DNA of 64,000 bases, from contig OY970280.1 of assembly GCA_963715865.1 (NCBI GenBank), positions 1,760,001 to 1,824,000 of the forward strand. The letters run 5' to 3'. This DNA is from Candidatus Bathyarchaeota archaeon (lineage in GTDB: Archaea; Thermoproteota; Bathyarchaeia; Bathyarchaeales; Bathycorpusculaceae). The notes under the pieces were generated by a model that had not been told where the DNA came from, made no database searches, and saw only the letters and a list, made by a program, of their open reading frames with translations. This document shows, one piece after another, positions 1 to 64,000 of this stretch. A program made the translations under genes and the position numbers. How positions within the stretch are numbered: the stretch's first letter is position 1; every line of letters starts with the position of its first letter.

Positions 1-247
1 TTCGTTCGATTGCTGCTTCTGCAGAGGCTTCAATTACGCTTGTGGCAAAACCTGTAGTTAAACTTGCGGCGATTTGTGCCCACTTCTCGTTTTGAGCAGT
101 GATTAGAACTCTTCCTGCCCAAAGCCCGAACATTTCTGCAAAGGTATCTTGAACCTTCACGATGTTTCCGCTGGGTGATTTTACGAGGAACATTTTTTCT
201 TTATCGTCATAGCTTTGGATTTCAAGCGTGTTAGTATTTGATGACAT
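1..247 (-). CDS. ftr: Formylmethanofuran--tetrahydromethanopterin N-formyltransferase, 5' part only (runs off the left edge)
   Basis: Manual translation from ATG at 247: MSSNTNTLEIQSYDDKEKMFLVKSPSGNIVKVQDTFAEMFGLWAGRVLITAQNEKWAQIAASLTTGFATSVIEASAEAAIER. This matches the Ftr N-terminal pattern (DTFAE..., RVLITA...WA, TGF(G/A)TSVI...AEA). Confidence 0.85.
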   Translation of the reverse strand, partial: MSSNTNTLEIQSYDDKEKMFLVKSPSGNIVKVQDTFAEMFGLWAGRVLITAQNEKWAQIAASLTTGFATSVIEASAEAAIER

Positions 248-353
248 GAAAGGGACCTTGCAGTTCAGTTGGGAATTGTCTAATTTAAGAGTTTTCGTGA
301 ACGACGAAGGGTTTTCTCGTTTTCAAAGGCTAATTTGAAACTGACTCGTGTTT

Positions 354-1838
354 CTATACAGATACATTGGTGTTTTGAATTGATCTTTTTCTGCCCCTAA
401 AAACTACAGCTGCCATCACGACAATTACTGCGACCAGCACTATGATTACTATATACGGCCAGTCTTGAGCTATGACTTGGGTACCGGTGCCAGCAGGAGT
501 TTGGGGCGCTGTCGTTGGATTATGCGAAGTGGAAGGCGTTGGGGTTGGTGTTGATGATGGCGTTTGAACAGGTATTTCGGTAGGCGTTGCTGTAGGAGTT
601 GTTGTGTCTAAAACTGGCGGGTTTGTGGTAGGCATTGCTTGAGGGTTAGATGCAGTTAGGAAAGGAGAGAAGTTGACTTTGCCTAAGTTGAAGTCTTTGT
701 TGTAATCATAGATTGTCTGGCTGATTGTTTGTGAGTCGGCTGTTCCCCACCAGTTGTATGTGACGTTGACATCGTTGGGAGTGTTTTGTAAATAGATGTT
801 GTAGTTGGTGTTGTCTTGTATGTTGTTATTTACAATTTGATATTCTTGTGTGGAACCTACAAATTCTATGCCTACGCCATTTTTTGTTATGGTATTGTTT
901 TGAATGGTTGTGGGCGGTGCAGTTCCATAGGATTCTTGGGTGACTATGCTGTATCTTATGCCAACGCCGTTTTCGGTTATCTGGTTGTCTTGTATTAGTG
1001 GAATGTTGGCGACAAACCAGTCTCGAATAAGTACACTAATGTCGATACCAACGGTGCTGTTTGTGATAAGGTTATTTTCAATTTTTGGGAAGCCTCCACC
1101 ATAAACGTAAGGTGAACCCATAAAGATAGCATCGCCACTATAATCGCTGCCAGAACTTGCAAGTCCACCTGTAATGGTGTTATTTGAAACTAGGCAGTTG
1201 CCGTTAACATTAATCCCGCCTCTTATGAAGTTGTTTGAAGTGACGCCTGTACAGCCCACGTTCCCAGTGATGACATTGTTAAGAATTGTTGCGCTCGTAA
1301 CGCCGCCAACAATGGTATTGCTTGTAATTATTCCGCCGTTGACGTCGCCTTTTATGTTATTGTTTGAAACTATAGTGGAACTGCTAACGGTGAACCCAGT
1401 GTCAATAGTGTCCAAGTTTATTTTCACGGTATTGCTACTGGATAATACTGTTCCCGTAAGAATAGCGTTTTCTATTATGCACCCAGAGCCTGTTTGTTCA
1501 TTCCAACTAACGCTATTAGAATTAAATGTAATTGATCCCCCGTTGAAGCGTATCTGGTCGTCGCTGGTACCTCTTGCCGTCAAGGTGCCATTTACCATTA
1601 TGTAATAGCTGTTTAGGTTCACTGTGACTCCAGGCTCTATAGTTAAGGTAACTCCATTGTTGACCAAAACATTCCCGACAAGATTGTATGGACTATTTGC
1701 TTTAGTCCAAGTGGTATCTGAAGCGATTATGCTACTAACGTTTGTAGCCAAAGCAAGTTGTAAACCACCAACAAAAATCAATCCACTCACTGCCATTGCG
1801 ACCAACAGGACAGCTAAGAGTGCTCTTGCCAATTGCAA
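354..1838 (-). CDS. Secreted, membrane-anchored right-handed parallel beta-helix (NosD/CASH-like) surface protein
   Basis: N-terminal signal peptide, Asn/Ile/Gly-rich beta-helix repeats, an NxTYNWWG motif, a Pro/Thr linker, and a C-terminal TM helix with a basic tail. TTG start preceded by GAGGA. Confidence 0.75.
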   Translation of the reverse strand: MQLARALLAVLLVAMAVSGLIFVGGLQLALATNVSSIIASDTTWTKANSPYNLVGNVLVNNGVTLTIEPGVTVNLNSYYIMVNGTLTARGTSDDQIRFNGGSITFNSNSVSWNEQTGSGCIIENAILTGTVLSSSNTVKINLDTIDTGFTVSSSTIVSNNNIKGDVNGGIITSNTIVGGVTSATILNNVITGNVGCTGVTSNNFIRGGINVNGNCLVSNNTITGGLASSGSDYSGDAIFMGSPYVYGGGFPKIENNLITNSTVGIDISVLIRDWFVANIPLIQDNQITENGVGIRYSIVTQESYGTAPPTTIQNNTITKNGVGIEFVGSTQEYQIVNNNIQDNTNYNIYLQNTPNDVNVTYNWWGTADSQTISQTIYDYNKDFNLGKVNFSPFLTASNPQAMPTTNPPVLDTTTPTATPTEIPVQTPSSTPTPTPSTSHNPTTAPQTPAGTGTQVIAQDWPYIVIIVLVAVIVVMAAVVFRGRKRSIQNTNVSV

Positions 1839-1932
1839 TTCCTCAGTAGTCTCTCTCTTACTTGCACTTTTAAATTTGTGCTTTTTGGAAGCTGAGCTTG
1901 TAAAAAACGCATTAGCTTTGAAAGGTTGCTAG

Positions 1933-2655
1933 TTAATTCATTTTTGGCGATTGTCCTTGTACTTTGATTATTTGGGGGATTTTGCCTGCGGTGCCCACTT
2001 GACCTTTATAGATTATTAACACGCCTTCCACGCCTTCAACAGATAATCCTTTTCTGATTCCGGCTTTAATCGCGGCTTGGGCGTCTTCGCCTTTAACTAC
2101 ATTACCTACGGCTGTGGCTGCTGCATCGGCTAAGGCGGCGTTTTTGCAGAAAACTGTTGCTGCCTCCGCGTCACCAAAACTCAATGCGTGGCTAAATCGC
2201 CCTGAACTTGTGGCGACGCCGATTGGAAATTCTGCGAGCCGAAACCCGAACCGCTTCGATAAAGGCTCGTCTCCAGCAGCAACCGCCACATCAACAGGCG
2301 TGTTTGATACTGCTGAGATTTCTCCGCCGTCCTCCACAACAGCCACTTCACAGCCTTCACGAGTCATATCGCTTACCACTAGATCAGCTATGACGCCTGC
2401 TACGGCTGCCATGGGTCCAACACCTGCTTTTTCAGCAGCTTGAGCCATCAATTTAGCCACAAGAGGCTTTTCTGGCGCAGGGATTGGCTTTAGCGTGTAC
2501 AAGAACTTGGGGTTTGCTCTTATGTAAATTTCAAGTTCTCGCCTGTTGCGTTTAATTGATTCGATAGCGGTTTGGATGGCTTGCTGCTTATCAGAAATTA
2601 TAGTGCATTGCGTTTCTTTTAGGGTGAAGTTTTCTTTGAAAAGGTTCCTTGTCAA
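1933..2655 (-). CDS. UPF0280 / ApbE-superfamily protein (COG2122; MA1715-like sulfide assimilation factor)
   Basis: GVGPMAAVAG, DGGEI, ATSSGRFSHALSFGDAEA and ADAAATAVGN motifs; co-oriented with the DUF39 gene. Confidence 0.85.
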   Translation of the reverse strand: MTRNLFKENFTLKETQCTIISDKQQAIQTAIESIKRNRRELEIYIRANPKFLYTLKPIPAPEKPLVAKLMAQAAEKAGVGPMAAVAGVIADLVVSDMTREGCEVAVVEDGGEISAVSNTPVDVAVAAGDEPLSKRFGFRLAEFPIGVATSSGRFSHALSFGDAEAATVFCKNAALADAAATAVGNVVKGEDAQAAIKAGIRKGLSVEGVEGVLIIYKGQVGTAGKIPQIIKVQGQSPKMN

Positions 2656-2658
2656 CTT

Positions 2659-3087
2659 TTACTTTTTCCTGTTATTCGCTGACTCATTGTTAGGTTGCTT
2701 GACTGATTTTATGGCTCTGGCTGGGCACGCGTCAACGCAGATGCTGCAGGTGCTGCCAACGCATTTTTCCTTATCAAACTGGACTGATGAATCCTTATCG
2801 ATGCTTATGGCTTCAACAGGGCAAAGAGCCACACAGGAGCCACAGCTAAAACATTTTTCTGTGTCAACTTCGATTAGTTTTGGTACAGTAACTGTGACGC
2901 CTCTTTTTCGGAAGGCTTTTATTATTTTTTCCTGTGCCTCGTCTGGGACTTCAGCAAGTATTTCGCCGCCTTTAGAGTTTATGTGGGCTGCTAAAATGGC
3001 GATTGGCACTTTATATTCGAGAACTATTTGGGAAGTTATCGGTTGTGGTACTTGTTCTTCAGAGAACCTTAAGAGAACTCTTACCAT
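2659..3087 (-). CDS. NIL domain + 2x[4Fe-4S] ferredoxin (MA1822-like partner of the DUF39 enzyme)
   Basis: N-terminal NIL-like domain, then CFSCGSCVALCP and CxxxxCxxCxxxCP motifs. Confidence 0.85.
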   Translation of the reverse strand: MVRVLLRFSEEQVPQPITSQIVLEYKVPIAILAAHINSKGGEILAEVPDEAQEKIIKAFRKRGVTVTVPKLIEVDTEKCFSCGSCVALCPVEAISIDKDSSVQFDKEKCVGSTCSICVDACPARAIKSVKQPNNESANNRKK

Positions 3088-3090
3088 GTT

Positions 3091-4593
3091 TTACCGTCCT
3101 AACAGTTTAGACACATCTTCAGAGGTGACTATTCCCAGCACTTTCTTTTCAATATCAATCACAGGTAGTGCTGAAATGTTATGCTGCGCCATCCGTTTAG
3201 AAGCAACCTCCAGCGGCTCATCAGGTTTAGCAGTGATCACGTTACGTGATTCTATGTCTGCTAACGCTTTTTTGCCTTCAGCCATAGCCCGAGTGATATC
3301 CCACGAAGTAACTATTCCCCGCAACTTCCCAGCGCCATCAACCACGACTATGTGATTAACCGATTTGGTGACAATTCGCTCTGCAATGGCGCGTATTTCC
3401 TCATTCTCGGTGCATGTGACCGCTGGATGCATAACGCTGACGACGAACGGTATTTCCCCAGTCTGCCTCATAGGTTTAAACACGCTGTCACTTGGCAACC
3501 GCTCGATAGGCAAAGTTAAGAAAAACGTGCCTTCCTCAATCCAAGACTTCAGTGTCTTAGAAACTTTCTTAGCCATCTTTAGGCTAGACAGGGAACTAAC
3601 CCTGACTTTCTTATCATCGATCATTATCGAGCCAGACTTCAACTCTTTATAACTAACTTGCCGTAGCTTCGGGCGGTCTCTTCGCGGTACGCTGTAATCA
3701 ACCACATCGGTGAAAATTTCACTGTCACGAATCGCTGTCTTCTTAGCCAAGCCCTCATTCAAGATTGGAATAGGAACCCCTAAACCCACATAGAGCGATG
3801 TGCCATAACGCGTGAAAGTAGCGCCCTGCAAGAACTCAGGCGACATCTTCTTCGCGTCGCCCTTAACCATCAATGTGCCGTTCAAGTTTTTGGGGCTATG
3901 CTGCGTTCCCTCACCAATAACGTAGCCTTGCGCTCCGCCAAGGAAAATGCGAGTACCCATGCCAATCGTTTCGTAATCTGGGTCATTCATGAGCGGGTTT
4001 AATTCGCCTGCACCAGAAAACGTAGCGTTTCGCAGTCTAGGCAAAAGTTTGCTCATGTAAGTGTAAATGGTTTCCTCACTGCTGTTCACTGCGCAGTTGT
4101 AGCGTTGGTAGCAGTTGCGGAAATTAAGCAGGTAAAACTGGTTTAAATCGTCCTTTGTCAAAGTTGTTTTAAGCTGAGTTCTCGGGTAACAGTCAGTTCC
4201 ATAAGCTGTGGCACGGAGCTCAACCTCTTTTCCAGCTACAAGGTCTTGGATAACATGTCCGCCGCCATACTCGAAAGGCTGCTTCTCTGACATGTTGGTG
4301 GCACCAATAAACAAGTCAACAGCTGCACCTGGATGGCAAACTTCAACATCATTAATCCAAGCATGGTCAATCTTTATTGGCGGGTCAGAATGACCAAGAT
4401 TAATAACTGCACCTGAGGAACACATGGCTCCAAAAGTGCCTGTTGTAACCACATCAACCTCTTTAAACGCGACTTCAACGCCGCTGCTTTCAACTAGTTT
4501 TTTCATTTCCTCAGCGGCTAAAACTTGAACGTCGCCCTTGCGGATTTTCTCATTAATCTCTTCCACTGTACGAGTTTTACCCTGTTTGGACAA
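3091..4593 (-). CDS. DUF39-CBS homocysteine biosynthesis protein (L-aspartate-semialdehyde sulfurtransferase; MA1821/MJ0100-like)
   Basis: EVDVVTTGTFGAMCSSGA, GAGELNPLMNDP and GTRIFLGGA motifs, with a C-terminal CBS pair. Confidence 0.9.
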   Translation of the reverse strand: MSKQGKTRTVEEINEKIRKGDVQVLAAEEMKKLVESSGVEVAFKEVDVVTTGTFGAMCSSGAVINLGHSDPPIKIDHAWINDVEVCHPGAAVDLFIGATNMSEKQPFEYGGGHVIQDLVAGKEVELRATAYGTDCYPRTQLKTTLTKDDLNQFYLLNFRNCYQRYNCAVNSSEETIYTYMSKLLPRLRNATFSGAGELNPLMNDPDYETIGMGTRIFLGGAQGYVIGEGTQHSPKNLNGTLMVKGDAKKMSPEFLQGATFTRYGTSLYVGLGVPIPILNEGLAKKTAIRDSEIFTDVVDYSVPRRDRPKLRQVSYKELKSGSIMIDDKKVRVSSLSSLKMAKKVSKTLKSWIEEGTFFLTLPIERLPSDSVFKPMRQTGEIPFVVSVMHPAVTCTENEEIRAIAERIVTKSVNHIVVVDGAGKLRGIVTSWDITRAMAEGKKALADIESRNVITAKPDEPLEVASKRMAQHNISALPVIDIEKKVLGIVTSEDVSKLLGR

Positions 4594-4663
4594 TTAGCCT
4601 TACCTTAATGCCAATCGAAAAGGCATCGCACGTTAATATTTTTTGCGCAACTATTCAATCGGT

Positions 4664-7600
4664 TTACCAGAGTTTCCAGGGCAGGTCGTCCATGTACTCG
4701 TTGAGTGAGCGGATTGAATTGCCATTTTTACCTTTCTGCTTTAACACTTCCACCAACGCATCGGCTAACTGCAAGTTCGTTATCACTGGCACGTTAAATT
4801 CTACTGCTTGGCGTCGGATGATGTAGCCGTCGGTTAAAATTTCTGAGTAATTGGCCTGCTTGTTAGCCATGGGTACGTTAATTACTAAGTCTATTTTGCG
4901 TTCTTGCAGGTAATCGAGGATGTTTGGGTTAGCTTGAGCTTCCTTAACCTTGTAGAGCACTGTAGCGTTTACGCCGTTAGCATTAAGTACAGCAGCTGTA
5001 TGCGCGGTCGCGTAGATTTTAAAACCCATCTCAGCCAAAGCCTTAGCTATCGGCACAACTCGTTTTTTGCGTTCTTCATCGCCGCCAACACTTATGAATA
5101 CTGCACCATCTTTTGGTGGAATTTTGAATTCTGCAGACTGCAATGCCTTGGAAAAAGCGTCAGAGAAGTTTTCTCCTAAACACGCTACCTCACCAGTGCT
5201 GAGCATTTCTACTCCGAGAACAGGGTCAGCGCCGCTTAAGCGCATAAAGCTGAACTGCGGAACCTTAACTCCAACGTGAGGGGCAATGGTCATTGGTGAG
5301 AGTTTAACGCCATCGATTTTTTTGCCTAGCATCGCCAAAGTGGCTAGCTCAATGAGGTTTATTCCGCGTGTTTTGCTGACAAAAGGCATTGAACGCGATG
5401 CTCGCAGGTTGCATTCAATGACACTAACTACGTCGTCTTTAACGAGGTATTGGATGTTGTATGGTCCGTGAATTTTAAGCGCTTTGACTATGCTTAGTGT
5501 GTAGTCCTCAATTTTCTTCTGAACCTCAACCTTTAATGCTTGAGGGGGAATGGTCATGGTTGCGTCGCCGCTATGGACGCCAGCATTTTCCACGTGTTCC
5601 ATTATGGCGCCAATCAGCACGTTTTCTCCGTCAGAAACGCCATCAACCTCAACTTCTTTAGCGCGATTTATGAATTTGCTGATAACTACTGGGTGGTCGC
5701 GTGAAACCTTAGCTGCCAAGTTCAGAAAATTTTCCAGCGATGTTTCGTTGTAAGCTACACGCATCGCGGAGCCTGACAGCACGTAGCTTGGGCGAACGAT
5801 AACTGGGTAACCGATTTTTTCGGCAAACCGTTTGGCGTCGGCAATTGATAGTAGTTTGCTCCAGCTAGGCTGACCAATCCCAAGCTGGTCAAGAAGCGCG
5901 CTGAATTTTGAGCGGTCTTCAGCCAAATCGACGTTTTCGGCGGAAGTTCCTAGCAGTTTTACTCCTGCGTTGGATAGGTTCATGGCTAAATTGTTTGGAA
6001 TTTGACCGCCGACACTGGTGATGACGCCTAACGGGTTCTCTTTCTCATAAATATCCAAGATTCGTTCAGTTGTAAGTTCCTCAAAGTACAGTTTATCAGA
6101 AACATCGTAGTCCGTAGAGACTGTTTCAGGGTTATAGTTAACCATTATTGCTTCTTGAATACCGTTCTTCTTTAAAGCCCAAATCGTGTTGACGCCGCAC
6201 CAGTCAAACTCCACGCTTGAGCCTATTCTGAAGACACCCGCGCCTAACACGATAACTTTGCTTGTGTTACTTGTTAATTCAATGTCATCTTCGTCTCCAC
6301 CGTAAGTCAGATAGAGATAGTTTGTTTTTGCTGGCCATTCAGCTGCCAACGTATCAATCTGCTTAACTACTGGGACAATGTTTGCGTTTTTTCTAAACGT
6401 TCTAATTGTTGATTCATCAGTGCTTTGACATGTGGCGATTTGCTCATCAGAAAATCCTAAACGTTTAGCTTCACGAATAACTTCAGCTGCTGAGCTATGT
6501 CCAAGGTTTAGCTCCCGCAGTTCTGCTTCCATGTTAATAATATTTTGAATTTTGTACAGGAAGAATGGATCAACACCGCTTAAACGGTAGATTTCCATGA
6601 TGGGTATGCCCATTTTTAACGCTTTAACAATCGTGTAGAGCCTCTCGTCTGTCGGGTTCGCAAGCACATCACGTATTCTCTCTTCAGTCTCAGGCTCTGA
6701 ATCTTCTGGGTTGCAAACTAAGCCTATCTTGCCAGTGTCCAACATGCGCACGGCTTTTTGCAGTGCCTCTTCAAAGCAGCGACCAATAGCCATAACCTCA
6801 CCCACGGAACGCATCTGCGGACCAATGTGGCGATCAGCGTTCTTGAATTTCTGCAGGTCCCAGCGTGGAATTTTCACAGTTATGTAGTCTAAGGCTGGTT
6901 CAAAGCATGCTGTGGTGACTTCCGTTACTTTGTTTATTAGTTCTGGAAGCAAATAGCCCAGCGTCAGTTTTGTCGCTATGTAAGCTAAGGGGTAACCAGT
7001 TACTTTGCTTGCGAGTGCCGAGCTTCTGGACATGCGCGAGTTAACTTCGATTACACGGTACTCTTCTGATTTCGGATGCAGAGCCCATTGGATGTTGCAT
7101 TCGCCAACAATGCCTAAACTGCGTATTGCATTTATCGATGTTGAGCGGATAAGGTGGTATTCACGGTTTGATAGTGTTTGCGAGGGAGCTACAACTATAG
7201 AGTCTCCTGTGTGGACGCCCATGGGGTCGAAGTTTTCCATGTTGCAGACCGTAAGGCAGTTGTCTGCGTAGTCGCGCATAACTTCATATTCGACTTCTTT
7301 CCAGTGTCCAACGTACTCTTCAACAAGTATTTGGCTTATTCGACTTTGGACTAAACCACGGGTTGCTATTTCTTTAAGTTCCCAAGGGTTGCGGGCTACG
7401 CCTGCGCCTTTACCGCCAAGAGTATACGCAACCCTAATCATAACTGGATAACCAATCTCATCAGCCACTTCCAAGGCTTGTTTAACGGTTGTGGCTGATT
7501 TGCTTTTTAATGGCGGAACACCTGCTTTAAGCATTGCTTGCCGGAAACGTTCACGGTCGCCCGTGTCTTCTATCGCTTGGATGGGTGTGCCTAAAACTTT

Positions 7601-7945
7601 AACGTTGTATTTTTGCAGAACCCCTGTTTTTTCAAGTTCCAAACCGCAGTTTAAAGCGGTTTGTCCACCGAAGCCCAAAAGGATGCCGTCGGGCCGTTCT
7701 TTTGCGATAACTTTCTCAACGTACTCAGGCGTGACTGGAAGAAGATACACTTTTCCTGACAACCGCGGGTCAGTCTGAATAGTCGCAATGTTAGGATTAA
7801 CCAACACCGTTTCTATGCCCTCTTCCCGTAGAGCCTTGAGGCATTGGCTTCCCGAGTAGTCAAATTCGGCTGCTTCACCGATTTTTATGGCGCCACTTCC
7901 AAGAACCATCACTTTCTTTATCCAGTCAAACTTTGGCATACTCAT
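4664..7945 (-). CDS. carB: Carbamoyl-phosphate synthase large subunit
   Basis: GSGAIKIGEAAEFDYSG, two ATP-grasp halves and an MGS-like C-terminal domain; 1093 aa. Confidence 0.98.
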   Translation of the reverse strand: MSMPKFDWIKKVMVLGSGAIKIGEAAEFDYSGSQCLKALREEGIETVLVNPNIATIQTDPRLSGKVYLLPVTPEYVEKVIAKERPDGILLGFGGQTALNCGLELEKTGVLQKYNVKVLGTPIQAIEDTGDRERFRQAMLKAGVPPLKSKSATTVKQALEVADEIGYPVMIRVAYTLGGKGAGVARNPWELKEIATRGLVQSRISQILVEEYVGHWKEVEYEVMRDYADNCLTVCNMENFDPMGVHTGDSIVVAPSQTLSNREYHLIRSTSINAIRSLGIVGECNIQWALHPKSEEYRVIEVNSRMSRSSALASKVTGYPLAYIATKLTLGYLLPELINKVTEVTTACFEPALDYITVKIPRWDLQKFKNADRHIGPQMRSVGEVMAIGRCFEEALQKAVRMLDTGKIGLVCNPEDSEPETEERIRDVLANPTDERLYTIVKALKMGIPIMEIYRLSGVDPFFLYKIQNIINMEAELRELNLGHSSAAEVIREAKRLGFSDEQIATCQSTDESTIRTFRKNANIVPVVKQIDTLAAEWPAKTNYLYLTYGGDEDDIELTSNTSKVIVLGAGVFRIGSSVEFDWCGVNTIWALKKNGIQEAIMVNYNPETVSTDYDVSDKLYFEELTTERILDIYEKENPLGVITSVGGQIPNNLAMNLSNAGVKLLGTSAENVDLAEDRSKFSALLDQLGIGQPSWSKLLSIADAKRFAEKIGYPVIVRPSYVLSGSAMRVAYNETSLENFLNLAAKVSRDHPVVISKFINRAKEVEVDGVSDGENVLIGAIMEHVENAGVHSGDATMTIPPQALKVEVQKKIEDYTLSIVKALKIHGPYNIQYLVKDDVVSVIECNLRASRSMPFVSKTRGINLIELATLAMLGKKIDGVKLSPMTIAPHVGVKVPQFSFMRLSGADPVLGVEMLSTGEVACLGENFSDAFSKALQSAEFKIPPKDGAVFISVGGDEERKKRVVPIAKALAEMGFKIYATAHTAAVLNANGVNATVLYKVKEAQANPNILDYLQERKIDLVINVPMANKQANYSEILTDGYIIRRQAVEFNVPVITNLQLADALVEVLKQKGKNGNSIRSLNEYMDDLPWKLW

Positions 7946-9087
7946 TGAGCCTCCAACATTTTCGCAAACTTATCAAACAGCAATTCAGTGTCGTATGGTC
8001 CTGGCGAGGCTTCAGGATGCCATTGTACAGCAAAGACTGGCTTGTTCTTGTGTTTGATGCCTTCTGTTGTTTTGTCGTTGGCGTTAATGAACCAAGTTTC
8101 CAATGGGGTTTTCTTTAGGGATTCTATGTCTACAGCGTAACCGTGATTTTGGGTTGTAATGTAGCAGCGTCTGTTGTTTAGGTCGAGGGCTGGTTGGTTT
8201 TGGGATCGGTGACCAAACTTTAACTTATAAGTGTCTCCGCCCAACGCCAATGCCAGTATTTGAGCCCCAAGGCAAATGCCCATAAACGGAACCTTATCAA
8301 CAACTTCGCGAACGCACTCGATTGTTTTCACGCATTTCTTTGGGTCTCCTGGACCGTTGCTTAAGAAAACACCATCAGGATTGTGAGACATTATTTCGCT
8401 GGCTGAAGTATCATAGGGCACGCGTACAACGTTTATGCCTCGTTTAAGCAGGTTACGGATGATGCTGTATTTGACTCCACAGTCGATTAGGACAACGGTT
8501 TTTTTACCGTCCACGCTGTACCTAATTGGTTTTTTCACTGAAACTTCCTTAACCAAATCCGTTAAGTTAGGGTCAGCAATGTTTTTGCCGTTCTTTAAGA
8601 GAGCATCCAAGTCAGGTTCTTCGTTTGCGTCAAAAACCTGCAAAATCCCCAGCATGACACCGTGAGTTCTAAGTTTCTTTGTTAAGCGTCTTGTGTCGAC
8701 TCCGTATATTCCAGGAACGCCTTCGTCTAATAGCCACTTGTCTAGGGTTCTTGTTGACGCCCAATGATACGGTTCATGGCATAACTCGTGAATTACTAAT
8801 CCTTGTACTTGTATGTGGTCTGACTCGAAATAGAGCGGAAGACCAAGGTTCAATTCGTTCGATGGAACGCCGTAGTTGCCTACAAGCGGGTAAGTTAAGG
8901 TTAAAACTTGTCCTTTGTACGATGGATCAGTAAGCGCTTCTGGATAGCCAACCATTTGAGTTGAGAATACTACTTCGCCCGAGATTTTTCCTGTTGCTCC
9001 AAAACCGTTGCCGATAAATGACGTTCCGTCTTCAAGAAGCAGAATTGCTTTTTTATTTTTGTTGGACGTGCTATGTTGTGGGACCAA
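7942..9087 (-). CDS. carA: Carbamoyl-phosphate synthase small subunit
   Basis: GEVVFST, SNGPGDP, GICLG and QWHPEASPGP glutaminase motifs. Confidence 0.98.
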   Translation of the reverse strand: MVPQHSTSNKNKKAILLLEDGTSFIGNGFGATGKISGEVVFSTQMVGYPEALTDPSYKGQVLTLTYPLVGNYGVPSNELNLGLPLYFESDHIQVQGLVIHELCHEPYHWASTRTLDKWLLDEGVPGIYGVDTRRLTKKLRTHGVMLGILQVFDANEEPDLDALLKNGKNIADPNLTDLVKEVSVKKPIRYSVDGKKTVVLIDCGVKYSIIRNLLKRGINVVRVPYDTSASEIMSHNPDGVFLSNGPGDPKKCVKTIECVREVVDKVPFMGICLGAQILALALGGDTYKLKFGHRSQNQPALDLNNRRCYITTQNHGYAVDIESLKKTPLETWFINANDKTTEGIKHKNKPVFAVQWHPEASPGPYDTELLFDKFAKMLEAQ

Positions 9088-9100
9088 AGCCCTATACTAC

Positions 9101-10612
9101 CTACAAGTTTGAATTTTTAAGTCTTGTGTTTAATGGGGGATTTGAAAGAGAGTAAGATTCTACGATGGAATTGAGGGTGCTTTCTGCGTCCGCAAGGTTC
9201 TGTTTCAGTTTAGTTATGTTGGTTTTTGCATGTGCAATGTTTTTCTTTCTTGTGACGATGGATTTTTCAACCTCGACGGGTGAAGGACCACCTAGTACTT
9301 TATATGTTTCGATTAGTTTGTGCGGATTTGTACATTCAACTATGTCCTCTTTTTTAACCGTTAATTTTACGCCAGCTGCTTCCTGAGCTATTTTTTGCAG
9401 CAGTTCAGGTGCCGCATCCAGCAAAGTTTGCTTAGAATCAATTAGTGACTTGACAAGAGCGCCAACTATCTTATGCGAGGTTCGGAAAGCAACATTGTAT
9501 TTTCGCACAAGCACATTAGCAAGCTCGGTTGCGCCCACAAAACCTGCCGCAGCTTTGCCTTCATCGATTGTTGACACTTTCAAATTAGGCATAAGCTTTG
9601 CAAATATGCTCAGTGAGTTGGCTAAATTGTCTATTGAAGCCCAAAGTTTCGGCGTTATCTCTTGGAAATCAAGGTTATAGGTTGATGGCAAACTTTTCAT
9701 GGCAGCAGTCGAAGCCACAAAATCACCCAGCACATGGCTGGCTCTTGCACGGATAACCTCAAGCACTTCTGGGTTCTTTTTTTGTGGCATGATGCTGCTG
9801 GTTGATGTGAAATCGTCAGGTAACTCCACTGTGCCGAACTCTGGCGAACTCCAAATTATCAGGTCTTCGGCTAAGCGGCTCAAATTCACTGCAAGTAAAG
9901 TTAGTGCCGCTTGGGTTTCAAGGATAAAGTCTCGACTGCCAACCGCATCAATCGAATTCTCCAACACCGCGTTGAAGCCTAATAATTCTGCTGTTCTCTT
10001 GCGATTTATTGGGAAACTTGTTGTTGCTAATGCTCCAGAGCCAAGAGGGCAAAGATTAACCCGTTCATAAACGCCCTGAAGTCTTTCCAAGTCACGCCCT
10101 AACCCATCAAAATGCGAAAGCAAGTAGTGGGCAAACGTAACTGGTTGTGCTGGTTGCAGGTGAGTGTATTCCAAAATGACCGTGTCGACGTGTTTGCTGG
10201 CTGTGTCCAAGAGGCTTTCCTGCATCTGAAGCACGTTAAACATCAATTCAACAAGTTCTTTTCTGAGTTGCATGCGGATGGCGGTTGTGACTTGGTCGTT
10301 TCTGCTTTTTGCGATGTGCAGGTTTCCGCCTACTTCTGGTCCTGTTTCGTTTAGGACTGCTTCTTCCACTGCCATGTGAACGTCTTCAGCGGAAGGGTCA
10401 AGCTTAATGCTGGATTGCTTTGAGAGGGCTTTTAGGATTTTTGCTCCGTCTTGCCATTGGATTATTTTCTGTTCCATCAGCATTACAATGTGGGCTTTGT
10501 TGATGTCAACCACAGCCGTGGCTAAGCGAGCGTCATCTTTTATTGAAGAAGTAAATTTAGCCACATCTTCACGCACGGACGACAGTCGTCCGCCATGCAG
10601 TATTTTTGACGT
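9101..10612 (-). CDS. argH: Argininosuccinate lyase (start extended to the ACG at 10612; see findings)
   Basis: SRNDQV and TSSIMPQKKNP signatures. In-frame upstream codons encode SKILHGGRL, which resembles the usual ArgH N-terminus. An in-frame TGA lies at 10619-10621. Confidence 0.95.
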   Translation of the reverse strand, partial: TSKILHGGRLSSVREDVAKFTSSIKDDARLATAVVDINKAHIVMLMEQKIIQWQDGAKILKALSKQSSIKLDPSAEDVHMAVEEAVLNETGPEVGGNLHIAKSRNDQVTTAIRMQLRKELVELMFNVLQMQESLLDTASKHVDTVILEYTHLQPAQPVTFAHYLLSHFDGLGRDLERLQGVYERVNLCPLGSGALATTSFPINRKRTAELLGFNAVLENSIDAVGSRDFILETQAALTLLAVNLSRLAEDLIIWSSPEFGTVELPDDFTSTSSIMPQKKNPEVLEVIRARASHVLGDFVASTAAMKSLPSTYNLDFQEITPKLWASIDNLANSLSIFAKLMPNLKVSTIDEGKAAAGFVGATELANVLVRKYNVAFRTSHKIVGALVKSLIDSKQTLLDAAPELLQKIAQEAAGVKLTVKKEDIVECTNPHKLIETYKVLGGPSPVEVEKSIVTRKKNIAHAKTNITKLKQNLADAESTLNSIVESYSLSNPPLNTRLKNSNL

Positions 10613-10648
10613 TTTCTTTCACTCTCCTGCTTGTTCACCATATATTGC

Positions 10649-11872
10649 TTAGGTTTGCTTAGTTTTTTCAGCTGCTTTTTTGCCTGTCTTTTTTAGAGTA
10701 TTGTACATTCTTGTTTGGAGTCCCCACAATTCAATGAAGCCTTTAGAGTAGGACTGGTTGAACGTGGTTTTGATGTTGTAGTTGGCTAAGTTCTTATCGT
10801 AGAGTGACATTGGCGATGAGCGTCCGACTACTTGCAAGCTGCTCTTGTAGAGTTTAAGTTTGACTTCTCCGTTCACGTTCTCTTGAGACTTGTTGATGAA
10901 AGCGTCAAGGTCATCTTTGAGCGGATCAACCCATAAGCCCGCATAGGCTAAAAATACCCATTGGGCATCGATTTGCTGTTTGAATAGGACTTCATGACGC
11001 GTCATAACCATCTTTTCAAGGTCTTTATGAGCTTCCAAAATGACTGTGGCAGCTGGGCACTCATAAACTTCCCTAGATTTTATGCCTACTAATCGGTCTT
11101 CAATGTGGTCTATGCGCCCTACACCGTGCTTGCCAGCGATTTTATTCATTGTTTCAATAAGTTCGAGCGGTTTCATGTTTTCATTGTTAACGGCTACTGG
11201 CACTCCAGCCTCAAATTTTAAGGTGACCAGTTCTGGCGTGTTTGGCGCTTTTTCAGCTGAAACAGTCCATTCGTAAGCATCTTCGGGCGGCGCTTGGCTT
11301 GCATCTTCGAGCAGTCCGCATTCGATTGCTCTTCCCCAGACGCTTGCGTCTATGCTGTATTTTTTGGCTGCGTTGGAGACTGGGATGCCTTTGGTTTTTG
11401 CGTAAGCGATTTCTTCTTCGCGTGTCATGCCCCACTCGCGTACTGGAGCAATAATTTTTTTGTCTGGTGCTAAGGAGCCAAGGGTAACGTCAAAGCGTAC
11501 TTGGTCGTTGCCTCTACCTGTGCAGCCGTGGGCTAAACCTGTGGCGCCTTCTTTTTCGGCGATTTCAACCATCTTTGATGCGATTAGTGGTCGAGATAGG
11601 CTTGTGCTTATCGGATACTTTCCCTCGTAAAGGGCGTTAGCTTTTATCGCGGGAAAAATGTAGTCTTTTGCAAACTCGTCTTTGGCATCGATTGAAAAAT
11701 GTTTGAGAACGCCGAGTTTTTTGGCTTTCTCCTCAGCGGCTTTCAGGTCTTCTTGTTGGCCAACGTCTACGGTTACGGTTATTACTTGTGCGTTGTATTT
11801 TTCTTGGAGGTACTTGATTAATACGGATGTGTCCAATCCGCCTGAGTACGCTAGCACGATTTTTTCGGTTAT
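10649..11872 (-). CDS. argG: Argininosuccinate synthase (start extended to the ATA at 11872; see findings)
   Basis: LAYSGGLDTS, HGCTGRGNDQVRF and GIKSREVYECP motifs. In-frame upstream codons ATA ACC GAA AAA ATC complete (M)TEKIVLAYSGG. Confidence 0.96.
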   Translation of the reverse strand: MTEKIVLAYSGGLDTSVLIKYLQEKYNAQVITVTVDVGQQEDLKAAEEKAKKLGVLKHFSIDAKDEFAKDYIFPAIKANALYEGKYPISTSLSRPLIASKMVEIAEKEGATGLAHGCTGRGNDQVRFDVTLGSLAPDKKIIAPVREWGMTREEEIAYAKTKGIPVSNAAKKYSIDASVWGRAIECGLLEDASQAPPEDAYEWTVSAEKAPNTPELVTLKFEAGVPVAVNNENMKPLELIETMNKIAGKHGVGRIDHIEDRLVGIKSREVYECPAATVILEAHKDLEKMVMTRHEVLFKQQIDAQWVFLAYAGLWVDPLKDDLDAFINKSQENVNGEVKLKLYKSSLQVVGRSSPMSLYDKNLANYNIKTTFNQSYSKGFIELWGLQTRMYNTLKKTGKKAAEKTKQT

Positions 11873-11999
11873 TTTTTTTGCTCCCCCATTTTTTGATTCG
11901 AATTATTCCCCTAACCTTCAATGCTGTATTTTTAAAGGTTGTGACTTTTTTGTTACTTAATAAAATTTAAATGTCCCATTTGATACATTCAGTGTCATT

Positions 12000-12578
12000 A
12001 TGACTATAGCTCAAAACGTGAGAAACCACCTGCGAAACAAACCATACCTACTAGAAGCCCTGGAAAAAGGCATAGTAAACCTAAGCGAGCTGTCAAGACA
12101 AATACAGAAAGAATTGAAAACCGATGACACAAGCGCCATAAAAGCCGCATTACGCCGTTATTCAGAAGAACTGCAAAAACACAAGCAGAAAAGAGAAGAA
12201 AAAGTCCTCCAACTCCTGAAACGCAGCGGCATAGCAGTTTATGACCGAAAATCCGTCATGATAACAGGCAAAGAAATTACCTCAAAAAATGGTATGAAAG
12301 TTGATTTACTAGGCAAATTCGTTTACCTACTCGACAGAAGCGATTTACCTGAACGCATAAACGCCCTCGTCAAACATGACAACTGCACAATGATTGTTAT
12401 TCATTCACCCGAGGAACTGGAGGCAACGCCGGGAGTTGTCGCATTCCTAGCAACGATACTGGCAGAGCAGAACGTGAACATTATTGAGTTCATTTCATGC
12501 TGGACTGAAACTATTATTGTGGTTGAGAAAAAAGACAGCCTAAAAACCTATGAAATTTTGTCCAACATGGTGGGCTAA
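12000..12578 (+). CDS. ACT-domain protein, putative amino-acid metabolism regulator
   Basis: N-terminal helical/HTH-like segment (GIVNLSELSRQI) and a C-terminal ACT-like fold (TPGVVAFL...EQNVNIIEFISCWTET). Divergent from argG and upstream of thrB. Confidence 0.75.
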   Translation: MTIAQNVRNHLRNKPYLLEALEKGIVNLSELSRQIQKELKTDDTSAIKAALRRYSEELQKHKQKREEKVLQLLKRSGIAVYDRKSVMITGKEITSKNGMKVDLLGKFVYLLDRSDLPERINALVKHDNCTMIVIHSPEELEATPGVVAFLATILAEQNVNIIEFISCWTETIIVVEKKDSLKTYEILSNMVG

Positions 12579-12660
12579 AATGCAACAAAACAGTTTCAAA
12601 CGAAACAACAATGTTAATAATTTCACAATCCATAACTTGGGCTAAAGTAGAAGTGACAAG

Positions 12661-13611
12661 ATGCCCCTAAAACAAGTAACAATCAAGTCGCCTGCAACAA
12701 GCGCTAATCTTGGGCCAGGCTTTGACGTTTTCGGCTTAGCATTAGAGCAACCCAGGGATAAAGTAACGATACAGGCTATTCTTGACGGGGTAAAAATACA
12801 AGTCACTGGACTCTCAGCACAAACAATATCCACCATACCAGAAAAGAACACCGCTGGCATAGTAGCTAACCAAATCATAAAGGAATTCTCAATTAAAACA
12901 GGGTTAAACCTAAAAATTGAAAAAGGCATAAAGCCCGGAGCAGGTTTAGGAAGCAGTGCAGCTTCCGCGGCTGCGGTGGCTTACGGTTTAAACTGCCTAT
13001 TCAACCTCGGCTTAAGTAACACTGAGTTGATTCGGTTTGCTGCCAAGGGCGAATTAGCCTCTGCTGGTTTTGAGCATGCGGATAATGTTTCGGCAGCTAT
13101 TTACGGAAACTTTGTAATAATCAAATCTTATAACCCCTTATCTGTAGTTAACTTGGAGTGCCCAAAAAACATGGAGATCTGCGTTGCTTTGCCACACATT
13201 ATTATTCCAGCAGACAAAACGAGAAAGGCTCGGTTGATAGTTCCAAAAATGGTTCCAATAGACAAGCACATTTACAATGTTGGAAGGGCTGCGGCCATGG
13301 CTAGCGGCTTTGCCAATGGCGATGTAGACTTAATCGGAGAATCCATGTCAGATGCTGTTGTGGAGCCAACACGAGCAGCTTTTATTCCTGGTTACCATCA
13401 AGTAAAAGAGAACGCGTATAAAGCAGGCGCATGTGGAGTAGCCATTAGCGGTGCTGGACCAGCCATGATAGCTATAGTTAACAAGAAAACCGTTGACTCA
13501 GCCAAAGTTGCCCACGCAATGCAGGAAGGGTTCAAATCAGCAGGCATTGACTCAACGGCTTTCGTTACTAAACCGGGAAAAGGCGCTTGCCTATTGGAGA
13601 TGAAACAATGA
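12661..13611 (+). CDS. thrB: Homoserine kinase
   Basis: PATSANLGPGFDV, GHMP motif GAGLGSSAAS, HADNV and SGAGP. Confidence 0.97.
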   Translation: MPLKQVTIKSPATSANLGPGFDVFGLALEQPRDKVTIQAILDGVKIQVTGLSAQTISTIPEKNTAGIVANQIIKEFSIKTGLNLKIEKGIKPGAGLGSSAASAAAVAYGLNCLFNLGLSNTELIRFAAKGELASAGFEHADNVSAAIYGNFVIIKSYNPLSVVNLECPKNMEICVALPHIIIPADKTRKARLIVPKMVPIDKHIYNVGRAAAMASGFANGDVDLIGESMSDAVVEPTRAAFIPGYHQVKENAYKAGACGVAISGAGPAMIAIVNKKTVDSAKVAHAMQEGFKSAGIDSTAFVTKPGKGACLLEMKQ

Positions 13612-14858
13612 CACATCAAGAATGCATAAACTGCAAAACAAAATACGACATAGATGAGATTGTTTATTTCTGCAAGAAATGCGGAGACATACTAGAAATA
13701 AAATTTGACTTCAAAAAGTTAGCGGAAACCCTCAAAGGCAGCGACTGGAAAAAAACACCCTTGTCCGTTTGGCGATACCGCGACTTCATGCCCATCCACG
13801 AAGCCGCACACATAGTCACCCTAAACGAAGGCGGCACGGGTCTGCACCGTTCCCAACGCTTAGGCGACAAATTAGGACTAAAGCAACTGTACGTTAAGAA
13901 CGAGGGAGAAAACCCTACAGGCAGCTTCAAAGACCGCGGCATGACCGTCGGTGTCACAAAAGCAGTTGAGCTCGGTGCAAGGCATGTTATCTGCGCTTCA
14001 ACAGGCAACACTTCCGCGAGTTTAGCCGCTTATGCTGCAAGGGCTGGGTTGAAATGCACAGTTCTTATTCCCTCTGGCAAGATTGCTTATGGAAAACTGG
14101 CGCAAGCCATGATTCACGGCGCCAAAGTTTTGCAGGTCCGAGGCAACTTTGATCAAGCCTTAGAATTCGTTCTTAAACTGGCTGAGAAGCACAGGAACAT
14201 TTACCTTCTTAACTCGATTAATCCCTTCCGTATCGAAGGGCAGAAATCCTTAGGCTATGAAATCTGCGAGCAACTAAACAATGAGGCACCTGATAGAATT
14301 ATCGTGCCTGTTGGAAACGCTGGGAACATAAGCGCTATCTGGAAAGGCTTAACCGAATTCTACAAACTTGGCTTCATAAAAACACTGCCCAAAATGACGG
14401 GGATACAAGCTGCTGGCTCCGCGCCCATAGCGCAGGCAATCAAAACTAACAGCAACAACATAATTCCAGTAGAAAAGCCCGAAACGGTCGCCACAGCCAT
14501 CCGAATCGGCGCTCCAGTAAGCTGGAAGAAAGCTGTAAACGCCATTCGCGAATCGCATGGAACAGCTGAAACCGTGACTGACGAGGAAATCTTGGACGCA
14601 CAGAAAACCCTTGCCAGAATTGAGGGCATTTTCGTGGAACCCGCAAGCGCCTCATCCATCGCTGGCTTAAGGAAACTTGTAAACAACGGTGTTATCGGCA
14701 AGGATGAGCGTGTTGTCTGTGTTACCACTGGGCATGGGCTCAAGGACCCTGATACGGCAATTAAGCAGAGTGAGAAACCAATTGAAGTTGACGCTGACAT
14801 TTCAGCCATCGAAAATGCTTTAGGCTTGAAAGAGAAAGTGGCAATCCTAGCAAGGTGA
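13608..14858 (+). CDS. thrC: Threonine synthase
   Basis: NPTGSFKDRG PLP-lysine motif, CASTGNTSAS and PVGNAGN. ATG at 13608 overlaps the thrB stop (ATGA). Confidence 0.97.
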   Translation: MTHQECINCKTKYDIDEIVYFCKKCGDILEIKFDFKKLAETLKGSDWKKTPLSVWRYRDFMPIHEAAHIVTLNEGGTGLHRSQRLGDKLGLKQLYVKNEGENPTGSFKDRGMTVGVTKAVELGARHVICASTGNTSASLAAYAARAGLKCTVLIPSGKIAYGKLAQAMIHGAKVLQVRGNFDQALEFVLKLAEKHRNIYLLNSINPFRIEGQKSLGYEICEQLNNEAPDRIIVPVGNAGNISAIWKGLTEFYKLGFIKTLPKMTGIQAAGSAPIAQAIKTNSNNIIPVEKPETVATAIRIGAPVSWKKAVNAIRESHGTAETVTDEEILDAQKTLARIEGIFVEPASASSIAGLRKLVNNGVIGKDERVVCVTTGHGLKDPDTAIKQSEKPIEVDADISAIENALGLKEKVAILAR

Positions 14859-14866
14859 AATAGAAC

Positions 14867-15901
14867 ATGAGGATAATCTTGGTTGGCTATGGCGTAGTCG
14901 GGAGGGGCGTAGCTACTATTCTTGCTCACCGATATGCAGAGAAGGTTAAGGATTACGGGTTTAACCCAAAAATCGTTGCCATCGCCGATATAGATGGCGC
15001 GTTTATAAACCCAAGAGGTTTAAGCCCTGAAAAGCTGGGAACGCTTCGTTTTCCGATATCAGCGGACCCTGAGTTTGGTCATCCAGGAATATCAGCGTTA
15101 GATGTTATTGAATCGGTTGAAGCAGAAGTGGTCGTTGAAGTTACGCCCGTCAACATCAAAACCGGTGAACCAGCCCTATCGCACATCACTAAAGCGTTCA
15201 AAACAGGAAAACACGTTGTGACAACCAACAAAGGACCATTAGCCTTAGCCATGCCAGCCCTCACAGAACTAGCTGACTATAACAACGTTTTCCTGCGGTT
15301 TAGCGGCACGGTCGGTGGTGGAACCCCCATGCTTGAGTTCGCCAAAAGATGCCTCGCTGGAGACAAAATACTTGCCATACGAGGCATACTAAACGGCACA
15401 ACTAACTACATACTAACTGAAATGTCTCAAAACCGCGTGACCTTCCAAGAAGCGCTAACAAATGCACAGAAGCTCGGTTACGCCGAAACAGAGCCGTCCA
15501 TGGATATTGACGGGTTTGATACCGCCTGCAAAGTAGTCATTCTCGCGAACTGGATTATGAACAAGAAAATAACCTTAAAAGACGTAGATAGAACGGGCAT
15601 TCGCGAAGTGTCTTTGCAAGCACTTGAAGACGCCGCCAAAAAGAACAATACAATCAAGCTTATCGGTTCAATAGACGGCGACAAAGCGACAGTTAAGCCT
15701 ATAGAAATACCGAAAAACAATCCCTTATGCGTCAGTGGAGTCCTAAACGCGATAACTTTCTTTACCGAATATGCTGGCGAAGAAACCCTCATTGGCAGAG
15801 GGGCGGGCGGCATGGAGACCGCCAGTGCAGTTTTAAGGGACCTCTTAGACATAAGACATAAGTTAGCTAACCGACTGCTAAATAATAATTCGGAGTCATA
15901 A
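14867..15901 (+). CDS. hom: Homoserine dehydrogenase
   Basis: GYGVVG, HVVTTNKGP, SGTVGGGTP, GILNGTTNYIL and GAGGMETASAV. Confidence 0.97.
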   Translation: MRIILVGYGVVGRGVATILAHRYAEKVKDYGFNPKIVAIADIDGAFINPRGLSPEKLGTLRFPISADPEFGHPGISALDVIESVEAEVVVEVTPVNIKTGEPALSHITKAFKTGKHVVTTNKGPLALAMPALTELADYNNVFLRFSGTVGGGTPMLEFAKRCLAGDKILAIRGILNGTTNYILTEMSQNRVTFQEALTNAQKLGYAETEPSMDIDGFDTACKVVILANWIMNKKITLKDVDRTGIREVSLQALEDAAKKNNTIKLIGSIDGDKATVKPIEIPKNNPLCVSGVLNAITFFTEYAGEETLIGRGAGGMETASAVLRDLLDIRHKLANRLLNNNSES

Positions 15902-15903
15902 AA

Positions 15904-17310
15904 ATGAAAATCGTCATGAAGTTCGGCGGCACCAGCGTTGGCACAGGCGAAAACATACGCCATGTCGCCGACCTAGTAGCCCAAAACACCAAGAACGCCA
16001 AGGTCGCAGTGGTTGTTTCAGCGTTGGCAGGAGTAACTAACAGTCTAATTGAAGTTGCTGAGCAAGCAAAGAAAAGCGATGAAAAGCACATTCAAGCGTT
16101 CACAAAAGAGCTGTTGGATAAGCATTTGGCAACGGTTTCAACGGCTATTACCAGTAAGCATGTTCAAAAGGAAGTAACGCAAATCACCGAGAAGACCATC
16201 GCTGAGCTAGAGAAGGTTCTCACAGGCATATGTTATGTTGGTGAGCTTACGCCGAAATCTAAAGATTACGTTTTATCCTTTGGCGAACGGTTATCTGCGC
16301 CCATCGTTTGGGGCGCCATAAAAGACCTCAAGTTCGAAACGCAATGCTTTACAGGCAAAGAAGCAGGCATAGTCACCGACTCAAACTTCGGTGAAGCCGA
16401 CGCGCTCATGAACTTCACCACTCACCTCATCCGCGAACGGCTAGAACCACTATACGAAAAAGGCATAATCCCAGTAGTAACAGGTTTTATAGCGGCAAAC
16501 CAAGATGGCGTCGTAACTACCGTTGGTCGCGGCGGCTCAGACTATACTGCCACCATTCTTGGCGTAGCTTTGCAGGTTGATGAGGTCTGGATATGGACTG
16601 ATGTTGACGGTATAATGACCACCGACCCCAAAATCGTCCCGTCCGCACGAATGTTGCCGCAGCTCAGTTATCAGGAAGCAGCTGAAATGGCGATTTTCGG
16701 TGCAAAAGCCATGCACCCGCGTGCTTTAGAACCAGTAATCAAAGAAAACATCCCCGTTAGGATACGCAACGTTTTCAATCCTGACAACCCTGGCACATTA
16801 ATAACCAAAGAACCCTTCGCTAAAGCAACAGAAGTTGTTAAAGCTGTAGCCATGATAAAGGACGTTGCCATGTTAAACGTTAGCGGCGCAGGAATGGTTG
16901 GTGCGCCTGGAAGTTACGCTAAAGTGTTTGATGTACTGGGCAAAAACAACATTAACGTTATGATGATTTCCACGGCTGTTTCGGAAGCCAACATTTCAAT
17001 GATTATTCGGCGTGGTCTTTTGGGCAGGGCTATTAGCAACCTTGAAATTGCACTCTTAGACAGAAGCGGCTTAGTCAGCGAAGTTTCAACTGAAGACGAT
17101 GTTGCCGTAATAGCTGTAATGGGCGCCAACATGAAAGGAACCTTAGGTGTAGCGTCAAGAATATTCACGACTGTCGCCCGAAAGGGCATCAACATTCGCA
17201 TGATTGCTCAAGGCTCATCTGAACTAAACATCTCGTTCGTTGTCAAAGAGAAAGATGGGGAAGCTGTAGTGCGAGCTATCCACGAAGAATTCAATTTAGA
17301 CAAGATTTAA
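15904..17310 (+). CDS. lysC: Aspartate kinase (two ACT domains)
   Basis: MKFGGTSV, SFGERLS, GRGGSDYTA and WTDVDG, with a C-terminal ACT pair. Confidence 0.97.
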   Translation: MKIVMKFGGTSVGTGENIRHVADLVAQNTKNAKVAVVVSALAGVTNSLIEVAEQAKKSDEKHIQAFTKELLDKHLATVSTAITSKHVQKEVTQITEKTIAELEKVLTGICYVGELTPKSKDYVLSFGERLSAPIVWGAIKDLKFETQCFTGKEAGIVTDSNFGEADALMNFTTHLIRERLEPLYEKGIIPVVTGFIAANQDGVVTTVGRGGSDYTATILGVALQVDEVWIWTDVDGIMTTDPKIVPSARMLPQLSYQEAAEMAIFGAKAMHPRALEPVIKENIPVRIRNVFNPDNPGTLITKEPFAKATEVVKAVAMIKDVAMLNVSGAGMVGAPGSYAKVFDVLGKNNINVMMISTAVSEANISMIIRRGLLGRAISNLEIALLDRSGLVSEVSTEDDVAVIAVMGANMKGTLGVASRIFTTVARKGINIRMIAQGSSELNISFVVKEKDGEAVVRAIHEEFNLDKI

Positions 17311-17691
17311 CGGTTTCAGGTATTTTCTAAGAAATTCGAAGCTTTCAGCTTGGAAAAGGTGGCTCGTGCAGCGGCAGTCGGAGCATCCGAAGCCGGTGAT
17401 TGGCGTGCTGTTTTGCGCAAGTAGATTGGCGATGTGGCATTCTTCCGTTTTGCACCCCGGCTTATAGTAGACGTTGATTATTTTTGCGGCTTTGTTGTTT
17501 AGCAGGTAGTCGATGTGCCAGAACAGGCGTTTCTCTTTCCTAAGGTGCCTCGCTACTCTAAGCGCTATGTTGTTTTGTGCAGAACCAACGTAAGCGTACA
17601 AGCCCGCGGGGAAAGTTATCTCGCCTAAGGCGCCGATCTTGCAGCGTATGCGCTTGTTTATTTGGATTATTAGGACGTAGGTGCCTTTCAA
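17296..17691 (-). CDS. DUF123 / GIY-YIG (Uri superfamily) protein
   Basis: KGTYVL, YAYVGSA, WHIDYL and GFGCSDCRCTSHL motifs. Confidence 0.85.
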   Translation of the reverse strand: MKGTYVLIIQINKRIRCKIGALGEITFPAGLYAYVGSAQNNIALRVARHLRKEKRLFWHIDYLLNNKAAKIINVYYKPGCKTEECHIANLLAQNSTPITGFGCSDCRCTSHLFQAESFEFLRKYLKPLNLV

Positions 17692-17787
17692 TGGTTTTCG
17701 CCTTTCTTATGTTATGTAAGCTGGGTAACGTTAGATTTGGTTGATCGCGTAAAAGTTTTGTTCAAACAATCGCTCTATTGGCAATCT

Positions 17788-19851
17788 CTAATTGTGGTCT
17801 TTTAGTTGGAGTTGGTCAAGCATCACCAGGGGGCTGTTGGTGGGCGGGAGGCATGTTTGGTTTTGGCAGACGTATGCGGTTGCTTTGCCTTCGATTTGCT
17901 GGTAGCCTAAGCCGGCTTTGCTTGGATGCTTAAGGGCAATAACCGTTGATGGTAGATAATGCTTCCTTATGGCGTTCAGCATGTCGGATGTGTCTTTTTC
18001 CTTTAAGTCGCCGACTACTGTCACGCTGTAGGATGGACCGATTAGAAAGCCGAGTGTGGAAAGGAAGAAAGTGAACGCTTCTGGCGCGCCTTCTATTTCT
18101 TGTGCGAATGTTTTGGTCATTTGGGTTGCCATCGTGTCGTATGTGGGTTCGTTGGTTAAGCGGCTGAGCCACAGTAAATCGTGTAGTGCTACCGAGTTGC
18201 CTGATGGTATCGCGCCGTCGTAGAGCTGCTTCATTCTTGGCATGGTGGCATCTCCGTTTTTCTGCGTTTGGTAGAACCCTCCGTTTTTGTCGTCCCAAAA
18301 CTTGGTTACCATGGTCTTCGTTAAATCAGTGGCAGCTTGAAGGTACTTGTCCTCGAATGACGCCTCGTAAAGCTCGATTAGTCCATACACGAAGAAAGCG
18401 TAGTCGTCCAAGAAACCTTCCACGGCTCTTTCGCCCTTTGCGTAACGGTGATAGAGCACGCCATCTTCGCGCATGTAGTCTAGGATGAAGTCGGCAGTTT
18501 TCATGGCGGTTTCAAGATATTTCGGTTCATTGAGAACGGTGCCTGTTTTGGCTAAGGCTGCGATCATTAAGCCGTTCCAGTCAGTTAAGATTTTATCATC
18601 TGTTGCGGGGGGTAAGCGTTTTTTTCTTGCTTCAAAGAGTGCGTCTCTTATGTTGTGCACGCGGGCGATAAGCTCTTCAAATGTTAAGCCTTTGTATGGT
18701 GCAAGTTCCTCTAGGGATTCGGCGATGCGGAGTATGTTTTTGCCTGAGCCGTCAGGAAAGTTGCCTTGTGGCTTTAACCCGAATATATGAACTGCTAAAT
18801 CGGCGTCGGCAGGAGGCAGCGTGTCGAGCACTTCGTCCATGGTCCAGAGGTAGAATTTGCCTTCTTCGCCTTCTATGTCGGCGTCTTGAGCTGAGTAAAA
18901 ACCTCCTTGTGGCGATGCTAAATCTCTTAGGGCGTAATCTATAATTTCTTTGGCTGCAAGCACGTATCTTTTGGTGCCTGTTGCCTGAAAAGCTTCCGTA
19001 TAGGCTAATGCCATCAGTGCTTGGTCGTAGAGCATTTTTTCGAAGTGCGGAACCAACCATTCTGCGTCAGTGCTGTATCGGTGAAAGCCGAAGCCTAACT
19101 GGTCGTAAATGCCTCCAAGCCGCATCTGCGTTAGCGTTTTTTCCACCATTGCCAGGGCGTTTTTTTCGCCTGTTCGCGCATAGTATCGGAGGAGGAATAG
19201 GAGGTTGTGGGGTCTTGGGAATTTGGGTGCTGTGCCGAAGCCGCCGTTTTTGTCGTCAAACTCCAGCGTTAAACGGTCGTAAGCGTCTTGCAAGACTTCT
19301 TTGCCGAGTTCTTTTTGGGGTGTTCTTTTTTCCATGGTTTCTATGCGGCTCTTGATGTCGGCGCCCACCATTTCCAGCTGTGCCCTCTGCCCTTTCCATA
19401 TTTGCATAACCTGCGGAACCAGATCCAACATGCCTATCAAGCCAGGTCTGCTGTGTTTTGGTATGTAGCTGGCGGCATAAAACGGGTTAAGCCGTTGCGT
19501 CATGAGTATGTTGAGTGGCCAGCCGCAGTTTCTTCCCATGGCTTGGCAAACTGCCATGTACTGGGCGTCTAAGTCGGGCCTTTCTTCACGATCAACTTTA
19601 ATGCAGACAAACGCCTGATTAAGCAGGTTGGCGACTTCTTGGTCGCTGAAGCATTCCGCTTCCATGACGTGACACCAGTGGCAACTGGCGTAGCCTATGC
19701 TCAGGAAAACTGGTTTGTTTTCAGCTTTCGCTCTATCGAAGGCTTCTTGGTTCCAAGGGTACCAGTCTACTGGGTTGTAGGCGTGCTGGAGAAGGTAAGG
19801 GCTTTTTTCATTTATCAGCCTGTTAGGCTTCTTTTCTTGATTTGGCTGCAA
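17788..19851 (-). CDS. Thioredoxin-like + six-hairpin glycosidase domain protein (YyaL/SSP411, DUF255)
   Basis: [41 protein letters not shown] and [10 protein letters not shown]. Confidence 0.93.
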
Positions 19852-19990
19852 AAAAGGGACCTGCTTACTTTCATTATGAGCATGCGCCTTTTATTAACCG
19901 TTCGAGAGCATTGTAAGTATAGGATTGTATTGGAGTGTTGATTCCGAAGTGTTTATAGTTTACATTATATATTTTATTAACTGATCTTTA

Positions 19991-20434
19991 ATGAGTGAGA
20001 AAACAGTTTCGATTCTTAGGGCGCTGGGGAACCCGAATAAGGCAAAGATAATTGCGCATCTGGCTAAGCATAGGGGAGAGACTGCGGAAGGCATAGGCAA
20101 GCATCTGGGCTATCCGCTACCAACAGTCTACAAGTATCTAAGAGAGCTTGAGGCTGCAAGGGTCGTGGAGAGTGAAGCTAAGGGTAATACGAGGATTTAT
20201 TATGCGGGCGATTTCAAGCTTGAAGTGTCACCTGAGAAACTGATGGAGGCGTTCGAGGAACAAACAATAGAAGACGTTTACAGAGCCAAGTTTGGCGATG
20301 AAGGAATGAGAAGGCTTAGAGAGGTTGCTAAGAAGGCGAAGGCTGGCAAAATGACCTACAGGCAAGCGGCTTCCACTTTGGGCATAACCTATTATGAGTT
20401 TGTCTCGCTTTTGGAAGAGACTGGCGCAGCTTAA
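19991..20434 (+). CDS. ArsR-type wHTH protein with a C-terminal UPF0175-like domain; probable antitoxin
   Basis: ALGNPNKAKII wHTH and a C-terminal MTYRQAASTLGITYYEF motif; its stop overlaps the start of a PIN gene. Confidence 0.65.
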   Translation: MSEKTVSILRALGNPNKAKIIAHLAKHRGETAEGIGKHLGYPLPTVYKYLRELEAARVVESEAKGNTRIYYAGDFKLEVSPEKLMEAFEEQTIEDVYRAKFGDEGMRRLREVAKKAKAGKMTYRQAASTLGITYYEFVSLLEETGAA

Positions 20435-20931
20435 TGCATAAGCGCTTAGTCGTTGACTCATCTGTTCTAATAGCTTTAGATAGTCAGGGAAGACTTGAGG
20501 GTCGTTTAAGACAGAGAAAGGATGAAGGCTATGAGGCAATTATCCCTGAGGCAATAATGAAAGAAGTAATCGAAGAACCAGTGAAGATTGCTGAAGAAAT
20601 TAGGGAAAGGTCTCCAGTTTTGGCGGACAAAGTAAGGGCGTCAGCCATGAGCATTAACGGCGCGATTGATCAAGGGCTGATAAAAGTTGTAACTGTAGAT
20701 TACAGAAAGCATTCTAAGGTTATGGATAACGTCAGGAAACACTTGAGTAAGCTAGAAGCGAAGCCTGAACACATGATAAAGAAGGGAGACACAGAGCTTA
20801 TAGCGCTAGTAATTCAGCTCTATTACGAAAATAAGGAGAAAGTTTTCGTGGCAACGTTTGATAAAGGGCTACTCAAAGCCCTTAAGCCATTCAGCAAAGA
20901 AGTAGAATACGAAGTCTTAGAAAGACTTTGA
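20434..20931 (+). CDS. PIN-domain protein (VapC-like toxin)
   Basis: LVVDSSVLI first-strand Asp, GDTELIAL and VATFDKGL acidic PIN positions. Confidence 0.75.
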   Translation: MHKRLVVDSSVLIALDSQGRLEGRLRQRKDEGYEAIIPEAIMKEVIEEPVKIAEEIRERSPVLADKVRASAMSINGAIDQGLIKVVTVDYRKHSKVMDNVRKHLSKLEAKPEHMIKKGDTELIALVIQLYYENKEKVFVATFDKGLLKALKPFSKEVEYEVLERL

Positions 20932-21067
20932 AGATGAAGACCACAAAATTGTTTTGAATCTTTTGAGCTTACTAATGCTCTATGTATGTCTTTTTTGCTG
21001 CTTGGCCTTTTATTAACCTGTTTCGTGAGTTGTTGTAGGCATCTTGACTTTTGAAAAATTGTTGTAG

Positions 21068-21514
21068 TTATCTTTTGGTTTCTATGATTTGAAGAAATTC
21101 GTTCACTGGCATTATTTGCGTTTTCTTGTAGCAAGCTACTTTGAGGAGGTGCTTGTCGCCGCTAACTATGTAGTCTGCTCCAGCTGCAAAGGCGCATTCT
21201 ATGAACTTATCGTCTGCCGGATGTTCCTTAACAGCATTAAGCTTTTTCGTGACTTTGACGAATTTCGCAATTTTCAGCACTGTTTCAATTAAATCTTCTC
21301 TGCGTAATCTTTCAGCTTGGTAGGTCTTCTTAAGCTTAGGATAAGTTAAAACCTGATTAACTTCTGCGACAATTTCTTCGGACGTAAGGATGCTGACTCT
21401 GTACTGTTCGGCGGCCTTTATGATTTCTGCGGGTTTCCCACCCCAAAGCAATGCTGAAACCCAAACGTTTGTGTCAAGAACTACTTTTGGCTCTTGCTTC
21501 GTCGATGAGGGCAT
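21068..21514 (-). CDS. PIN-family putative toxin component
   Basis: VVLDTNVWVSAL, HPADDKFIECA and ADYIVSGDKHLL. Confidence 0.9.
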   Translation of the reverse strand: MPSSTKQEPKVVLDTNVWVSALLWGGKPAEIIKAAEQYRVSILTSEEIVAEVNQVLTYPKLKKTYQAERLRREDLIETVLKIAKFVKVTKKLNAVKEHPADDKFIECAFAAGADYIVSGDKHLLKVACYKKTQIMPVNEFLQIIETKR

Positions 21515-21734
21515 TTATGTCTTCCTCCGAAAGACCCATCTGTCGAACTCTAGCCCACACTGGCTTGAGGGTTTCTTCAAAGGATTTATCAATTATTTTT
21601 TTAAGAACAATGGTATCATCAATAGCTATTGCTAGGAGCTTCTCGCCTTTCTTGAGGCTAGCTGCCTTCCGCACATTCGCGGGGATAACCACTTGCCCTT
21701 TAGAGGAAACTTTAGTTGTGGATGCCTCCACCAT
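21474..21734 (-). CDS. AbrB/MazE/SpoVT-family antitoxin
   Basis: TKVSSKGQVVIPANVRK motif; ATG at 21734; overlaps the downstream PIN gene. Confidence 0.9.
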   Translation of the reverse strand: MVEASTTKVSSKGQVVIPANVRKAASLKKGEKLLAIAIDDTIVLKKIIDKSFEETLKPVWARVRQMGLSEEDINALIDEARAKSSS

Positions 21735-21791
21735 GCTCTCACCACTCAAAAGTAAGAACATTCTTACTTATAACAATATTGCGAAAATAGC

Positions 21792-21890
21792 CTAGGCTTT
21801 ATCGATGGCTTCTCGACCCCACGGAAACCAGTCAACTGGGTTATAGGCGTGCTGGAAAAGGCAGGCACTTTTTAGCTATGAGAACTACAC
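21792..21890 (-). pseudogene. Degraded fragment of a DUF255/YyaL gene 5' end
   Basis: Minus-strand frame reads [27 protein letters not shown]. About three-quarters of bases match 19733-19810 by manual alignment. Confidence 0.8.
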
Positions 21891-22024
21891 GTAAAAAGAG
21901 GGTATCCCTTCGGACCATCAGCTTTGTGGGGGCACTGACTCCTTTCAGCAGTTATTTTGCGAAATCGTCCAAACCAGACTAAATCTAGCGTGCCTGTTGA
22001 TTTCCATTCTTACTGTTATGTAGC

Positions 22025-23119
22025 TCAGACTAGTCTGAGGAGCGTCTCCTTGTAAACCTGAATCGCATTCAAGTACTCGCTTATGTCAATGTGCTCATCT
22101 AAGGTGTGGTCAAGGTGCGAGTCGCCTGGACCGTAAGTGACTATGGGCAGGTTCATGGCTTTACCGAGAATGTTCATGTCGCCGGTTCCGGTTTTGCGCA
22201 GAAGCGTTGCTGGCTTGTTCAGCACTTTCCTAACCGAAGACGATAATACATGTACCAGCGGTGAAGCCTTGTTCACTTCAAAAGGCTCGACAGTGTCTAA
22301 AACGGTTGCTTTCGCAGTAACCTTCGGATTAGCAGCCTGATACTTCGCAATTAACTTCTCTATCTCCTCAAAAACCTGAGCCGTGGAAAATTGGATTGGC
22401 ACTCGAACGTCAATGTTCAATTCAGCTTCAAACGGAATCACGGAGGTTGCTCTGCCACCCGTAACTTTAACCAAGCAGACTGTAACAGCATAAAAAGGGC
22501 TCTCTGCAGGCTCCAGCGCCGGATAAGGATACGCGTTTTTGATTTGTCCCCAAAGCTCATACGCTTTCTCCAACGCGTTCTCGTAAAGCCAAGGCATAGA
22601 CGCATGACCAGTCTGAGTCCTGCAAACAATCTTAAGCTGGATTTGACCTTTGTAACCGATGGTTACGTTCTCAACACCGCTGGGCTCACCAAAAATCGCG
22701 TAGTCAGCCTTAATTCCCTGAGTTATCAAGTGCTTGACGCCTCGGCTGGTGGCTTCTTCCTCGACAACGCTTGCAACTAAAATTTTACCCTTAAACCCCG
22801 GCTCCTTACCAGCAGCAGCCGCAGCCATAACCATCGCAGCAAGCGGACCTTTAGCGTCCACAGCGCCACGAGCATAGAGTTTGCCTTCTTCAATCCGAAG
22901 CGGCAAATGCCCAGCCACCGTATCCATGTGCCCGCATAACAAGATGACTGGTTCGCCTTCACCCACAACGCCTATTACGTTTCCGATGCCATCTTTTCCA
23001 ACATCAAAACCCATCTTCTTCATTTCATAAGCTAAGAAGTTGGCTATATCCTCTTCTTTTCCTGAAGGACTGTAAATGCCAAGAAGATTAGTTAGGAACC
23101 GTACTGCTTGCTCGCTCAT
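22025..23119 (-). CDS. lysK: [LysW]-lysine/[LysW]-ornithine hydrolase (M20 peptidase)
   Basis: GHMDTV, GAVDAKGPL, EEE, GTGDMN and YGPGDSHLDHT; last gene of the lysW cluster. Confidence 0.93.
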   Translation of the reverse strand: MSEQAVRFLTNLLGIYSPSGKEEDIANFLAYEMKKMGFDVGKDGIGNVIGVVGEGEPVILLCGHMDTVAGHLPLRIEEGKLYARGAVDAKGPLAAMVMAAAAAGKEPGFKGKILVASVVEEEATSRGVKHLITQGIKADYAIFGEPSGVENVTIGYKGQIQLKIVCRTQTGHASMPWLYENALEKAYELWGQIKNAYPYPALEPAESPFYAVTVCLVKVTGGRATSVIPFEAELNIDVRVPIQFSTAQVFEEIEKLIAKYQAANPKVTAKATVLDTVEPFEVNKASPLVHVLSSSVRKVLNKPATLLRKTGTGDMNILGKAMNLPIVTYGPGDSHLDHTLDEHIDISEYLNAIQVYKETLLRLV

Positions 23120-24299
23120 TTTCTTCTTCCCCTAAAACCTCGTCTAAAACAGCAACTGCCCGATTAATCTGTTCTTTCTCAATCACAAGCGGCGGCAATA
23201 AACGAACTACGGTTCTTCCAGCATCCAGCACCAGAACACCTCTCGCTACTGCCTTAAGAATCACGTTAAGAACGTCATACCGCAATTCCACACCAAGCAT
23301 CAAGCCTAAACCGCGAACTTCCTTGACGATTTTATGCTTAGCCTGCAAACCTTCCAACTGAACCTTGAAATACTTGCCCATTTCCGCCGCGCGTTCAGCA
23401 AGTTTTTCTTCCACAAGCGCATCTATGGCAGCGCATCCAGCAGCACAAACCAGCGGGCTTCCACTGAAAGTAGTCGAGTGCTCACCAACTTTAAGCGCTG
23501 ACATAATGTTTTCCTTGGCTACGGTTATGCCGATTGGTAAGCCGCCTGCAAACGGCTTCGCCAAACACATAACATCAGGCGTAACACCCCAGTTCTGGCA
23601 CCCGAACAGTTTGCCCGTCCGTCCGAAACTGGTTTGCACCTCATCAAAGATTAAGAGAACGTTCTTTTCGTCGCAGATTTCACGTACCGCCTGCAAGTAA
23701 CCGTCTGGTGGAACACGAACACCGCCTTCACCGCGGATTGGCTCCATCAAAACTGCGGCTGTTTTCTCTGTTATGGCTTCACGGATTTTATCGGCATTGT
23801 CAGGCGCTACATGCTTGAACCCTGGAACCAGCGGCATGAAAGGCTCGCGGTATTTCTTGTCCCATGTGGCGGATAGTGCGCCCATGGTTTTGCCGTGAAA
23901 AGCGCCCATTAAAGCGATTATTTCTGGTTTACCTTTGAATTTGCGGGCGAGTTTTATGGCGCATTCGACGGATTCGGCGCCGCTGTTTGAAAGAAACGCT
24001 TTGTCCAAGCCTTTCGGCGTTATCTGCACAAGCTTCTCTACGAATTCAGCGCGTTTGTCATTGTAGAAGCCGCTGTGACAAGAAATCAACTTTTCAGCTT
24101 GAGCGCAAACTGCCTGCACAACTTTTGGGTGACAATGCCCCAGCAACGCTACACCATAGCTGCTTGTGCAATCAACGTATTCTTTGCCATTTATATCCCA
24201 AACAAGCGCGCCTTTACCTCTTGTAAGTACGACTGATTTTTTGGAGAAAACATTCGCCATGAACCGATTTTCAATATCCATTATGTCTTTGTCATTCAC
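23088..24299 (-). CDS. lysJ: [LysW]-aminoadipate semialdehyde / [LysW]-glutamate semialdehyde transaminase
   Basis: NSGAESVECA, FHGKTMGALS, EPIRGEGG, DEVQT and LAKPFAGGLPIG class III aminotransferase motifs. Confidence 0.93.
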   Translation of the reverse strand: MNDKDIMDIENRFMANVFSKKSVVLTRGKGALVWDINGKEYVDCTSSYGVALLGHCHPKVVQAVCAQAEKLISCHSGFYNDKRAEFVEKLVQITPKGLDKAFLSNSGAESVECAIKLARKFKGKPEIIALMGAFHGKTMGALSATWDKKYREPFMPLVPGFKHVAPDNADKIREAITEKTAAVLMEPIRGEGGVRVPPDGYLQAVREICDEKNVLLIFDEVQTSFGRTGKLFGCQNWGVTPDVMCLAKPFAGGLPIGITVAKENIMSALKVGEHSTTFSGSPLVCAAGCAAIDALVEEKLAERAAEMGKYFKVQLEGLQAKHKIVKEVRGLGLMLGVELRYDVLNVILKAVARGVLVLDAGRTVVRLLPPLVIEKEQINRAVAVLDEVLGEEENERASSTVPN

Positions 24300-25110
24300 C
24301 TGTTATCACTGTACCAACCTTATGATTCAAAGCGGAACTAATAGGCTGATTTCCCGTGCCTGAGGTAACTAAAACTTCCTTGACACCTTGATTTAACGCT
24401 TCCAGCGCCGCGTGCACTTTGGTGCTCATGCCTTGCCCAATGCTTGACATGACCTCTTTAACTTCGGTTGCACTAATTTTCGGAACGCACTCGCCCTTAA
24501 GCATTAAGCCTTGCACGTCAGTAAGTAGGATTAGGCGGTCTGCTTTGAGGGCACCCGCGATTATGGCTGCTGCTCTGTCGCCGTCCACGTTGAGTGACTC
24601 AAAATCTTGGCTCACCGCAATAGGCGTCACAATCGGCACGTAACCTTTTTCAAGCAGAAGATTCAGCAGACCAGCGTTGACTTGAGTTATTTTTCCAGTG
24701 TAACCGCCATCGATTACTTTTTTTCTGCCGCGTTCGTCAACGGCGATGAGCTTGGTTTTTCGTTCAGCCTTCAAGGTTGCCGCATCCAAGCCGGTTACGC
24801 CGACAGCTGGGATGCCTTGGCTTTGCAGCGCTAAAACGATTTGCTTGTTGATTTTGCCTGCCATAACCATAGTGTAAATCTCAATTGTTTCTTTGTCGGT
24901 GTAGCGGCTTCTGAACCCTTCGGGTGAAATTATGAATTTTTGTTCTTTGCCGAGTTTTGAGGCGATTTCGGTGACTTCGACGCCTCCGCCGTGCACAATG
25001 ATGACCTTGTTGTCTTTGGCTACGTCTTTTAGGTCGGCGACTAAATCGGTTGATGCGCCTTCTTTGAGTATGCTTCCGCCCATCTTAATTACAAGCAGCA
25101 TTGCTATCAC
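24292..25110 (-). CDS. lysZ: [LysW]-aminoadipate / [LysW]-glutamate kinase
   Basis: IKMGGS, VHGGG, SPEGFRSRYTD, NVDGDRAAA and GMSTK. Confidence 0.94.
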   Translation of the reverse strand: MIAMLLVIKMGGSILKEGASTDLVADLKDVAKDNKVIIVHGGGVEVTEIASKLGKEQKFIISPEGFRSRYTDKETIEIYTMVMAGKINKQIVLALQSQGIPAVGVTGLDAATLKAERKTKLIAVDERGRKKVIDGGYTGKITQVNAGLLNLLLEKGYVPIVTPIAVSQDFESLNVDGDRAAAIIAGALKADRLILLTDVQGLMLKGECVPKISATEVKEVMSSIGQGMSTKVHAALEALNQGVKEVLVTSGTGNQPISSALNHKVGTVITGE

Positions 25111-26162
25111 ATCGGATGGAAACCAGTACTCTTTAGCCCAGTTGTCTCATCTATGCCCATAAGTATGTTCATGCATTGGACTGCTTGACCTGAAGCGCCT
25201 TTAGTCATGTTGTCTAAGGCTGAGAAAAGCAAAAGCCGATTCGCATGCTCATCAATTTCAAAGCCGACATCACAGTAGTTTGTACCCATAGTCACTTTCG
25301 GGTCAGGCAACTGGTATGGACCCTTCTGGTATTTCACTAAACGTATGAAAGGTTCACTCCCATACTGTCCACGAAGAGCTTTCCAAATGTCCTTGCTGGT
25401 TATTGGCTGTTTGGGGAAAGTGTGAACAGTGGCAAGGATCCCGCGCACCATGTTAACGGCATGCGGAGTCAACGATACAGTAACAGGTTCGCTAGTTAAC
25501 GCGTTTAATTCTTGTTCTACTTCACCGATATGGCGGTGTCCCACTACCTTGTATGGTCGTACACCACTGAACCGTTCAGGATGATGTGAAGCGATGGAGA
25601 GTTTGCTTCCTGCACCTGATGAGCCGACTTTTAGATCGGAAATTATACGGTTTTTCTCGATAAACCCTGCTTTTATTATGGGGGCTAAGGCGTAAATTGT
25701 TGTTGCTGCCATGCAGCCTGGACAAGCGACGAGCTTAGCGTTTTTTATTTCTTCGCGATGAAGTTCGGGCAAGCCGTATGCTGCTTCTTTGAGCATTTCT
25801 GGGTGGGCATGTTTCCAACCATAGTAGGTTTCGTAGTCGGCTGGGTTTTTGAGGCGGAAGTCAGCGCTCATGTCGATTACTTTTAAGCCTGCATCTAAGA
25901 GTTTGGGGACTAAATTGACTGAGCCGCCGTGTGGAGTTGCGGTGAAGATTAAGTCGCAGTTTTTCTGCAACTCAGCCATATCTTGGGGAACAAATTTTAA
26001 TTGTGTCAAACCTCGCAGGTTCGGGTGTACGTTGAAGATGTATTCGCCTACGCTTTGGCGTGAAGTAACCATGGTTACCTCTGCTTGCGGGTGAAGAAGT
26101 AGGAGTCGCAGGAGTTCGCTGCCGACGTATCCTGAACCGCCAATTATTCCAATTCTCAACAT
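25107..26162 (-). CDS. lysY: [LysW]-aminoadipyl-phosphate / [LysW]-glutamyl-phosphate reductase (ArgC family)
   Basis: GGSGYVG, DMSADFRL, ACPGCMA, HRHIGE and DNMTKGASGQA. Confidence 0.95.
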   Translation of the reverse strand: MLRIGIIGGSGYVGSELLRLLLLHPQAEVTMVTSRQSVGEYIFNVHPNLRGLTQLKFVPQDMAELQKNCDLIFTATPHGGSVNLVPKLLDAGLKVIDMSADFRLKNPADYETYYGWKHAHPEMLKEAAYGLPELHREEIKNAKLVACPGCMAATTIYALAPIIKAGFIEKNRIISDLKVGSSGAGSKLSIASHHPERFSGVRPYKVVGHRHIGEVEQELNALTSEPVTVSLTPHAVNMVRGILATVHTFPKQPITSKDIWKALRGQYGSEPFIRLVKYQKGPYQLPDPKVTMGTNYCDVGFEIDEHANRLLLFSALDNMTKGASGQAVQCMNILMGIDETTGLKSTGFHPM

Positions 26163-26182
26163 TTCCGTTTTTCCTCGTTACT

Positions 26183-27367
26183 TTAATGGTCGATTAGGCT
26201 TTGGGCGCTTTTTAAGAGTGGAACCGCCACGTTAAAGCCTGTTGCGAGTCGAGTGTTCTCCCAGAATTCTGGGCAGGAATTCGACTCATGAAAGACTAAG
26301 GCGCTCTTATTTTTTTCTACGCTTTCTTCAATTATGTTTTTAATATTTTCGTAATGCTTACTGTTCACATAGCCGTGGAACGCTGTTTCTAATTTGCTGT
26401 TCCATGCTGGGAAGTCAGTTAGGCGTGTTTCATCCTGCTTAACTTTTTGAACAGGCACAAACGCTTGCGCTGCCTTATCAAGTTCAGCTTTAAGGTAAGC
26501 GTCGTCCACTGTCTTGTTTTCTTTAACGTTTACCATGGCATCTAAAGCTAAAATCCATGCTTCACTGCCTTTGCCAAGAGTTTTGCCACATTTCACCGCT
26601 AACTCCTGAACGCTTAGGGGTAATTTGGCGCCGAAAACCAAGTTGCCCAAGAAAGTGTTTGTTCTGAAATCCTTAAAGCCGGCTCTTGCCATTGCAATGT
26701 GATAGCAAGCGGGTTGTTTACCTTTCTCTTTGGAAACGATTATTCTTAAATCGTAAAACCATTTTTCGACTAATTCCTGCGCGACTATGCCGACAGGGTT
26801 AATTATTGAGGGTTTTGTTTCTTGGATGTTAGCGATTAGCTCTTCATGGTTTTTTGCAAGCATAATCATTTTGCCATGTGTCCCAGCGTCAGCTTTAATC
26901 ACTATGCCTTCCGAAAGGGGGATTTCTTGTTGAAATAGTTCTGCTATGTCTTTTTCGTTATGGATTTCTTGCCCATTTTTCATTGTGTCCGCTGAGTCGC
27001 AAGGGACGTAAACTGTTTTGGGAATCGGTATGCCTTCTTTCCAAAGATGCAGTAATGTACGTAGTTTGCTGTAGCAGACGAATTCGATTTGAGAAGAATT
27101 TAATGTTTTTTTGCCAAGCATTTCCATGATATATGAGGCTTGAAGGCGACGGTTTTTGCTTTGCGCACGATTAAGCACGACAGCGGTATCTTTGATTATG
27201 CTTGTGTAGTCTTTGCCTTTGGTTTTAGCGCTGAAACCATCTTTGGAAATAGATAAAGCGATTTTTCGGAATGGCAAAAAAGTTAAATCTATTCCCAATT
27301 GCTGTGCAGTTAGTTTTATTCCGTTTTCGTCGTTTTCAGACCGTTCATACAAAAGTGCTATGCTCAT
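26183..27367 (-). CDS. lysX: Divergent RimK/LysX-family ATP-grasp ligase (LysW ligase by context) with a large insertion
   Basis: Recognisable ATP-grasp elements (VLNRA, GIPIPKT, IKADAGTHG, QELVEK..YDLRI, FRTNTFLG, D276, ExN in HESNSCPEF); position directly after lysW. 394 aa versus roughly 280 for typical LysX. Confidence 0.75.
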   Translation of the reverse strand: MSIALLYERSENDENGIKLTAQQLGIDLTFLPFRKIALSISKDGFSAKTKGKDYTSIIKDTAVVLNRAQSKNRRLQASYIMEMLGKKTLNSSQIEFVCYSKLRTLLHLWKEGIPIPKTVYVPCDSADTMKNGQEIHNEKDIAELFQQEIPLSEGIVIKADAGTHGKMIMLAKNHEELIANIQETKPSIINPVGIVAQELVEKWFYDLRIIVSKEKGKQPACYHIAMARAGFKDFRTNTFLGNLVFGAKLPLSVQELAVKCGKTLGKGSEAWILALDAMVNVKENKTVDDAYLKAELDKAAQAFVPVQKVKQDETRLTDFPAWNSKLETAFHGYVNSKHYENIKNIIEESVEKNKSALVFHESNSCPEFWENTRLATGFNVAVPLLKSAQSLIDH

Positions 27368-27437
27368 CGCTTATCTGCTTCCATCAAAAATTTTTTTAAA
27401 AAACTGATTTAAATAAAGGCTTTTTAGTAAATACTGT

Positions 27438-27656
27438 TTATTCGCCCCAGTCTTCTCCTTCAATCGTTAATTCTTGAAGGTCTACGCATCCGCCTTTCAC
27501 TTGTTTAACTTCTAGTTCCAGTCCGCAGCCCGGGCAACTTAGGATTTCTCCTTTTTCTGTGTCTGCTGGAACATCAAGCTCTGCGTCGCAGTCAGGGCAT
27601 CTTGCCTTGTTTATAGCCTTCACCTCTTGAGGGTTTGAGTTTGCTTGTTTAATCAT
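27438..27656 (-). CDS. lysW: Amino-group carrier protein LysW (start may be the ATA at 27614)
   Basis: CPDC and CPGC zinc ribbon, acidic composition, C-terminal EDWGE signature. Confidence 0.97.
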   Translation of the reverse strand: MIKQANSNPQEVKAINKARCPDCDAELDVPADTEKGEILSCPGCGLELEVKQVKGGCVDLQELTIEGEDWGE

Positions 27657-27916
27657 TTTTGTTCGTCACTTTATTATCTCTGGAAATGTCTTTTTCAATA
27701 AACCCGACTTTAATTTAAACGTTGTGACTTATTTGTTACAAGTCGGACTTTTAATGTTCCATTTGGTGCAGACATTTTAGCATGGTAAAAACAGCTGGCG
27801 GTAGTGGAAAACGCACAATAAACACGTAAGCACAACGAAATTCGCATCACACTTTAAATGTTAATAAGGGAAATCGTTAAATTTTTCCCACAGCAATAAT
27901 CATTCGGCGATAAAAA

Positions 27917-28327
27917 ATGGACGAGAAAGATAAGCAAATAATCGAAATCCTAAAAGATGACGGCAGAGCAGGCTACGGCGAAATAGGCGCTAAAATCGGA
28001 TTATCTGAAGGCGCTGTGCGGAAAAGAATCAAAACTTTAACCGACGAAGGAGTAATTCGCAAATTCACTGTTAAAATCAGCCTAGCAGAAGGCGCCCAAG
28101 CCATAACTTTGCTAACAGCAAACCCAGCCTTTCCAACTCAGGAAGTCTCCAAGAAAATCCAAACAATCCCAAACGTTGAAACAACCTATGAAGTCAGCGG
28201 CGAATATGACATCGTGGCAGTCATCAGCGGAATGAACATGACAGAAGTTAACGAGTGCATAGAGAAAATTCGCATGGTAGAAGGCATCGTGAAAACCAAC
28301 ACAATGATAGTCCTAAGAAGTTCATGA
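27917..28327 (+). CDS. Lrp/AsnC-family regulator (LysM-like), divergent from lysW
   Basis: MDEKDKQIIEILKDDGR...GLSEGAVRKRIK HTH and a RAM domain (EVSGEYDI). Confidence 0.9.
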   Translation: MDEKDKQIIEILKDDGRAGYGEIGAKIGLSEGAVRKRIKTLTDEGVIRKFTVKISLAEGAQAITLLTANPAFPTQEVSKKIQTIPNVETTYEVSGEYDIVAVISGMNMTEVNECIEKIRMVEGIVKTNTMIVLRSS

Positions 28328-28565
28328 CATTTAACGTAGACTCAACCGCATCAGAATTGCTCTCACTTACTCTGTAGTTGCTTTATCAAGCTTCTGCCAC
28401 TTGCTGCCTAATTCTAAAGCAAATATCCTTCATAGTTTTGTAAATATAAATTGTGCCTTTTTGGCGTAGCCTGTTTAAGTGTTGCACAGATGCTCAAGAT
28501 ATATTATTAAGTCGTAATGTTTAATACACCAAGCATGACTACGTAACAATAACATAGTGACAAAA

Positions 28566-29044
28566 TTGAACAACGGGAAAAAATCAGGGAAACTGCTCAT
28601 CGTTGCAAAGTACTAACAATAGTAGCATTAGCCTCAGTTCTAGTAGTCTTCGCTGCCATCCTCGGAACATTTCATGGAAGCTCAGTAACAGTAACCGATG
28701 TTGCACAAGGAACAGTCGAATACAGCCCTGACGGAAGCACGTGGGATACAAGCATGTCAGCATTCAATGTAAACGGCGGCTCGTGGTATGCGAGATTTGT
28801 TGTAAGCAGCACCACCTATATTGGAAGTGCAACTGTAACTTTCCAACTTGAAAAGCAAAACACAGATAGCTCATGGTCACCTACTGGCGCACCTGTAATA
28901 ATAAGCGATTTTGATTTAACTGGAGCAAGTCAAATTATCTATGCGTCAAACGACGGGCTTGTTACAAGCCAGAATCATGACTGGAGCGGCGACATCAGTA
29001 CTGGAGGAAACTACAGAATTACCGTAACTGTTGCTTCAGTGTAA
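28566..29044 (+). pseudogene. Secreted beta-rich protein interrupted by a 1-nt deletion near 28607-28609
   Basis: TTG at 28566, preceded by GTGA, gives MNNGKKSGKLLIVAKY*. The shifted frame continues VLTIVALASVLVVFAAILGTFHGSSVTV into the listed 28754-29044 ORF. Total length 479 nt = 160 codons minus 1 nt. Confidence 0.7.
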
Positions 29045-29089
29045 TATTGATGCTGAATCAACAAATTTTTTTAACAAATAACACCCAAT

Positions 29090-29686
29090 TTGCTTTCAGG
29101 GATACTCGTGATTCCATATGCAGACGAAATAGTCACCGCCATAACCATCATAGGAATCGGCGCAATTCTGGCTATTTACCTATCAATACTTAAAAAGAAC
29201 GGTTGGATAGGAAAACCTTCCAACTACAGATGCCCAAACCCTCAATGCCAAAAAATTTTCCAAACACCTTTAAAAGTCAAAGATTTTTCAAACAAAAAAA
29301 ATGTCCACCTCGCATGCCCTGAATGCGGATACGATTTAGGATCTTCAAATGACGAAACAATAAAGGAACTAAACATTGAGAACACGTCACAATCAAAAAT
29401 AAATCCAACCTCAGAACCAATTGAAACTAAAGTCTCAGTCACAACTAATGCCAACAAAGAACCTAAAGCAATCGAAAGCCCCTCTCCAACTATTGAACTA
29501 AAGGAAAGTACGAGTCTTCCAGAAACAAACCATAAACTAACCCCAAAACAAAAAACGGACAACTACAAAAAAGACAGGCCTACAGGATGTAACCATCATT
29601 TCGGTTACTTAGGGACTCTTCCAAAAGGTACAGAAACTCCGGATGAATGTTACTCTTGCGCCAGATTAATTGAATGTTTTAAATAA
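29090..29686 (+). CDS. Membrane-anchored zinc-ribbon protein with a C-terminal Cys/His motif
   Basis: TM helix, CPNPQC and CPEC pairs, low-complexity linker, C-terminal CNHHFGYL...ECYSCARLIEC. Confidence 0.75.
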   Translation: MLSGILVIPYADEIVTAITIIGIGAILAIYLSILKKNGWIGKPSNYRCPNPQCQKIFQTPLKVKDFSNKKNVHLACPECGYDLGSSNDETIKELNIENTSQSKINPTSEPIETKVSVTTNANKEPKAIESPSPTIELKESTSLPETNHKLTPKQKTDNYKKDRPTGCNHHFGYLGTLPKGTETPDECYSCARLIECFK

Positions 29687-29691
29687 CCAAT

Positions 29692-29718
29692 GGATTAAAT
29701 TTTAGTCCCAAACCCAAA
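29692..29718. repeat. Site A: 17-bp quasi-palindromic core GGATTAAATTTTAGTCC plus arm CAAACCCAAA
   Basis: 27-bp exact match to 31311-31337; core also present at 30328-30344. Confidence 0.9.
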
Positions 29719-29720
29719 CT

Positions 29721-29783
29721 ACGACTCTAACACTTACACACCAAACACTCACGACTCTAACACTCACTACGCAAAACTACGCA
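29721..29783. repeat. Short phased direct repeats (ACGACTCTAACACT x2, 30-bp period; ACTACGCA x2, 10-bp period)
   Basis: Copies at 29721-29734 and 29751-29764, and at 29766-29773 and 29776-29783, in a strongly G-poor top strand. Confidence 0.8.
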
Positions 29784-29965
29784 CGACCTTGAACCTAAGT
29801 CTTAAATCTGCATAACGGTAGAACTACATTCGCGCGCTGGCTTGTCCCGAAATTGAAAAGCTTATTTTGAGAAGAGGGGTCTCGTATCAAATGAGCGCGC
29901 GCGCTTAATTTTTCTAGGTGAAGCTACACCCAGACAGGTAATTTGCTCCTTTTTTCGTGCTTTGC

Positions 29966-30082
29966 TCATTTAACGATGCATTTTGGTACTGGAACAGCAG
30001 CACCATAAGATTTTTCTAGTGCTTTTCTGCATTTTTCAGCAAATTCATGGTTAAGATTTTGGGCATATTCTTGATTTATCAT
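29966..30082 (-). CDS. Small hypothetical protein (38 aa)
   Basis: MINQEYAQNLNHEFAEKCRKALEKSYGAAVPVPKCIVK*, with GAGGA 5 nt upstream of the ATG. Confidence 0.4.
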   Translation of the reverse strand: MINQEYAQNLNHEFAEKCRKALEKSYGAAVPVPKCIVK

Positions 30083-30099
30083 TTTATTCCTCGATAATT

Positions 30100-30210
30100 T
30101 TAACTCTCATTCGCCCAAAAGCACTCTGAATACTTGTGCTTAACTTCTGGGCCTTTCTGCCAAATCTTGTCATAACCTGCGATAAAGTCTTTGCTTGATG
30201 TTTTCCTCAC
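30100..30210 (-). CDS. Small hypothetical protein (36 aa)
   Basis: GTG start; MRKTSSKDFIAGYDKIWQKGPEVKHKYSECFWANES*; in tandem with 29966-30082. Confidence 0.3.
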   Translation of the reverse strand: MRKTSSKDFIAGYDKIWQKGPEVKHKYSECFWANES

Positions 30211-30316
30211 TGTTATACCAACCAATAGTATTAACACTAAAGATTCAATATATAATCTTCATTACCAAATCAGAATATATCAAAAAACGATATGCCAGAA
30301 AAGAAGCGTGAATCGG

Positions 30317-30351
30317 TTTGGGTTTGGGGATTAAATTTTAGTCCAACCAAC
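30317..30351. repeat. Site B: arm TTTGGGTTTGG + core GGATTAAATTTTAGTCC + arm AACCAAC
   Basis: Core is in the same orientation as sites A and C. The left arm is the reverse complement of the A/C right arm; the right arm is the reverse complement of the C left arm. Confidence 0.9.
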
Positions 30352-30445
30352 GTACTTTTCCTTTAAGGAAAATAATATTGTAAGTTTACCGCATCATAAT
30401 CTAATTGAGAAAAGGTGTTAAGTAAAAAATTAGATTTACTATTTT

Positions 30446-30955
30446 TTAAGCAACGATTATGTAGTAGATGGACGAACAGCCTTCTGACGACAGAAGTCTG
30501 ATTTGATAAGTGTTACCAACTGTTATACCGCCTGTCAAAGTCAAAATCAAACTTATGTTAGAATTTGTTGGTATTGCTATGTCTTTTTCAAGGTTTAATG
30601 GATAGTCGTTGACATAGACATCAGTAATTGCAAGGTCAGATGAACCGCTGTTAAGGACTGAAACCAAGAATGTGCCTGCACTTGCATTTACTTGTACGTT
30701 TGTTATAGTTAACTTGTCAGTGTTAGGTGAGAGAGAAGGGCTGGGGATATTAACGCTATATGGCATAGGGGAAGGAGTAGCAGTAACAGAAGGCGTAGGA
30801 GAAGGAATAGTGCTGCTTAAAGTCTTGGGAGAGGGGCTGGCAACGGTGGTTGCATTTTGAGCGAAAGATTGGGATACCAACATACCCAATACTAAACTAT
30901 TCAAAATAACAGCAATCGTAATCAAAATGATTAAGGTCAGGTAATTTTTACTCAT
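30446..30955 (-). CDS. Membrane-anchored/secreted protein with a Ser/Pro/Thr linker and a C-terminal Ig/pilin-like beta domain
   Basis: N-terminal hydrophobic helix, SP/TP repeats, then KLTITNVQV...VSVLNSGSSDLAITDVYVN. Confidence 0.7.
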   Translation of the reverse strand: MSKNYLTLIILITIAVILNSLVLGMLVSQSFAQNATTVASPSPKTLSSTIPSPTPSVTATPSPMPYSVNIPSPSLSPNTDKLTITNVQVNASAGTFLVSVLNSGSSDLAITDVYVNDYPLNLEKDIAIPTNSNISLILTLTGGITVGNTYQIRLLSSEGCSSIYYIIVA

Positions 30956-31303
30956 GTTCCTTACTCATCGAATCACTCTCGTTAATCCAACTGTTTATTA
31001 ATTATGAATTTAGAGTAATTACTCCTAATAACTAACGAAAATCGCAAGAACAATCTAAGAAAAAAATAGTGTTACATAAGTGATAAAACGGTAGTATTCT
31101 AAGAAAGATTTAATCATTATTTGAATTCTAATTCCTTACTTGATTACCGTATACTCGATTCCGACTATACCTATATACGTACCCTATATTGACTTGATTT
31201 CTAGGTACTAGCCTCTTTTCCTGCTATGGAACCTCTGTATATGCTGAATCCTGTATACTGCCTTGATTAAGTCTTTCCAGAAGGTCATGCTGAGTAGTTT
31301 TTG

Positions 31304-31337
31304 GTTGGTTGGATTAAATTTTAGTCCCAAACCCAAA
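31304..31337. repeat. Site C: arm GTTGGTT + core GGATTAAATTTTAGTCC + arm CAAACCCAAA
   Basis: Read directly from the sequence; see sites A and B. Confidence 0.9.
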
Positions 31338-31482
31338 TTTCCCTAAATACTTTGTATTTTACCATCCTTATGTTAGCATTACAGTTCTTGAATTTGTACA
31401 TGCGTTGAACAGAGAGCACAGAAAAAAAGAAACCAATAACATTTATTAATACTTACTACACCCTTTTATTGGGCTAAGAAAA

Positions 31483-32124
31483 ATGAATGAAAAGGTACAA
31501 GAAAGCGCCCAGTACTTGAAATGCTGCGCCAATCTAGAAATCGAAGCTTTTAGGCTTTATGAAACTTTTTCTAAGAAAATCAACCAGCCTGAAAACGGCT
31601 TTATCTTAGGTTTCGCTTATGACAGCCTAAAATGCGCCAAAATCATTCAAGGAATACTCGATTATGTAGATATGCCTGAAACAGAAAAAACGAGCCCCAA
31701 AAAGAACTTCTCAGAAGTAACCAACAGCGTTTCAGCCTTTACAAAAAAAATTTCTAAAATCAACAACGTAGACTACGAAATTTCCTGCGAAATACTAAAA
31801 GAACTCAGCAACCTAGAAGACCAACTCAGCGAGGCATACACGAATTACCTCCAATCTGGCGCAATTAAAACAATAGCCGACGAATTCTCAAAGCTAGCAA
31901 TAAACTTAACTAACTTCAAGAAACTGTTTGAAACCTTTATAGAACAAAAACAAAAACACAAAGAAACTATCCTCGAAATCATATGCTACTTTGAAACTAG
32001 AGAAACAGAAAGACTAAGGCATGCAACACCTATAGTCAAATACCAAAACCCAGATTCATGGATTCTCGAATCAACCCTTCACGCCTTCTCAACTGCACCA
32101 GTCAAAGAGAACACTGAACCGTAA
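31483..32124 (+). CDS. Ferritin-like/rubrerythrin-like helical bundle protein
   Basis: Two related helical halves (CANLE..A..LY / LSNLE....EAY) with an ExxH-like motif (EQKQKH). Confidence 0.55.
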   Translation: MNEKVQESAQYLKCCANLEIEAFRLYETFSKKINQPENGFILGFAYDSLKCAKIIQGILDYVDMPETEKTSPKKNFSEVTNSVSAFTKKISKINNVDYEISCEILKELSNLEDQLSEAYTNYLQSGAIKTIADEFSKLAINLTNFKKLFETFIEQKQKHKETILEIICYFETRETERLRHATPIVKYQNPDSWILESTLHAFSTAPVKENTEP

Positions 32125-32137
32125 CGTTCCAATCACT

Positions 32138-32530
32138 CTAAGCACCTATTGTTAGTTCTTTAACCCTGCGCTCAATTTCATCCCTGATTTCTCGTACCTT
32201 ATCTATCGATTTGCCTTTAGGGTCTTCAAGCGCCCAATCAAGAGTATCCTTAAAGAAGGGACCAGGACAAAGGTCAGCAGCTCCACAGCCCATAGTGACA
32301 ATCAAGTCGGCTTTGTTTGCCATTTCCTGAGTGAGCAGTTTGGGCTTGTTCATAGATATGTCGATACCCTTTTCCTTCATGGCTTCCACTACAACCGGAT
32401 TCACTTTGGGGGCTAATTTTATCCCTGCACTCTGTGCAGTTAGTTTTCCTTGGCCATACTTGTTGACGAAAGCTTCAGCCATTTGGCTTCTGCCAGCATT
32501 CTCAACACAGACAAAAAGGACTCTTTTCAC
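32138..32530 (-). CDS. arsC: Arsenate reductase, LMW-PTP/thioredoxin type (copy 1)
   Basis: P-loop CVENAGRS, TMGC..xxxxCP redox pair, WALEDPKG. Confidence 0.9.
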   Translation of the reverse strand: MKRVLFVCVENAGRSQMAEAFVNKYGQGKLTAQSAGIKLAPKVNPVVVEAMKEKGIDISMNKPKLLTQEMANKADLIVTMGCGAADLCPGPFFKDTLDWALEDPKGKSIDKVREIRDEIERRVKELTIGA

Positions 32531-32635
32531 GTTTGAAGTTCACCTATTCTATATTCTTTCTTTGTAGACGCTAAGCATTAGGTCTTTCGCAGGTTTTTAA
32601 TGTCTTGTGTGTTTCTTTTTTCACGTTTTCGGCAC

Positions 32636-33982
32636 TTAGCTTTGCTCACGCGAATAGTGTTTTCTGCGTCTAAGTATCATCGCTATGGCGGCGATTACTG
32701 CGACAGCGATTGTAGCAGCTATTGGGTAAATGATTTCTGCTGGAAAAGACAGCGCTGGCTGAGTTGCCGGCGAAGGCGTGGGCGCTGTCAGCGGGGTGCC
32801 CAACGCGTAAACGTTGTGGTCCCACGAACCCACATAAACGCAGCCGCCCGAAACAGCTGGAGAAGAATTCACATGACTTCGGGTGGTGTACGTCCATACG
32901 TTTGCTCCAGTTAATGCGTTCAGGCAGTAGACGTTGCCATCCCAACCTCCCACGTAAACGTAGCCGCCGGCGACCGCAGGAGACGAATTCACCCCGTCTT
33001 GAGTGGTGTAGTTCCAGATTTTCGCTCCAGTTAACGCATTGAGACAGTAAACGTTTTTGTCCGGCTCCTCAGACTCCCCGGTCCCAACGTAAACGTATCC
33101 GTTGGCAACTGCGGGGGAAGAGTCAACCCAACCTTGAGTTGTGTAGTTCCATATTTTTGCTCCAGTTGAGGCGTTGAGGCAATATACGTTATAGTCTTCA
33201 GACCCAATGTAGACATAGCCACCGACAACTGCTGGGGAAGACTCCACCAGTTTCCCAGTTGTATAGTTCCATATTTTGTCGCCGGTTAACGCATCAAGAC
33301 AGTAGACGTTCCTGTCTGCTGATGCAATGTAAACATGGCCGCCGACGACGGCTGGAGAAGACTCTACAAGGCCTCCCGTTGTATAGTTCCATATTTTGTT
33401 TCCTGTCGCTGCGTCAAGGCAGTAGACGTTTCCATCCCACGAACCCACATAAACATAGCCATTAGCAACCGCGGGGCAAGACTCCACAGTATTTCCAGTT
33501 GTGAAATTCCACACTTTATCGCCTGTTGAAGCGTTCAGGCAATACACGTTGCGGTCGTAACATCCAAAGTAGACATAGCCATTAGCAACCGCCATTGAAG
33601 AACTTATTGCTGGGCCTCCTGCGCCTTGAAGCCCTCGGGTTGTGGCATGGATTGTGAAATTCCATATTTCGGATCCGTCTGACGCGTTAAGACAGTAAGC
33701 GATTCCGCCGTCAGAGCCTATATAGACGCGGCCATCAACGATTGCAGGCGAAGCCCCAACTACGCTATTGGTCGTATAGTTCCATAGTAAAGTGTCGTAA
33801 GTTGCAGTTGGTGTGCTGGTTGAGTAGCCTGCGTGAGTTAGATCATGATGAAACATTGGCCAATCATCCGAGGAAGAATTAGCATATGCAAGCGAGGCTG
33901 GAGACAATACGAGACAGAAAAACGCTGATGAGGTCAAAACAAAGGTGACGAAAATGATCAGGGCATGGTTAGATTTTTTCAT
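32636..33982 (-). CDS. PQQ-binding-like beta-propeller repeat surface protein
   Basis: Signal peptide, WPMFHHD, about eight 40-aa repeats (SSPAVxxGYVYxGSxDxNVYCLNAxTGxKIWNYTT), C-terminal TM helix with an RRRK tail. Confidence 0.9.
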   Translation of the reverse strand: MKKSNHALIIFVTFVLTSSAFFCLVLSPASLAYANSSSDDWPMFHHDLTHAGYSTSTPTATYDTLLWNYTTNSVVGASPAIVDGRVYIGSDGGIAYCLNASDGSEIWNFTIHATTRGLQGAGGPAISSSMAVANGYVYFGCYDRNVYCLNASTGDKVWNFTTGNTVESCPAVANGYVYVGSWDGNVYCLDAATGNKIWNYTTGGLVESSPAVVGGHVYIASADRNVYCLDALTGDKIWNYTTGKLVESSPAVVGGYVYIGSEDYNVYCLNASTGAKIWNYTTQGWVDSSPAVANGYVYVGTGESEEPDKNVYCLNALTGAKIWNYTTQDGVNSSPAVAGGYVYVGGWDGNVYCLNALTGANVWTYTTRSHVNSSPAVSGGCVYVGSWDHNVYALGTPLTAPTPSPATQPALSFPAEIIYPIAATIAVAVIAAIAMILRRRKHYSREQS

Positions 33983-34248
33983 GGTGAACCATCCTTGAAA
34001 GCAAATGCTATATTGTTATATTTATGTTTTGATATATTCTCAATTTCTTTTCGGACACGCCAATCCTTGGGCATCCCGGGATGTTCAGAATTATTTTTCA
34101 ATCGCGCAGCGAATACTATACTTCGTTCTCGGCTTCAGCATTATCGACCCTAAACTACCTTTACGGAGCTTCCGAATTGTTTTTTCAATGAATGTGAGTC
34201 AACTAAATAACAATATTTAAATATTCACTTCCGCCCCCCGTTATAGTG

Positions 34249-34575
34249 ATGTATCCGAAATCAGAAAACAAGAACAAGCTCAAGGCTAAACTTTTCAAAG
34301 CCCTCTCAGACCCCGTCAGGCTTGACATACTTGAGTTTCTATGTGACGGAGAAAAGTGCGTTTGCGAAATTATCCCTCACCTGAAGCTCGTCCAGCCACT
34401 AGTGTCTCGCCACCTAAAGATCCTAAAGGACCGCGGAATAGTCAGCTACAGAAAAGAAGGCAACAGAAGACTCTACTCAATAACGAACCAGCAAATATTC
34501 AGAATTATTGACGACGTAACCCCTGAACTTGTTGATGCATGCACAGAAAAGATGCTTGAGCAGATGGAAGAATAA
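34249..34575 (+). CDS. arsR: ArsR/SmtB-family regulator (copy 1)
   Basis: FKALSDPVRL, CVCEI and QPLVSRHLKIL. A perfect palindrome AATATTTAAATATT lies just upstream (about 34212-34225). Confidence 0.88.
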   Translation: MYPKSENKNKLKAKLFKALSDPVRLDILEFLCDGEKCVCEIIPHLKLVQPLVSRHLKILKDRGIVSYRKEGNRRLYSITNQQIFRIIDDVTPELVDACTEKMLEQMEE

Positions 34576-34608
34576 AGTGAAGTATAAGCAGACCAGAAGG
34601 GGCAGTTA

Positions 34609-34770
34609 GTGGATTACCCTTTATGTGAACGTGCCAATTGCATAAACTGGAAAAAAGGACGTTGCGTCCTCAAAGAGCCAGAGAAAAGTGGAGATTCTTG
34701 TCTAAACTATGAGGATGCAATGGATTCGCTTAGGCTGAAGGCAGACGCAATAAAAGGAACACTTGGATAA
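34609..34770 (+). CDS. Small four-cysteine protein (53 aa; below the ORF-track cutoff)
   Basis: GTG start after AGAAGGGG; MDYPLCERANCINWKKGRCVLKEPEKSGDSCLNYEDAMDSLRLKADAIKGTLG*. Confidence 0.6.
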   Translation: MDYPLCERANCINWKKGRCVLKEPEKSGDSCLNYEDAMDSLRLKADAIKGTLG

Positions 34771-35001
34771 AATACTAAAACAGCATGCTTCGCGTTTTAG
34801 CTCTCGCCGCAAGCTAACTCACCCATAGCCTTGATGTATCGTTGCGCATCTTCAACTGTTTTGCACGGCCCATAAATGAAGTTATATCGAGGGTTGGTTT
34901 CCTTTGTTGGATCAGTTTCTCTTTCAAAAACTTCGGGTTTCGCTTTCTCTTTTATTCCAATATATATTCCCAAATTCTTCCCTCTTTTCTAACAAATGTG
35001 C

Positions 35002-35400
35002 TTACCGAGTTTGTTCAGCTATTAGGTTCTGGACTCTGCGCTCGATTTCGTCTCTGATTTCTTTTACTTTCTCGATGGGTTTGCCTTTTGGATCCTCAAG
35101 CTTCCAATCAACTGTGGGCTTAAAGAATGGTCCGGGGCAGATTCCTTGATCATTGCAGCCCAAGGTTACAATCAAATCTACATCTAGCGCCATTTTGGCA
35201 GTGAGCAATTTTGGTTTGTTCATTGAAATATCGATGTCTATCTCTTTCATGGCTTCCACAACTACAGGGTTAACTTTGTCAGCTGGTTTATTGCCGGCAC
35301 TGGATGCAACGAAAATGTCTTTTCCGTACTTGTTGGCGAAAGCCTCTGCCATTTGACTTCTGCCAGCGTTCTCAACACAGACAAAAAGGACTCTTTTCAC
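35002..35400 (-). CDS. arsC: Arsenate reductase, LMW-PTP/thioredoxin type (copy 2)
   Basis: CVENAGRS, TLGC...CPGP and WKLEDPKG; close paralogue of 32138-32530. Confidence 0.9.
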   Translation of the reverse strand: MKRVLFVCVENAGRSQMAEAFANKYGKDIFVASSAGNKPADKVNPVVVEAMKEIDIDISMNKPKLLTAKMALDVDLIVTLGCNDQGICPGPFFKPTVDWKLEDPKGKPIEKVKEIRDEIERRVQNLIAEQTR

Positions 35401-35419
35401 GTTTGATTTTCACCTAATC

Positions 35420-35728
35420 TTAATTCTTTGAATGAGGACGCAACATGTGGAGCTTTCGCAAGTTCTTGATTATCTCACGGGTTTCTTTTTTCGGAGGATG
35501 TGTGATGGCGCCGGCAGGGCATATTCCGTCACAGCCCGTACAGAGCACTACGCAGTTGTTTGGGTTTTTCACGATTGGCCTTTTTTTTCCGTCTTTTTCT
35601 ACAAATTCATAAGTGCCTAGCGTGCAATATTCTACGCATTTGCCGCAGCTGACGCATTTTTCGTAGTCTACTGTGGGGTACCAGGGTATTTTGTTTCGGG
35701 GAATTCCGTGCCAAGTTTCTTCAGACAT
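35420..35728 (-). CDS. 2x[4Fe-4S] ferredoxin-family protein
   Basis: CVSCGKCVEYC and CVVLCTGCDGICP; WYPTVDYEKC N-terminus. Confidence 0.88.
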   Translation of the reverse strand: MSEETWHGIPRNKIPWYPTVDYEKCVSCGKCVEYCTLGTYEFVEKDGKKRPIVKNPNNCVVLCTGCDGICPAGAITHPPKKETREIIKNLRKLHMLRPHSKN

Positions 35729-35816
35729 CTTTTTGTCGCCTTTTTTTATTGCATATTTGTTTTGTACTCATATTCATAGCAACTTTTAAATATTGTTATC
35801 AACACTAAAGCAAACC

Positions 35817-36146
35817 ATGTCCGCAAAAGAGGAAAACCAGAACCGGTTCAAATCAACAGTTTTCCACGCACTCTCCGATCCAATCAGACTCGAAATAATA
35901 TCGTTTTTGCGAGATGGCGAAAAGTGCGTCTGCGAAATAGTTCCACACTTAAACCTCATTCAACCGCTCGTTTCGCGCCACTTGAAAATACTCAAAGATA
36001 CTGGAATAGTAAGGTGTCGAAAGGACGGAACCAAAAGAATGTACTCAATTGTAGATCCGAGAATACACAATATCGTTGATGAGTTAACACCAGAACTTGT
36101 CAGCACACTAACAAAAGAGGTTCTGGATCAAATGACCTGTAGATAG
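35817..36146 (+). CDS. arsR: ArsR/SmtB-family regulator (copy 2)
   Basis: FHALSDPIRL, CVCEI and QPLVSRHLKIL; paralogue of 34249-34575. Confidence 0.88.
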   Translation: MSAKEENQNRFKSTVFHALSDPIRLEIISFLRDGEKCVCEIVPHLNLIQPLVSRHLKILKDTGIVRCRKDGTKRMYSIVDPRIHNIVDELTPELVSTLTKEVLDQMTCR

Positions 36147-36150
36147 AAGG

Positions 36151-36441
36151 GTGAACAATTTGGAAACAAAAAAAGAACATGTACAAAAAACTGAGAAAGT
36201 TATCCTAAACGCTTCAAAAGCAGACTGCACAGGATGCAGCGTTTGTTCTGATTTTAAAGCAGACAGCCTTCGACATGCAGTCGCTAGGTTAAACGGAGTC
36301 TCAAAAGTCAAAGTTGACGAGATAACCGGCAAGGTCACAATAGAATACGACACACAAAAAATCAGTTTCTCCAAGATCACTGAACGCATTGAAAAACTCG
36401 GCTATCAAGTTGAAGTATTATCAAGAGAAGAAATCCAATGA
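36151..36441 (+). CDS. Heavy-metal-associated (HMA) domain chaperone
   Basis: CTGCSVC metal motif, LNGVSKVKVD...VTIEYD and IEKLGY ferredoxin-like fold pattern. Confidence 0.8.
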   Translation: MNNLETKKEHVQKTEKVILNASKADCTGCSVCSDFKADSLRHAVARLNGVSKVKVDEITGKVTIEYDTQKISFSKITERIEKLGYQVEVLSREEIQ

Positions 36442-38363
36442 GAGAACATTTCAAAGGCGTAATTCTAGTAATTTTACTTGGGCTATTCGCTTTAGCAGGC
36501 GCCCTAATATCTGGAACTCAAGTAGCTTACGCGCATGAAATTAGCATTATTTTAACTTTAATCGCCGTTGCCTTGGGCTACCGCATCTATTTGCATGGCA
36601 TTCGATCTCTGCTTCACGGGAACGTTACCGCCCAATTGTTCGCAACCATTGCCATCTTCATTTCAGTAATAGCTGGTCTCGTCTCACCTTCAGCATCAGC
36701 TACTGGCACAGCAGAAGCAGTTGGTTACCTCACAGCATCAGCTATAGTGGCTTTCATTATACTCGCAGGTATGACGCTTGAAGAATACATTATCCATAGA
36801 ACAAGAGGCGCCCTCGAGAAGCTCATAAACATGAGCCCCAACACCGCTCGCATACGTCGAGACAGTGCAGAAGTTGAAGTACCCATAGACGAGGTTAAAG
36901 TAGGCGAAATCGTCTTAGTCAAACCAGGCGACAAAATACCAGTTGACGGAACAGTAATTTCTGGACACAGCACCATCAACCAAGCAACGATAACGGGTGA
37001 ATCAATTCCTGTAGAAAAGACAGTAGGCGACCGCACATTTGCTGGCACACTCAATGAGCATGGGGCTTTAGAAATTAAAGTCGAAAAAATCGCTGAGGAC
37101 ACTACACTTGCCCACCTCATTCAATTAGTCGAAGAAGCTCAAGAGAAAAAAGCACCCATACAGAACGTTGCTGACAGATTTACCACTTACTTCTTGCCAA
37201 TCATGGCAGTTTTGTCATCTTCTGTCTTTGCAGCCAGTTATTTCACACTTGGTTTTGAAGTTGCACTCGCTAGAACCGTAACTGTTCTCTTAGTCGCATG
37301 TCCTTGCGCGCTATCAATAGCTGTTCCCGTCGCTGTAGCCGCAACCATTGGTAATGCCAGCATGAACGCCATAATAATCAAAGGCGGCACACACATCGAA
37401 AAGCTAAAAGACGTTACGCTGGTCGCATTTGACAAAACTGGCACGTTAACCATCGGCGAACCCGGGGTTGTCGAGATCAAAACTTTCGGTAATTACTCTG
37501 AAGCAGATACAATTAAGTATGCAGCAATTGCTGAGAAATTTTCAGAACACCCCTTATCCAAAGCCATCATCACTAAGGCAACTGAGATGAGCTTGAAAAT
37601 TCCTGACCCCACAGATTTCAAAACTATTCCTGGGCAAGGCGTGGATGCCCATTACGGAAATAAACATATCCTAATTGGAAGAAAGATGATGGAAACGGAG
37701 TTTTCAGAAGAAGAGAATCAATTGATGAGCATGGTCGAAAGCGAGGGAAAAACAGCTATCCCCGTAGCACTAGACGGAAATGTTATCGGCGTAGTCATTG
37801 TGGCTGACACAGTCAGGGAGAATTCTTTGGAAGCCATACAGAGGCTCAAGCGTTTAGGTGTCAAAACTGCTATGTTGACTGGCGATAATGCGCGGACTGC
37901 TAAATCTATCGCTGAGCAGATTGGTGTTGATGAGTACCATGCTGAGCTTTTGCCTGAACAGAAAGTTGCGGTTATTGGAGAACTGAAAAAAGGCAATGTT
38001 GTTGCGATGGTTGGTGACGGTGTGAATGATGCTCCTGCGTTAGCTAATTCGGATGTTGGGTTTGCGATGGGCGCGGCAGGCAGCGATGTAGCCATTGAGA
38101 CTGCTGACGTGGCTCTGCTTGGCGACGACTTAACAAAGGTTGAATACGCGATCAGCCTAAGTCGGAAGGCATTTAACAGAATGAAGGGGAACATAGTTTA
38201 CGCCTTTATCTGGAACATTGTCGCATTGAGCTTAGCCGCCTTCGGTATCTTGAATCCAGTCTTAGCTGTTGTTCTTGCAGAAGCCGGATGCATTTCAGTT
38301 GTAATCAATTCTGCTTTACTGTTGCTGAGTAAGCCAAAGCCGCTAGCCAAGATTAAGGGCTAA
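36438..38363 (+). CDS. Heavy-metal P1B-type ATPase without a fused N-terminal metal-binding domain
   Basis: TGES, CPC, DKTGT, SEHPL, MLTGD and GDGVNDAPAL. Confidence 0.95.
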   Translation: MREHFKGVILVILLGLFALAGALISGTQVAYAHEISIILTLIAVALGYRIYLHGIRSLLHGNVTAQLFATIAIFISVIAGLVSPSASATGTAEAVGYLTASAIVAFIILAGMTLEEYIIHRTRGALEKLINMSPNTARIRRDSAEVEVPIDEVKVGEIVLVKPGDKIPVDGTVISGHSTINQATITGESIPVEKTVGDRTFAGTLNEHGALEIKVEKIAEDTTLAHLIQLVEEAQEKKAPIQNVADRFTTYFLPIMAVLSSSVFAASYFTLGFEVALARTVTVLLVACPCALSIAVPVAVAATIGNASMNAIIIKGGTHIEKLKDVTLVAFDKTGTLTIGEPGVVEIKTFGNYSEADTIKYAAIAEKFSEHPLSKAIITKATEMSLKIPDPTDFKTIPGQGVDAHYGNKHILIGRKMMETEFSEEENQLMSMVESEGKTAIPVALDGNVIGVVIVADTVRENSLEAIQRLKRLGVKTAMLTGDNARTAKSIAEQIGVDEYHAELLPEQKVAVIGELKKGNVVAMVGDGVNDAPALANSDVGFAMGAAGSDVAIETADVALLGDDLTKVEYAISLSRKAFNRMKGNIVYAFIWNIVALSLAAFGILNPVLAVVLAEAGCISVVINSALLLLSKPKPLAKIKG

Positions 38364-38509
38364 TCATTATCGTAAAAAGTATGAGGATCTCGGAAAAACA
38401 AAAACCAATTAAAAAGAACATTTTACTTTCACTTAACCCTCCACTGCTTAGCGTAGCAGTTTCTCAGGTCATCTTTTAACCACTACCGAACGATAACCAT
38501 GACTCACGG

Positions 38510-38749
38510 ATGACTCATATGAAAAAGAAAACAGCACTCTTAGCAACCGAGGAAGACCTCTTGGTTGATTTGACGTTTCATGGTATTCCAGCCTCACTCA
38601 TTACAGAGTTTGCTCAAAAAATTGTGAAACCCTACTACAGTGGCAACTTGAACACTGCAGTCCAAGACCTAATCAACAAAGCCCTATCAGAACAAGAATT
38701 CATCCACTCGCACATAACGCACATTAGAAGCTCCTTTAAGCAGCATTAA
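38510..38749 (+). CDS. Small hypothetical protein
   Basis: 79-aa ORF with host-like codon usage and helical character; no recognisable motif. Confidence 0.55.
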   Translation: MTHMKKKTALLATEEDLLVDLTFHGIPASLITEFAQKIVKPYYSGNLNTAVQDLINKALSEQEFIHSHITHIRSSFKQH

Positions 38750-38893
38750 ATGACGGAATGTACAGTTCAGACAATGGATACAAAAATTGTTCGACAAAAA
38801 AAATCAATCCATGTAGATTGTAACAGCGACAAACAAGCAATTAATGTTAACCTGATTAATCGTATATGCGTTAATGCTTAGAAATTTGCCTAA

Positions 38894-39607
38894 CTACTTT
38901 CTAATCCGCTCAATCTTCTCTACACTGCCAACTGATCCAACGTAAGCAATGTCAGTTAACCCGACAAAAAAACCTGTTTCCACAACGCCAGGAATCATCT
39001 TCAGCTTTGCATCTAACTCTCCAGGTTTAGCTATCTCACCAAAATTTGCGTCTAAAATGGCGTTTCCATTATCAGTTATTACTGGACCAAGCTTGCCTTT
39101 GCCTTCCCGCAAAACAGGCTTTCCACCAACAGCAATGATTTTTCGTTTCACAAGCGAAATAGCAAAAGGCAAAACTTCTATGGGCACTGACTGATTGTTT
39201 TCACCTAACACCTTCACCTTTTTCTGCTGGTCAGCAATTATAATGTTAAGTTTAGAGGCTGCAGCAACAATTTTTTCTCTCGCCAGCGCTGCACCCATAC
39301 CTTTGATCAGATTTAATTCAGGGGTTATTTGATCTGCCCCATCAATCGTCACATTTATTTCTGGATGCTCATCCAGCGTTGTTATCGGAATTCCACAATC
39401 AACAGCTAACAAGAAAGCTTGATAAGAAGTGGGAACACCCATGATGTGCAGTTTTTCGCGTTTCATTCTTTCTCCTAGTGCTTCTATGGCAAACGCAGCT
39501 GTGCTTCCGCTTCCTAAACCCACAATAAAGCCGTCCTCAACATGTTTAACCGCTTCTAAGGCTGCTTTTCGTTTTGCCTCTTGAATTGGCTCAAGGTTAG
39601 CTTTCAA
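38894..39607 (-). CDS. rpiA: Ribose-5-phosphate isomerase A
   Basis: GLGSGST, DGADQ, KGMGAALAREK, TDNGN and GVVETG. Confidence 0.97.
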   Translation of the reverse strand: MKANLEPIQEAKRKAALEAVKHVEDGFIVGLGSGSTAAFAIEALGERMKREKLHIMGVPTSYQAFLLAVDCGIPITTLDEHPEINVTIDGADQITPELNLIKGMGAALAREKIVAAASKLNIIIADQQKKVKVLGENNQSVPIEVLPFAISLVKRKIIAVGGKPVLREGKGKLGPVITDNGNAILDANFGEIAKPGELDAKLKMIPGVVETGFFVGLTDIAYVGSVGSVEKIERIRK

Positions 39608-40328
39608 TTTCCATTTGCCCCAGCCTATCTAAAACCTTCTCAACTTCACTTCTAATGGATTCTATTCTTTTTTCAGCTTCAGTTTTAGCGTCAGGTTTTT
39701 CTTCTGGCAGTTTCCGTTTCTTTTTCGCTTTCTCCTCGCCTGCTTCTTCCTCTTCCGCCTCTTCCTCAATTTCTTCTATCTGCGTTGCTGGCATTTGCGT
39801 GGGTAATTTTACAGGTATCTCTTTTATCGGTTTAACGTCAATTTTTGTTCTAAGCTCTTCAACCTTTGATGTTAATTCTCCGAAGCGTTCACTGAAAAGC
39901 TTCATTAAATCTTCCTGCATACCTTCAAGATCATGCAGTGCAACTATTGTTTCATCTTTCGCGATGGATTCTTTAATAGACATCATTCTTGCCTTGTAGG
40001 TTCCTGCAAGTTTTTCTCTTTCTTGCTCTGAAATTTTGCCTTCCGCTTGGGCTTCATACAAGCGGCGTAGTGCATCGCCTAAAATCTCTCTTTCTAAATC
40101 TAGGATTCGCAGTTCGTCTTTCGCGTTAAAAGCCGTTGTTGTCTGGACGCTTTTAGAAATTTTAAAGGGTAAACCAGCATACTCAAGGCTTGAATCACCT
40201 ATTTTTTGAGGCTTTTTCTGCGGAGCTTTTCTGCCCAGCCTTCGCATGGCAGAAATAATTATTCCGCAGGCGATCATTATCACTACCGCAACTGCAATGA
40301 CTGTTAAGGGGTCATCATACCAAGCCAT
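39597..40328 (-). CDS. Membrane-anchored coiled-coil protein
   Basis: N-terminal TM helix, long heptad helices, and an acidic EEEAEEEE tract followed by a basic KAKKKRK tract. Confidence 0.75.
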   Translation of the reverse strand: MAWYDDPLTVIAVAVVIMIACGIIISAMRRLGRKAPQKKPQKIGDSSLEYAGLPFKISKSVQTTTAFNAKDELRILDLEREILGDALRRLYEAQAEGKISEQEREKLAGTYKARMMSIKESIAKDETIVALHDLEGMQEDLMKLFSERFGELTSKVEELRTKIDVKPIKEIPVKLPTQMPATQIEEIEEEAEEEEAGEEKAKKKRKLPEEKPDAKTEAEKRIESIRSEVEKVLDRLGQMEIES

Positions 40329-40428
40329 GCCAAGCTGTCCTCGGTTATCTTGATTGCGTTTCGTGTATATATAAATTAATACAAGTATTCAATGCGGTTT
40401 TCCAAGTTTAAATATTGGTAATGTCTGT

Positions 40429-40977
40429 CTATGCTGTTTTTACTTTCTTAACCTGCGCCTTCTCAAGAGCTCCAACAATAGGCAACGTAACGACAACGCC
40501 GATTATTCCGCCAAGAACTGTCCAGCCGCCCCAAACAGTAAGTACAACCATGAGCGGAAGTTTGAGGATGACGATTCCGTTTACAAGAGCAGCAACATAG
40601 GCGCAAACCATCGAGGCTAAAACAGCAACTGCAATGTTAACTGGCTTCGTGTTTATTCTGTGATGATTAACTAATAGCACTAAATCAAACAGTATCGCTG
40701 CAGGTACAAACCCCAAGACTGGAAGCGGGCCACCAGCAAGCAAAGCAATCGCAGAACCTATTATACCAACAGCTGACGCAGCACCATACTGGCCAGTAGC
40801 CCAAGTAACAAGAAGAAGCATAAAAAAAATTATTACGCCATGAACTACTGGTAAACCAAACAGGCTAAAGCCAAGCGGCGCCACTGTTAGGTTCAAAGCT
40901 ACCCATAACGCGCTGAAAATGCTGATTAATGCAATGTTGACTGTGAAGCGGTTTTGGTTTGTTTGTGGTTCAATCAT
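40429..40977 (-). CDS. Integral membrane protein, ECF-transporter S-component-like
   Basis: About 180 aa with 5-6 hydrophobic helices; G..P...GFVPAAILFDL pattern. Confidence 0.55.
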   Translation of the reverse strand: MIEPQTNQNRFTVNIALISIFSALWVALNLTVAPLGFSLFGLPVVHGVIIFFMLLLVTWATGQYGAASAVGIIGSAIALLAGGPLPVLGFVPAAILFDLVLLVNHHRINTKPVNIAVAVLASMVCAYVAALVNGIVILKLPLMVVLTVWGGWTVLGGIIGVVVTLPIVGALEKAQVKKVKTA

Positions 40978-41142
40978 GCAGTAACACTTCTTTACAGTTT
41001 AGTAACACTGCAAGCATAAAAATCTTCTCATAACTTCAACTTAGCGCTATTATCAATAAATAGTTAACCGAAGAGTTATTCTGACGCAACCAATTTGCTC
41101 AGAAAATCCTGATGCAAATCAGCACAGGTGTGGCTAAGGGCT

Positions 41143-41532
41143 ATGTTTAAATTGGAAACTGTTACACCAAACCTAATTGTGAAAGCCATAACAATACTTG
41201 GCGCCATTGCGGTTACAGTATTATTCTTCTTTGCAATAGTGTTCGCTCTTGCCGCTTCAGTTCAAGCGACAGCAACGAGGCTTGTTACAAGTGGTTTGCT
41301 TTTCATTATTGGCCTTGCCGTAATCGTGGGCATCTATTATGTTACGCGCAAACCAAAAACAGTTATCCAGCGATTAGAAGTTTCAGGACAAATGAAAGCT
41401 GAAGCAATCAAGTGCCCAAACTGTTCAGCGTCAATAGATGCTAACCAAATAAAAATTGTGTCAGGCGTGCCCTATGTTAAATGCCCCTATTGCGGTACCA
41501 CGTTTGAGGTTACTGAGGAACCAAAATGGTGA
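41143..41532 (+). CDS. Two-TM membrane protein with a C-terminal zinc ribbon
   Basis: Two hydrophobic helices then CPNC...CPYC; its stop overlaps the next gene's start. Confidence 0.8.
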   Translation: MFKLETVTPNLIVKAITILGAIAVTVLFFFAIVFALAASVQATATRLVTSGLLFIIGLAVIVGIYYVTRKPKTVIQRLEVSGQMKAEAIKCPNCSASIDANQIKIVSGVPYVKCPYCGTTFEVTEEPKW

Positions 41533-43152
41533 AGCGAATTTGCGTCTTGACGGTTATTCTTGCCTTAATTATTTCACTGACAGCTATGAGCTTAGCAAAT
41601 GCGCAGGAAAGAGTCTACAGTTTTGACCACCAATGGGCACAGATATTCATAAACCAAGATGGAACAATCGACTTAACCTATAATCTGACCCTAACGCTAC
41701 ACTCTGGAACTGATATACATGCGATAGATATAGGGCAACCTAAAGGGGACTTTACTATAGGCCAAGCTGTTGACCAATATGGACACCAACTTCAAACATC
41801 AGATGATAGTAGTGGAAGCGACTACAGAGTCCGAGTAACCCTAAACCAGCCTCTAACAGCTGGAAACACCATTTGGTTCACCCTAACAACAAATGTTGCA
41901 GGCATGATAAGCAATGATACGCAGAACCCAGGCAATTTGGGCATGGAGTTTGCTCCTGAATGGATGTCAGTGCCAATCAACGATGTGCGGGTACAAATTG
42001 TTCTTCCACTCGGCGTTGCCATAAGCGACGTGAAAACTACACAAAACTTCTACAACAGCACCTCGTTAGTGGAAGGAAGATTGGCGGTTTACTGGGAAAA
42101 ACCGGTTCTACAGCCTAATGAGCAATTCTTGGTAGGTGTTTCTTTTCCAGCCAAATACTTGCCCAATTATTATCCTTCTCAAGTAGGTGGTCTCGAAGAA
42201 TTGGAAATTTCGATATTACTTTTTGGATTAGCGGCATTTGCTATTTTTGTGATCGGATTCATCGTTTTCAAGGTGCAGAAAAAGCACTTACTTAACACCG
42301 AAAATCAGCATGGAAACCTTAGGGATTAAACGCGGCTTAACAGCCGTTGAAGCATCTTACCTTCTTGATTTGAAGCCAACACAGATAGTAACTGAAATTC
42401 TCTATAGTCTTTTGCAGAAAAGGGCTGTTTGGGCTGAAGAAACCAAACCTGCGCTTAAACTTCGTGTGCTTCCACCTTATGAGAACAAAACAGGTAGCGC
42501 AGAGAATCCTCTAAGGTATTACGAGATTGATTTCCTTAACTCGCTAAAGGCTAATGGCACGCTCGATGAGGAGAAACTTGCGCACACAATCATGTTTCTG
42601 CGTGACACCGTAGAGCAGAAAATGCACGGTTACAGCCGAAAGGACACCGTTGACTACTACCGAAAAATCGTAAGCCAAGCATGGACACAAGTGGAACAAG
42701 CTGGAACTGTCGAGTTAGCATCAAACGCTTATGATGAGCAACTGCTCTGGCTTATGCTTGACCCAAATCAACGGTCACGCACAGAAACAGTCTTCAAAGA
42801 CAGGGTTTTCCAGCCAAATCCACTTTGGTTCTGGTGGTGGTATGGCTATTCACAGTATAATCCACATCCCACATACAAACCAAACGTTGAGGCACCAGCG
42901 CAATCAGGCAAACCACCAGCTATTCCAGGAGCTGAATTCGCAAACAACATAGCAACTGCGGTAGAGAACACTTCAAACAATATAGTATTAAGCTTAGAAA
43001 AATTCGCTAATGCCATCGTTCCGGCACCACCGAAAGCATCTCATGAACCAGCACATCACGGAGCTGACTGCGTCTGTGCGTGTGCGGCTTGTGCCTGTGC
43101 TTGCGCTTGTGTTTCATGCGCTTGTGCATGTGCAGGTGGAGGTGTTCGTTAG
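41526..43152 (+). pseudogene. Membrane protein (DUF2207-like extracellular domain, TM helix, cytoplasmic domain) with a C-terminal (Cys-Ala)n tail; split by a +1 frameshift near 42279-42283
   Basis: The ORFs 41526-42329 and 42310-43152 join after the TM helix as ...FKVQK-STYLTPKISMETLGIKRGLTAVEA. Span 1627 nt = 542 codons + 1 nt. The protein ends CVCACAACACACACVSCACACAGGGVR*. Confidence 0.8.
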
Positions 43153-43154
43153 AA

Positions 43155-44502
43155 ATGAGTTTTCTGAAAAATATTTTTGTTAAGCCAAGGGTTCCTCAAG
43201 GACGTTATACTTATCGTGGTAAGGACAAGTTTGCAGGCATGTCCCTTCAACTGAGAGTAGAGCAGTCTGGACAAGGCGTTATGGTGATTAACGCCAACAC
43301 GGTTCTTCATTTAAACCACACTGCAACGGCATTTGCATATTTTTTTATGCAGGGTTTGCCCCAAAAACAGGTTTTAACTAAAATTCGCCGAATGTATCAT
43401 GTCAACGTTAAAACTGCTAAAGCTGATTATGAAAAATTAACCTATACGGTTAGTACCTTGGCGCAAACGGAAAAAGTCGACCCAGTATCTTATCTTGAAA
43501 TTGAAAAGGAAGAACCATTCTCTTACCAGTATTCAGCGCCCTTACGCATGGATTTAGCTTTGACTTTCAGATGCCAAAACGACTGCGTTCACTGTTACGC
43601 TGGAGGACCGCACGAGACACCGGAACTAACAACGGCGCAGTGGAAAAGTGTCATCGATAAACTCAGTGAAATCGGCGTTTTCATCTTAACCTTCACAGGC
43701 GGCGAACCCACATTGCGCGAGGACTTGCCAGAACTGTTACTGTACGCTCAAGCCAAAGGCATGGTTACAGGGCTGATAACTAACGGGCGAAAACTGAAGG
43801 ATAAACCCTATGTTGATGTACTTGAAAAATCTGGTTTAGATTTTGTGCAAGTAACACTGGAATCTCACAAACCGGAAGTTCATGATTTAATGACTAGTGA
43901 AAAGGGCAGTTGGAGTGAAACGGTTGCTGGAATAAGAAATGCTGTGCAATCGCAAATTTACGTTTCAACCAACACTACACTAAGCAAACATAATGCTGAT
44001 GATTTTCTAACAACCATCGATTTCATTAAAGGACTTGATGTGGACGCTTTCGGTTGCAACAGCCTCATTTACTCAGGCAAAGCACCTGACGTAAGCCAAG
44101 AGTTTGCGCTGTCCTTCGAAGAGTTGAATTTGCTTTTGCCGAAAATCCGCGACAAAGCCCACATGCTTGGCTTAAAGTTCCTATGGTACACGCCGACCCA
44201 GTACTGCCATTTTGACCCTGTTACAGCTGGGTTTAGGAGTTAAAACCTGCACTGCCGCAATGATAAACGCTTGCGTGGGACCAAACGGCGACGTTTACCC
44301 ATGCCAAAGCTACTTTGAAAGCCTAGGCAACATTCTCACAGATTCTTGGGAGAAGATTTGGGGCAACCCTTTGGCAGTAAAACTGCGCAGCAGAGCATAC
44401 GTTGAGCAAAAATGCAAGGATTGCCCTCAACTCCAAGTTTGCGGCGGAGGATGCCCCTTGGAACTGCAAAACAAAGAGCACCTTTGTAGCCAAACAGGAT
44501 AA
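43155..44502 (+). pseudogene. PqqD/RRE-like domain + radical SAM + SPASM enzyme; split by a +1 frameshift at about 44221-44223
   Basis: RRE-like segment (VLHLNHTA...RMYHVNVKTAKADY), CQNDCVHC SAM motif, GGEP, then after the shift QLGLGVKTCTAA..CVGPNGDVYPC...GNI...CKDC...CGGGCP. Span 1348 nt = 449 codons + 1 nt. Confidence 0.88.
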
Positions 44503-44551
44503 TTTATCTTTAGCAAGCTACCTTTTTCTCTTTAGGCAGCACGACGCATTT

Positions 44552-45802
44552 GTGAGCTTAGAGAGGAATGTTGCTATAGAGAAAAATAGGCTTGTAGTTT
44601 TCGACGTTGAAGGAGTGCTTATTCCAAAGAATCGCTTCTTGTTTGAAGTAGGGAAAAGTTTAGGTTTCGTTAGGTTGGTTCGGCTTCTTTTTTTCGGTTT
44701 TCTCTATGAATCAGGTATTTTAAAGTTAGAATCGGCATTAAAGCATATTTTTAAAGAGTTAAAAGGAACAAAGCCTGAAACGTTAATGTTTATTTTCGGA
44801 AAAATTTCTTCAACATCTTTTCTGCAAAATATTTTTTCTCAAATTAAAATGAGGAATTGTAAGATTGCTTTGATTAGTTCAGGGTTGCCAACGGTTATTG
44901 TTAAAAAGTTAGCTGCAACAGTTGGTGCAGAATACGCTTATGGCGTTGAAGTTGAAACCAAAGATGGCAAGTTAACAGGTGAAATCTGGGGAGACGCGAT
45001 TTGTCCAGATGGTAAACTGAAAATTTTGAGCCAAATTTTAACTGCTGAAGGCTTGAATTTGAGCGATTGCATCGTTGTTGCTGATGATAGAAATAACCGT
45101 TGCGTTTTCATGCCCGGAATGCTAAAAATTGGTTTTAATCCTGATTTTATTTTGCGAGTTAAAGCTGACAAAGTAGTAACTGGCAAACTTTCAGGAATTT
45201 TGCCCATTATTGATGGGAAACCGCTTAAACGTTCTTTTCCGTCTACGAACGATTTTGTAAGAGAAGACATCCATGCTGCTGGATTTTTTATGCCAGTTAT
45301 CGCTAGTTTAATAGGTGTCCCCATAGTTGGCGCGTTAATTTTCACGATAGCATTGCTATATACTATATCTGAACTTTTGCGTTTAGAAGGAAGAGATTTA
45401 CCTCTAATTTCGGCGATTACGCGTCATGCTGCATCTCAATCAGAACTACATGGCTTCGTAGCAGCTCCGCTATACTTTGCTTTTGGCATTTTGTTAACTT
45501 TGCTTGTGTTTCCAGCTCCTGCAAGTTATGCTGCGATTGCTATGTTTTGCTTAGGCGATAGCGTCGCTTCGCTTTTCGGAGGTCTTATTTCTACATCTTT
45601 ACCGTTTAACAAGGGGAAAACTTGGGAGGGTTCACTGGCCGGGTTCTTTTTTGCGTTTTTAGCTGGCACGTTTTTTGTTTCGCCAGTGCTGGCTCTGATT
45701 GGGGCGGCGATTGCGATGACTATTGAGGTTCTTCCGTTGCCTGTGAATGATAATGTGCTAGTGCCAGTAATTACAGGAGTAGCGTTAACGCTACTGGTCT
45801 AA
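44552..45802 (+). CDS. HAD (SerB-like) phosphatase fused to a dolichol/phytol-kinase (CTP-transferase family) membrane domain
   Basis: VVFDVEGVL, LISSG, K and ADD HAD motifs, then REDIH, LGDSVASLFG, NKGKTWEGS and NDNVLVP polyprenol-kinase motifs. Start uncertain; GTG at 44552 chosen. Confidence 0.8.
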   Translation: MSLERNVAIEKNRLVVFDVEGVLIPKNRFLFEVGKSLGFVRLVRLLFFGFLYESGILKLESALKHIFKELKGTKPETLMFIFGKISSTSFLQNIFSQIKMRNCKIALISSGLPTVIVKKLAATVGAEYAYGVEVETKDGKLTGEIWGDAICPDGKLKILSQILTAEGLNLSDCIVVADDRNNRCVFMPGMLKIGFNPDFILRVKADKVVTGKLSGILPIIDGKPLKRSFPSTNDFVREDIHAAGFFMPVIASLIGVPIVGALIFTIALLYTISELLRLEGRDLPLISAITRHAASQSELHGFVAAPLYFAFGILLTLLVFPAPASYAAIAMFCLGDSVASLFGGLISTSLPFNKGKTWEGSLAGFFFAFLAGTFFVSPVLALIGAAIAMTIEVLPLPVNDNVLVPVITGVALTLLV

Positions 45803-46270
45803 CGGAATTACTGCATTCAGATAATCCTTAACAAAGTATTTCTTGCCCTTTTTGATTACCACATGTCCTTCTTGCTCTAAAAGTTGCTTTTGAGTTTCCA
45901 ATCCACCGGGGTATTTCTCGTTTAAGAATCCGCCAGTTTTTAGGGTTCGCCAATAAGGAGTAATTTCTGTTGCGCCTTGCTGTTTTTGTTCTTCTGCGGC
46001 GTAGGCGGAAATCCAAGCGAAAATGCCTGTGGTCAATGGGCAACCGATTGTTGCTTTATGTTTGGTGGCGAGGGCTGAGCGGATTTCGTTGATTGTTGTT
46101 ATTTTTCCTTTTGGCACTTTCCGCATTAACTGGTCTACTTCGATTGGCGCTGGGATTACTACTGTACCTGCGCCCCATTTTTTGCTCATTTTACCCTTGA
46201 TTTCTTCTACTTTCGGATACCCTTTGCTGTCGTTTAGTTTTTCTTGCCAAGTGGATTTCTTTGCGGGCAT
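45791..46270 (-). CDS. MGMT-family / alkyltransferase-like (ATL) protein
   Basis: VPKGKITT, then PYWRTL where the PCHR catalytic motif would be, and QKQLLEQEG. Confidence 0.8.
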   Translation of the reverse strand: MPAKKSTWQEKLNDSKGYPKVEEIKGKMSKKWGAGTVVIPAPIEVDQLMRKVPKGKITTINEIRSALATKHKATIGCPLTTGIFAWISAYAAEEQKQQGATEITPYWRTLKTGGFLNEKYPGGLETQKQLLEQEGHVVIKKGKKYFVKDYLNAVIPLDQ

Positions 46271-46324
46271 ATTCTAACCAAAAAAGTTGTATAGCTATAT
46301 GGTTTAATGAAACTTTCTAAAAAC

Positions 46325-46579
46325 TTATTTCTCATCACGGGAGCTTACAAGGTCAAGTTTCTGCTGGTGGCTTAGCTTTTTTATTTCTCTTTCTCGTTTC
46401 ATCGCTTTGCTTCGTGAATCAAACAGTTCAACGTAAGCTAGTTTTTGGGGTTTGTGTGCTTTTGTGTATTTTGCGCCTTTGCCGTTTTGATGCAGGTTTG
46501 TTCTCGCATCTAAGTCCTTGGTGTAGCCTGTGTAGAAGCTTCCGTCACTGCATAATAAAATATAAACGTAAAAGGACAT
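46325..46579 (-). CDS. GIY-YIG nuclease (UPF0213-like)
   Basis: ATG at 46579: MSFYVYILLCSDGSFYTGYT...HQNGKGAKYT...AMKREREIK. Confidence 0.9.
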   Translation of the reverse strand: MSFYVYILLCSDGSFYTGYTKDLDARTNLHQNGKGAKYTKAHKPQKLAYVELFDSRSKAMKREREIKKLSHQQKLDLVSSRDEK

Positions 46580-46586
46580 CTTGGCT

Positions 46587-47267
46587 TTATTGCTCCATAA
46601 CTTCAGCAGGCATGTAATCGTAAACGATGCCTTTTTGCATGGCTCTTTTAAGGTAGGCTTCCGGGTCGATTTCTTGGACTTTTGCGCGATCAACATCGAT
46701 GATGTAGATTTCTTGTATGCGTGCATTTCGGATTTCTTCAAGGGCAACTGGCGGTTTCTGGTAGTATGCGTCACAGAGCTTTTTTATCTGCATTATTTCT
46801 TGGTCTGTTCGGTTTCTTGGCGGCTTAGCCAGCGCACGCGGAAAGGGCAGAATGTAGTGGGGTGGTACGCCTAGCGCGAATTTTCCTGCGAAACTGCTGT
46901 ATCTTATAATTTTGCTTGCTAGTCGTGCAGAAGTGTAAGTTAATGGTGCCAAAGCGTTTTCCGGAGGAATGAAACCTGTTTCTACTTCAACGATTAGGTT
47001 TCCATAGCCTTTTATGGCGTATAAATCGCAGGTTAAAATTTCGTTTAACGGGTATTCAATTTGCACTTCGCAGCCTTTTTGGATGAGGTATTTGGCGCAT
47101 ACAAGTTCCATTACTGAATGGTTAATTTTTACAATGTTTTCTTTTTGTAGTTTTATCAGCCAATCTTTTAGCATGTTAAGTTTGTTTTCAACTTCTTTTT
47201 CAGAACCCTTTGTTAGCCTACATAAGAGAAGAGTTAAATCTTGTTCGAATTTTTGCTTATTACTCAT
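46587..47267 (-). CDS. Conserved archaeal hypothetical protein, PD-(D/E)xK-like
   Basis: IEYPL...CDLYAIK...IVEVETG resembles a restriction-endonuclease-fold core. Confidence 0.55.
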   Translation of the reverse strand: MSNKQKFEQDLTLLLCRLTKGSEKEVENKLNMLKDWLIKLQKENIVKINHSVMELVCAKYLIQKGCEVQIEYPLNEILTCDLYAIKGYGNLIVEVETGFIPPENALAPLTYTSARLASKIIRYSSFAGKFALGVPPHYILPFPRALAKPPRNRTDQEIMQIKKLCDAYYQKPPVALEEIRNARIQEIYIIDVDRAKVQEIDPEAYLKRAMQKGIVYDYMPAEVMEQ

Positions 47268-47537
47268 TGTTGCTTCCTTGCCAATCGACTGGCAATCATT
47301 TTTGTTAAACTATTTGACTTTAGAATATATAAAGCCAGAAAACGTTTATCTCATAATCTCACGATATTATTGCTTTTCTTTATTTAAATAGGTTCCATTA
47401 TTGCTTATTGCTTGTTGATTTGTCCATGATTTTTTGGCTAAGTTTTTGTTTAATTCTGAATTTTTTTGCTTAGTTAATTTAGTGAGGTTTGTACAGACAT
47501 TCTTATATAGAATTGATTGCTTACTTATTAGTTGTAA

Positions 47538-47710
47538 TTTTACCAAGTTGAGAAGCAAGCTGAACCAACTCGGCTTAGAACAGTTGTAAACATTAACTAA
47601 CTGGCTTAGTGAGTTTCTTGCGATTGTATCAACGGGGATAATCTTTGCGGTTTAGTTAACAGCTGGCTGGACTTTGCTGGTTGCTCAGGCTTAGACTCAA
47701 CTTGGCAAAA
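47538..47710. repeat. 173-bp element bounded by 15-bp imperfect inverted repeats (MITE-like or structured RNA)
   Basis: TTTTACCAAGTTGAG (47538-47552) versus CTCAACTTGGCAAAA (47696-47710), 14/15 complementary. Three internal GGCTTAG copies. Confidence 0.55.
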
Positions 47711-47716
47711 CTTTTT

Positions 47717-47902
47717 TTAAGGTTTCAACGAAGAGAGAACAAGCCTTGTAGAGTTAACATCAACTTCTACGATCTTGCAGTTTTTGAATTCTTTGGCTTC
47801 GCCTAAAATATTCTTAACTGTCACGTTGTCTCCTTCGATTTTAGCGTAAATAACATCCTTGAATTGCACTTTTCCATTGAAGATTACGTTGAATTCACAC
47901 AT
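47717..47902 (-). CDS. CooT-family nickel-binding protein
   Basis: ATG at 47902: MCEFNV...KDVIYAKIEGDNVTVKNILGEAKEF...IVEVD; the Met-Cys-Glu N-terminus is typical of CooT. Confidence 0.8.
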   Translation of the reverse strand: MCEFNVIFNGKVQFKDVIYAKIEGDNVTVKNILGEAKEFKNCKIVEVDVNSTRLVLSSLKP

Positions 47903-48145
47903 AATGTTTTCACAGCTATGAAAAAAGTGATTCTGGGTTATAAGGGCTTTTATCAAAGACAACTAACTACTCACGGAAAAATAGTGCTCTTAAGAGTCTT
48001 TAGCCTCCTTATTTAAAAGCAAGCTACCATCTTATCTTCCAACCTCTATCTTCTACTCTTTCTAGGAGAGATTAGGCGTAGCATCGTTTTTTGGCATGTT
48101 AAATATTCACTATTAGCTGTAAACAACTAAAACAGACACCGTAAA

Positions 48146-48177
48146 CTTTTTATTTGTACAGCGCTGTACTTTTAAGG
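48146..48177 (+). promoter_or_regulatory. Promoter region of the ilv-leu operon with a perfect 14-bp palindrome (candidate operator)
   Basis: GTACAGCGCTGTAC at 48156-48169, flanked by two TATA-like boxes (TTTTTATT about 48147 and TTTTAAGG at 48170). Confidence 0.6.
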
Positions 48178-48197
48178 AACATGGAATTTCAAGAGGC

Positions 48198-48254
48198 ATG
48201 AAAATGAGGGATCGACACCTCAATAGCCGGGATCGTCGGGTACTTATTCTTTGA
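48198..48254 (+). CDS. Candidate ilv-leu leader peptide (MK)MRDRHLNSRDRRVLIL
   Basis: In-frame ATGs at 48198 and 48204 (GAGG 7 nt before the second). Ends GTA CTT ATT CTT TGA; lies 93 nt upstream of ilvB. Confidence 0.65.
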   Translation: MKMRDRHLNSRDRRVLIL

Positions 48255-48347
48255 TTTTCACAGGGAACCCTCTGAAACTGCCACTGAAAAAATTTTCAAA
48301 CCAAACTTCTCAAGACGAGAGTATAGTTCAAAAAGGAGAGCAATAAA

Positions 48348-50054
48348 ATGACCAAAATGTCTGGTGCACAAGCACTGTTAGAATCCCTTGAACGCCAAAA
48401 CGTGGACGTCATATTCGGCATCTTAGGCGGAGCAATACTGCCCGTTTACGATGCGTTATGGGGCAACAAGAAAATAAGACACATACTAAGCAGACATGAA
48501 CAAGGAGCAGCACACGCAGCCGAAGGCTATGCAAGAGCCAGCGGACGAGTAGGAGTGTGCATGGCAACTTCAGGACCAGGAGCCACAAACCTAGTCACAG
48601 GCATAGCAAACGCATACATGGATTCCTCACCAATAATAGCTTTAACAGGGCAAGTCCCAACGACAGGCGTTAACACTTCCTACATGATTGGCAGAGACGC
48701 TTTCCAAGAAGCAGACATCATCGGCATCACAACGCCAATTACCAAGCACAATTATCAACCGAGAACAGTCGCTGAAATCCCACTAATCGTTAACACCGCG
48801 TTCTACATAGCAACCACAGGCAGGCCAGGACCAGTCTTAATTGACTTGCCAAAAAACGTGCAGGCTGAAACCTCCGAAGTAGAATTCACAAACAAAATTG
48901 ATGCCCGAGGTTACAAACCCGTAATTGAGCCCGATTTAGCAAAAATCAGCGAAGCCGCTAAGTTGCTGGCAAAAGCTGAGAAACCAATCATACTGGCAGG
49001 CGGCGGAGTCATAATATCCAACGCGTCAGATGAACTTATGCAAATGTCAGATTTGCTGATGGCTCCTGTAGCTACGACGTTAATGGGCAAAGGCTCATTC
49101 CCTGAATGTCACCCCTTATCAGTTGGAGGCATCGGAATGCATGGAAATCCAGCGGCGAACAAGCTGATGGGTGAGGCTGATGTGTTGCTGGCTGTTGGAA
49201 CAAGATTCTCTGACCGTGCAACAGCAAACTTGGACACTTTCTGCCCAGACGCTAAAAAGATTCACATTGACATTGACGCTGCAGAAATTGGAAAAAACAT
49301 CGAAGTTGACGTGCCCATAGTCGGCGACGCCAAAACCTCTATGAGAATACTGCATGGTGCCTTGGCTAATAAACTGCACAAAAACGAAGGCAACGCCTGG
49401 ACAAAAAGAGTTAAAGAAGCCAAAGATCAACTAAGCCCATTATTAAAAGAAATGCCCAAAGACCTGTTACCAAAAGCGCTATTGATGGAGCTTAGAAAAC
49501 TGCTGCCTGAAAACACCATAGTCACCACAGAAGTCGGTCAAAACCAGATGTGGTCAGCTCTATACTTCCAAGCATTAAAGCCAAGAACATTCATTAGCTC
49601 AGGCGGGTTAGGAACAATGGGTTTCGGTTTCCCAGCAGCGATAGGAGCAAAAGTCGCCTGTCCAGATAGACCCGTCGTGGACATAGCTGGCGACGGCAGT
49701 TTCATAATGACCGAACAAGAACTCGCGTGCTCTGTAACAGAGAACATCCCTGTCACAGTTATCGTGCTGAACAATTCGGTGTTAGGCATGGTTGCACAGT
49801 GGCAAAGAATGCTCTATAAAGGCCGTTACATGGCAGTTAACTTGGGAAAAACACCTGACTTCGTTAAGCTGGCAGAGGCTTACGGAGCGCAAGGTTTCCG
49901 AGCAAGGTCAATGGAAGAGTTCCAAAAAGCCGTGAAAACAGCGCTAAAAAGTAAAGTTACAACTGTAATCGATGTGCCTATTGGCTCAGAAGAGGACGTT
50001 GTGCCCTTTGTGCCTCCAGGCTGCGGTTTACCACAACAGAGAGGTGACTACTAA
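48348..50054 (+). CDS. ilvB: Acetolactate synthase large subunit
   Basis: RHEQGAAHAAEGYAR, TSGPGATN, GGLGTMGFG and the ThDP motif GDGSF...LNN. Confidence 0.97.
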   Translation: MTKMSGAQALLESLERQNVDVIFGILGGAILPVYDALWGNKKIRHILSRHEQGAAHAAEGYARASGRVGVCMATSGPGATNLVTGIANAYMDSSPIIALTGQVPTTGVNTSYMIGRDAFQEADIIGITTPITKHNYQPRTVAEIPLIVNTAFYIATTGRPGPVLIDLPKNVQAETSEVEFTNKIDARGYKPVIEPDLAKISEAAKLLAKAEKPIILAGGGVIISNASDELMQMSDLLMAPVATTLMGKGSFPECHPLSVGGIGMHGNPAANKLMGEADVLLAVGTRFSDRATANLDTFCPDAKKIHIDIDAAEIGKNIEVDVPIVGDAKTSMRILHGALANKLHKNEGNAWTKRVKEAKDQLSPLLKEMPKDLLPKALLMELRKLLPENTIVTTEVGQNQMWSALYFQALKPRTFISSGGLGTMGFGFPAAIGAKVACPDRPVVDIAGDGSFIMTEQELACSVTENIPVTVIVLNNSVLGMVAQWQRMLYKGRYMAVNLGKTPDFVKLAEAYGAQGFRARSMEEFQKAVKTALKSKVTTVIDVPIGSEEDVVPFVPPGCGLPQQRGDY

Positions 50055-50567
50055 ATGGAAGTTGGAAAAACAAAAATAATCTCCGTACTTGTCGAAAATA
50101 AGCCAGGAGTACTTCACAGCGTAGCCAACCTGTTCCGAAGGAGAAACTTTAACATCGAAAGCATCACAGTCGGTCCTACCGAACAGAAAGACTTAGCACG
50201 CATGACAATAACAGTCAACGAGGATGAAAAAACAATCGACCAAGTCGTCAAGCAACTGGCAAAGCTCATCGATGTGATTAAAGTCGAGGAGCTAGAGCAT
50301 GGAAACTTTGTGATGCGAGAGCTAGCTTTGATAAAAGTTAGCGTACCAAGCCCCAAAGAACGCTCCGACATCATAAACTGCGTAGAAGTCTTCAGAGGCA
50401 GAGTCATAGACGTTTCAACCGACAGCTTAACCGTAGAAATCACAGGAACACCCGACAAAATAGACGCATTCCTAAACCTGATGAAAACGTCCGGCGTCAT
50501 TGAACTTGCAAGAACAGGCATAACCGCACTGGCTAGAGGAGCAAAATCAATAAGAATCGACGAATAA
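50055..50567 (+). CDS. ilvN: Acetolactate synthase small (regulatory) subunit
   Basis: VENKPGVL...FRRRNFNIESI, QLAKLIDV and ARTG ACT-type motifs. Confidence 0.97.
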   Translation: MEVGKTKIISVLVENKPGVLHSVANLFRRRNFNIESITVGPTEQKDLARMTITVNEDEKTIDQVVKQLAKLIDVIKVEELEHGNFVMRELALIKVSVPSPKERSDIINCVEVFRGRVIDVSTDSLTVEITGTPDKIDAFLNLMKTSGVIELARTGITALARGAKSIRIDE

Positions 50568-50671
50568 ACCGTCTCTACGGACGGAAACCCTTAACTTTCG
50601 GTTTCTCAAAATTGACAAACCTTCAAGCAGGTTGATTTGAAATAGTTAATTTGTAACAGAAGCGAAAAAAC

Positions 50672-51943
50672 ATGAACATAACAGAAAAAATCTTGGCTAA
50701 AGCATCAGGCAAAAAAACCGTGCACTCAGGAGAAATCGTGGATGCAAACGTAGACATGGTAATGGTGCATGATTTAACTGGACCTTTAGCCGTTGAAGCC
50801 TTCAAAAAAATAGGCGTAGAAAAAGTTTGGGATAACCAAAAAGTAGTGGTGATTCTGGACCACCAGGTACCGGCTGAGTCCGTTAAAGCTGCGGAACTGC
50901 ACAAGACCATGCGCCAATTCGCCAAAGACCAAAAACTACGTTTATACGATGTAGGCAAAGGCGGAATCTGCCACCAAGTCATGCCTGAAAAAGGGCATGT
51001 GGTTCCTGGAACAGTTATCGTAGGCGCTGATTCTCACACTTGCACTTACGGTGCCTTCGGCGCTTTCGCAACAGGAATAGGCTCAACTGAAGCAGCAGCG
51101 GTTTTTGCTACTGGAAAGATTTGGCTGAAGGTGCCTGAAGCGATTAAAGTAAACGTGACTGGGCAATTCCAAAAGTACGTTACACCAAAAGACCTAATCC
51201 TGTCAATAATCGGGCGGATAGGTGCTGATGGCGCAATATACAAAAGCGCCGAATTCACCGGTCCAACGATAAAAAGCATGAGCATGTCTGGAAGGATGAC
51301 GCTGTGCAATATGGCTGTGGAAATGGGCGCCAAAAATGGCATCATAGAACCAGATGAAACAACTCGCAAGTTCTTAGAAGGCAGAACCAGCAAGACACTG
51401 CCCAACTTTGATACATTGAAAAGTGATAAAGACGCAGTTTACGAACGGACAATGGAATTTGACGTGACAAGTTTAGAGCCACAAATTGCTTGCCCATCAT
51501 CAGTCGATAACGTTAAGCCAGTTTCAGAAGTAGGCAACGTTCCAATCGAACAAGCATTCATCGGCTCATGCACCAACGGCAGAATCGAAGATTTACGCTT
51601 AGCCGCCCAAGTCCTAAAGGGCAAACGCGTAAAAGACACTGTTAGGACACTGGTGATTCCAGCTTCCCAAGAAGTTTACCGACAAGCTTTGAACGAAGGT
51701 CTAATGGAAATCTTCACCGATGCAGGAGCAATGGTTTGCGGTTCAGCGTGCGGTCCATGCTTAGGCGGCCACATAGGATTATTGGCAGCAGGCGAGGTTT
51801 GCGTAAGTACTTCAAATAGGAACTTTATCGGAAGAATGGGCAGCACCCAAGCCAGCGTATACTTGGCTTCTCCAGCAACAGTTGCTGCTTCAGCAGTCAC
51901 AGGCAAAATCACTGACCCGAGAAAACTGGAGGCAAAAGCATGA
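50672..51943 (+). CDS. leuC: 3-isopropylmalate dehydratase large subunit (LeuC/HacA family)
   Basis: GADSHTCT, IGSCTNGR, CGPCLG and STSNRNFIGRMG. Confidence 0.93.
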   Translation: MNITEKILAKASGKKTVHSGEIVDANVDMVMVHDLTGPLAVEAFKKIGVEKVWDNQKVVVILDHQVPAESVKAAELHKTMRQFAKDQKLRLYDVGKGGICHQVMPEKGHVVPGTVIVGADSHTCTYGAFGAFATGIGSTEAAAVFATGKIWLKVPEAIKVNVTGQFQKYVTPKDLILSIIGRIGADGAIYKSAEFTGPTIKSMSMSGRMTLCNMAVEMGAKNGIIEPDETTRKFLEGRTSKTLPNFDTLKSDKDAVYERTMEFDVTSLEPQIACPSSVDNVKPVSEVGNVPIEQAFIGSCTNGRIEDLRLAAQVLKGKRVKDTVRTLVIPASQEVYRQALNEGLMEIFTDAGAMVCGSACGPCLGGHIGLLAAGEVCVSTSNRNFIGRMGSTQASVYLASPATVAASAVTGKITDPRKLEAKA

Positions 51944-52443
51944 ACATGAAAATCAAGGGCACCGCAATAAAATTCGGAAACAACATCGACACAGACGTTA
52001 TCTTGCCTGGAAAATACCTAATCATAGTTGACCCTTACGAGTTAGCAAAACATGCCCTAGAGAGCTTAGACCCAGCGTTTCCTGAGAAAGCAAAAAAAGG
52101 CGTAATCTTAGTAGGCGGCAAAAACTTCGGATGCGGCTCAAGCCGAGAACAAGCGCCTTTAGCCTTAAAGTATGCAGGCGTGAAATGCGTGTTAGCCGAA
52201 TCCTTCGCGCGCATCTTCTTCCGAAACGCCATAAACATCGGCTTACCAGTAATTGAGTGCAAAGGCATATCCGCCGCGGTTGAAACAGGCGACGAATTAG
52301 CTGTGGACTTTGAAGCTGGCAAGATAGAAAACGTTTCTAAAGGCAAAAGCTTTCAAGTGAACAAGCTTCCACCGTTTATCTTAGAGATATTGTCGGATGG
52401 AGGATTAATCGAAAACTTACGAAGGAGAATGAACAAAAAATGA
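51940..52443 (+). CDS. leuD: 3-isopropylmalate dehydratase small subunit
   Basis: NIDTDVILP, NFGCGSSREQA and SFARIFFRN. Confidence 0.93.
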   Translation: MNMKIKGTAIKFGNNIDTDVILPGKYLIIVDPYELAKHALESLDPAFPEKAKKGVILVGGKNFGCGSSREQAPLALKYAGVKCVLAESFARIFFRNAINIGLPVIECKGISAAVETGDELAVDFEAGKIENVSKGKSFQVNKLPPFILEILSDGGLIENLRRRMNKK

Positions 52444-53477
52444 CAGAGTACAAAATATCTCTCATTCCAGGTGACGGAATCGGACCAGAATTAACCGAAG
52501 CCACCCTGAAAGTTCTAGAATCAGCACAGAAAAAATTCGGGCTAAATCTGAAAATCATTGAGGCAGAAGCAGGCGACGCAACCTTAGCTAAAAGAGGCGC
52601 CGCTTTACCCGAAGACACCGTGCAAAAAATTAAGGACTCTCACGTTTGCTTAAAGGGACCTGTAGGCGAAAGTGCAGCCGATGTCATAGTGAAGTTACGT
52701 TTAATGTTTGATCTTTACGCTAATTTGCGTCCACTGAAGGCTTATCCTGCGGTTGCTGTGGCTAGGCCAGACATTGACATGATGTTTGTTAGGGAGAACA
52801 CTGAGGACGTTTACAAAGGCTTAGAATTCACCATAGGTAACGACACAACCTTATGCCTTAGAGTTATTACCCGAAGTAATTGTGAACGCATAGCCAAAAA
52901 AGCCTTCGAAATTGCACGCTTACGCAATGGCAAAAAGAAAGTAACCGCCATACACAAAGCCAACGTTATGCGCGTGACCGACGGCTTATTCGCAAGCATA
53001 TGCCGTGAAACAGCAAAACAGTACCCAGACATCGCTTTCAACGAGTTATATGTTGATGCAGCGTCGATGCGTCTAATAAAAGAGCCACAAGAATTCGACG
53101 TCCTGTGCACCTGCAACATGTTCGGCGACATCCTCTCAGACGAAGCAGCTCAACTAATTGGCGGATTAGGCATGGCTCCAGGCGCAAACATAGGTGACAA
53201 CTTTGCACTCTTCGAACCCATACACGGTTCAGCACCAAACAGGGCTGGAAAACACACGGCAAACCCAATCTCCATGATACTAAGCGCAAAAATGATGCTG
53301 GACTGGCTAGGCGAGAAATACAACGACAAGAAATGCACCAACGCTGGCAAAGCAATAGAAAACGGAGTAATACAAGCGTTACGTAACGGTCAAACTGTTC
53401 CAGACTGCGGCGGCAACACCACGACCGTGGGAATGGCAGAAGCCATTGCTGCAGCCATAACAGTGAAAACTGGTTGA
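52440..53477 (+). CDS. leuB: 3-isopropylmalate dehydrogenase
   Basis: PGDGIGPE, RENTED, HKANVM, NMFGDILSD and EPIHGSAP; operon context. Confidence 0.9.
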   Translation: MTEYKISLIPGDGIGPELTEATLKVLESAQKKFGLNLKIIEAEAGDATLAKRGAALPEDTVQKIKDSHVCLKGPVGESAADVIVKLRLMFDLYANLRPLKAYPAVAVARPDIDMMFVRENTEDVYKGLEFTIGNDTTLCLRVITRSNCERIAKKAFEIARLRNGKKKVTAIHKANVMRVTDGLFASICRETAKQYPDIAFNELYVDAASMRLIKEPQEFDVLCTCNMFGDILSDEAAQLIGGLGMAPGANIGDNFALFEPIHGSAPNRAGKHTANPISMILSAKMMLDWLGEKYNDKKCTNAGKAIENGVIQALRNGQTVPDCGGNTTTVGMAEAIAAAITVKTG

Positions 53478-53481
53478 AAAA

Positions 53482-55005
53482 ATGAACAATAAAAACTCAA
53501 AACGTATCAGAATTTTTGACACTACATTGAGAGATGGTGAACAAACACCTGGCGTATCTTTAACTGCAGAGGACAAGATTGAGATTGCACGTCAACTAAG
53601 CAAGCTAGGCGTTGACGTTATCGAAGCCGGTTTTCCAAGTTCTTCAGAGGGCGAGAAAAAAGTTGTTAGAGAAATCGCAAAAGCTGGTTTAGAACCGGAA
53701 ATCTGCGCTTTGTCACGTGCAACACAAGGCGATATTGATGCTGCAATCGACTGCGACGTTGACTTAATTCACGTGTTTATTCCCACTTCGCCTGTGCAAA
53801 TGAAGTATGCGGTAAACTTGACGCCTGAACAAGTGCTATCTTCTGCTGTAGAGTCGATTGAACGTGTAAAGAAACATGGCATTAAATGCGAGTTTTCACC
53901 AATGGATGCCACACGTTCAGAAATGCCCTTCCTAAAACAGGTTTGCCAAGCCGCGGAGAAAGCAGGCATGGACCGCCTAAACGTTCCAGACACCGTGGGC
54001 ATAATGATTCCGAAAACAACCATCAAGCTCATTGAAGAACTGAAAACCGTAGTTAACGTTCCCATAAGCATACATTGCCACGACGACTTCGGCATGGCAG
54101 TCGCAAACTCGCTGGCCGCTGTTGAAGCCGGCGCTGCTCAAGTGCACGTTGCCGTCAACGGCTTAGGCGAGAGAGCAGGAAACGCTTCGCTGGAAGAAGT
54201 GGTTATGGCGTTGCACATGATTTACAAGTACAAAACAGGCGTAAACACGAGATTATTATACAGCACTTCCCGAATGGTTGCTTCATTGACTGGCATAGCT
54301 GTGCAAGCTAACAAGGCGATTGTTGGCGAAAACGCTTTTGCCCATGAATCTGGAATTCATACTCGTGGCGTAACAGAGAAACCATTAACCTTTGAGCCAA
54401 TAAAGCCCGAGCTGGTTGGGCGCACAAGAAAACTTGTTGCTGGAAAACTAGCGGGAACACGTGGCATAAAAGCTGAACTGGAAGAGATAGACATTCACCC
54501 AACCGAAGAGCAACTGAAAGAAATCGTCCAACGCGTCAAAGACTTAGGCGACAAGGGCAAAATGGTGACGGATGCTGATTTGCTGGCGTTAACTTCTGCA
54601 GTCATAGGCGAAGTGATAGGGGAAGAAAAAATCGTTGACCTATGCGACTTAGCTGTTGTAACAGGCATCAAAGTGATCCCGACAGCGTCAGTCAGGCTGG
54701 TCTTAGATGGGAAAGAGTACATTGCGGCAGAAACAGGCGTGGGTCCAGTTGACGCTGTTCTGAAAGCAATACAAAAACTAACTAACAACCTAGAAAATAT
54801 ACGGCTCAGCGAATACCGTCTTGAAGCTATAACTGGCGGTTCAAACGCGGTAGCTGAAGTAGTTATAAAAGTTGAAGACGAAAAAGGCAACATTGTTTCA
54901 GCACGGGCAGCCAGAGAAGACATTGTTATGGCTAGCGTTGAAGCAATGATAAACGGTATAAACAAGCTCTTGATAAAGAATCGTAAGCAGGGAAACAAAA
55001 AGTGA
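53482..55005 (+). CDS. leuA: 2-isopropylmalate synthase (LeuA/CimA family)
   Basis: DTTLRDGEQ, HCHDDFG, GERAGNA and HESGIH, plus a C-terminal regulatory domain. Citramalate synthase is not excluded. Confidence 0.85.
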   Translation: MNNKNSKRIRIFDTTLRDGEQTPGVSLTAEDKIEIARQLSKLGVDVIEAGFPSSSEGEKKVVREIAKAGLEPEICALSRATQGDIDAAIDCDVDLIHVFIPTSPVQMKYAVNLTPEQVLSSAVESIERVKKHGIKCEFSPMDATRSEMPFLKQVCQAAEKAGMDRLNVPDTVGIMIPKTTIKLIEELKTVVNVPISIHCHDDFGMAVANSLAAVEAGAAQVHVAVNGLGERAGNASLEEVVMALHMIYKYKTGVNTRLLYSTSRMVASLTGIAVQANKAIVGENAFAHESGIHTRGVTEKPLTFEPIKPELVGRTRKLVAGKLAGTRGIKAELEEIDIHPTEEQLKEIVQRVKDLGDKGKMVTDADLLALTSAVIGEVIGEEKIVDLCDLAVVTGIKVIPTASVRLVLDGKEYIAAETGVGPVDAVLKAIQKLTNNLENIRLSEYRLEAITGGSNAVAEVVIKVEDEKGNIVSARAAREDIVMASVEAMINGINKLLIKNRKQGNKK

Positions 55006-55817
55006 AAACAGTAGCCTTCCAAGGCGAACGAGGCGCTTACAGCGAAAACGCCGTCTTCCAGTTCTTCGGGTTCGACACACAGGTTAAACCCTGTAAAGAC
55101 TTCAAGGACGTTTTTGACAGCGTTTGCACGCAGGAAACAAAGTTCGGCGTAGTGCCCGTCGAGAACAGCTTAGAGGGCAGCATCACCCAGAACTACGACC
55201 TCTTTCTCAAGTACGATTTGAAAGTATGCGCTGAAGTCATAGTGAAAGTTGAACACTGCCTCATCGCAAACCCCGGCACAGCGTTGGAAGACATCAAAGT
55301 TGTTTATTCGCATCCGCAGGCGCTGGGACAATGCCGAAGCTTCCTTGAGGAGTTCGGACGCGAACTCATATCAACATATGACACCGCAGGCAGCGTTAAA
55401 ATGATAAAAGAAAAAAGCCTAAAAAACGCAGCGGCAATCGCCAGCGAAAGAGCAGCAAACATCTACGGCATGCACATCCTCGCCAAAGACATCGCAGACA
55501 ACCCCGAAAACTACACCCGCTTCTTCGTCCTATCCACACAAGACTCGGCGCCAACAGGCAAAGACAAAACCAGCATAATCTTCTCAGCCAAACATGAGCC
55601 AGGCTCACTTTACCATGCGCTGGGAGAATTTGCTAAGCGAAACATTAACTTGACTAAAATCGAATCAAGACCTACAAAGAAGACGCCTTGGGAATACAAT
55701 TTTTGCCTCGATTTTGAAGGACATAGAACCGAACCTCGCTGCGCAGAAGCACTAAAAGCATTAGAGAAATATGCTATTTTCGTTAGGATATTGGGTTCTT
55801 ACCCTAAAGCCGCTTAA
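55002..55817 (+). CDS. pheA: Prephenate dehydratase
   Basis: QGERGAYS, PVENSLEG, SHPQALGQC, NYTRF and LTKIESRP. Confidence 0.96.
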   Translation: MKTVAFQGERGAYSENAVFQFFGFDTQVKPCKDFKDVFDSVCTQETKFGVVPVENSLEGSITQNYDLFLKYDLKVCAEVIVKVEHCLIANPGTALEDIKVVYSHPQALGQCRSFLEEFGRELISTYDTAGSVKMIKEKSLKNAAAIASERAANIYGMHILAKDIADNPENYTRFFVLSTQDSAPTGKDKTSIIFSAKHEPGSLYHALGEFAKRNINLTKIESRPTKKTPWEYNFCLDFEGHRTEPRCAEALKALEKYAIFVRILGSYPKAA

Positions 55818-55822
55818 CCACA

Positions 55823-56698
55823 TCAGCTTTCAGTTGATTCTAACATTTTATACATAACTTCATACGACTTAGCAAAGTCACTATCAGCTTCCATCAATTT
55901 TGCCTTCAAGCGCTCCATTCTTTTCACAATTGCTTCTGCATCATTGTTTTTAATTAGGTTCAGCCATTCCTTTGCTTTAGCCATAAACAAGTCTTCGATT
56001 TTTCCCAGTTCAGGCAAGTTCGTTTGCAGACTTGCGTAGAGGTCTGGTGTTTCCAAAGCCGTTGCTTCAGCCAAAGTGAACAACATCCTGTACGTGGTGC
56101 CAGCGACTTTTTTTGTTTCCGTAAAATCTTTCTGTTCCAGAAGCGTTTCACAAGCAACTAAGCCTAGAAAATGTGGTAAACCAAGAACAATCGACATCAT
56201 CTCGTCATGCCGTTTCGGAGACATGACAAAAACGTGCGCTTCCTCTTGCTCTAACCACTTCTTGAATTCTTCCGCAAACTTTTCCTCCTTAGCGTTTGTC
56301 GGAGTAAGAATGTAGGCTTTATGTTTGACGCCGTTGCTTCCTGGACCGAAAACTGGATGCGTGCCCAAAACTAAAGCTCCTTTTATGTACTTGTGCATGA
56401 CTTTGACAGGAGTTTCTTTGATTGAACATATATCCATAACAACTTGTCCTTGGTGAATTGCTGGGCTTATAGTTTTGACTACTTCTTCAAAAGCGTTGAT
56501 GGATACGCAAATTAAAACTTGGTCAGCGTCAGTAACTGCTTCCTTGAAATCGGCAGTCATCTTAACTTGTAATTCTTTTTTCAAATTGGTTATTCTTTCT
56601 TTTTTCCTGTCAGCAACTACAACATCGTAGCCTTTTGAATGGAAAAATTTAGCGAACCATACTCCCATTTTTCCAGCGCCGATTATGGCGATTCTCAT
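55823..56698 (-). CDS. tyrA: Prephenate/arogenate dehydrogenase
   Basis: GAGKMG, DICSIK, THPVFGP and HDEMMS. Confidence 0.93.
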   Translation of the reverse strand: MRIAIIGAGKMGVWFAKFFHSKGYDVVVADRKKERITNLKKELQVKMTADFKEAVTDADQVLICVSINAFEEVVKTISPAIHQGQVVMDICSIKETPVKVMHKYIKGALVLGTHPVFGPGSNGVKHKAYILTPTNAKEEKFAEEFKKWLEQEEAHVFVMSPKRHDEMMSIVLGLPHFLGLVACETLLEQKDFTETKKVAGTTYRMLFTLAEATALETPDLYASLQTNLPELGKIEDLFMAKAKEWLNLIKNNDAEAIVKRMERLKAKLMEADSDFAKSYEVMYKMLESTES

Positions 56699-57774
56699 TC
56701 AAGCGCCTCGCTTATTATGTCTAATGCGGTTTCTATTTCCTCTCTGGGCGCAGTTAAGGAGATTCTGAAGTGCTCTCTGTAATCACCGAACGCTGTGCCT
56801 GGAGCTACTGCTACGCCTTTGTCCAGCAAGTCTAAGGTGAATTTTTCCGAGTTTAAGCCTGGCCGCTTGGGGAAAACGTAAAATGGTGCTTCGGGTTTTG
56901 TGAATGAGAACCCTGCTTTGGCTAAGGTTTTGCTTGCCATTTTTGCTCGTTCTTCGTATTCTTCTTTTATTTTTGTTGAGAGTTGCTTTTGCATTTCCAG
57001 CGCTTTTAGTGCCGCTTCTTGTATGAATACTGGAACGTTGTTGATGGTGATTTGGTTAAGTTTTGTTATGTTGTCTATTAACTCCTTGTTCGCTATGAGG
57101 TAGCCGATTCGCCAACCTGTCATGGTAAATGTCTTGGAGAAACCGTTGGAGAGAATATGGTTGCGGTTGCCGTTATACTCTAGGATACTTTTTGTTTTAA
57201 CGAAACTGATTGTTCCGTAGATTTCGTCTGAGAGGATAGTGACGCCTTTCTTGTTGGCTATTTCCACTATGCCGTCAAGGGTTTCAGCATCCATGACTTT
57301 GCTTGTAGGATTATTAGGGTTGTTCAAAATTATCATTCGCGTGTCCTTATCGATTAGGCTTTCAAGTTTATCAAGATCGACTTTCCAATCGTTTTCCATC
57401 TCAGTTCTTAACAGTTTAGTCTGAGCACCAAGCGTTTTAGCTATTAACTCGTAAGCGGTCCAGTAAGGCGTGGGGATAATGACATTTCCTCCACCCTTCA
57501 GCATAAGGAACATGGTGGCGAATATGCCCCATTTTGAACCAGGCGTTATAACTACGTTTTCAGCTTTAACTCCATGGAGTTCAGCGAGCTTTTCTCTAAG
57601 TTTGTTCTCACCGTAGGATGAAGAATACTTTGTTTTGCCCGCCTTCATTGCCGCGTACGCAGCTTCAACTATCTCATTAGGCGTAGCTAAGTCTGGGTCG
57701 CCTAGGTTTAAGCGTATTATTTTTTTACCTTCGCTTTCAAGCTTTAGGGCTTTCTCGTTTATTTCGTAGAGCAC
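56695..57774 (-). CDS. Class I/II PLP aminotransferase (aspartate/aromatic)
   Basis: LNLGDPD, NNPNNPT, SDEIY and SKTFTMTGWRIG. Confidence 0.92.
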   Translation of the reverse strand: MLYEINEKALKLESEGKKIIRLNLGDPDLATPNEIVEAAYAAMKAGKTKYSSSYGENKLREKLAELHGVKAENVVITPGSKWGIFATMFLMLKGGGNVIIPTPYWTAYELIAKTLGAQTKLLRTEMENDWKVDLDKLESLIDKDTRMIILNNPNNPTSKVMDAETLDGIVEIANKKGVTILSDEIYGTISFVKTKSILEYNGNRNHILSNGFSKTFTMTGWRIGYLIANKELIDNITKLNQITINNVPVFIQEAALKALEMQKQLSTKIKEEYEERAKMASKTLAKAGFSFTKPEAPFYVFPKRPGLNSEKFTLDLLDKGVAVAPGTAFGDYREHFRISLTAPREEIETALDIISEALE

Positions 57775-57803
57775 AGGTATTAACTCTCCGTTGAGAGGTC
57801 TTT

Positions 57804-58064
57804 TTACTCTTGAACAGCACTACACATATTAACTATTTCGCGGTAAACCGCTTCAACTTGAAGGGGATCAAGATGAAATTGGACTGCCTTTTCTTTGACA
57901 TGTTTGTAGAGTTCATTTTCTCTGGGCGCGTCTCTTATTTGCATTCCTTGCTTTTTCTTAGCTAAGCCAATAGCCCTGCATATTTTGGCTCTTTCACTGA
58001 GTGCATTTAGGATTTGTTCGTCGACTTCGTCCACTCTTTTTCGAAGCTGTTGGATGTCATCCAT
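57804..58064 (-). CDS. Chorismate mutase (AroQ type), monofunctional
   Basis: LRKRVDEVDEQI...ERAK...IG..K...D..RE pattern; 86 aa. Confidence 0.9.
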   Translation of the reverse strand: MDDIQQLRKRVDEVDEQILNALSERAKICRAIGLAKKKQGMQIRDAPRENELYKHVKEKAVQFHLDPLQVEAVYREIVNMCSAVQE

Positions 58065-59170
58065 TATTTTTGTCTCTCCAAAACTTTCGGTATTAAACCA
58101 GCGCGAATCATATGGTCAGCTAAGGTTATGGCGACCGCAGATTCAACAGCGGGCACGGCTTTTGGGACCACGCACGGGTCATGTCTGCCCTTAATGCTTA
58201 GACTCGCGTTTTCCATCGTAGACAGGTTAACGGTCTTCTGCTCTTTACCAATGGAAGGTGTTGGTTTTATTGCTACCCGTATCATGATTGGCATGCCAGT
58301 GGATAATCCGCCCAAGATTCCGCCCATATTATCCGTTATTGTTGCAACCTTTCCGCTTTGCATAATGTAGGGGTCGTTGCTTTCTGAGCCCTTTAACTCT
58401 GCAACTCTAAAGCCCAAGCCAAACTCAACCCCTTTCACAGCGGGAACATTAAACAGTGCCTTCGCTAAATCGGCATCAAGCGAATCAAACAATGGCTCTC
58501 CAACTCCTACTGGAACGTTTACGGCGATGCATTCAACTACTCCGCCAAGGCTGTCGCCTTCTTTTCTCGCAGTGACTATGGCTTCTTCCATTCTTTCTGC
58601 ACAGGCTAAGTCTGGGCAGCGCGTAGCCGCTGTGTACCTGTTCTTGCGGATTTCCTCAGCACTAAACTTTTTATCAGCTTTAACTTTGCCAACAGCCCTT
58701 GTGTAAGCTAAAACGTCAACGCCGAATCTGCTTAGCAATTTTTTGGCTACTGCACCAGCCATGATAAGTGCCACTGTGACTCTGCCTGAGAAGCGCCCGC
58801 CGCCACGATAATCATTAAAGCCACAATACTTCACACGCGCAGGATAATCAGCATGAGACGGGCGGGGCAGATCTTTGATTGCCTCGTAGTCACTTGAGTC
58901 AATTTCCTTGTTCTCAACTATCAAGGCTATTGGAGCGCCAGTTGTAAAACCGTTAAAAATTCCTGAGAGAATTTTGGCAACGTCTTTTTCGATTCTTTCA
59001 GAAACAATTTTTGGCTGTGCTGGAATTCGCCTATCTAGTTCCACTTGGATGTCTGCTTCAGAAAGGGGCAATCCCGCAGGGCAACCATCTACTACAACGC
59101 CGACGTATTTGCCGTGGCTTTCGCCGAAAGTGGTTATTGTGAATTCTTTACCTATCGAATTTCCCGCCAA
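58064..59170 (-). CDS. aroC: Chorismate synthase
   Basis: FGESHG, PRPSHAD, GGRFSGR, KPTPSI and GRHDPC. Confidence 0.97.
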   Translation of the reverse strand: MAGNSIGKEFTITTFGESHGKYVGVVVDGCPAGLPLSEADIQVELDRRIPAQPKIVSERIEKDVAKILSGIFNGFTTGAPIALIVENKEIDSSDYEAIKDLPRPSHADYPARVKYCGFNDYRGGGRFSGRVTVALIMAGAVAKKLLSRFGVDVLAYTRAVGKVKADKKFSAEEIRKNRYTAATRCPDLACAERMEEAIVTARKEGDSLGGVVECIAVNVPVGVGEPLFDSLDADLAKALFNVPAVKGVEFGLGFRVAELKGSESNDPYIMQSGKVATITDNMGGILGGLSTGMPIMIRVAIKPTPSIGKEQKTVNLSTMENASLSIKGRHDPCVVPKAVPAVESAVAITLADHMIRAGLIPKVLERQK

Positions 59171-60452
59171 CTATGTCAGCTCCTATCTGTTTTAGATGAG
59201 TGAAGAACTGTGGATAAGACTTTCTAACGCATTCTGCGTTTTGAATAGTGGTTTCTCCTTCTGCGCCTAAAGCTGCAACCGAGCAAGCCATCGCGATACG
59301 ATGGTCATTATGCGGATCAAGCACTGCACCATGCAAGGCACAGGGACCTTTCACAGTTAGACTGGTGGCGTCCATATCTATCTGGGCGCCCAGCTTTCTC
59401 AGCTCAACATAAAGCGACGACAACCTATCCGACTCTTTTAACCTGAGCCTTTGCGCACCGCTTATTCGAGAAGTGCCCTTCGCATAACATGCAAGCACTG
59501 CACAAGCTGGAACCAGATCAGGGATGTTTTTCGCGTCAACTTTAAGAGCCTCAAGTGAACTGCCTGTTCCATTGATTTCAACGCTGTTCTCGCATACTTT
59601 TCCAGCAACGCCCATTTGCTTGAGGATGCCCAGAATCGCCTTATCTCCTTGAACGCTCTCATAATCAAGATTGTTTATTTTCACTTTCGAGTTGGTTATG
59701 GCTGCGGCAGCAAGGAGAAAGGAAGCTGAAGAGAAATCACCCGGCACCCTGCAGTCACAGGGCTTATACGTTTGATTGGCTGGAATGTATATGCGCTCAA
59801 AGTTTTTTTGAATTTCAACTTTAACTCCATGCTTGGCGAGGACCTCTTGGGTCATTTTAACGTAATCTGCAGATTCTAGCGGCGTGGTAAGAATGATGTC
59901 TGTATCCTTCTTTGCTAATGGGCAAGCAAACATCAATCCAGAAATAAATTGCGAACTAACGTCGCCCGGAATAGAGGTTTTGCCTCCAAGAATGCCACCG
60001 CCCTCAACAAACATGGCATTTTTACCGCCGAGTTTTTGAGACTGCACTTTTGCACCGAGTTCTTTGAGGCTTTGAAGCAAAGGTTCGATGGGTCTGCGTT
60101 CAAGAGAACCACCAAAAACCAGGATTGAAGAATCAGGTGCCAGGGCAGCTACAGGTATCATGAAACGCAATGTAGCCCCAGATTCACCGCAGTCAATAGG
60201 CTCTTTTGCATTTTTAAGTGGCATTGCGCCTGCAACTGTCCAGCAGCCTTCCGCAGCTTTAACTTCTGCACCCAAAGCTGTGATGGCACGTAAAGTTGCT
60301 TCAGTGTCCTCGGAAAGCAGAGGGTTAGAGACTTTGCCAGCACCATTTGAAAGAGCAGCAGCAATAAGCATCCTCTGAGTGTAAGACTTCGATGGCGGCG
60401 CACAAACCTCACCGCTTAGCCTTGCGGTTTTCTTAACAATTACATCTGCCAT
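59148..60452 (-). CDS. aroA: EPSP synthase
   Basis: PPSKSYTQR, CGESGATLRF, SSQFISG, RLKESDR and NDHRIAM. Confidence 0.97.
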   Translation of the reverse strand: MADVIVKKTARLSGEVCAPPSKSYTQRMLIAAALSNGAGKVSNPLLSEDTEATLRAITALGAEVKAAEGCWTVAGAMPLKNAKEPIDCGESGATLRFMIPVAALAPDSSILVFGGSLERRPIEPLLQSLKELGAKVQSQKLGGKNAMFVEGGGILGGKTSIPGDVSSQFISGLMFACPLAKKDTDIILTTPLESADYVKMTQEVLAKHGVKVEIQKNFERIYIPANQTYKPCDCRVPGDFSSASFLLAAAAITNSKVKINNLDYESVQGDKAILGILKQMGVAGKVCENSVEINGTGSSLEALKVDAKNIPDLVPACAVLACYAKGTSRISGAQRLRLKESDRLSSLYVELRKLGAQIDMDATSLTVKGPCALHGAVLDPHNDHRIAMACSVAALGAEGETTIQNAECVRKSYPQFFTHLKQIGADIVGGKFDR

Positions 60453-60455
60453 TGG

Positions 60456-61325
60456 CTAAAGCACCTTAGCTTTCTCACGGTTCAAACGTGCCTGCAAGAT
60501 TTCGCCGTCATATCTTTTCAAAGCAGCTTTCACTGAATCAATCTTATCCTTGGACGCAACTGCTGTTACCGCTGGACCCTTGCCGCAAAGTCCAGCCGCT
60601 ACTGCTCCAGCAGCCAGCGCGTCAATCGCAATTGAAGTGTCGTATCCTGAGGCTGAGGAGTAAATCAAGCCGTTAAGCGTCAACGCCTCCCAAACCTTTC
60701 CCTCCAAAGCTTCCTTGTAGGCGATTTCAATAAGCGGTTTTACAGTTTGCAGCCTGCTCACGTTAGAGTCGGCTGTGTACGCTTTTTCTGGCGGCACATA
60801 GAACAACACTATTAAATCTTCAGCAAACGGCAACTGCTTAACTATTTCTCGGTTCAAATTATCAGTAATCACCACACCGCCAAAGTATGAAGCACAAGCA
60901 TCGTCAAAAGCGCCTGTTACAGTCACTTTCGCATCAAAAGCCGCATCTACACCCAACTTTACAATTTCCAAATCATCAAGCGTTTTACCTAACGCCGCTG
61001 TGGCTGCTAGGGCTACTGCGTTTGCTGCTGCACTGCTGCTCTTTAATCCTTTGGCGATGGGAATGTTGGACCACGTTTTCACTTTTGCACCGAAACTATT
61101 ATCCAAACTGAATCGCTGGAGAACCCTCAACACAGTTTTTTCTATTAAGGCAGTGTTTTCTTTAGGATCAGAGGTTATTTCTGCCTTGAAAACATGAGGG
61201 TCATCCGTTAATTTGACCTCTGCCTTGGTCCACAAGTCAACCCCAAAAGCCGCGCCTTTCCCGAGTGCAATGGCGTTAACAATCGTTGCCGCACCATGCG
61301 CTATTGCCACAGCTTTATCAGTCAA
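60456..61325 (-). CDS. aroK: Archaeal shikimate kinase (GHMP family)
   Basis: GAATIVNAIA, PIAKGLKSSSA, TGAFDDA and GKGPA. Confidence 0.95.
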   Translation of the reverse strand: MTDKAVAIAHGAATIVNAIALGKGAAFGVDLWTKAEVKLTDDPHVFKAEITSDPKENTALIEKTVLRVLQRFSLDNSFGAKVKTWSNIPIAKGLKSSSAAANAVALAATAALGKTLDDLEIVKLGVDAAFDAKVTVTGAFDDACASYFGGVVITDNLNREIVKQLPFAEDLIVLFYVPPEKAYTADSNVSRLQTVKPLIEIAYKEALEGKVWEALTLNGLIYSSASGYDTSIAIDALAAGAVAAGLCGKGPAVTAVASKDKIDSVKAALKRYDGEILQARLNREKAKVL

Positions 61326-61329
61326 CTTT

Positions 61330-62187
61330 CTACACCTTTAACAAGTGGTTAAGCGCTGCGTGTCTCATAACTTCAACAGGTGCAGAGTGCCCAGTCCAGA
61401 TTTCAAAGGATGCAGCACCTTGGTAAATTAACATTTCAAACCCGCTTACTACTTTGGCTCCTGCCGCTTTTGCATCCTTCGCCAACTTCGTTTCAACTGG
61501 ATTGTACACAATGTCCATTACTGCCAAATCAGGTCTCAACCATTCGAACGCTACTGGAGTTTGATTAGCGTTTGGTTTCATCCCCACTGAAGTGGCGTTA
61601 ATCAGTACATCAGAATCCTGAAGGGTATCTTTTATTGCGTTTGGCGAAAGCGCGTCTGCAACGACTTTTCTGTCGAACGTTTGTTTCAAAAGGTTAGCTA
61701 ACTCTGCTGCTTGTTTAGCTGTTCGATTCAAAATTACCAGTTCATCAGCTTCCCGCGCAAGAGTGTATGCTATGGCTCTTGCAGCGCCGCCTGCTCCAAG
61801 CAACAGCACCTTTTTGCCCCTTGGCTCAACGCCGTTCTCCCTTAAAGCTTGCAATGCTCCGACGCCGTCAGTGTTAAAGCCAAAAAGTCTTCCATCCTTG
61901 TTAAGAATAGTATTTACTGAGCCTATGGCTTTGGCGGCTTGGTCTACTTCATCTAAGTAGTTGATCACTGCACTTTTGTGTGGCATAGTGACGTTTAACC
62001 CATGAATCCCCAAAGCACGCATGCCACTCACTGCTTTTTCAACGTCAGCAACTTTAACTTTGAAGGCTAAAAAAGCAAAGTCCAATTTCAAAGCTTTAAA
62101 CGCTGCATTATGCATGATGGGACTTAGCGTGTGCTCTATTGGGTCACCGATTACTCCGCATACGCGTGTTTTTCCTGAAATAATCAA
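61330..62187 (-). CDS. aroE: Shikimate dehydrogenase
   Basis: GDPIEHTLSP, NVTMPHK, NTDG, GAGGAA, NATSVGM and DIVYNP. Confidence 0.97.
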   Translation of the reverse strand: MIISGKTRVCGVIGDPIEHTLSPIMHNAAFKALKLDFAFLAFKVKVADVEKAVSGMRALGIHGLNVTMPHKSAVINYLDEVDQAAKAIGSVNTILNKDGRLFGFNTDGVGALQALRENGVEPRGKKVLLLGAGGAARAIAYTLAREADELVILNRTAKQAAELANLLKQTFDRKVVADALSPNAIKDTLQDSDVLINATSVGMKPNANQTPVAFEWLRPDLAVMDIVYNPVETKLAKDAKAAGAKVVSGFEMLIYQGAASFEIWTGHSAPVEVMRHAALNHLLKV

Positions 62188-62871
62188 TTATTTTAGCTCC
62201 AAGAGGTCGTAAGCAGCTTTCATTTCTTGAATAGTCATTTGTCCTGCCGCGGTTTCGTTGCCCTGTTGTAGCGAAGCAAATGTGAAGAATGCACCAAACA
62301 TAGGCGAAAGAAGTCTGGAGACCTTGCCCAGTTCGCCCATACAGAAACAAACAAGTTTCGTTTTGCTTGACATGGTAGAAACAAAATTCAGTGCGATGAG
62401 GTTGTCTTCAATTTGGTTTGCTGTTGTTATGATTTTGCAGACGCTGGCTCCGCTGGCAATTTCCTGTTCCAGAACCTTTTCCATTTCAGAAATGCTTAAT
62501 GCGCCGTCAAATTTGTGGTAGGAAACGATTGGTTTAGCGCCCAATAGCTTGAGTTTATCGATTGTTTCTTTATGTTTTGGGCTTGATAGGTCAACGTCAA
62601 CATATTCAAAATCGTTCTTTGCAGCATTGAATAATGTTTGCTGCCGCTCGGTTTCAGTTCCAGCGAAATTGCCTTTTTCGCTTTGCAGTTTGTTTGTAGC
62701 GATTAAAGGAATTTTTGTGCTTTTAACAACGTCTGAAAGGTTTCTGGACGCATCAAGGCAGTCTAGCCTAACTTCGATGAGGTCTGCTTGAGCTTTTTCC
62801 GCCCTCTCAATTAGACTTAACGCTTCAGGCATGTTTTTTGGGAGAATCGAGACGCAGATTCTCGTTGTCAC
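62188..62871 (-). CDS. aroD: Type I 3-dehydroquinate dehydratase
   Basis: IEVRLD, YVDVD, IVSYH, CKI (Schiff-base Lys) and MGELGKVSR. Confidence 0.93.
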   Translation of the reverse strand: MTTRICVSILPKNMPEALSLIERAEKAQADLIEVRLDCLDASRNLSDVVKSTKIPLIATNKLQSEKGNFAGTETERQQTLFNAAKNDFEYVDVDLSSPKHKETIDKLKLLGAKPIVSYHKFDGALSISEMEKVLEQEIASGASVCKIITTANQIEDNLIALNFVSTMSSKTKLVCFCMGELGKVSRLLSPMFGAFFTFASLQQGNETAAGQMTIQEMKAAYDLLELK

Positions 62872-63908
62872 TTTTCTATCACCGTTTCTTCCGGCACGGA
62901 TACGCCGAAGTGTCTGCCTCCTTTGGCGGCTAAGTGCACTAGGACTTCGTCGTTTGGTTTTATTTCTGTAACTGGTTTTGAAGCTTTAGGTGCAACTAGG
63001 CGTATGGTTTCTGCGTTTTGGAGGATTGTTTTTATTTTTGTTTCGTCTGCTTGGGCTTCGATTAGGATTAGGGGTCGAAACTCGATTTTTGATCTTCCCA
63101 CGTTTGTTATTCGGGCTTTTCCTTCCCTGTTGATGATTAAAACTTCGTCGCCCGCTTTTAGCTCGGAGAGGTACCTGGTGTTCTGCAGCGAAGTTAATGT
63201 GTAGTGTGATGCTGCTCCAGCGTTTACACGGAATGGTCTGGATTGTACATAGGGGTTTTCGTTCACTTCAGCTTCTACTAAAAAGAAGCCTGCGGATTGG
63301 CATCCAACTAGCATTCCTTCGCCCGGAACCATTAAGTCAACGGTGTCAACGCAGACTCTGGCTCCAGTGCCAATCGGCTTAATAGATAAAATTTTAGCCG
63401 AGGTTAAACCCATTTTTGGCATTTGCTCCTTTACCACTTTGACAGCTTTCGCAAGTTCGTTCGGGTTTGAGGTTTTCAGCAGGACACCGTCTGTTCCTAG
63501 TTCTAAGGCTTCGAGAACAAGTTTCGCGTCTTCTGCGGTGGTGACTTCGGCGATTAGTTTGCTTTTGCCTCGTGTCTTTGCAATTAAATTTTCAAGGGGA
63601 ATTACTCGCCAATCAAGGCAGTTAATGATTATGTAATCAACTTGGAGTTCTGCCGCTTTGGCGGCTTTGTTCTCATCTTCTTTGCCTTGAATGCTTACTC
63701 GAAAGGCGGTTTTTTTGCTTTCATTTTTCAGTTGGGCAATTTTTTTTTCGTTTAGTTCAGTGAGGAAGGTTATGTTTAATTTGCCAGAGCGGTTGCTCGC
63801 TTGCGTATCTTCAATTATTACGTCAGCGTTTTCATGGGCGAGGCTAAGCAAATTTTCTTTTTCTTGCGGTGAAGCAGTTTGGTCTATTTCTATCCAGAGT
63901 TCCTTCAA
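62868..63908 (-). CDS. 3-dehydroquinate synthase II (archaeal AroB')
   Basis: W.VIPLENLIA, GTGARVCVDT, RPFRVNAGA, YLSELKAG and LQNAETIRL. Confidence 0.95.
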   Translation of the reverse strand: MKELWIEIDQTASPQEKENLLSLAHENADVIIEDTQASNRSGKLNITFLTELNEKKIAQLKNESKKTAFRVSIQGKEDENKAAKAAELQVDYIIINCLDWRVIPLENLIAKTRGKSKLIAEVTTAEDAKLVLEALELGTDGVLLKTSNPNELAKAVKVVKEQMPKMGLTSAKILSIKPIGTGARVCVDTVDLMVPGEGMLVGCQSAGFFLVEAEVNENPYVQSRPFRVNAGAASHYTLTSLQNTRYLSELKAGDEVLIINREGKARITNVGRSKIEFRPLILIEAQADETKIKTILQNAETIRLVAPKASKPVTEIKPNDEVLVHLAAKGGRHFGVSVPEETVIEK

Positions 63909-64000
63909 CGATGCTCACCGAGAATTTTAAGCGCTTGCTCAACGCTAACGCCACTGTGAACGATTGATGAAAGCGCTTTAACTATTAAGGTTGGATTCTC
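63905..64000 (-). CDS. 3' end of the probable 2-amino-3,7-dideoxy-D-threo-hept-6-ulosonate synthase (AroA', class I aldolase family)
   Basis: Manual translation ENPTLIVKALSSIVHSGVSVEQALKILGEHR*. The stop overlaps the TTG of AroB', the usual partner gene. Confidence 0.7.
   Translation of the reverse strand, partial: ENPTLIVKALSSIVHSGVSVEQALKILGEHR

Follow-up and report, generated by a model that had tools for sequence, protein, structure and literature searches.

Organization of the array

The window, which is the whole 64,000-nucleotide stretch of DNA analysed here, carries two short segments between two conserved chromosomal genes. The left flank is a 198-aa zinc-ribbon-type ORF (29090–29686, forward strand) that is conserved in genomes G071, G012 and G081, while the right flank is a 213-aa rubrerythrin-like gene (31483–32124, forward strand) that has a conserved promoter region of its own. 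The distance between this gene and the Lrp gene (27917–28327 in the window) is 40–250 bp in most relatives. Three exact copies of the 17-mer GGATTAAATTTTAGTCC lie between the flanking genes, all on the forward strand: core A (29692–29708), located 6 nt past the stop codon of the 198-aa ORF, core B (30328–30344) and core C (31311–31327). The core spacings are 636 bp (A-B) and 983 bp (B-C), the A-B and B-C segments have inverted ends of about 20 bp and 15 bp, respectively, and cores A and C have 27 identical bases in common. Apart from reverse-strand self-matches of these three cores, the window contains no further match to GGATTAAATTTTAGTCC with up to three mismatches. The chance expectation in the window is 0.31 matches, and six matches were reached in none of 100 shuffles. 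The observation made in the sequence-only reading, which had placed the core in the same orientation at 29692, 30328 and 31311 and noticed no other copy in the window, is thus confirmed.

The left half of core A overlies a pre-existing pseudo-half-site. The ORF of G071 ends in AAA AAC TAA ATTTTT, which matches in frame the ATG GAT TAA ATTTTA of the source genome (G000). The arms, both spacings and the single surface-protein ORF between cores B and C had been described correctly, except that the ACCAAT to the left of core A is the 3′-end of the conserved gene and not an arm. On its right side, core A carries the arm CAAACCCAAAC. The unit that follows (29709–29800, forward strand) consists of a (CCCAAA)-type arm (29709–29719) and a G-poor tract with two ACGACTCTAACAC iterons (29721–29733 and 29751–29763). 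A homologue of this unit, with 4–5 iterons and 88% identity over 65 nt, heads a core in contig C12 of genome G018. Further downstream is a hairpin (29831–29914, forward strand) with the clamp GCGCGC...GCGCGCGCGC followed by a T-run. It matches no Rfam family, and an Rfam search of 28000–33000 returned only a sub-threshold chance match. The alternating-GC run of this hairpin is the only one near any core in the genome; such runs were considered as an additional junction motif and rejected, as they are not enriched around cores.

The right part of the A-B segment is a reverse-strand module (29969–30327) with two small ORFs (30100–30237 and 29972–30085) that have no Pfam or NCBIfam match. The module terminates in a GT arm, GGTTTGGGTTTGG, which forms the left arm of core B (30315–30327). 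It shares 95% identity with positions 2715–3075 of contig C10 in G018, where it is found in an unrelated context, whereas the flanking genes share 78–85%; the homology breaks off as core B begins, at its first base. Core B joins a (CCCAAA)-armed left module to an (AACC)-armed right segment, with AACCAAC (30345–30351) as its right arm. The cargo gene of the B-C segment (30446–30955, reverse strand) encodes a 169-aa pilin-like surface protein that has a hydrophobic N-terminus and a Ser/Thr/Pro linker. This protein has no Pfam family and weakly resembles the NCBIfam UpsA pilin, in a match (E = 0.0097) that does not reach the cut-off. At the end of the segment is a “family 1” unit (31148–31310, reverse strand), which runs from the palindrome pal2 (GTATACTCGATTCCGACTATAC, 31149–31170) through conserved blocks to a (GGTT)n arm (31298–31310). 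Core C has GGTTGGTT as its left arm and CAAACCCAAA as its right arm. The latter, together with a stub of about 33 nt, occupies 31328–31370 on the forward strand, and synteny with G071 and G041 restarts to the right of the stub at about 31371–31391.

Distribution of the core and its arms

The source genome (2.35 Mb) contains one additional exact 17-mer, at genome position 666798, and about seven degenerate copies. GGATTAAATTTTAGTCC is one version of the 8-1-8 palindrome GGAYTAAAWTTTARTCC, which 35 of 101 genomes in this Bathyarchaeia genus carry at 1–13 copies each, and which also occurs in other Bathyarchaeia MAGs. A reversed control pattern was found in one genome. The core is a 17-bp near-palindrome with conserved dyad symmetry about a single central base, is kept while its flanks vary, and is intergenic almost without exception. 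Since the source genome is a single 2.35-Mb contig and the motif occurs in dozens of independent assemblies, the core is not an assembly or amplification artefact, and the chimera that the sequence-only reading had named as a possible undoing of its proposal does not account for it. The core pattern also has 115 matches in viral contigs, nearly all of them armless; contig L044, possibly related to Bathyarchaeia, has an (AACC) arm. Literature searches returned nothing on the GGAYTAAAWTTTARTCC motif.

Beyond the 8-bp half-cores are variable microsatellite arms, usually rich in GT 5′ of the core and in CA 3′ of it. Classifying the arms at more than 100 sites in the genome and its relatives, as had been proposed, yielded a small set of types that occur in all combinations, each type travelling with its neighbouring unit. 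Inner arms match in 7 of 15 scorable segments, compared with an expected proportion of about 28%. The swapped arms at this locus, previously read as an attL/attR signature, are therefore not special. The palindromic “parental-type” sites with matching arms that the same reading predicted are nevertheless present in other genomes. Arms on both sides were found at 20 of 92 armed sites, far above what random insertion would give, and sites armed on one side retain a near-complete half-core on the far side. Adjacent asymmetric cores have the same orientation in all five pairs.

The segments between cores (n = 61) have a median length of 825 bp (range 0.2–2.5 kb). About 50 of them have one ORF, and each carries one accessory ORF or none and lacks an integrase of its own. 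Their cargo includes GNAT and LysE proteins, methyltransferases, an epimerase, a flavin reductase, and pilin-like or secreted proteins. Arrays composed largely of single-gene segments occur often, which supports the proposed cassette array in outline. The cassette ORFs occur on either strand, and genes near cores point away from them in 67 cases and toward them in 69. The nearest start of an outward-facing ORF is at least 44 nt from the core, and inward-facing ORFs can end within 0–15 nt of it. One cassette (cassette Z) has its own canonical BRE/TATA, ACGAA-TTTATTTAA, between the core and the ATG.

Homology boundaries and module exchange

The cores are sharp homology boundaries at which modules are swapped, added and lost between close relatives. 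Among 113 core-centred windows with 234 homologous stretches, only two stretches crossed the core (at least 40 nt on both sides), compared with 37–61 at control points 60–200 nt away, and the inner ends of the homologous stretches cluster at the core edges. Sister genomes with 93–98% identical flanks differ at no fewer than five loci by the exchange, gain or absence of units or whole one-gene cassettes, and these changes fall exactly on cores. At the IPK locus, four genomes have the same right half-core, TTTAATTA, and flank, joined to three different left units, while the sister genome G071 has the right half-site only. Downstream of grpE, there is one core in the source genome, four in G071 (within 2 kb) and two in G041. 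A 650-bp one-gene cassette at this locus is 94.7% identical between G071 and G041, with unrelated neighbours, and its homology begins within one core and ends within the following one. At genome position 666798, G071 matches the left flank at 97% identity as far as the core, beyond which the right half-core, arm and unit differ. At 223081, G041 shares the right flank and core at 97% identity, and the left unit has been swapped. The variation between related genomes thus maps to the cores, in agreement with the earlier proposal that they are recombination or insertion junctions bounding small gene modules. Because half-cores segregate with their own flanks, crossover would take place within the few central bases.

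The whole array is absent from G071 and G041. Other locations carry parts of it whose breakpoints fall at a core. As expected under the sequence-only reading, homology of the segments stops at cores in related MAGs, but the empty site in G071 and G041 is a pseudo-site without a core, and on its right side the inserted block ends about 43 bp past core C rather than at a core. Two contigs from the same strain reach this region: a JGI contig ends within the right arm of core C, and a Logan contig ends 107 nt upstream of the rubrerythrin-like gene, before core C. Two metagenome scans gave no match to the C-right and A-left junctions, and none of the short core-bearing contigs was circular. Neither the excised circle, the empty site nor strain polymorphism was recovered from the same-strain contigs and the metagenome scans for the two junctions.

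Family 1 comprises at least 14 members in several genomes, each of which begins at a core. The unit in the window shares 82% identity with its homologue in contig C132 of G041, and the homology stops at the core. Only one end of these units has a core, and a different palindrome forms the opposite end. In the consensus RNA fold of the family, only the pal2 hairpin is supported, with nothing convincing beyond it. As a second palindrome, pal2 is likewise located at breakpoints.

Search for a cognate enzyme

The sequence-only reading had assigned catalysis to a recombinase encoded elsewhere. No recombinase adjoins the cores, which agrees with this proposal, but none could be tied to them either. 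The suggested search for a tyrosine or serine recombinase next to another core copy found no recombinase family recurring within 4 kb of 113 sites. Protein clustering over the same intervals recovered secreted beta-helix and PQQ-like proteins as the only recurrent groups, and no enzyme. The source genome has nine PF00589 matches, none adjoining a core, and no telomere resolvase. At 97.9% completeness, it also has no match to PF01797 or PF07282 (Y1 transposase/RAYT and TnpB). Serine recombinases were rejected as the enzyme, since just 15 of the 101 genomes have them, with no tracking of or linkage to the cores. A family of 433-aa integrases was likewise set aside as a nearly ubiquitous paralogue family (86 of 101 genomes). 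The 306-aa integrase of the source genome, with the query used, has no conserved close orthologue across the genus and is strain-specific. Genes or fragments of IS4/IS5-type DDE transposases are found near a few cores, and a TFB paralogue on a mobile element lies 3.4 kb from the core at genome position 223081 and is present in 3 of 101 genomes. To our knowledge, no characterised recombinase site has an 8-1-8 geometry centred on a single base.

Interpretation of the core

We consider it somewhat probable that a system of DNA exchange reshuffles small accessory modules in the chromosomes of Bathyarchaeia, with GGAYTAAAWTTTARTCC as its crossover point. A half-core and the simple-sequence arm next to it would form part of the DNA that they border. 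If the DNA were broken and rejoined within the AT-rich centre, any two such ends could be linked, as could one end and a look-alike chromosomal half-site, and repeated events would build up arrays of mostly single-gene segments of 0.2–2.5 kb at hot spots. In the window, such events would have left the A-B and B-C segments between the two conserved flanking genes. The catalyst may be a dimeric site-specific recombinase encoded elsewhere. The most natural guess is a tyrosine recombinase, for which GGAYT/ARTCC would be the binding half-sites and AAAWTTT an overlap of about 7 bp. The failure to tie a recombinase to the cores, the unusual site geometry, the coreless empty sites and off-core right end at this locus, and the lack of any recovered excision product or strain polymorphism weigh against such a system, and a 17-bp repeat could also act as microhomology in ordinary recombination.

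The core could instead be a symmetric promoter or operator with a TATA-like centre that heads small units in both directions, the units being mobile by other means and the core travelling at their 5′-end. It resembles the archaeal bidirectional BRE-TATA-BRE promoter in its AT-rich symmetric centre (TTAAAWTTTAA), its similar size and the units that leave it both ways. All family 1 units and many others start at a core, the spacing of ORF starts and ends around the core suits a promoter, and the TFB paralogue near the core at 223081 is also in its favour. This reading appears unlikely, however, and fits the observations worse than a crossover point does. The tRNA promoters of the source genome read AAAGC-TTTAWATA; in the core, the BRE position is taken up by GGA or G/T-rich bases instead. 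Cassette genes such as that of cassette Z have separate canonical promoters, and the rubrerythrin-like and IPK genes retain their own promoters in coreless genomes. In addition, gene orientation at cores is balanced, family 1 lacks a supported RNA fold, and the TFB paralogue is confined to its three genomes. The IPK locus has three different units at one chromosomal half-site, and site-specific joining would therefore be needed even if the core were a promoter.

Alternatively, the core may be a dispersed repeat maintained for another reason, for example as the site of a chromatin or regulatory protein, with module swapping as a by-product of ordinary recombination over 17–30 bp of identity (core plus arm) and no dedicated recombinase. 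The failure to find a cognate enzyme, the 27-base identity of cores A and C, and the presence of pal2 at breakpoints are all compatible with such a repeat, which we regard as improbable nonetheless. Insertions occur beside imperfect half-sites that have only 6–10 bases in common with the core, half-cores segregate with their own flanks, unrelated units with the core alone in common are frequently joined head-to-head, and the dyad symmetry is conserved. More improbable still is that the segments are MITE-like non-autonomous transposons whose terminal inverted repeats (TIRs) are the half-core plus arm, moved by a transposase that targets the termini of resident copies by preference. The inverted ends of the A-B (about 20 bp) and B-C (about 15 bp) segments and the DDE transposase genes and fragments near a few cores are in its favour. 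However, MITEs have TIRs, a target duplication and many near-identical copies, whereas the segments are inverted-ended but unique, and no target-site duplication was seen. Other points against it are that inner arms match in just 7 of the 15 scorable segments, that units such as family 1 end in a different palindrome where they lack a core, and that sites armed on one side retain a near-complete far half-core. The segments also differ from IS200/IS605-derived PATE/REP elements, given the lack of PF01797 and PF07282 matches in the source genome.

Bathyarchaeia may carry an undescribed system of chromosomal gene-cassette exchange, a proposition to which we give slightly less than even chances. 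It would combine a 17-bp palindrome and microsatellite arms with a new recombinase, or with a known one acting on an unprecedented 8-1-8 site, and at hot spots it would generate arrays resembling those of integrons, with genes for surface proteins and small enzymes; pal2 may be a partner site. Bathyarchaeia are among the most abundant uncultured archaea of sediments and soils, and little is known of how their accessory genes are shuffled. A short, searchable module-boundary site would provide a handle on their flexible gene pool, which is rich here in secreted proteins, pilin-like proteins and small modifying enzymes. The site could also help to reveal how strains vary within metagenomes, and the recombination activity to which it points could be looked for. 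Should the enzyme be new, its very small symmetric site may be of interest to tool builders.

Comparison with known systems

Integron arrays (IntI, attI and attC) have been reported in archaeal MAGs as well. Integrons and core arrays both have mostly single-gene cassettes, short conserved boundaries and diverse accessory cargo (acetyltransferases, transporters and small proteins of unknown function). Integrons, however, carry an IntI-type tyrosine recombinase gene, attI and Pc at the array head, and the core arrays are not adjoined by such an integrase or an attI site. Integron attC sites are folded imperfect palindromes of 57–141 nt that begin with RYYYAAC (5′) and end with GTTRRRY (3′), whereas the core is a 17-bp duplex palindrome, and its arm order, GTTGGTT...AACCAAC, is the reverse of integron R″/R′. 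The sequence-only reading was thus right that the sites do not follow the attC rule. Furthermore, integron cassettes are mostly promoterless and in one orientation, while core cassettes have either orientation and at least some have their own promoter.

The dif (pdif) modules of Acinetobacter plasmids are moved by XerC/XerD (PMC13141974; PMC6449649). Like the core segments, they are small modules, often with one gene or none, arranged in arrays with short dyad-symmetric boundaries and no recombinase gene nearby, and they are swapped, added and lost at their sites between close relatives. Their C and D modules, which have one inner-end type each and alternate, are comparable to the (CCCAAA)-armed A-B and (AACC)-armed B-C segments. 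The 28-bp dif site, however, has an 11-6-11 layout with distinct XerC and XerD arms, whereas the core is an 8-1-8 palindrome with microsatellite arms. Its single-base symmetry centre and the variable arms past its 8-bp half-cores bear out the earlier statement that it does not fit 11-6-11. The core also differs in that the orientation of the 17-mer is constant and the arms alone alternate, and with many arm types this alternation is no rule. The core arrays are chromosomal and archaeal, and a conserved Xer-like gene was not identified with the query used.

As in lambda-type att systems, identical direct-repeat cores flank the insert and the junctions are hybrids of the two partners. The core arrays differ from these systems in having inserts of 0.2–2.5 kb without an integrase, many different units that use one and the same core, and a core that is almost fully symmetric. 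In both, integration may also take place at look-alike secondary sites, and by analogy the iterated motifs beside the core could be arm-type binding sites.

Core sites and segments in the window

The 17-mer GGATTAAATTTTAGTCC was recovered by pattern search of the 64-kb window at 29692 (core A), 30328 (core B) and 31311 (core C), all on the + strand. No other near match was found anywhere in the window at up to 3 mismatches, a threshold at which shuffled sequences are expected to yield 0.3 matches. Core A lies 6 nt past the stop codon of a 198-aa ORF and has the right arm CAAACCCAAAC, an arm being the simple-sequence tract that runs outward from a half-core. Core B is flanked by GGTTTGGGTTTGG on the left and AACCAAC on the right, and core C by GGTTGGTT and CAAACCCAAA, respectively. 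The sequence-only reading had described these sites, arms and spacings accurately, with the exception of the left side of core A, where ordinary gene sequence stands in place of an arm. Segment A-B (636 bp) comprises a G-poor tract, a GC-clamped hairpin and two small minus-strand ORFs. The G-poor tract contains two copies of ACGACTCTAACAC at ~30-nt spacing (29721–29763), and 4–5 copies are found in such a tract on contig C12 of the relative G018 (locus L016, about 549–640); an accessory protein could bind at these iterons. Segment B-C (983 bp) contains a 169-aa pilin-like surface-protein gene and a non-coding unit of ~180 bp.

Distribution of the core and content of its arrays

An 8-1-8 palindrome, GGAYTAAAWTTTARTCC, has the core as one of its forms, and the window's own genome (G000; a single 2.35-Mb contig, 42.8% GC) contains about 11 copies of it. 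Among 101 genomes of the genus, 35 contain the exact degenerate pattern, with 1–13 copies per genome, as against 1 of 101 for the reversed control pattern, and the palindrome is present in many further Bathyarchaeia MAGs. Sites bearing at least one arm are mostly intergenic (107/113). Where cores are asymmetric (T at position 4, G at position 14), neighbours are co-oriented in 5/5 pairs, in agreement with the earlier observation of directly oriented cores with inverting arms.

Neighbouring cores 100–2500 bp apart delimit 61 non-redundant segments with a median length of 825 bp. About 50 of these contain a single ORF, on either strand, covering 20–91% of the segment. The cargo is typical accessory material, including enzymes (GNAT acetyltransferase, methyltransferases, epimerase, flavin reductase and nitroreductase), a LysE transporter, a PIN protein, secreted beta-helix and PQQ-like proteins, pilin-like proteins and unknowns.

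The core as a boundary of homology

Windows of 600 bp centred on 113 distinct sites were compared with G000 and with loci from about 60 other genomes; near-identical self-matches were removed and homologous stretches of at least 70 nt were counted. Stretches reaching at least 40 nt on both sides of the core centre numbered 2 of 234, in a database of core-centred loci from different species, so that the count establishes separate inheritance of the two sides and not, by itself, how they were joined. Control points 60–200 nt either side of the core were spanned by 37–61 stretches, and the inner ends of homologous stretches cluster at the outer core edges. Judged from these alignments, the core is a boundary of inheritance.

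Arms, adjoining units and a second palindrome

Most half-cores, read outward, run into a short, G-less simple-sequence arm, most often (AACC)n (28), (AAACCC)n (23) or (AC)n (10), while CT, CCT and CGA arms also occur. Arm types pair left to right in every combination and correlate with the family of the adjoining DNA. The (AACC)n arm heads a ~185-bp family-1 unit, such as that left of core C, and the (CCCAAA)n arm heads G-poor tracts with ACGAC iterons, as on the right of core A. The (CA)n arm heads family-2 units of GGGGTAA...TTACCCC hairpins; the unit at genome 222830–223060, left of the core at 223081, has three tandem hairpins of the form GAGGGGTAA(N20–25)TTACCCCTC, and recurs in at least 7 other genomes with the (CA)n arm and core at its head every time. 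Since arm type tracks unit family, a half-core and its arm belong to the DNA on their own side. Arms occur on both sides at 20 of 92 armed sites, which would not be expected from random insertion. The inverted inner arms that had been pointed out in A-B and B-C are present there; across the 15 scorable segments, 7 have inner arms of the same type against about 28% expected, so the arrangement is a tendency and not a rule.

Every family-1 unit is closed by a second palindrome, pal2 (GTATAGTCGGAATCGAGTATAC; window 31149–31170, genome 667512 and 222808, and about 4540 in the compared locus L191). It is also found at homology breakpoints, and in L191 the switch of units falls at its centre. Pal2 is a candidate partner recombination site.

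Comparison with relatives

In the sister genome G041 (93% identical), the Lrp gene and the rubrerythrin-like gene at the window's locus are separated by 247 bp, and in the other sister genome, G071, 31 bp separate the 198-aa ORF from the rubrerythrin-like gene. A different, coreless insert of 3.1 kb is found there in G012. The two-ORF module of the array reappears in G018 at 95% identity in a different context, with homology stopping at the first base of core B, and the family-1 unit with core C recurs on contig C132 of G041, where homology stops at the core. The empty site of G071 contains no core. Its stop codon and next bases (AAC TAA ATTTTT) can be aligned, in frame, to core A over the left half and centre, which gives the site the look of a pseudo-site. 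On the right, the inserted block extends ~43 bp past core C, and this end is not explained by a simple attB x attP exchange.

Upstream of the isopentenyl-phosphate-kinase (IPK) gene, a core lies at a distance of 48 nt in four genomes (G000, G046, G106 and G018), all of which share the imperfect right half-core TTTAATTA and its flank. On the left, G000 has a (GT)n unit, G046 a family-1 unit, and both G106 and G018 a C-poor tract. In G071, with 95% identity to G000 in the IPK gene, the right half-site TTTAATCG alone is retained, and no core was found at this locus in G041, G098 and others. The final ~30 nt ahead of the IPK start codon (GGGCTTTTGTGTT...ATG.TTTCA) recur in front of a PQQ-like gene inserted upstream (genome 133715–133745 and 135195–135225), the IPK leader having apparently been duplicated or captured by the insert.

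Downstream of grpE there is one core in G000, two in G041 and four within 2 kb in G071. G071 and G041 share a 650-bp cassette (94.7% identity, one 136-aa gene), whose homology begins inside one core and ends inside the next; the outer DNA is unrelated on both sides, and synteny with G000 picks up further along. The cassette has its own BRE/TATA-like element between core and start codon. At genome 666798, G071 matches G000 at 97% identity through the left flank as far as the core, beyond which the right half-core (AGTCC in G000, AATCT in G071), arm and unit all differ, and G071 has about 3 kb of extra DNA including another core. At genome 223081, G041 matches at 97% identity over the core and right flank, and the interval from pal2 to the core holds a family-2 unit in G000, following only the first 21 nt of pal2, and a whole family-1 unit in G041. 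Because half-cores follow their own flanks in these comparisons of close relatives, the crossover can be placed in the central AT-rich bases.

Mechanism and relation to known systems

The most economical reading is that a dimeric protein would break and join DNA site-specifically at the core centre; it would join any two ends bearing half-cores, or one such end to a look-alike half-site. Among neighbour genes within 4 kb of the 113 sites, no recurrent recombinase was found, and G000 contains no Y1 transposases, TnpB or telomere resolvase. The core at genome 223081 adjoins a mobile island (L367; genome 222500–232000) with a DDE transposase fragment, serine recombinases of 315 and 533 aa, a TFB (TFIIB) paralogue immediately following the first of these, and a 429-aa tyrosine integrase near tRNA-Pro. 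The serine recombinases and the TFB paralogue lie 2.4–5 kb from this core; they are rare in the genus, the recombinase-TFB pair recurring in G075 and G112 only, and do not track cores. Tyrosine integrases, though numerous, are uninformative.

As the cognate enzyme was not found, two rivals to site-specific joining by such a protein remain. Ordinary recombination on a short repeat, in which case the palindrome would be retained for some other reason, is improbable, and a transposase acting on half-core ends is more doubtful still. A promoter role for the core fits less well: the tRNA promoters of G000 look different from it, cassette and flanking genes carry promoters of their own, gene orientation around the 113 armed sites is unbiased (69 adjoining genes point toward the site and 67 away), and family 1 has no supported RNA fold. 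The IPK locus, moreover, needs site-specific joining in any case.

We class the system with gene modules bounded by recombination sites, a known class. In how it behaves and is laid out, it most resembles the dif modules of Acinetobacter plasmids, which are bounded by short dyad sites, come in two alternating inner-arm types and are shuffled by host Xer proteins (PMC13141974; PMC6449649). Integron arrays have single-gene cassette content in common with the core arrays. The core site has the defining features of neither, however, as it lacks the 11-6-11 layout of dif modules, as well as an attC and an adjacent integrase. Literature searches returned no description of the core motif, and we have not seen microsatellite arms tied to the adjoining unit described. 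There is a real chance that enzyme and mechanism are new.

Other features of the locus

The 198-aa ORF (29090–29686) encodes a membrane segment, a zinc-ribbon-like CPNPQC...CPECG pair and a C-terminal CNHHFGYLG...PDECYSC...C motif, with no family match above threshold. It is itself within a variable region, and is absent from G041, G046 and G084. The Lrp-type regulator gene (27917–28327) is closely preceded on its upstream side by two genes of the AAA lysine pathway, for LysX (RimK-like, 394 aa) and LysW (72 aa, zinc ribbon), at 26183–27656. A 973-bp Logan contig from ERR10755942 has the surface-protein gene at 246–755, a placement that would put core B inside the contig, as it is in G000.

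Follow-up and report, generated by a model that had tools for sequence, protein, structure and literature searches.

A Cys-Ala-tailed membrane protein beside a radical SAM/SPASM enzyme in a Bathyarchaeial genome: a putative modification of a full-length protein

On what does a radical SAM enzyme with the build of a peptide maturase act when the gene beside it encodes a membrane protein ending in alternating Cys and Ala residues? To our knowledge, radical SAM peptide chemistry is known almost solely from small secreted natural products, and enzyme-made thioethers on whole proteins have been documented in very few cases, i.e., QhpC and, in 2026, CrpA. In the window, by which we mean the whole stretch of 64,000 nucleotides analysed here (Candidatus Bathyarchaeota archaeon, contig OY970280.1, positions 1,760,001 to 1,824,000), three tightly coupled genes at 41128-44502 were found to encode a 2-TM zinc-ribbon protein, a DUF2207-like membrane protein and an RRE-radical SAM-SPASM enzyme. 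A first-pass annotation of this DNA had described the same three-gene layout, with the tail and the domains, and all of these are present where it had placed them. The features of the locus are as follows.

41128-41532, + strand: small 2-TM membrane protein, the C-terminal CxxC...CxxC zinc ribbon of which ends in EEPKW (ORF and translation)
41526-42329, + strand: N-terminal part of the membrane protein, with signal peptide, beta-sandwich ectodomain and single TM helix (88% identity to residues 1-257 of P0001)
42253-43152, + strand: cytoplasmic C-terminal part of the membrane protein, with a winged-helix-like unit, a helical domain, two conserved helices and the tail (model, alignment A2)
42277, + strand: first frame break, an extra A in GTGCAGAAAAAG (alignment to L001)
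42928-43017, + strand: pre-tail segment PGAEFANNIA..NNIV.N.EKFAN.I, modelled as two helices (alignment A2)
43069-43149, + strand: Cys-Ala tail CVCACAACACACACVSCACACAGGGVR with 10 Cys, the proposed substrate (sequence)
43155-44243, + strand: first part of the enzyme, with an RRE-like domain (~43200-43466), the CxxxCxxC motif (~43572-43595) and the TIM-barrel core (PF04055, models)
44212-44502, + strand: SPASM domain, read in frame +1 and retaining its conserved cysteines (PF13186, TIGR04085)
44221, + strand: second frame break, an extra T, CCTGTTACAG as against CCTGTACAG in relatives (alignment to L001)

The stop of the zinc-ribbon gene overlaps the start of the membrane-protein gene, as seen from the ORF list and translation, and the membrane-protein stop (TAG, 43150-43152) is followed 2 nt on by the radical SAM ATG at 43155. 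Each of the two large genes carries one extra base that is lacking in every relative examined. Because of the base at 42277, the N-terminal frame of the membrane protein meets a stop, and the first reading frame of the enzyme ends early because of the extra T at 44221. The length of 541 aa ascribed to the membrane protein is thus that of its intact relatives (537-547 aa), whereas the protein lies here in two frames, 41526-42329 and 42253-43152, the product of the latter being 98% identical to intact 540/541-aa proteins. Likewise, both domains of the annotated radical SAM/SPASM gene were found, but in two pieces, 43155-44243 and 44212-44502 (intact relatives have ~448 aa). Intact homologues were used in place of broken genes read through the breaks.

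The zinc-ribbon protein, which probably starts internally at ATG 41143 or later, comprises two hydrophobic helices and a CPNC...CPYC ribbon in translation, and matched the MJ0042-type zinc finger model TIGR02098 at 28.9 bits (cut-off 20.9). In 19 of the 20 Bathyarchaeia loci retrieved, its gene immediately precedes that of the tail protein (the twentieth, L022, contains masked bases), and it was clustered in 74 of 92 loci overall. Gene order was the same in 19/20 Bathyarchaeia loci, with membrane proteins that are only 37-79% identical.

The tail had been reported to hold 10 Cys in 21 residues at 43069-43131. This is read directly from the sequence, and the tail extends further, to 43149. Its build in the Bathyarchaeial form, CxCxC-xx-CACACAC-VS-CACACA-GGG, with 10 Cys, makes it the longest tail, with the GGG standing after the Cys core and not ahead of it. 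Both Cys codons and all four Ala codons are used, and pairwise codon differences within the tail were 2600 synonymous versus 255 nonsynonymous, which bears out the earlier suggestion that mixed codons mark a repeat selected as protein; the pattern indicates that the tail is under strong protein-level selection. A DNA microsatellite was considered and rejected, since Tandem Repeats Finder gave weak scores (38-52, with 65-71% matches), the codons are synonymously scrambled and the peptide is conserved. In alignment A2 the tail is the most conserved segment of the membrane protein, its Ala positions being as invariant as the Cys, and these columns hold at 37% overall identity. The tail is the same, or nearly so, in 120 close homologues, and shorter variants (CACACACAGCACACAGGGR) are found, among others, in Anaerolineae, Asgard archaea, Methanomassiliicoccales and Planctomycetota. 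At least one further variant, PPSCACACACVSCACACACAGGGGCT, stood on short contigs that showed no enzyme gene next to it.

In the model of P0001, an intact protein of 541 aa, a helix at residues 2-21 is followed by strands within 30-208 and a helix at 223-251; two helices precede the tail, which in the model is disordered and lies on the cytoplasmic side. The claim that the tail is cytoplasmic fits the succession of signal peptide, ectodomain, one TM helix and then a basic stretch, from which, by the positive-inside rule, we infer this orientation. Just ahead of the tail, the pre-tail segment has conserved columns at A472, V487 and F493 (alignment A2) and helices at 468-486 and 490-497 in the P0001 model, and the bacterial alignment A3 shows a comparable pattern, PGxDFA...V..V..F. 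We regard this segment as a candidate leader-like recognition element for the RRE. The DUF2207 model PF09972 aligned to residues 39-201 of P0001 at 15.3 bits, against a threshold of 24.4, and did not match the N-terminal half encoded in the window; a precomputed PF09972 match exists for many close homologues, some of which bear the name DUF2207 in their source records. Unlike the protein here with its Cys-Ala tail, ordinary DUF2207 proteins have a Gly-rich C-terminal tail. SMU.243 of Streptococcus mutans, a DUF2207 protein, shares the layout of signal peptide, beta-sandwich ectodomain, TM helix, cytoplasmic part and low-complexity C-terminal tail (PMC10457818). A literature search found no publication naming both DUF2207 and radical SAM.

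The enzyme was assigned from profile matches, conserved motifs and models. PF04055 (Radical_SAM) matched the window's own ORF at E 6e-25, and the CxxxCxxC motif (RCQNDCVHCY in the window translation) has C140, C144 and C147 invariant among 16 homologues. The SPASM piece matched PF13186 (E 2.3e-11) and TIGR04085 (53.1 bits, cut-off 27); in alignment A1, C365, C373, C383, C420, C423, C429 and C433 are invariant and C444 is nearly so, a full SPASM cysteine set, as for two auxiliary clusters. The N-terminal domain, earlier proposed to be an RRE, is predicted to be one, i.e., a PqqD-like winged helix-turn-helix. Its model has a three- or four-strand sheet and three helices (strands within 16-53, helices within 55-104, pLDDT 77-92), and the structural alignments to SkfB and SuiB both take in the RRE regions of those enzymes together with this domain. 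SkfB was the best structural match (Z 24.2, 342 residues aligned, rmsd 5.2, model residues 31-417), and SuiB aligned over model residues 18-436. PqqD (PF05402, cut-off 23.4) scored 23.7 and 21.7 bits in two Bathyarchaeial homologues and 27.1 in a bacterial one, so that some family members pass the threshold, the match on the window-type enzyme being weak (13 bits, E 0.13).

Among solved structures the best sequence matches were SkfB (E 1.5e-26), PqqE and SuiB, all of them peptide maturases. By cut-off, however, the enzyme belongs to none of the named NCBIfam maturase families tested. An intact homologue stayed far below the cut-offs for SkfB (TIGR04403, 104/300), AlbA (NF012164, 91/850), StsB (NF045574, 89/625), PqqE (TIGR02109, 117/381) and ACGX (TIGR04340, 69.6 bits vs 400), as did the window's SPASM piece for anSME (TIGR03942, 39/349). 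TIGR04340 represents the enzyme of the ACGX-repeat system, in which a radical SAM/SPASM enzyme accompanies a product ending in short Ala-Cys-Gly-type repeats; these products are small peptides, unlike the membrane protein here. No publication was found on the ACGX-repeat peptide system. Nor did we find a Pfam or NCBIfam model, or a publication, describing the system in the window, in agreement with the earlier view that it is uncharacterised.

The tail protein and the enzyme gene are found together and lost together. Among 201 Bathyarchaeia genomes, the membrane protein was present in 44, the enzyme orthologue in 43 and the adjacent pair in 42; the three apparent singletons all lie at contig ends, which leaves no singleton that can be judged. 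Both genes are decayed in G008, and the segment corresponding to 40462-44488 of the window is missing at the syntenic site in G208. The expected pairing also holds in other phyla: of 80 tail-protein loci examined for an enzyme match within 10 kb, 75 had one, comprising 74 clear orthologues and one weak match (L048). Of the other six genomes, five were searched, and each carried an orthologue elsewhere, in two of them beside a second tail protein. In some bacteria, as at loci L040 and L041, the genes for the enzyme and for a tail protein are not linked. The module in the window itself combines a C-terminal (CA)n...CACACAGGG tail on a DUF2207-like protein with an adjacent orthologous RRE-radical SAM-SPASM gene.

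We consider it reasonably probable that this three-gene module includes an enzyme that acts on the tail which the full-length membrane protein extends into the cytoplasm, and that the enzyme probably forms thioether crosslinks there. The RRE of the enzyme would dock on the conserved helical segment just ahead of the tail, whereupon 5'-deoxyadenosyl radical chemistry would alter the tail of the full-length protein in situ. With less certainty, and by analogy with related enzymes, the product may contain several intramolecular thioethers of the sactionine or ranthionine type, from Cys sulfur to carbon of the Ala or Gly residues, which are just as invariant, and such crosslinking would make a rigid knot of the disordered tail. 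Folding the enzyme (A1) together with the C-terminal 87 residues of the membrane protein (A2), three 4Fe-4S clusters and SAM gave scores of 0.01 and 0.00, without controls, and counts neither way.

Ten cysteines at CxC spacing form a classic thiolate ligand set. Since Cys-x-Cys runs are such metal ligands, the tail could act unmodified, as a metal or iron-sulfur site of the metallothionein kind, the enzyme having another substrate or helping in cluster loading. Genes for an ArsR-type HTH protein, an HMA domain protein, a P-type ATPase and CooT lie near the cassette in this genome and in close relatives, as this reading would have it; these genes are not kept with the cassette beyond close relatives, however, and a link to metal resistance through the neighbours was rejected on this ground. 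An Ala strictly invariant between Cys residues across phyla would also be unexpected for a simple metal site, and the peptide-maturase architecture of the enzyme, including its RRE-like domain, together with the co-occurrence and co-loss of the two proteins, further argues against an unmodified site, which we regard as unlikely.

Modification of the tail as such would not have to mean thioethers. The SPASM enzymes carry out many reactions, and anSME, PqqE and MftC are among the matches of the enzyme, such that formylglycine-like or thioaldehyde Cys oxidation, epimerisation, C-methylation or steps towards a new cofactor come into consideration. Bacterial and several archaeal cassettes carry an additional methyltransferase and a second radical-SAM-like gene, and further chemistry is therefore to be expected in those forms. 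The Bathyarchaeial cassette is the smallest, with three genes; neither a methyltransferase nor a second radical-SAM-like gene was found in 22 Bathyarchaeia loci. At L093 there is a second, 88-aa fragment of the enzyme cluster. The closest solved relative of the enzyme, both by sequence and by structure, is the thioether-forming SkfB, and a CxCxC core is a proven set of sactionine donors (PMC10288494). Weighing these points with the lack of extra enzymes in the Bathyarchaeial cassette, we think a chemistry other than thioether formation quite improbable.

A conventional maturase would be expected to have a separately encoded peptide substrate. All ORFs of 15-110 aa with at least four Cys at 38-48 kb lie inside or antisense to larger genes, and no small conserved ORF clustered across 92 loci. 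The absence of an evident precursor noted in the first-pass annotation was thus upheld: there is no stand-alone Cys-rich small ORF, and the genes overlap or sit 2 nt apart. The tail might itself be a RiPP precursor fused to a carrier protein, to be modified, cut off and freed as a peptide. The leader-like segment, variable linker and Cys core do resemble a precursor layout, and a GGG stands near the tail end, but this GGG follows the Cys core instead of preceding it, and the tail is cytoplasmic, on a membrane protein conserved over its entire length. Moreover, no conserved protease or exporter gene was found in or next to the cassette at the 92 loci, which leaves the proposed release of a GG-terminated peptide unsupported, and we believe such a fused precursor to be very improbable indeed.

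Modification of the tail in place may be set beside several known systems. SkfB, AlbA, CteB, PapB and SuiB-type enzymes, which are SPASM or twitch enzymes with an RRE, share with the present enzyme the order of an N-terminal RRE-like domain, a radical SAM core with CxxxCxxC and a C-terminal auxiliary-cluster domain. Sactipeptide and ranthipeptide synthases act on Cys-rich substrates, as presumed here, but theirs are separately encoded short precursors yielding exported products; no such peptide occurs here, and the Cys core, unlike that of their precursors, occupies the C-terminal 20-27 residues of a ~540-aa membrane protein. The RRE-radical SAM-SPASM enzyme CrpC of Methanococcus voltae puts thioether (ranthionine) crosslinks on the large protein CrpA (PMC13692751, 2026). 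The likeness lies in an archaeal RRE enzyme and an adjacent gene for a large Cys-rich protein with a leader-like region and a repetitive Cys region; CrpA differs in being soluble, with ten 17-residue repeats and C-x-x-Q/D motifs and without a membrane Cys-Ala tail (PMC13692751). CrpC also falls in TIGR04463, a family outside the best 25 NCBIfam matches of the enzyme studied here.

A whole protein that stays functional after modification is exemplified by QhpC, which the radical SAM/SPASM enzyme QhpD crosslinks by several intramolecular Cys thioethers (PMC7876137). In contrast to the tail protein, QhpC is a small soluble subunit of quinohemoprotein amine dehydrogenase crosslinked to Asp and Glu; a protease, an exporter and a flavoprotein belong to its system, which has neither a Cys-Ala repeat nor a membrane anchor (PMC7876137). 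Among published motifs, the one that comes closest to an alternation of Cys with Ala/Gly is that of StsA, whose CxCxC core is joined by StsB to GxGxG as the ladder of a hairpin; StsA, however, has three cysteines, is a free peptide and is served by a discrete RRE protein, StsC (PMC10288494).

With both large genes interrupted, the module may do nothing in this genome, where it looks freshly inactivated. Contigs for comparison were supplied by four other public runs (X1-X4): base 42277 is absent in all covering contigs of X1, X3 and X4, and base 44221 in contigs of X1, X2 and X3. A third private one-base difference was found at 44569. The sequencing runs listed included none with the exact sequence of the window (best share of words 0.32) and no RNA run. 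That both frame breaks are consensus errors of the assembly, the module being intact and working in the living organism, is a serious possibility that we put somewhat below an even chance. The single 2.35-Mb contig suggests long-read assembly, the genes show no damage apart from the breaks and match intact relatives at 88-98% identity, and the difference at 44569 lies close by, all of which would suit such errors. The extra bases, however, are outside long homopolymers, and flanks of ~20 kb, compared with G208 and L001, have no frame break in real genes, so that the three private indels cluster within 2.3 kb. In addition, the cassette is dispensable in the genus, being carried by 4 of 11 other genus genomes in the class sample, absent at the G208 syntenic site and decayed in G008. 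Programmed +1 frameshifting, which the +1 sense of both breaks brought into consideration, is unlikely, as all relatives lack the extra bases and no signal is shared between the sites.

Whether these loci represent a widespread, unnamed modification, which is conserved from Chloroflexota to Bathyarchaeia and Asgard archaea, in which a dedicated radical SAM enzyme turns the genetically encoded Cys-Ala tail of a full-length, signalling-type membrane protein into a thioether ladder with multiple crosslinks, or else into something resembling a cofactor, and which is dispensable enough to decay here, appears to us evenly balanced. If true, many phyla of anaerobic bacteria and archaea would share a hitherto undescribed class of protein modification, placed on the part of a membrane protein that trails into the cytoplasm, and part of the large DUF2207 family would gain a function. 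What is new in the present locus is the 10-Cys, three-gene Bathyarchaeial form and its apparent decay; as the simplest version, without accessory enzymes, this form makes a good minimal system. At least one of the carriers, the cultured Ornatilinea apprima P3M-1 (locus L049), is entered under a strain name and not as a MAG.

Using ORF calling, three genes arranged head to tail were found on the forward strand at 41128-44502 of the window, which derives from a genome comprising a single closed contig of 2.35 Mb. The features are as follows:

From 41128, + strand: zinc-ribbon protein gene (134 aa; two hydrophobic helices; C-terminal CPNC...CPYC zinc ribbon; TIGR02098, 28.9 bits)
41526-42329 and 42253-43152, + strand: membrane protein, two open frames
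43069-43149, + strand: Cys-Ala tail CVCACAACACACACVSCACACAGGGVR, the C-terminus of the membrane protein (stop 43150-43152)
43155-44243 and 44212-44502, + strand: enzyme, two open frames

The true start of the zinc-ribbon gene is probably internal. Its stop and the start of the membrane protein gene overlap, and the enzyme gene begins at 43155, two bases past the tail-protein stop, confirming the tight coupling described in the first-pass annotation. The membrane protein of ~541 aa reported there has its tail in the place described, but occupies two frames in the window rather than a single open one. The enzyme gene encodes Radical_SAM (PF04055, E 6e-25) and SPASM (PF13186, E 2.3e-11) domains.

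The tail was almost constant in 120 homologues of 81-98% identity, and was the best-conserved segment in 18 Bathyarchaeial proteins with overall identities down to 37%, the Cys and Ala columns both being invariant. Amongst 21 tails, pairwise codon comparison yielded 2600 synonymous and 255 nonsynonymous differences, the latter confined to four positions; at the invariant positions, both Cys codons and all four Ala codons occur. Tandem Repeats Finder detected only a weak 6-nt periodicity in the tail DNA. These sequence criteria mark the tail as a protein motif under selection and not a DNA microsatellite, as had been proposed.

Among 201 Bathyarchaeia genomes, 44 were found to encode the membrane protein and 43 the orthologous enzyme, with the two genes adjacent and on the same strand in 42; the three singletons (genomes G136, G139 and G003) all lie at contig ends. 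The zinc-ribbon gene precedes the pair in 19 of 20 fetched Bathyarchaeia loci, the twentieth (L022) containing masked bases, and the genes flanking the cassette vary except in close relatives. An exhaustive profile search revealed a much larger family (28-49% identity) with shorter tails, mainly of the form CACACACAGCACACAGGGR, to which the Bathyarchaeial tail adds an extra front CxCxC-xx unit. Scanning one genome per species gave 80 tail-protein loci, assigned by record titles to Anaerolineae (including the named strain Ornatilinea apprima P3M-1), Heimdall-/Hodarchaeota, Methanomassiliicoccales, Planctomycetota, Myxococcota-like bacteria, Aminicenantes and others. An enzyme match was present within 10 kb, mostly directly downstream, in 75 of these, including one weak match (locus L048, 31% identity). 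Whole-genome searches of four of the five genomes without a nearby enzyme, as well as that of L048, found an orthologue elsewhere in all five, in two cases beside a second tail protein. The fifth locus without a nearby enzyme, L044, is a 3.3-kb contig ending 89 bases past the tail, and one further tail variant was found on short contigs without an adjacent enzyme. The suggested co-occurrence of tail and enzyme was thus borne out by the Bathyarchaeial pairs and most of the wider loci, but some bacterial tail-protein copies are unlinked from an enzyme gene and the linkage is not absolute.

Tail variant and cassette layout change together. Where the tail is the variant CACACAGCACACACAGGGR, as in a subset of loci, the enzyme gene is instead found upstream of the tail-protein gene. 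At nine loci from Planctomycetota, Myxococcota-like and some other bacteria (L068, L069, L071, L072, L074, L088, L091, L098, L104), a zinc-ribbon gene and an enzyme gene are followed several kb downstream by a tail protein with the variant CACA(CA)GCACACACAGGGR. A methyltransferase and a second radical-SAM-like gene accompany the pair at many Chloroflexota loci, and a methyltransferase also does so at Methanomassiliicoccales and Asgard loci; neither a methyltransferase nor a second full-length radical-SAM-like gene was present among 22 Bathyarchaeial loci. In the bacterial cassettes (the O. apprima locus L049, 13126-15043, and many Chloroflexota), the pair is often followed by the second radical-SAM-like gene, a partial PF04055 match (E 2.9e-10), and by the methyltransferase, which is of class I (PF08241, E 2.7e-19); a small PAS-like protein, found in some, is absent from the Bathyarchaeial form.

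The enzyme model (pTM 0.78) starts with a sheet, whose strands fall within residues 16-53, and three helices (55-104); this N-terminal part is arranged as in a RiPP recognition element (RRE). A radical SAM barrel and a SPASM region come next. SkfB was the best solved-structure match by sequence (E 1.5e-26) and the best structural match (Z 24.2, rmsd 5.2, 342 residues aligned, model 31-417); the SuiB alignment spans 18-436, and both cover the RRE regions of these proteins. The PqqD-like domain claimed earlier is therefore supported by the model, by SkfB and SuiB and by family members that reach the PqqD Pfam threshold, but the window-type sequence falls below it. Every NCBIfam match lay far below the family cut-off, placing the enzyme in no named family.

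The model of P0001, an intact 541-aa homologue of the membrane protein, has a signal helix, an ectodomain confidently modelled as a beta-sandwich (30-208), a single TM helix (223-251) and a cytoplasmic region of winged-helix-like and helical structure. After this come two conserved helices (468-497) and then the tail, which is disordered. Because basic residues come after the TM helix, the tail is predicted to be cytoplasmic, where it would be within reach of the enzyme. By Foldseek, residues 30-250 (window 41526-42329) best matched ribophorin I/Ost1 of the eukaryotic oligosaccharyltransferase (E 1.4e-10) and the M1 aminopeptidase N-terminal domain (~208 columns, rmsd ~4), with low overall TM-scores (0.24-0.29), as expected of a local match.

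An ORF search around the cassette found no stand-alone Cys-rich small ORF, in agreement with the earlier remark that no small precursor peptide was evident. Given that the genes strictly co-occur and are translationally coupled, that the enzyme is of maturase type and has a peptide-binding domain, and that there is no other candidate substrate, the simplest account is modification of the tail by the enzyme on the whole, full-length protein. SkfB, its nearest relative, forms thioethers. By analogy with this chemistry, with the CxCxC-to-GxGxG hairpin of StsA (PMC10288494) and with the protein-level thioether precedents CrpC/CrpA (PMC13692751) and QhpD/QhpC (PMC7876137), thioether formation is the favored modification. 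Ala, or the final Gly residues, might act as crosslink acceptors, or the tail might fit tightly as substrate; that Ala is as invariant as Cys would suit either role, and a plain metal site less well. No description of the module was found among Pfam models, NCBIfam models or the searched literature, consistent with its having been considered uncharacterized. Contributed here are the 10-Cys, three-gene Bathyarchaeial form, its distribution across a single class, the counts of synonymous and nonsynonymous codon differences and evidence of cassette loss as a unit.

To locate the frame breaks, the window was aligned with L001, a metagenomic contig that is 94% identical and has the cassette intact. 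The window has one extra base at 42277 and another at 44221, both absent, wherever covered, from contigs of four independent public runs. After 44569, where it lacks one G of GGAATGGTTGC relative to L001, every covering contig of three of those four runs has the extra G, with which the downstream HAD-family gene regains its ATG. This HAD/SerB-like gene (ORF 44402-45802), fused to a membrane domain, loses its in-frame ATG in the window and remains open only from an upstream TTG, overlapping the enzyme gene. Measured against L001 and G208 (the closest species genome identified), ~20 kb of flanks showed no frame breaks in real genes, so the three private indels are concentrated within 2.3 kb.

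Of the 11 other members of the genus included in the class sample, only four were found to carry the cassette. In G208, ~90 bp (G208:C22, L124 16837-16927) replaces window 40462-44488, a clean presence/absence difference at the syntenic site; the gap spans a 182-aa membrane protein gene (40429-40977, minus strand) and the entire cassette. G008, which belongs to the same family and has a completeness rating of 100%, carries a decayed copy (L113, G008:C55:48500-53500), in which only residues 344-513 of the membrane protein remain, the enzyme gene is split over four different frames and no zinc-ribbon gene was found. Because the cassette is patchy in the genus, missing in G208 and broken in G008, recent decay of the window's copy appears somewhat likelier than consensus error. 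Joint loss or decay of tail and enzyme, anticipated in the first-pass annotation, was seen in both relatives, which is evidence that the cassette is lost as a unit, perhaps in this genome too.

Frame errors or pseudogenes appear to be numerous in the G208 assembly (71% complete): several genes that are uninterrupted in the window are spread there over two or three frames (L124/L125), including the HAD-fusion, 243-aa (39597-40328), 226-aa (46587-47267) and 378-aa (52341-53474) ORFs. In the metagenomic homologues P0349 and P0280, some tail DNA is read in the wrong frame (…LRLRLCSMCLCLRLRFMRLCMC…) or the centre is garbled, indicating that frame slips in or near the tail occur in other assemblies too. 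Finally, genes for an ArsR-type HTH protein, an HMA-domain protein, a heavy-metal P-type ATPase and CooT flank the cassette (window 36438-38363 and 47717-47962; L001 569-3120), these metal-related neighbors being confined to the window's own lineage.

Follow-up and report, generated by a model that had tools for sequence, protein, structure and literature searches.

A conserved upstream reading frame and its RNA before branched-chain amino acid operons of Bathyarchaeia

The ilv-leu operon of a Candidatus Bathyarchaeota archaeon is preceded by a short upstream open reading frame (uORF) which, together with the surrounding RNA, is conserved in well over a hundred uncultured Bathyarchaeia. This conservation marks the leader as a strong candidate for amino-acid control sensed by the ribosome, which would be the first case of its kind in archaea. 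An earlier sequence-only reading had proposed leader control on the grounds of the four terminal codons, Val-Leu-Ile-Leu (VLIL), and of alternative hairpins; of this proposal, a conserved and apparently translated leader ORF before a branched-chain operon stood, and the VLIL codons and the hairpins did not. Conserved instead are the start region, the GAGGGAU box and the identity of codon 6 as Leu or Val, joined in the genus of the window by the Val codon GUA at position 13. As an explanation we favor a conserved cis-regulatory leader whose translated uORF senses the supply of Leu or Val tRNA at codon 6, a reading that we judge to be about evenly poised between right and wrong. Amino-acid control by leader translation is a textbook mechanism in bacteria and, to our knowledge, has not been shown in archaea; the present leader is a concrete and widely conserved candidate, with a clear leucine/branched-chain regulon. 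It suggests an unusual sensor design, i.e., a single codon at a fixed distance from a box complementary to the anti-Shine-Dalgarno sequence, and adds a cis-regulatory element for Bathyarchaeia, a large uncultured class with hardly any known gene regulation. Literature searches found no description of the element.

The leader and its operon in the window

The window, i.e., the whole stretch of 64 kb that was analysed, carries the operon ilvB-ilvN-leuC-leuD-leuB-leuA-pheA at 48348-55817 (plus strand, as are all leader features below), each gene being named by NCBIfam above the curated cut-off. Six of these genes had been listed before as ilvBN-leuCDBA and are confirmed; pheA had not been listed. 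The first gene, ilvB, comprises 568 codons, with its Shine-Dalgarno sequence (SD) GGAGAG at 48335-48340 (48335-48350 including the start codon). The last, pheA (prephenate dehydratase, 55002-55817), overlaps the leuA stop; in other lineages Phe codons are frequent at position 5 of the uORF, which could, but need not, be connected with pheA. Upstream, at 47717-47962 on the minus strand, lies a small CooT-like gene (35 bits to the CO dehydrogenase accessory protein family), which diverges from the operon and has a 236-nt promoter region in common with it, so that 47963-48347 represents a promoter-plus-leader region. Within it, a BRE/TATA-like archaeal promoter, CCGTAAAC followed by TTTTTATTT, occupies 48139-48155, about 50 nt 5' of the uORF; it is near-identical in 22 same-genus ilvB upstream regions, and other genera show a TTTTTAA/TTTTTAT box at a comparable distance. 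From the usual TATA-to-start spacing, transcription is predicted to start at about 48175-48180. At the gathering score, no Rfam family was found in the 64-kb window, known metabolite riboswitch classes (Rfam 15) included, nor were tRNA genes, and a permissive Rfam scan of 48050-48400 (E up to 10) returned two noise matches only (E = 3.3 and 5.2).

The uORF itself, 16 codons plus stop at 48204-48254, is one of 134 comparable leaders. It encodes (MK)MRDRHLNSRDRRVLIL and ends with TGA at 48252-48254, 93 nt before the ilvB ATG (48348). A second in-frame ATG at 48198, limited to the window's genome and a few others, would extend it to 18 codons. The sequence thus bears out the 16-18 codon ORF described before, and its recurrence at the same place in each of the relatives examined takes it beyond chance. 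Its SD, AGAGG (48192-48196), lies 7 nt 5' of the conserved ATG and pairs with CCTCT at 48269-48273; the cells of this helix are standard pairs in 96% of cases in alignment A1.

Two modules follow the start codon. Module 1 (48206-48221), built from columns invariant in A1, consists of GAGGGAT, two codons and the Leu codon 6, CTC (48219-48221), the third base of codon 5 being C or U without exception. Its GAGG (48206-48209) and CCTC (48218-48221) could form a 4-bp hairpin. Part of it, GAGGGATC, is complementary to the 16S rRNA 3' tail (3' end in this genome GGATCACCTCCT); GAGGGAUC of the leader matches the tail sequence GGAUCACCUCCU, again that of the window's genome, and the complementarity of GAGGGAU includes one bulged A. 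Module 2 (48227-48242) consists of (C/T)GGGAT, two codons and the Val codon 13, GTA (48240-48242), which is GTA in 81/81 of the 16-codon uORFs; in other families this type of module is placed first, so that Val becomes codon 6. A variable U-rich tail (48243-48251, codons 14-16, one of 35 distinct tails in the genus) encodes Leu-Ile-Leu here and completes, with Val13, the VLIL of the earlier reading.

Beyond the stop codon, a post-stop element at 48256-48278 combines a CCCAG-like strand with the anti-SD box CCCTCT, whose CCTCT is the partner of the uORF SD; in the window's genome the same stretch could form the local hairpin TTTCA-C-AGG-GAAC-CCT-C-TGAAA as an alternative. At 48280-48296 a GCCAC box, recognized by RNAalifold, is followed by an A-run and an oligo-U tract, the latter only TTTT here. 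In most relatives the partner of this box is a GUGG close to the 5' end of the leader (83-84% paired, few double changes). Between the leader and the ilvB SD lies the box AGACGAGAGTATAG (48313-48326), conserved across the genus in A1 and complementary to the UCGUC of both modules.

Conservation of the leader

All genomes compared are those of uncultured organisms, many of them close relatives; since related sequences are not independent, the leader counts that follow overstate the support. Within the genus, retrieval based on IlvB found the same leader upstream of ilvB in 22/22 genomes. When one genome from each prokaryote species was scanned with the pattern, 98 loci were obtained, all in metagenome-assembled genomes of Candidatus Bathyarchaeia/Bathyarchaeota (some labelled Thermoproteota or Nitrososphaerota by their depositors, several Ca. 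Bathycorpusculum), with an ilvB start 123-185 nt downstream in 94; among the remaining four, the sequence ended too early in two and ilvB was absent in two. No second copy of the element was found in the window's own genome.

About 40 consecutive bases of the leader are near-invariant across 88 species. In the genus, the consensus peptide of the uORF is Met-Arg-Asp-(Arg/Cys)-His-Leu-(Asn/His/Asp)-Ser-(Trp/Arg)-(Asp/Asn)-Arg-(Arg/Trp)-Val, usually followed by three variable codons and a stop at a fixed position (TAA 54, TGA 26, TAG 1). Codons 1-13 are nearly without third-position change in genomes whose IlvB is just 72-93% identical to that of the window, and the changes that do occur are mostly first-position C/U or G/A exchanges that alter the residue (W/R, R/C, D/N). 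This combination argues for selection on the bases, not on the peptide, in codons 1-13. The tail, on the other hand, is the least conserved part of the uORF: its 35 distinct 9-nt versions encode LIL, QLF, QIL, FIL, HFY, PRN and others. When the ilvB upstream regions of relatives were aligned, as the sequence-only reading had advised, the uORF was found to be conserved and its terminal Val/Leu/Ile codons were not, codons 14-16 varying within the genus and being absent from other genera. Furthermore, Ile, Leu and Val account for a fraction of 0.50 of the tail codons in frame, and reading these bases in frame +2 gives 0.51, so that U-richness explains the tail as well as codon selection would, and VLIL is not upheld as a feature.

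Three loci deserve mention in their own right. In L088 (CAVYRC010000008.1), a one-base insertion in the uORF tail brings the frames of uORF and ilvB into register, so that 130 codons can be read without interruption; the fusion is either genuine or the product of an assembly error. One same-genus assembly (G142:C10:153-182) carries a second copy of the motif at a contig end; with its GTG start and CGCC variant this copy is of the type of another genus, probably because the bin is contaminated. In G158, a second leader copy precedes a second ilvB, probably owing to strain heterogeneity.

Overall, a short uORF of 6-23 codons starting RUG-AGG-GAU was found in 134 leaders from two orders, before the first gene of ilv/leu operons (ilvB, leuA-ilvB, leuCDB, leuA and, in one genome, leuS). 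An SD of the form GAGG/GGAGG stands 7-9 nt 5' of the start in 126/134 of them; the start codon is ATG in 103 and GTG in 31, and all three stop codons occur. The shortest uORF is MRDRFL followed by a stop, i.e., six codons. IlvB is present in 190/301 genomes of the order, and for an unbiased set the ilvB upstream regions of 40 genomes of other genera or families were picked by IlvB homology only. In 35/40 of these the arrangement SD, 7-9 nt, AUG/GUG, AGG-GAU was found, so that the start is AUG or GUG in 35/35 leaders retrieved in this way. In the five exceptions, a 513-codon isopropylmalate synthase gene (leuA) lies directly upstream of ilvB, and in the two exception lineages examined (L181 and L183, family f7, genus g16) the motif stands before leuA and overlaps its start. 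Here, at L181:10278-10400 and L183:10067-10190, an 18-codon uORF overlaps the isopropylmalate synthase start in a different frame; the sole possible start of that gene (AUG or UUG) comes 1 nt after a GAGAGG/GAGGGA box, whose spacing is better for an internal seven-codon mini-ORF starting MGDRF. This arrangement suggests translational coupling or competition between starts.

Codon 6 is Leu (81) or Val (10) in 91/91 distinct peptides. In unbiased leaders (35 from the other genera or families and five from the same genus) it is Leu or Val in 40/40, compared to about 17% expected from codon usage. Synonymous variants occur at this codon (CUC/CUU/CUA, GUA/GUU) and at Arg4 (CGU/CGC/AGA). Arg2, on the other hand, is AGG without exception and GAC is not used for Asp3, from which we conclude that there is selection on the RNA, while start, frame and stop are kept as well. 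The uORFs show no enrichment in branched-chain codons: Ile, Leu and Val make up 24% of the 91 distinct peptides, which equals the proteome background, and Arg accounts for 24% of residues compared to 4% in the proteome.

Across families the leader can be described by two modules: X, with GAGGGAU or a similar purine box, CGN, NNY and then CUC (Leu) or AUY (Ile); and Y, with the same kind of box, two codons and GUA/GUU (Val). Every module thus has a similar purine box 6 nt before a Leu, Val or Ile codon. Layouts comprise X alone, X before Y (the window's genus) and Y before X; spacers measure 6 to 21 nt, and the modules share one frame in all families despite the differing order and spacers. A class-wide pattern scan matched in 83/401 genomes; the reversed-pattern control gave four matches in total. 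Pattern matches in families f21, f23 and f24 all fell in protein-coding sequence, most at the starts of long ORFs, and were taken as chance; a loose pattern in f7 genomes gave mostly noise, with one conserved match inside a gene that, judged from sequence only, resembles Ile-tRNA synthetase.

Further copies precede other genes of the pathway. Family f7 has a second one, with an eight-codon uORF starting MRDRFL, about 140 nt upstream of leuC-leuD-leuB, and in one genus of a different order an 11-codon version stands upstream of leuA. In the same genus, one 98%-complete genome carries a copy also before the archaeal leucyl-tRNA synthetase gene, leuS (1220 bits compared to a cut-off of 677). The sister genome G351 lacks the motif before leuS, so that the link to leuS is a single case from one metagenome-assembled genome; in G395, leuS is absent from the 66%-complete assembly. 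The distribution over ilvB, leuA, leuC and one leuS fits amino-acid-specific control. In addition, L146 (G139, genus g27) has a second ATGAGGGA, which precedes the leader copy at its ilvB by about 100 nt.

RNA structure and folding tests

As a whole, the 181-nt leader does not fold more stably than dinucleotide shuffles of itself (z = -0.01; 95/200 shuffles as good). RNAalifold nevertheless proposes four nested helices for the genus alignment: GUGG/CCAC; the uORF SD AGAGG with the post-stop CCUCU; GAGG/CCUC within codons 1-6; and CUGGG/CCCAG in the second half of the uORF. A1 is compatible with this pairing, as the 18 helix pairs are standard in 93.9% of cells, compared to 37-58% with slid partners, and cells with double changes number 15 versus 7.0 in shuffles (0/500 shuffles as high). 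Variation is scarce, however, and what speaks for the structure is mainly conservation: the helix CUGG(G/A)/(C/U)CCAG shows one true compensatory pair (GC 67, AU 10, GU 10), and the CUGGG/CCCAG helix of the window contains two mismatches. Other lineages pair the region of the uORF SD with a downstream box of their own (CGGAGGC/GCCUCCG, UCACGGAGGC/GCCGCCGUGA, AGAGGYU/AGCCUCU, GCAGCU/AGCUGC). In 22/57 leaders, this SD-to-downstream duplex exceeds that of shuffles in strength (z < -1.64); an SD/anti-SD helix was detectable in many lineages but not in all.

The hairpins proposed earlier fared less well. The letters of the post-stop hairpin are present at 48256-48278, in a leader whose fold does not surpass shuffles. 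Those of the TGAAAA/TTTTCA pair (about 48285-48298) are likewise present, and the pair is not kept in relatives (A1). The same holds for CTTCTC (48306-48311) as a partner of either GAGAG (48317-48321) or the ilvB SD, alternative hairpins that are not conserved. Folding the leader with and without ribosome occlusion, another step that had been proposed, gave a thermodynamically predicted unpaired probability of the ilvB SD, over 87 leaders, of 0.42 when free and of 0.40, 0.41 and 0.43 with a uORF ribosome (placed at codon 6, codon 13 or the stop), i.e., predicted access is unchanged, and an SD-sequestration switch for ilvB was rejected. No clear pair of competing terminator and antiterminator was identified. 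T tracts of five or more between uORF and ilvB, on the other hand, occur in 42/89 genus leaders compared to 10% in shuffles, mostly 50-60 nt upstream of the ilvB ATG; the window has only TTTT.

Two further candidates were rejected. A long-range pairing UCGUC/GACGA (CG 63, UA 11, CA 11) was not accepted because C-A mismatches are as many as U-A switches. A C/D-box or K-turn, considered from AUGA... and CUGA, fails as CUGA is CUAA in most relatives, and the sole snoRNA match was opposite-strand noise.

Proposed mechanism, rivals and known systems

A translated leader is favored because of the canonical start region, the strict AUG/GUG, the preserved frame, the fixed Leu/Val codon and the set of leu/ilv genes with one leuS; translation of the uORF is inferred from these features, and the events set out below are proposed. 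A ribosome would initiate at the canonical SD and AUG/GUG and then reach the Leu or Val codon 6, with later modules supplying further Leu, Val or Ile codons, such as Val13 in the window's genome. The purine box 6 nt before each sensor codon (GAGGGAU, GGAGGAAU, GGGGGAU or UGGGAU), complementary to the 16S 3' tail, may tether the elongating ribosome such that decoding of the sensor codon becomes rate-limiting; judging from the geometry, pairing of the box with the anti-SD would, with the usual SD spacing, bring that codon into or beside the decoding site. In this way, the occupancy of the leader by ribosomes would reflect how much charged Leu/Val tRNA is available. While it waits, a ribosome would cover the SD and start of the uORF, so that this SD could not pair with the downstream CCUC-type box; in good supply, the ribosome would depart, the leader would close on itself and operon expression would drop. 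Transcription and translation are coupled in archaea, and oligo-U tracts are archaeal termination signals. The output would most likely be termination at the oligo-U tract before ilvB and, less likely, lower translation or RNA stability. That the leader is the first ribosome-dependent amino-acid attenuator in Archaea, with repeatable modules, a single 'hungry' codon, sequestration of its own start and oligo-U termination, is a more tentative proposition, which we hold to be somewhat less probable than its converse.

Several observations weigh against the favored explanation. Classical attenuators carry runs of regulatory codons, and here there are only one or two per leader, with Ile, Leu and Val at background frequency. 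Moreover, CUC doubles as the 3' strand of the GAGG hairpin, and its constancy could be due to RNA structure alone. The fold no more stable than shuffles, the unchanged ilvB SD access upon occlusion, the absence of a clear terminator/antiterminator pair, the SD/anti-SD helix that some lineages lack and the single case of leuS count against it as well.

The main rival is a riboswitch-like RNA whose invariant bases and helices would bind leucine, tRNA-Leu or a protein, with GAGGGAU, the repeated GAUCGU, AAUAG and GGGUAC as the binding site and the frame being incidental or helping to unfold the RNA. The near-invariant stretch in 88 species, with almost no third-position change at the IlvB divergence given above, is what such an RNA would show; the tolerated W/R, R/C and D/N changes, being C/U or G/A, keep wobble pairing, the nested helices agree with the alignment, and biosynthesis genes joined by one aminoacyl-tRNA synthetase resemble a T-box regulon. 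Nevertheless, the core common to all lineages, from the SD to codon 6, is just the SD plus 18 nt, about the length covered by an initiating ribosome and too small for a usual aptamer. Leaders of the minimal type comprise six codons and resemble one another in little else; where modules are rearranged, the start codon, the frame and the stops persist; and covariation is weak, with a fold stability equal to that of shuffles. Rfam offered no match even at E = 10, and no conserved UGGN for a tRNA 3' end was seen in A1. We consider a riboswitch-like RNA rather unlikely; were it correct, the leader would represent a novel class of RNA linked to leucine metabolism, and the finding would be equally new.

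Arrest by the nascent peptide, in which Met-Arg-Asp-Arg would stall the ribosome from within the tunnel in response to a free amino acid, as for TnaC or the fungal arginine attenuator peptide, draws on the occurrence of Met-Arg-Asp in nearly all leaders (Glu replaces Asp in two), on the excess of Arg and on the synonymous variation of some Arg4 and Leu6 codons. It is improbable in view of the invariant AGG of Arg2 and the absence of GAC at Asp3, which point to the bases and not the residues, and of the freedom at position 4 (R/C/H/S/N/I) and position 5 (H/F/Y/I/V/T/R/W); moreover, the peptides of some leaders are only six residues long, a short length for sensing in the tunnel.

We give equally little credence to the original model, in which stalling at the terminal VLIL codons would switch between the post-stop hairpins and the CTTCTC/GAGAG/SD pairings and thereby control read-through or ilvB initiation. 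Position 15 is I/F/L/V in 34/35 and position 16 L/F in 26/35 of the distinct genus tails, LIL is the commonest tail (28/81), and the small AGG/CCU hairpin is kept with five compensatory A-U cases. The tail is absent or different, however, outside part of one genus, the +2 frame yields equal Ile/Leu/Val content, the TGAAAA/TTTTCA pair is not conserved, and occlusion of the stop region leaves SD access unaltered. A DNA operator, i.e., the direct repeat GGGATCGTC binding a factor that blocks RNA polymerase downstream of the promoter, is highly improbable: the window's genus does have two near-identical 9-bp repeats about two helical turns apart (22 bp spacing), but many lineages have a single module only, and constant strand and distance to the SD and start, an in-frame stop thereafter and a variation biased to changes that preserve RNA wobble pairs are unexpected for a protein-binding DNA site.

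For the translated leader, then, the bacterial ilv/leu leader-peptide attenuators (E. coli ilvBN, ilvGMEDA and leu; Corynebacterium ilvB-II) are the nearest functional analogues. With these it has in common a short uORF with its own ribosome-binding site 5' of ilvB/leu, a conserved start and in-frame stop, codons for pathway products in the uORF, and RNA pairing that overlaps the uORF. The differences comprise the archaeal host, the lack of sequence relation, the single fixed Leu/Val position at codon 6 instead of a regulatory codon run, and the invariance of the first nine bases at the level of the RNA, together with their complementarity to the 16S tail. Furthermore, no hairpin-plus-U-run terminator with a competing antiterminator was found, and the only recurrent long-range helix sequesters the SD of the uORF itself. 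The Corynebacterium ilvB-II leader was first taken as an RNA motif and later recognised as a uORF attenuator (PMC10272879). In the same manner, the archaeal leader resembles a conserved RNA motif at first sight and proves to carry a uORF.

Leu (CUC) T-boxes of Firmicutes are similar in their association with the ilvB-leu operon, leu genes and (here in one genome) leuS, and in the conserved Leu codon CUC. In the archaeal leader, in contrast, CUC belongs to an apparently translated frame that follows an SD and a start codon, the common core is only about 30 nt, and a T-box riboswitch was rejected as there is neither an Rfam match nor a Stem I specifier loop nor a UGGN bulge for the tRNA 3' end. 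The element thus differs from leader-peptide attenuators and T-boxes in what defines them: it shows no codon enrichment, no T-box features and no match in Rfam, and no clear terminator/antiterminator pair was identified.

Translational attenuation leaders (ermC, cat, cmlA) also have a tiny leader ORF (6-19 codons), on which a stalled ribosome is thought to remodel a pairing that involves an SD. They sequester the SD of the downstream gene, whereas here the uORF's own SD pairs and the ilvB SD is not freed in silico; the proposed signal is tRNA supply, not an antibiotic. Finally, the programmed frameshift sites of prfB and dnaX place a purine box complementary to the 16S tail a few bases 5' of a specific codon inside an ORF. 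The leader shows no evidence of frameshifting and its spacing differs (6 nt from box to codon); at the prfB site, a Leu codon is followed by a stop, as in the six-codon leaders.
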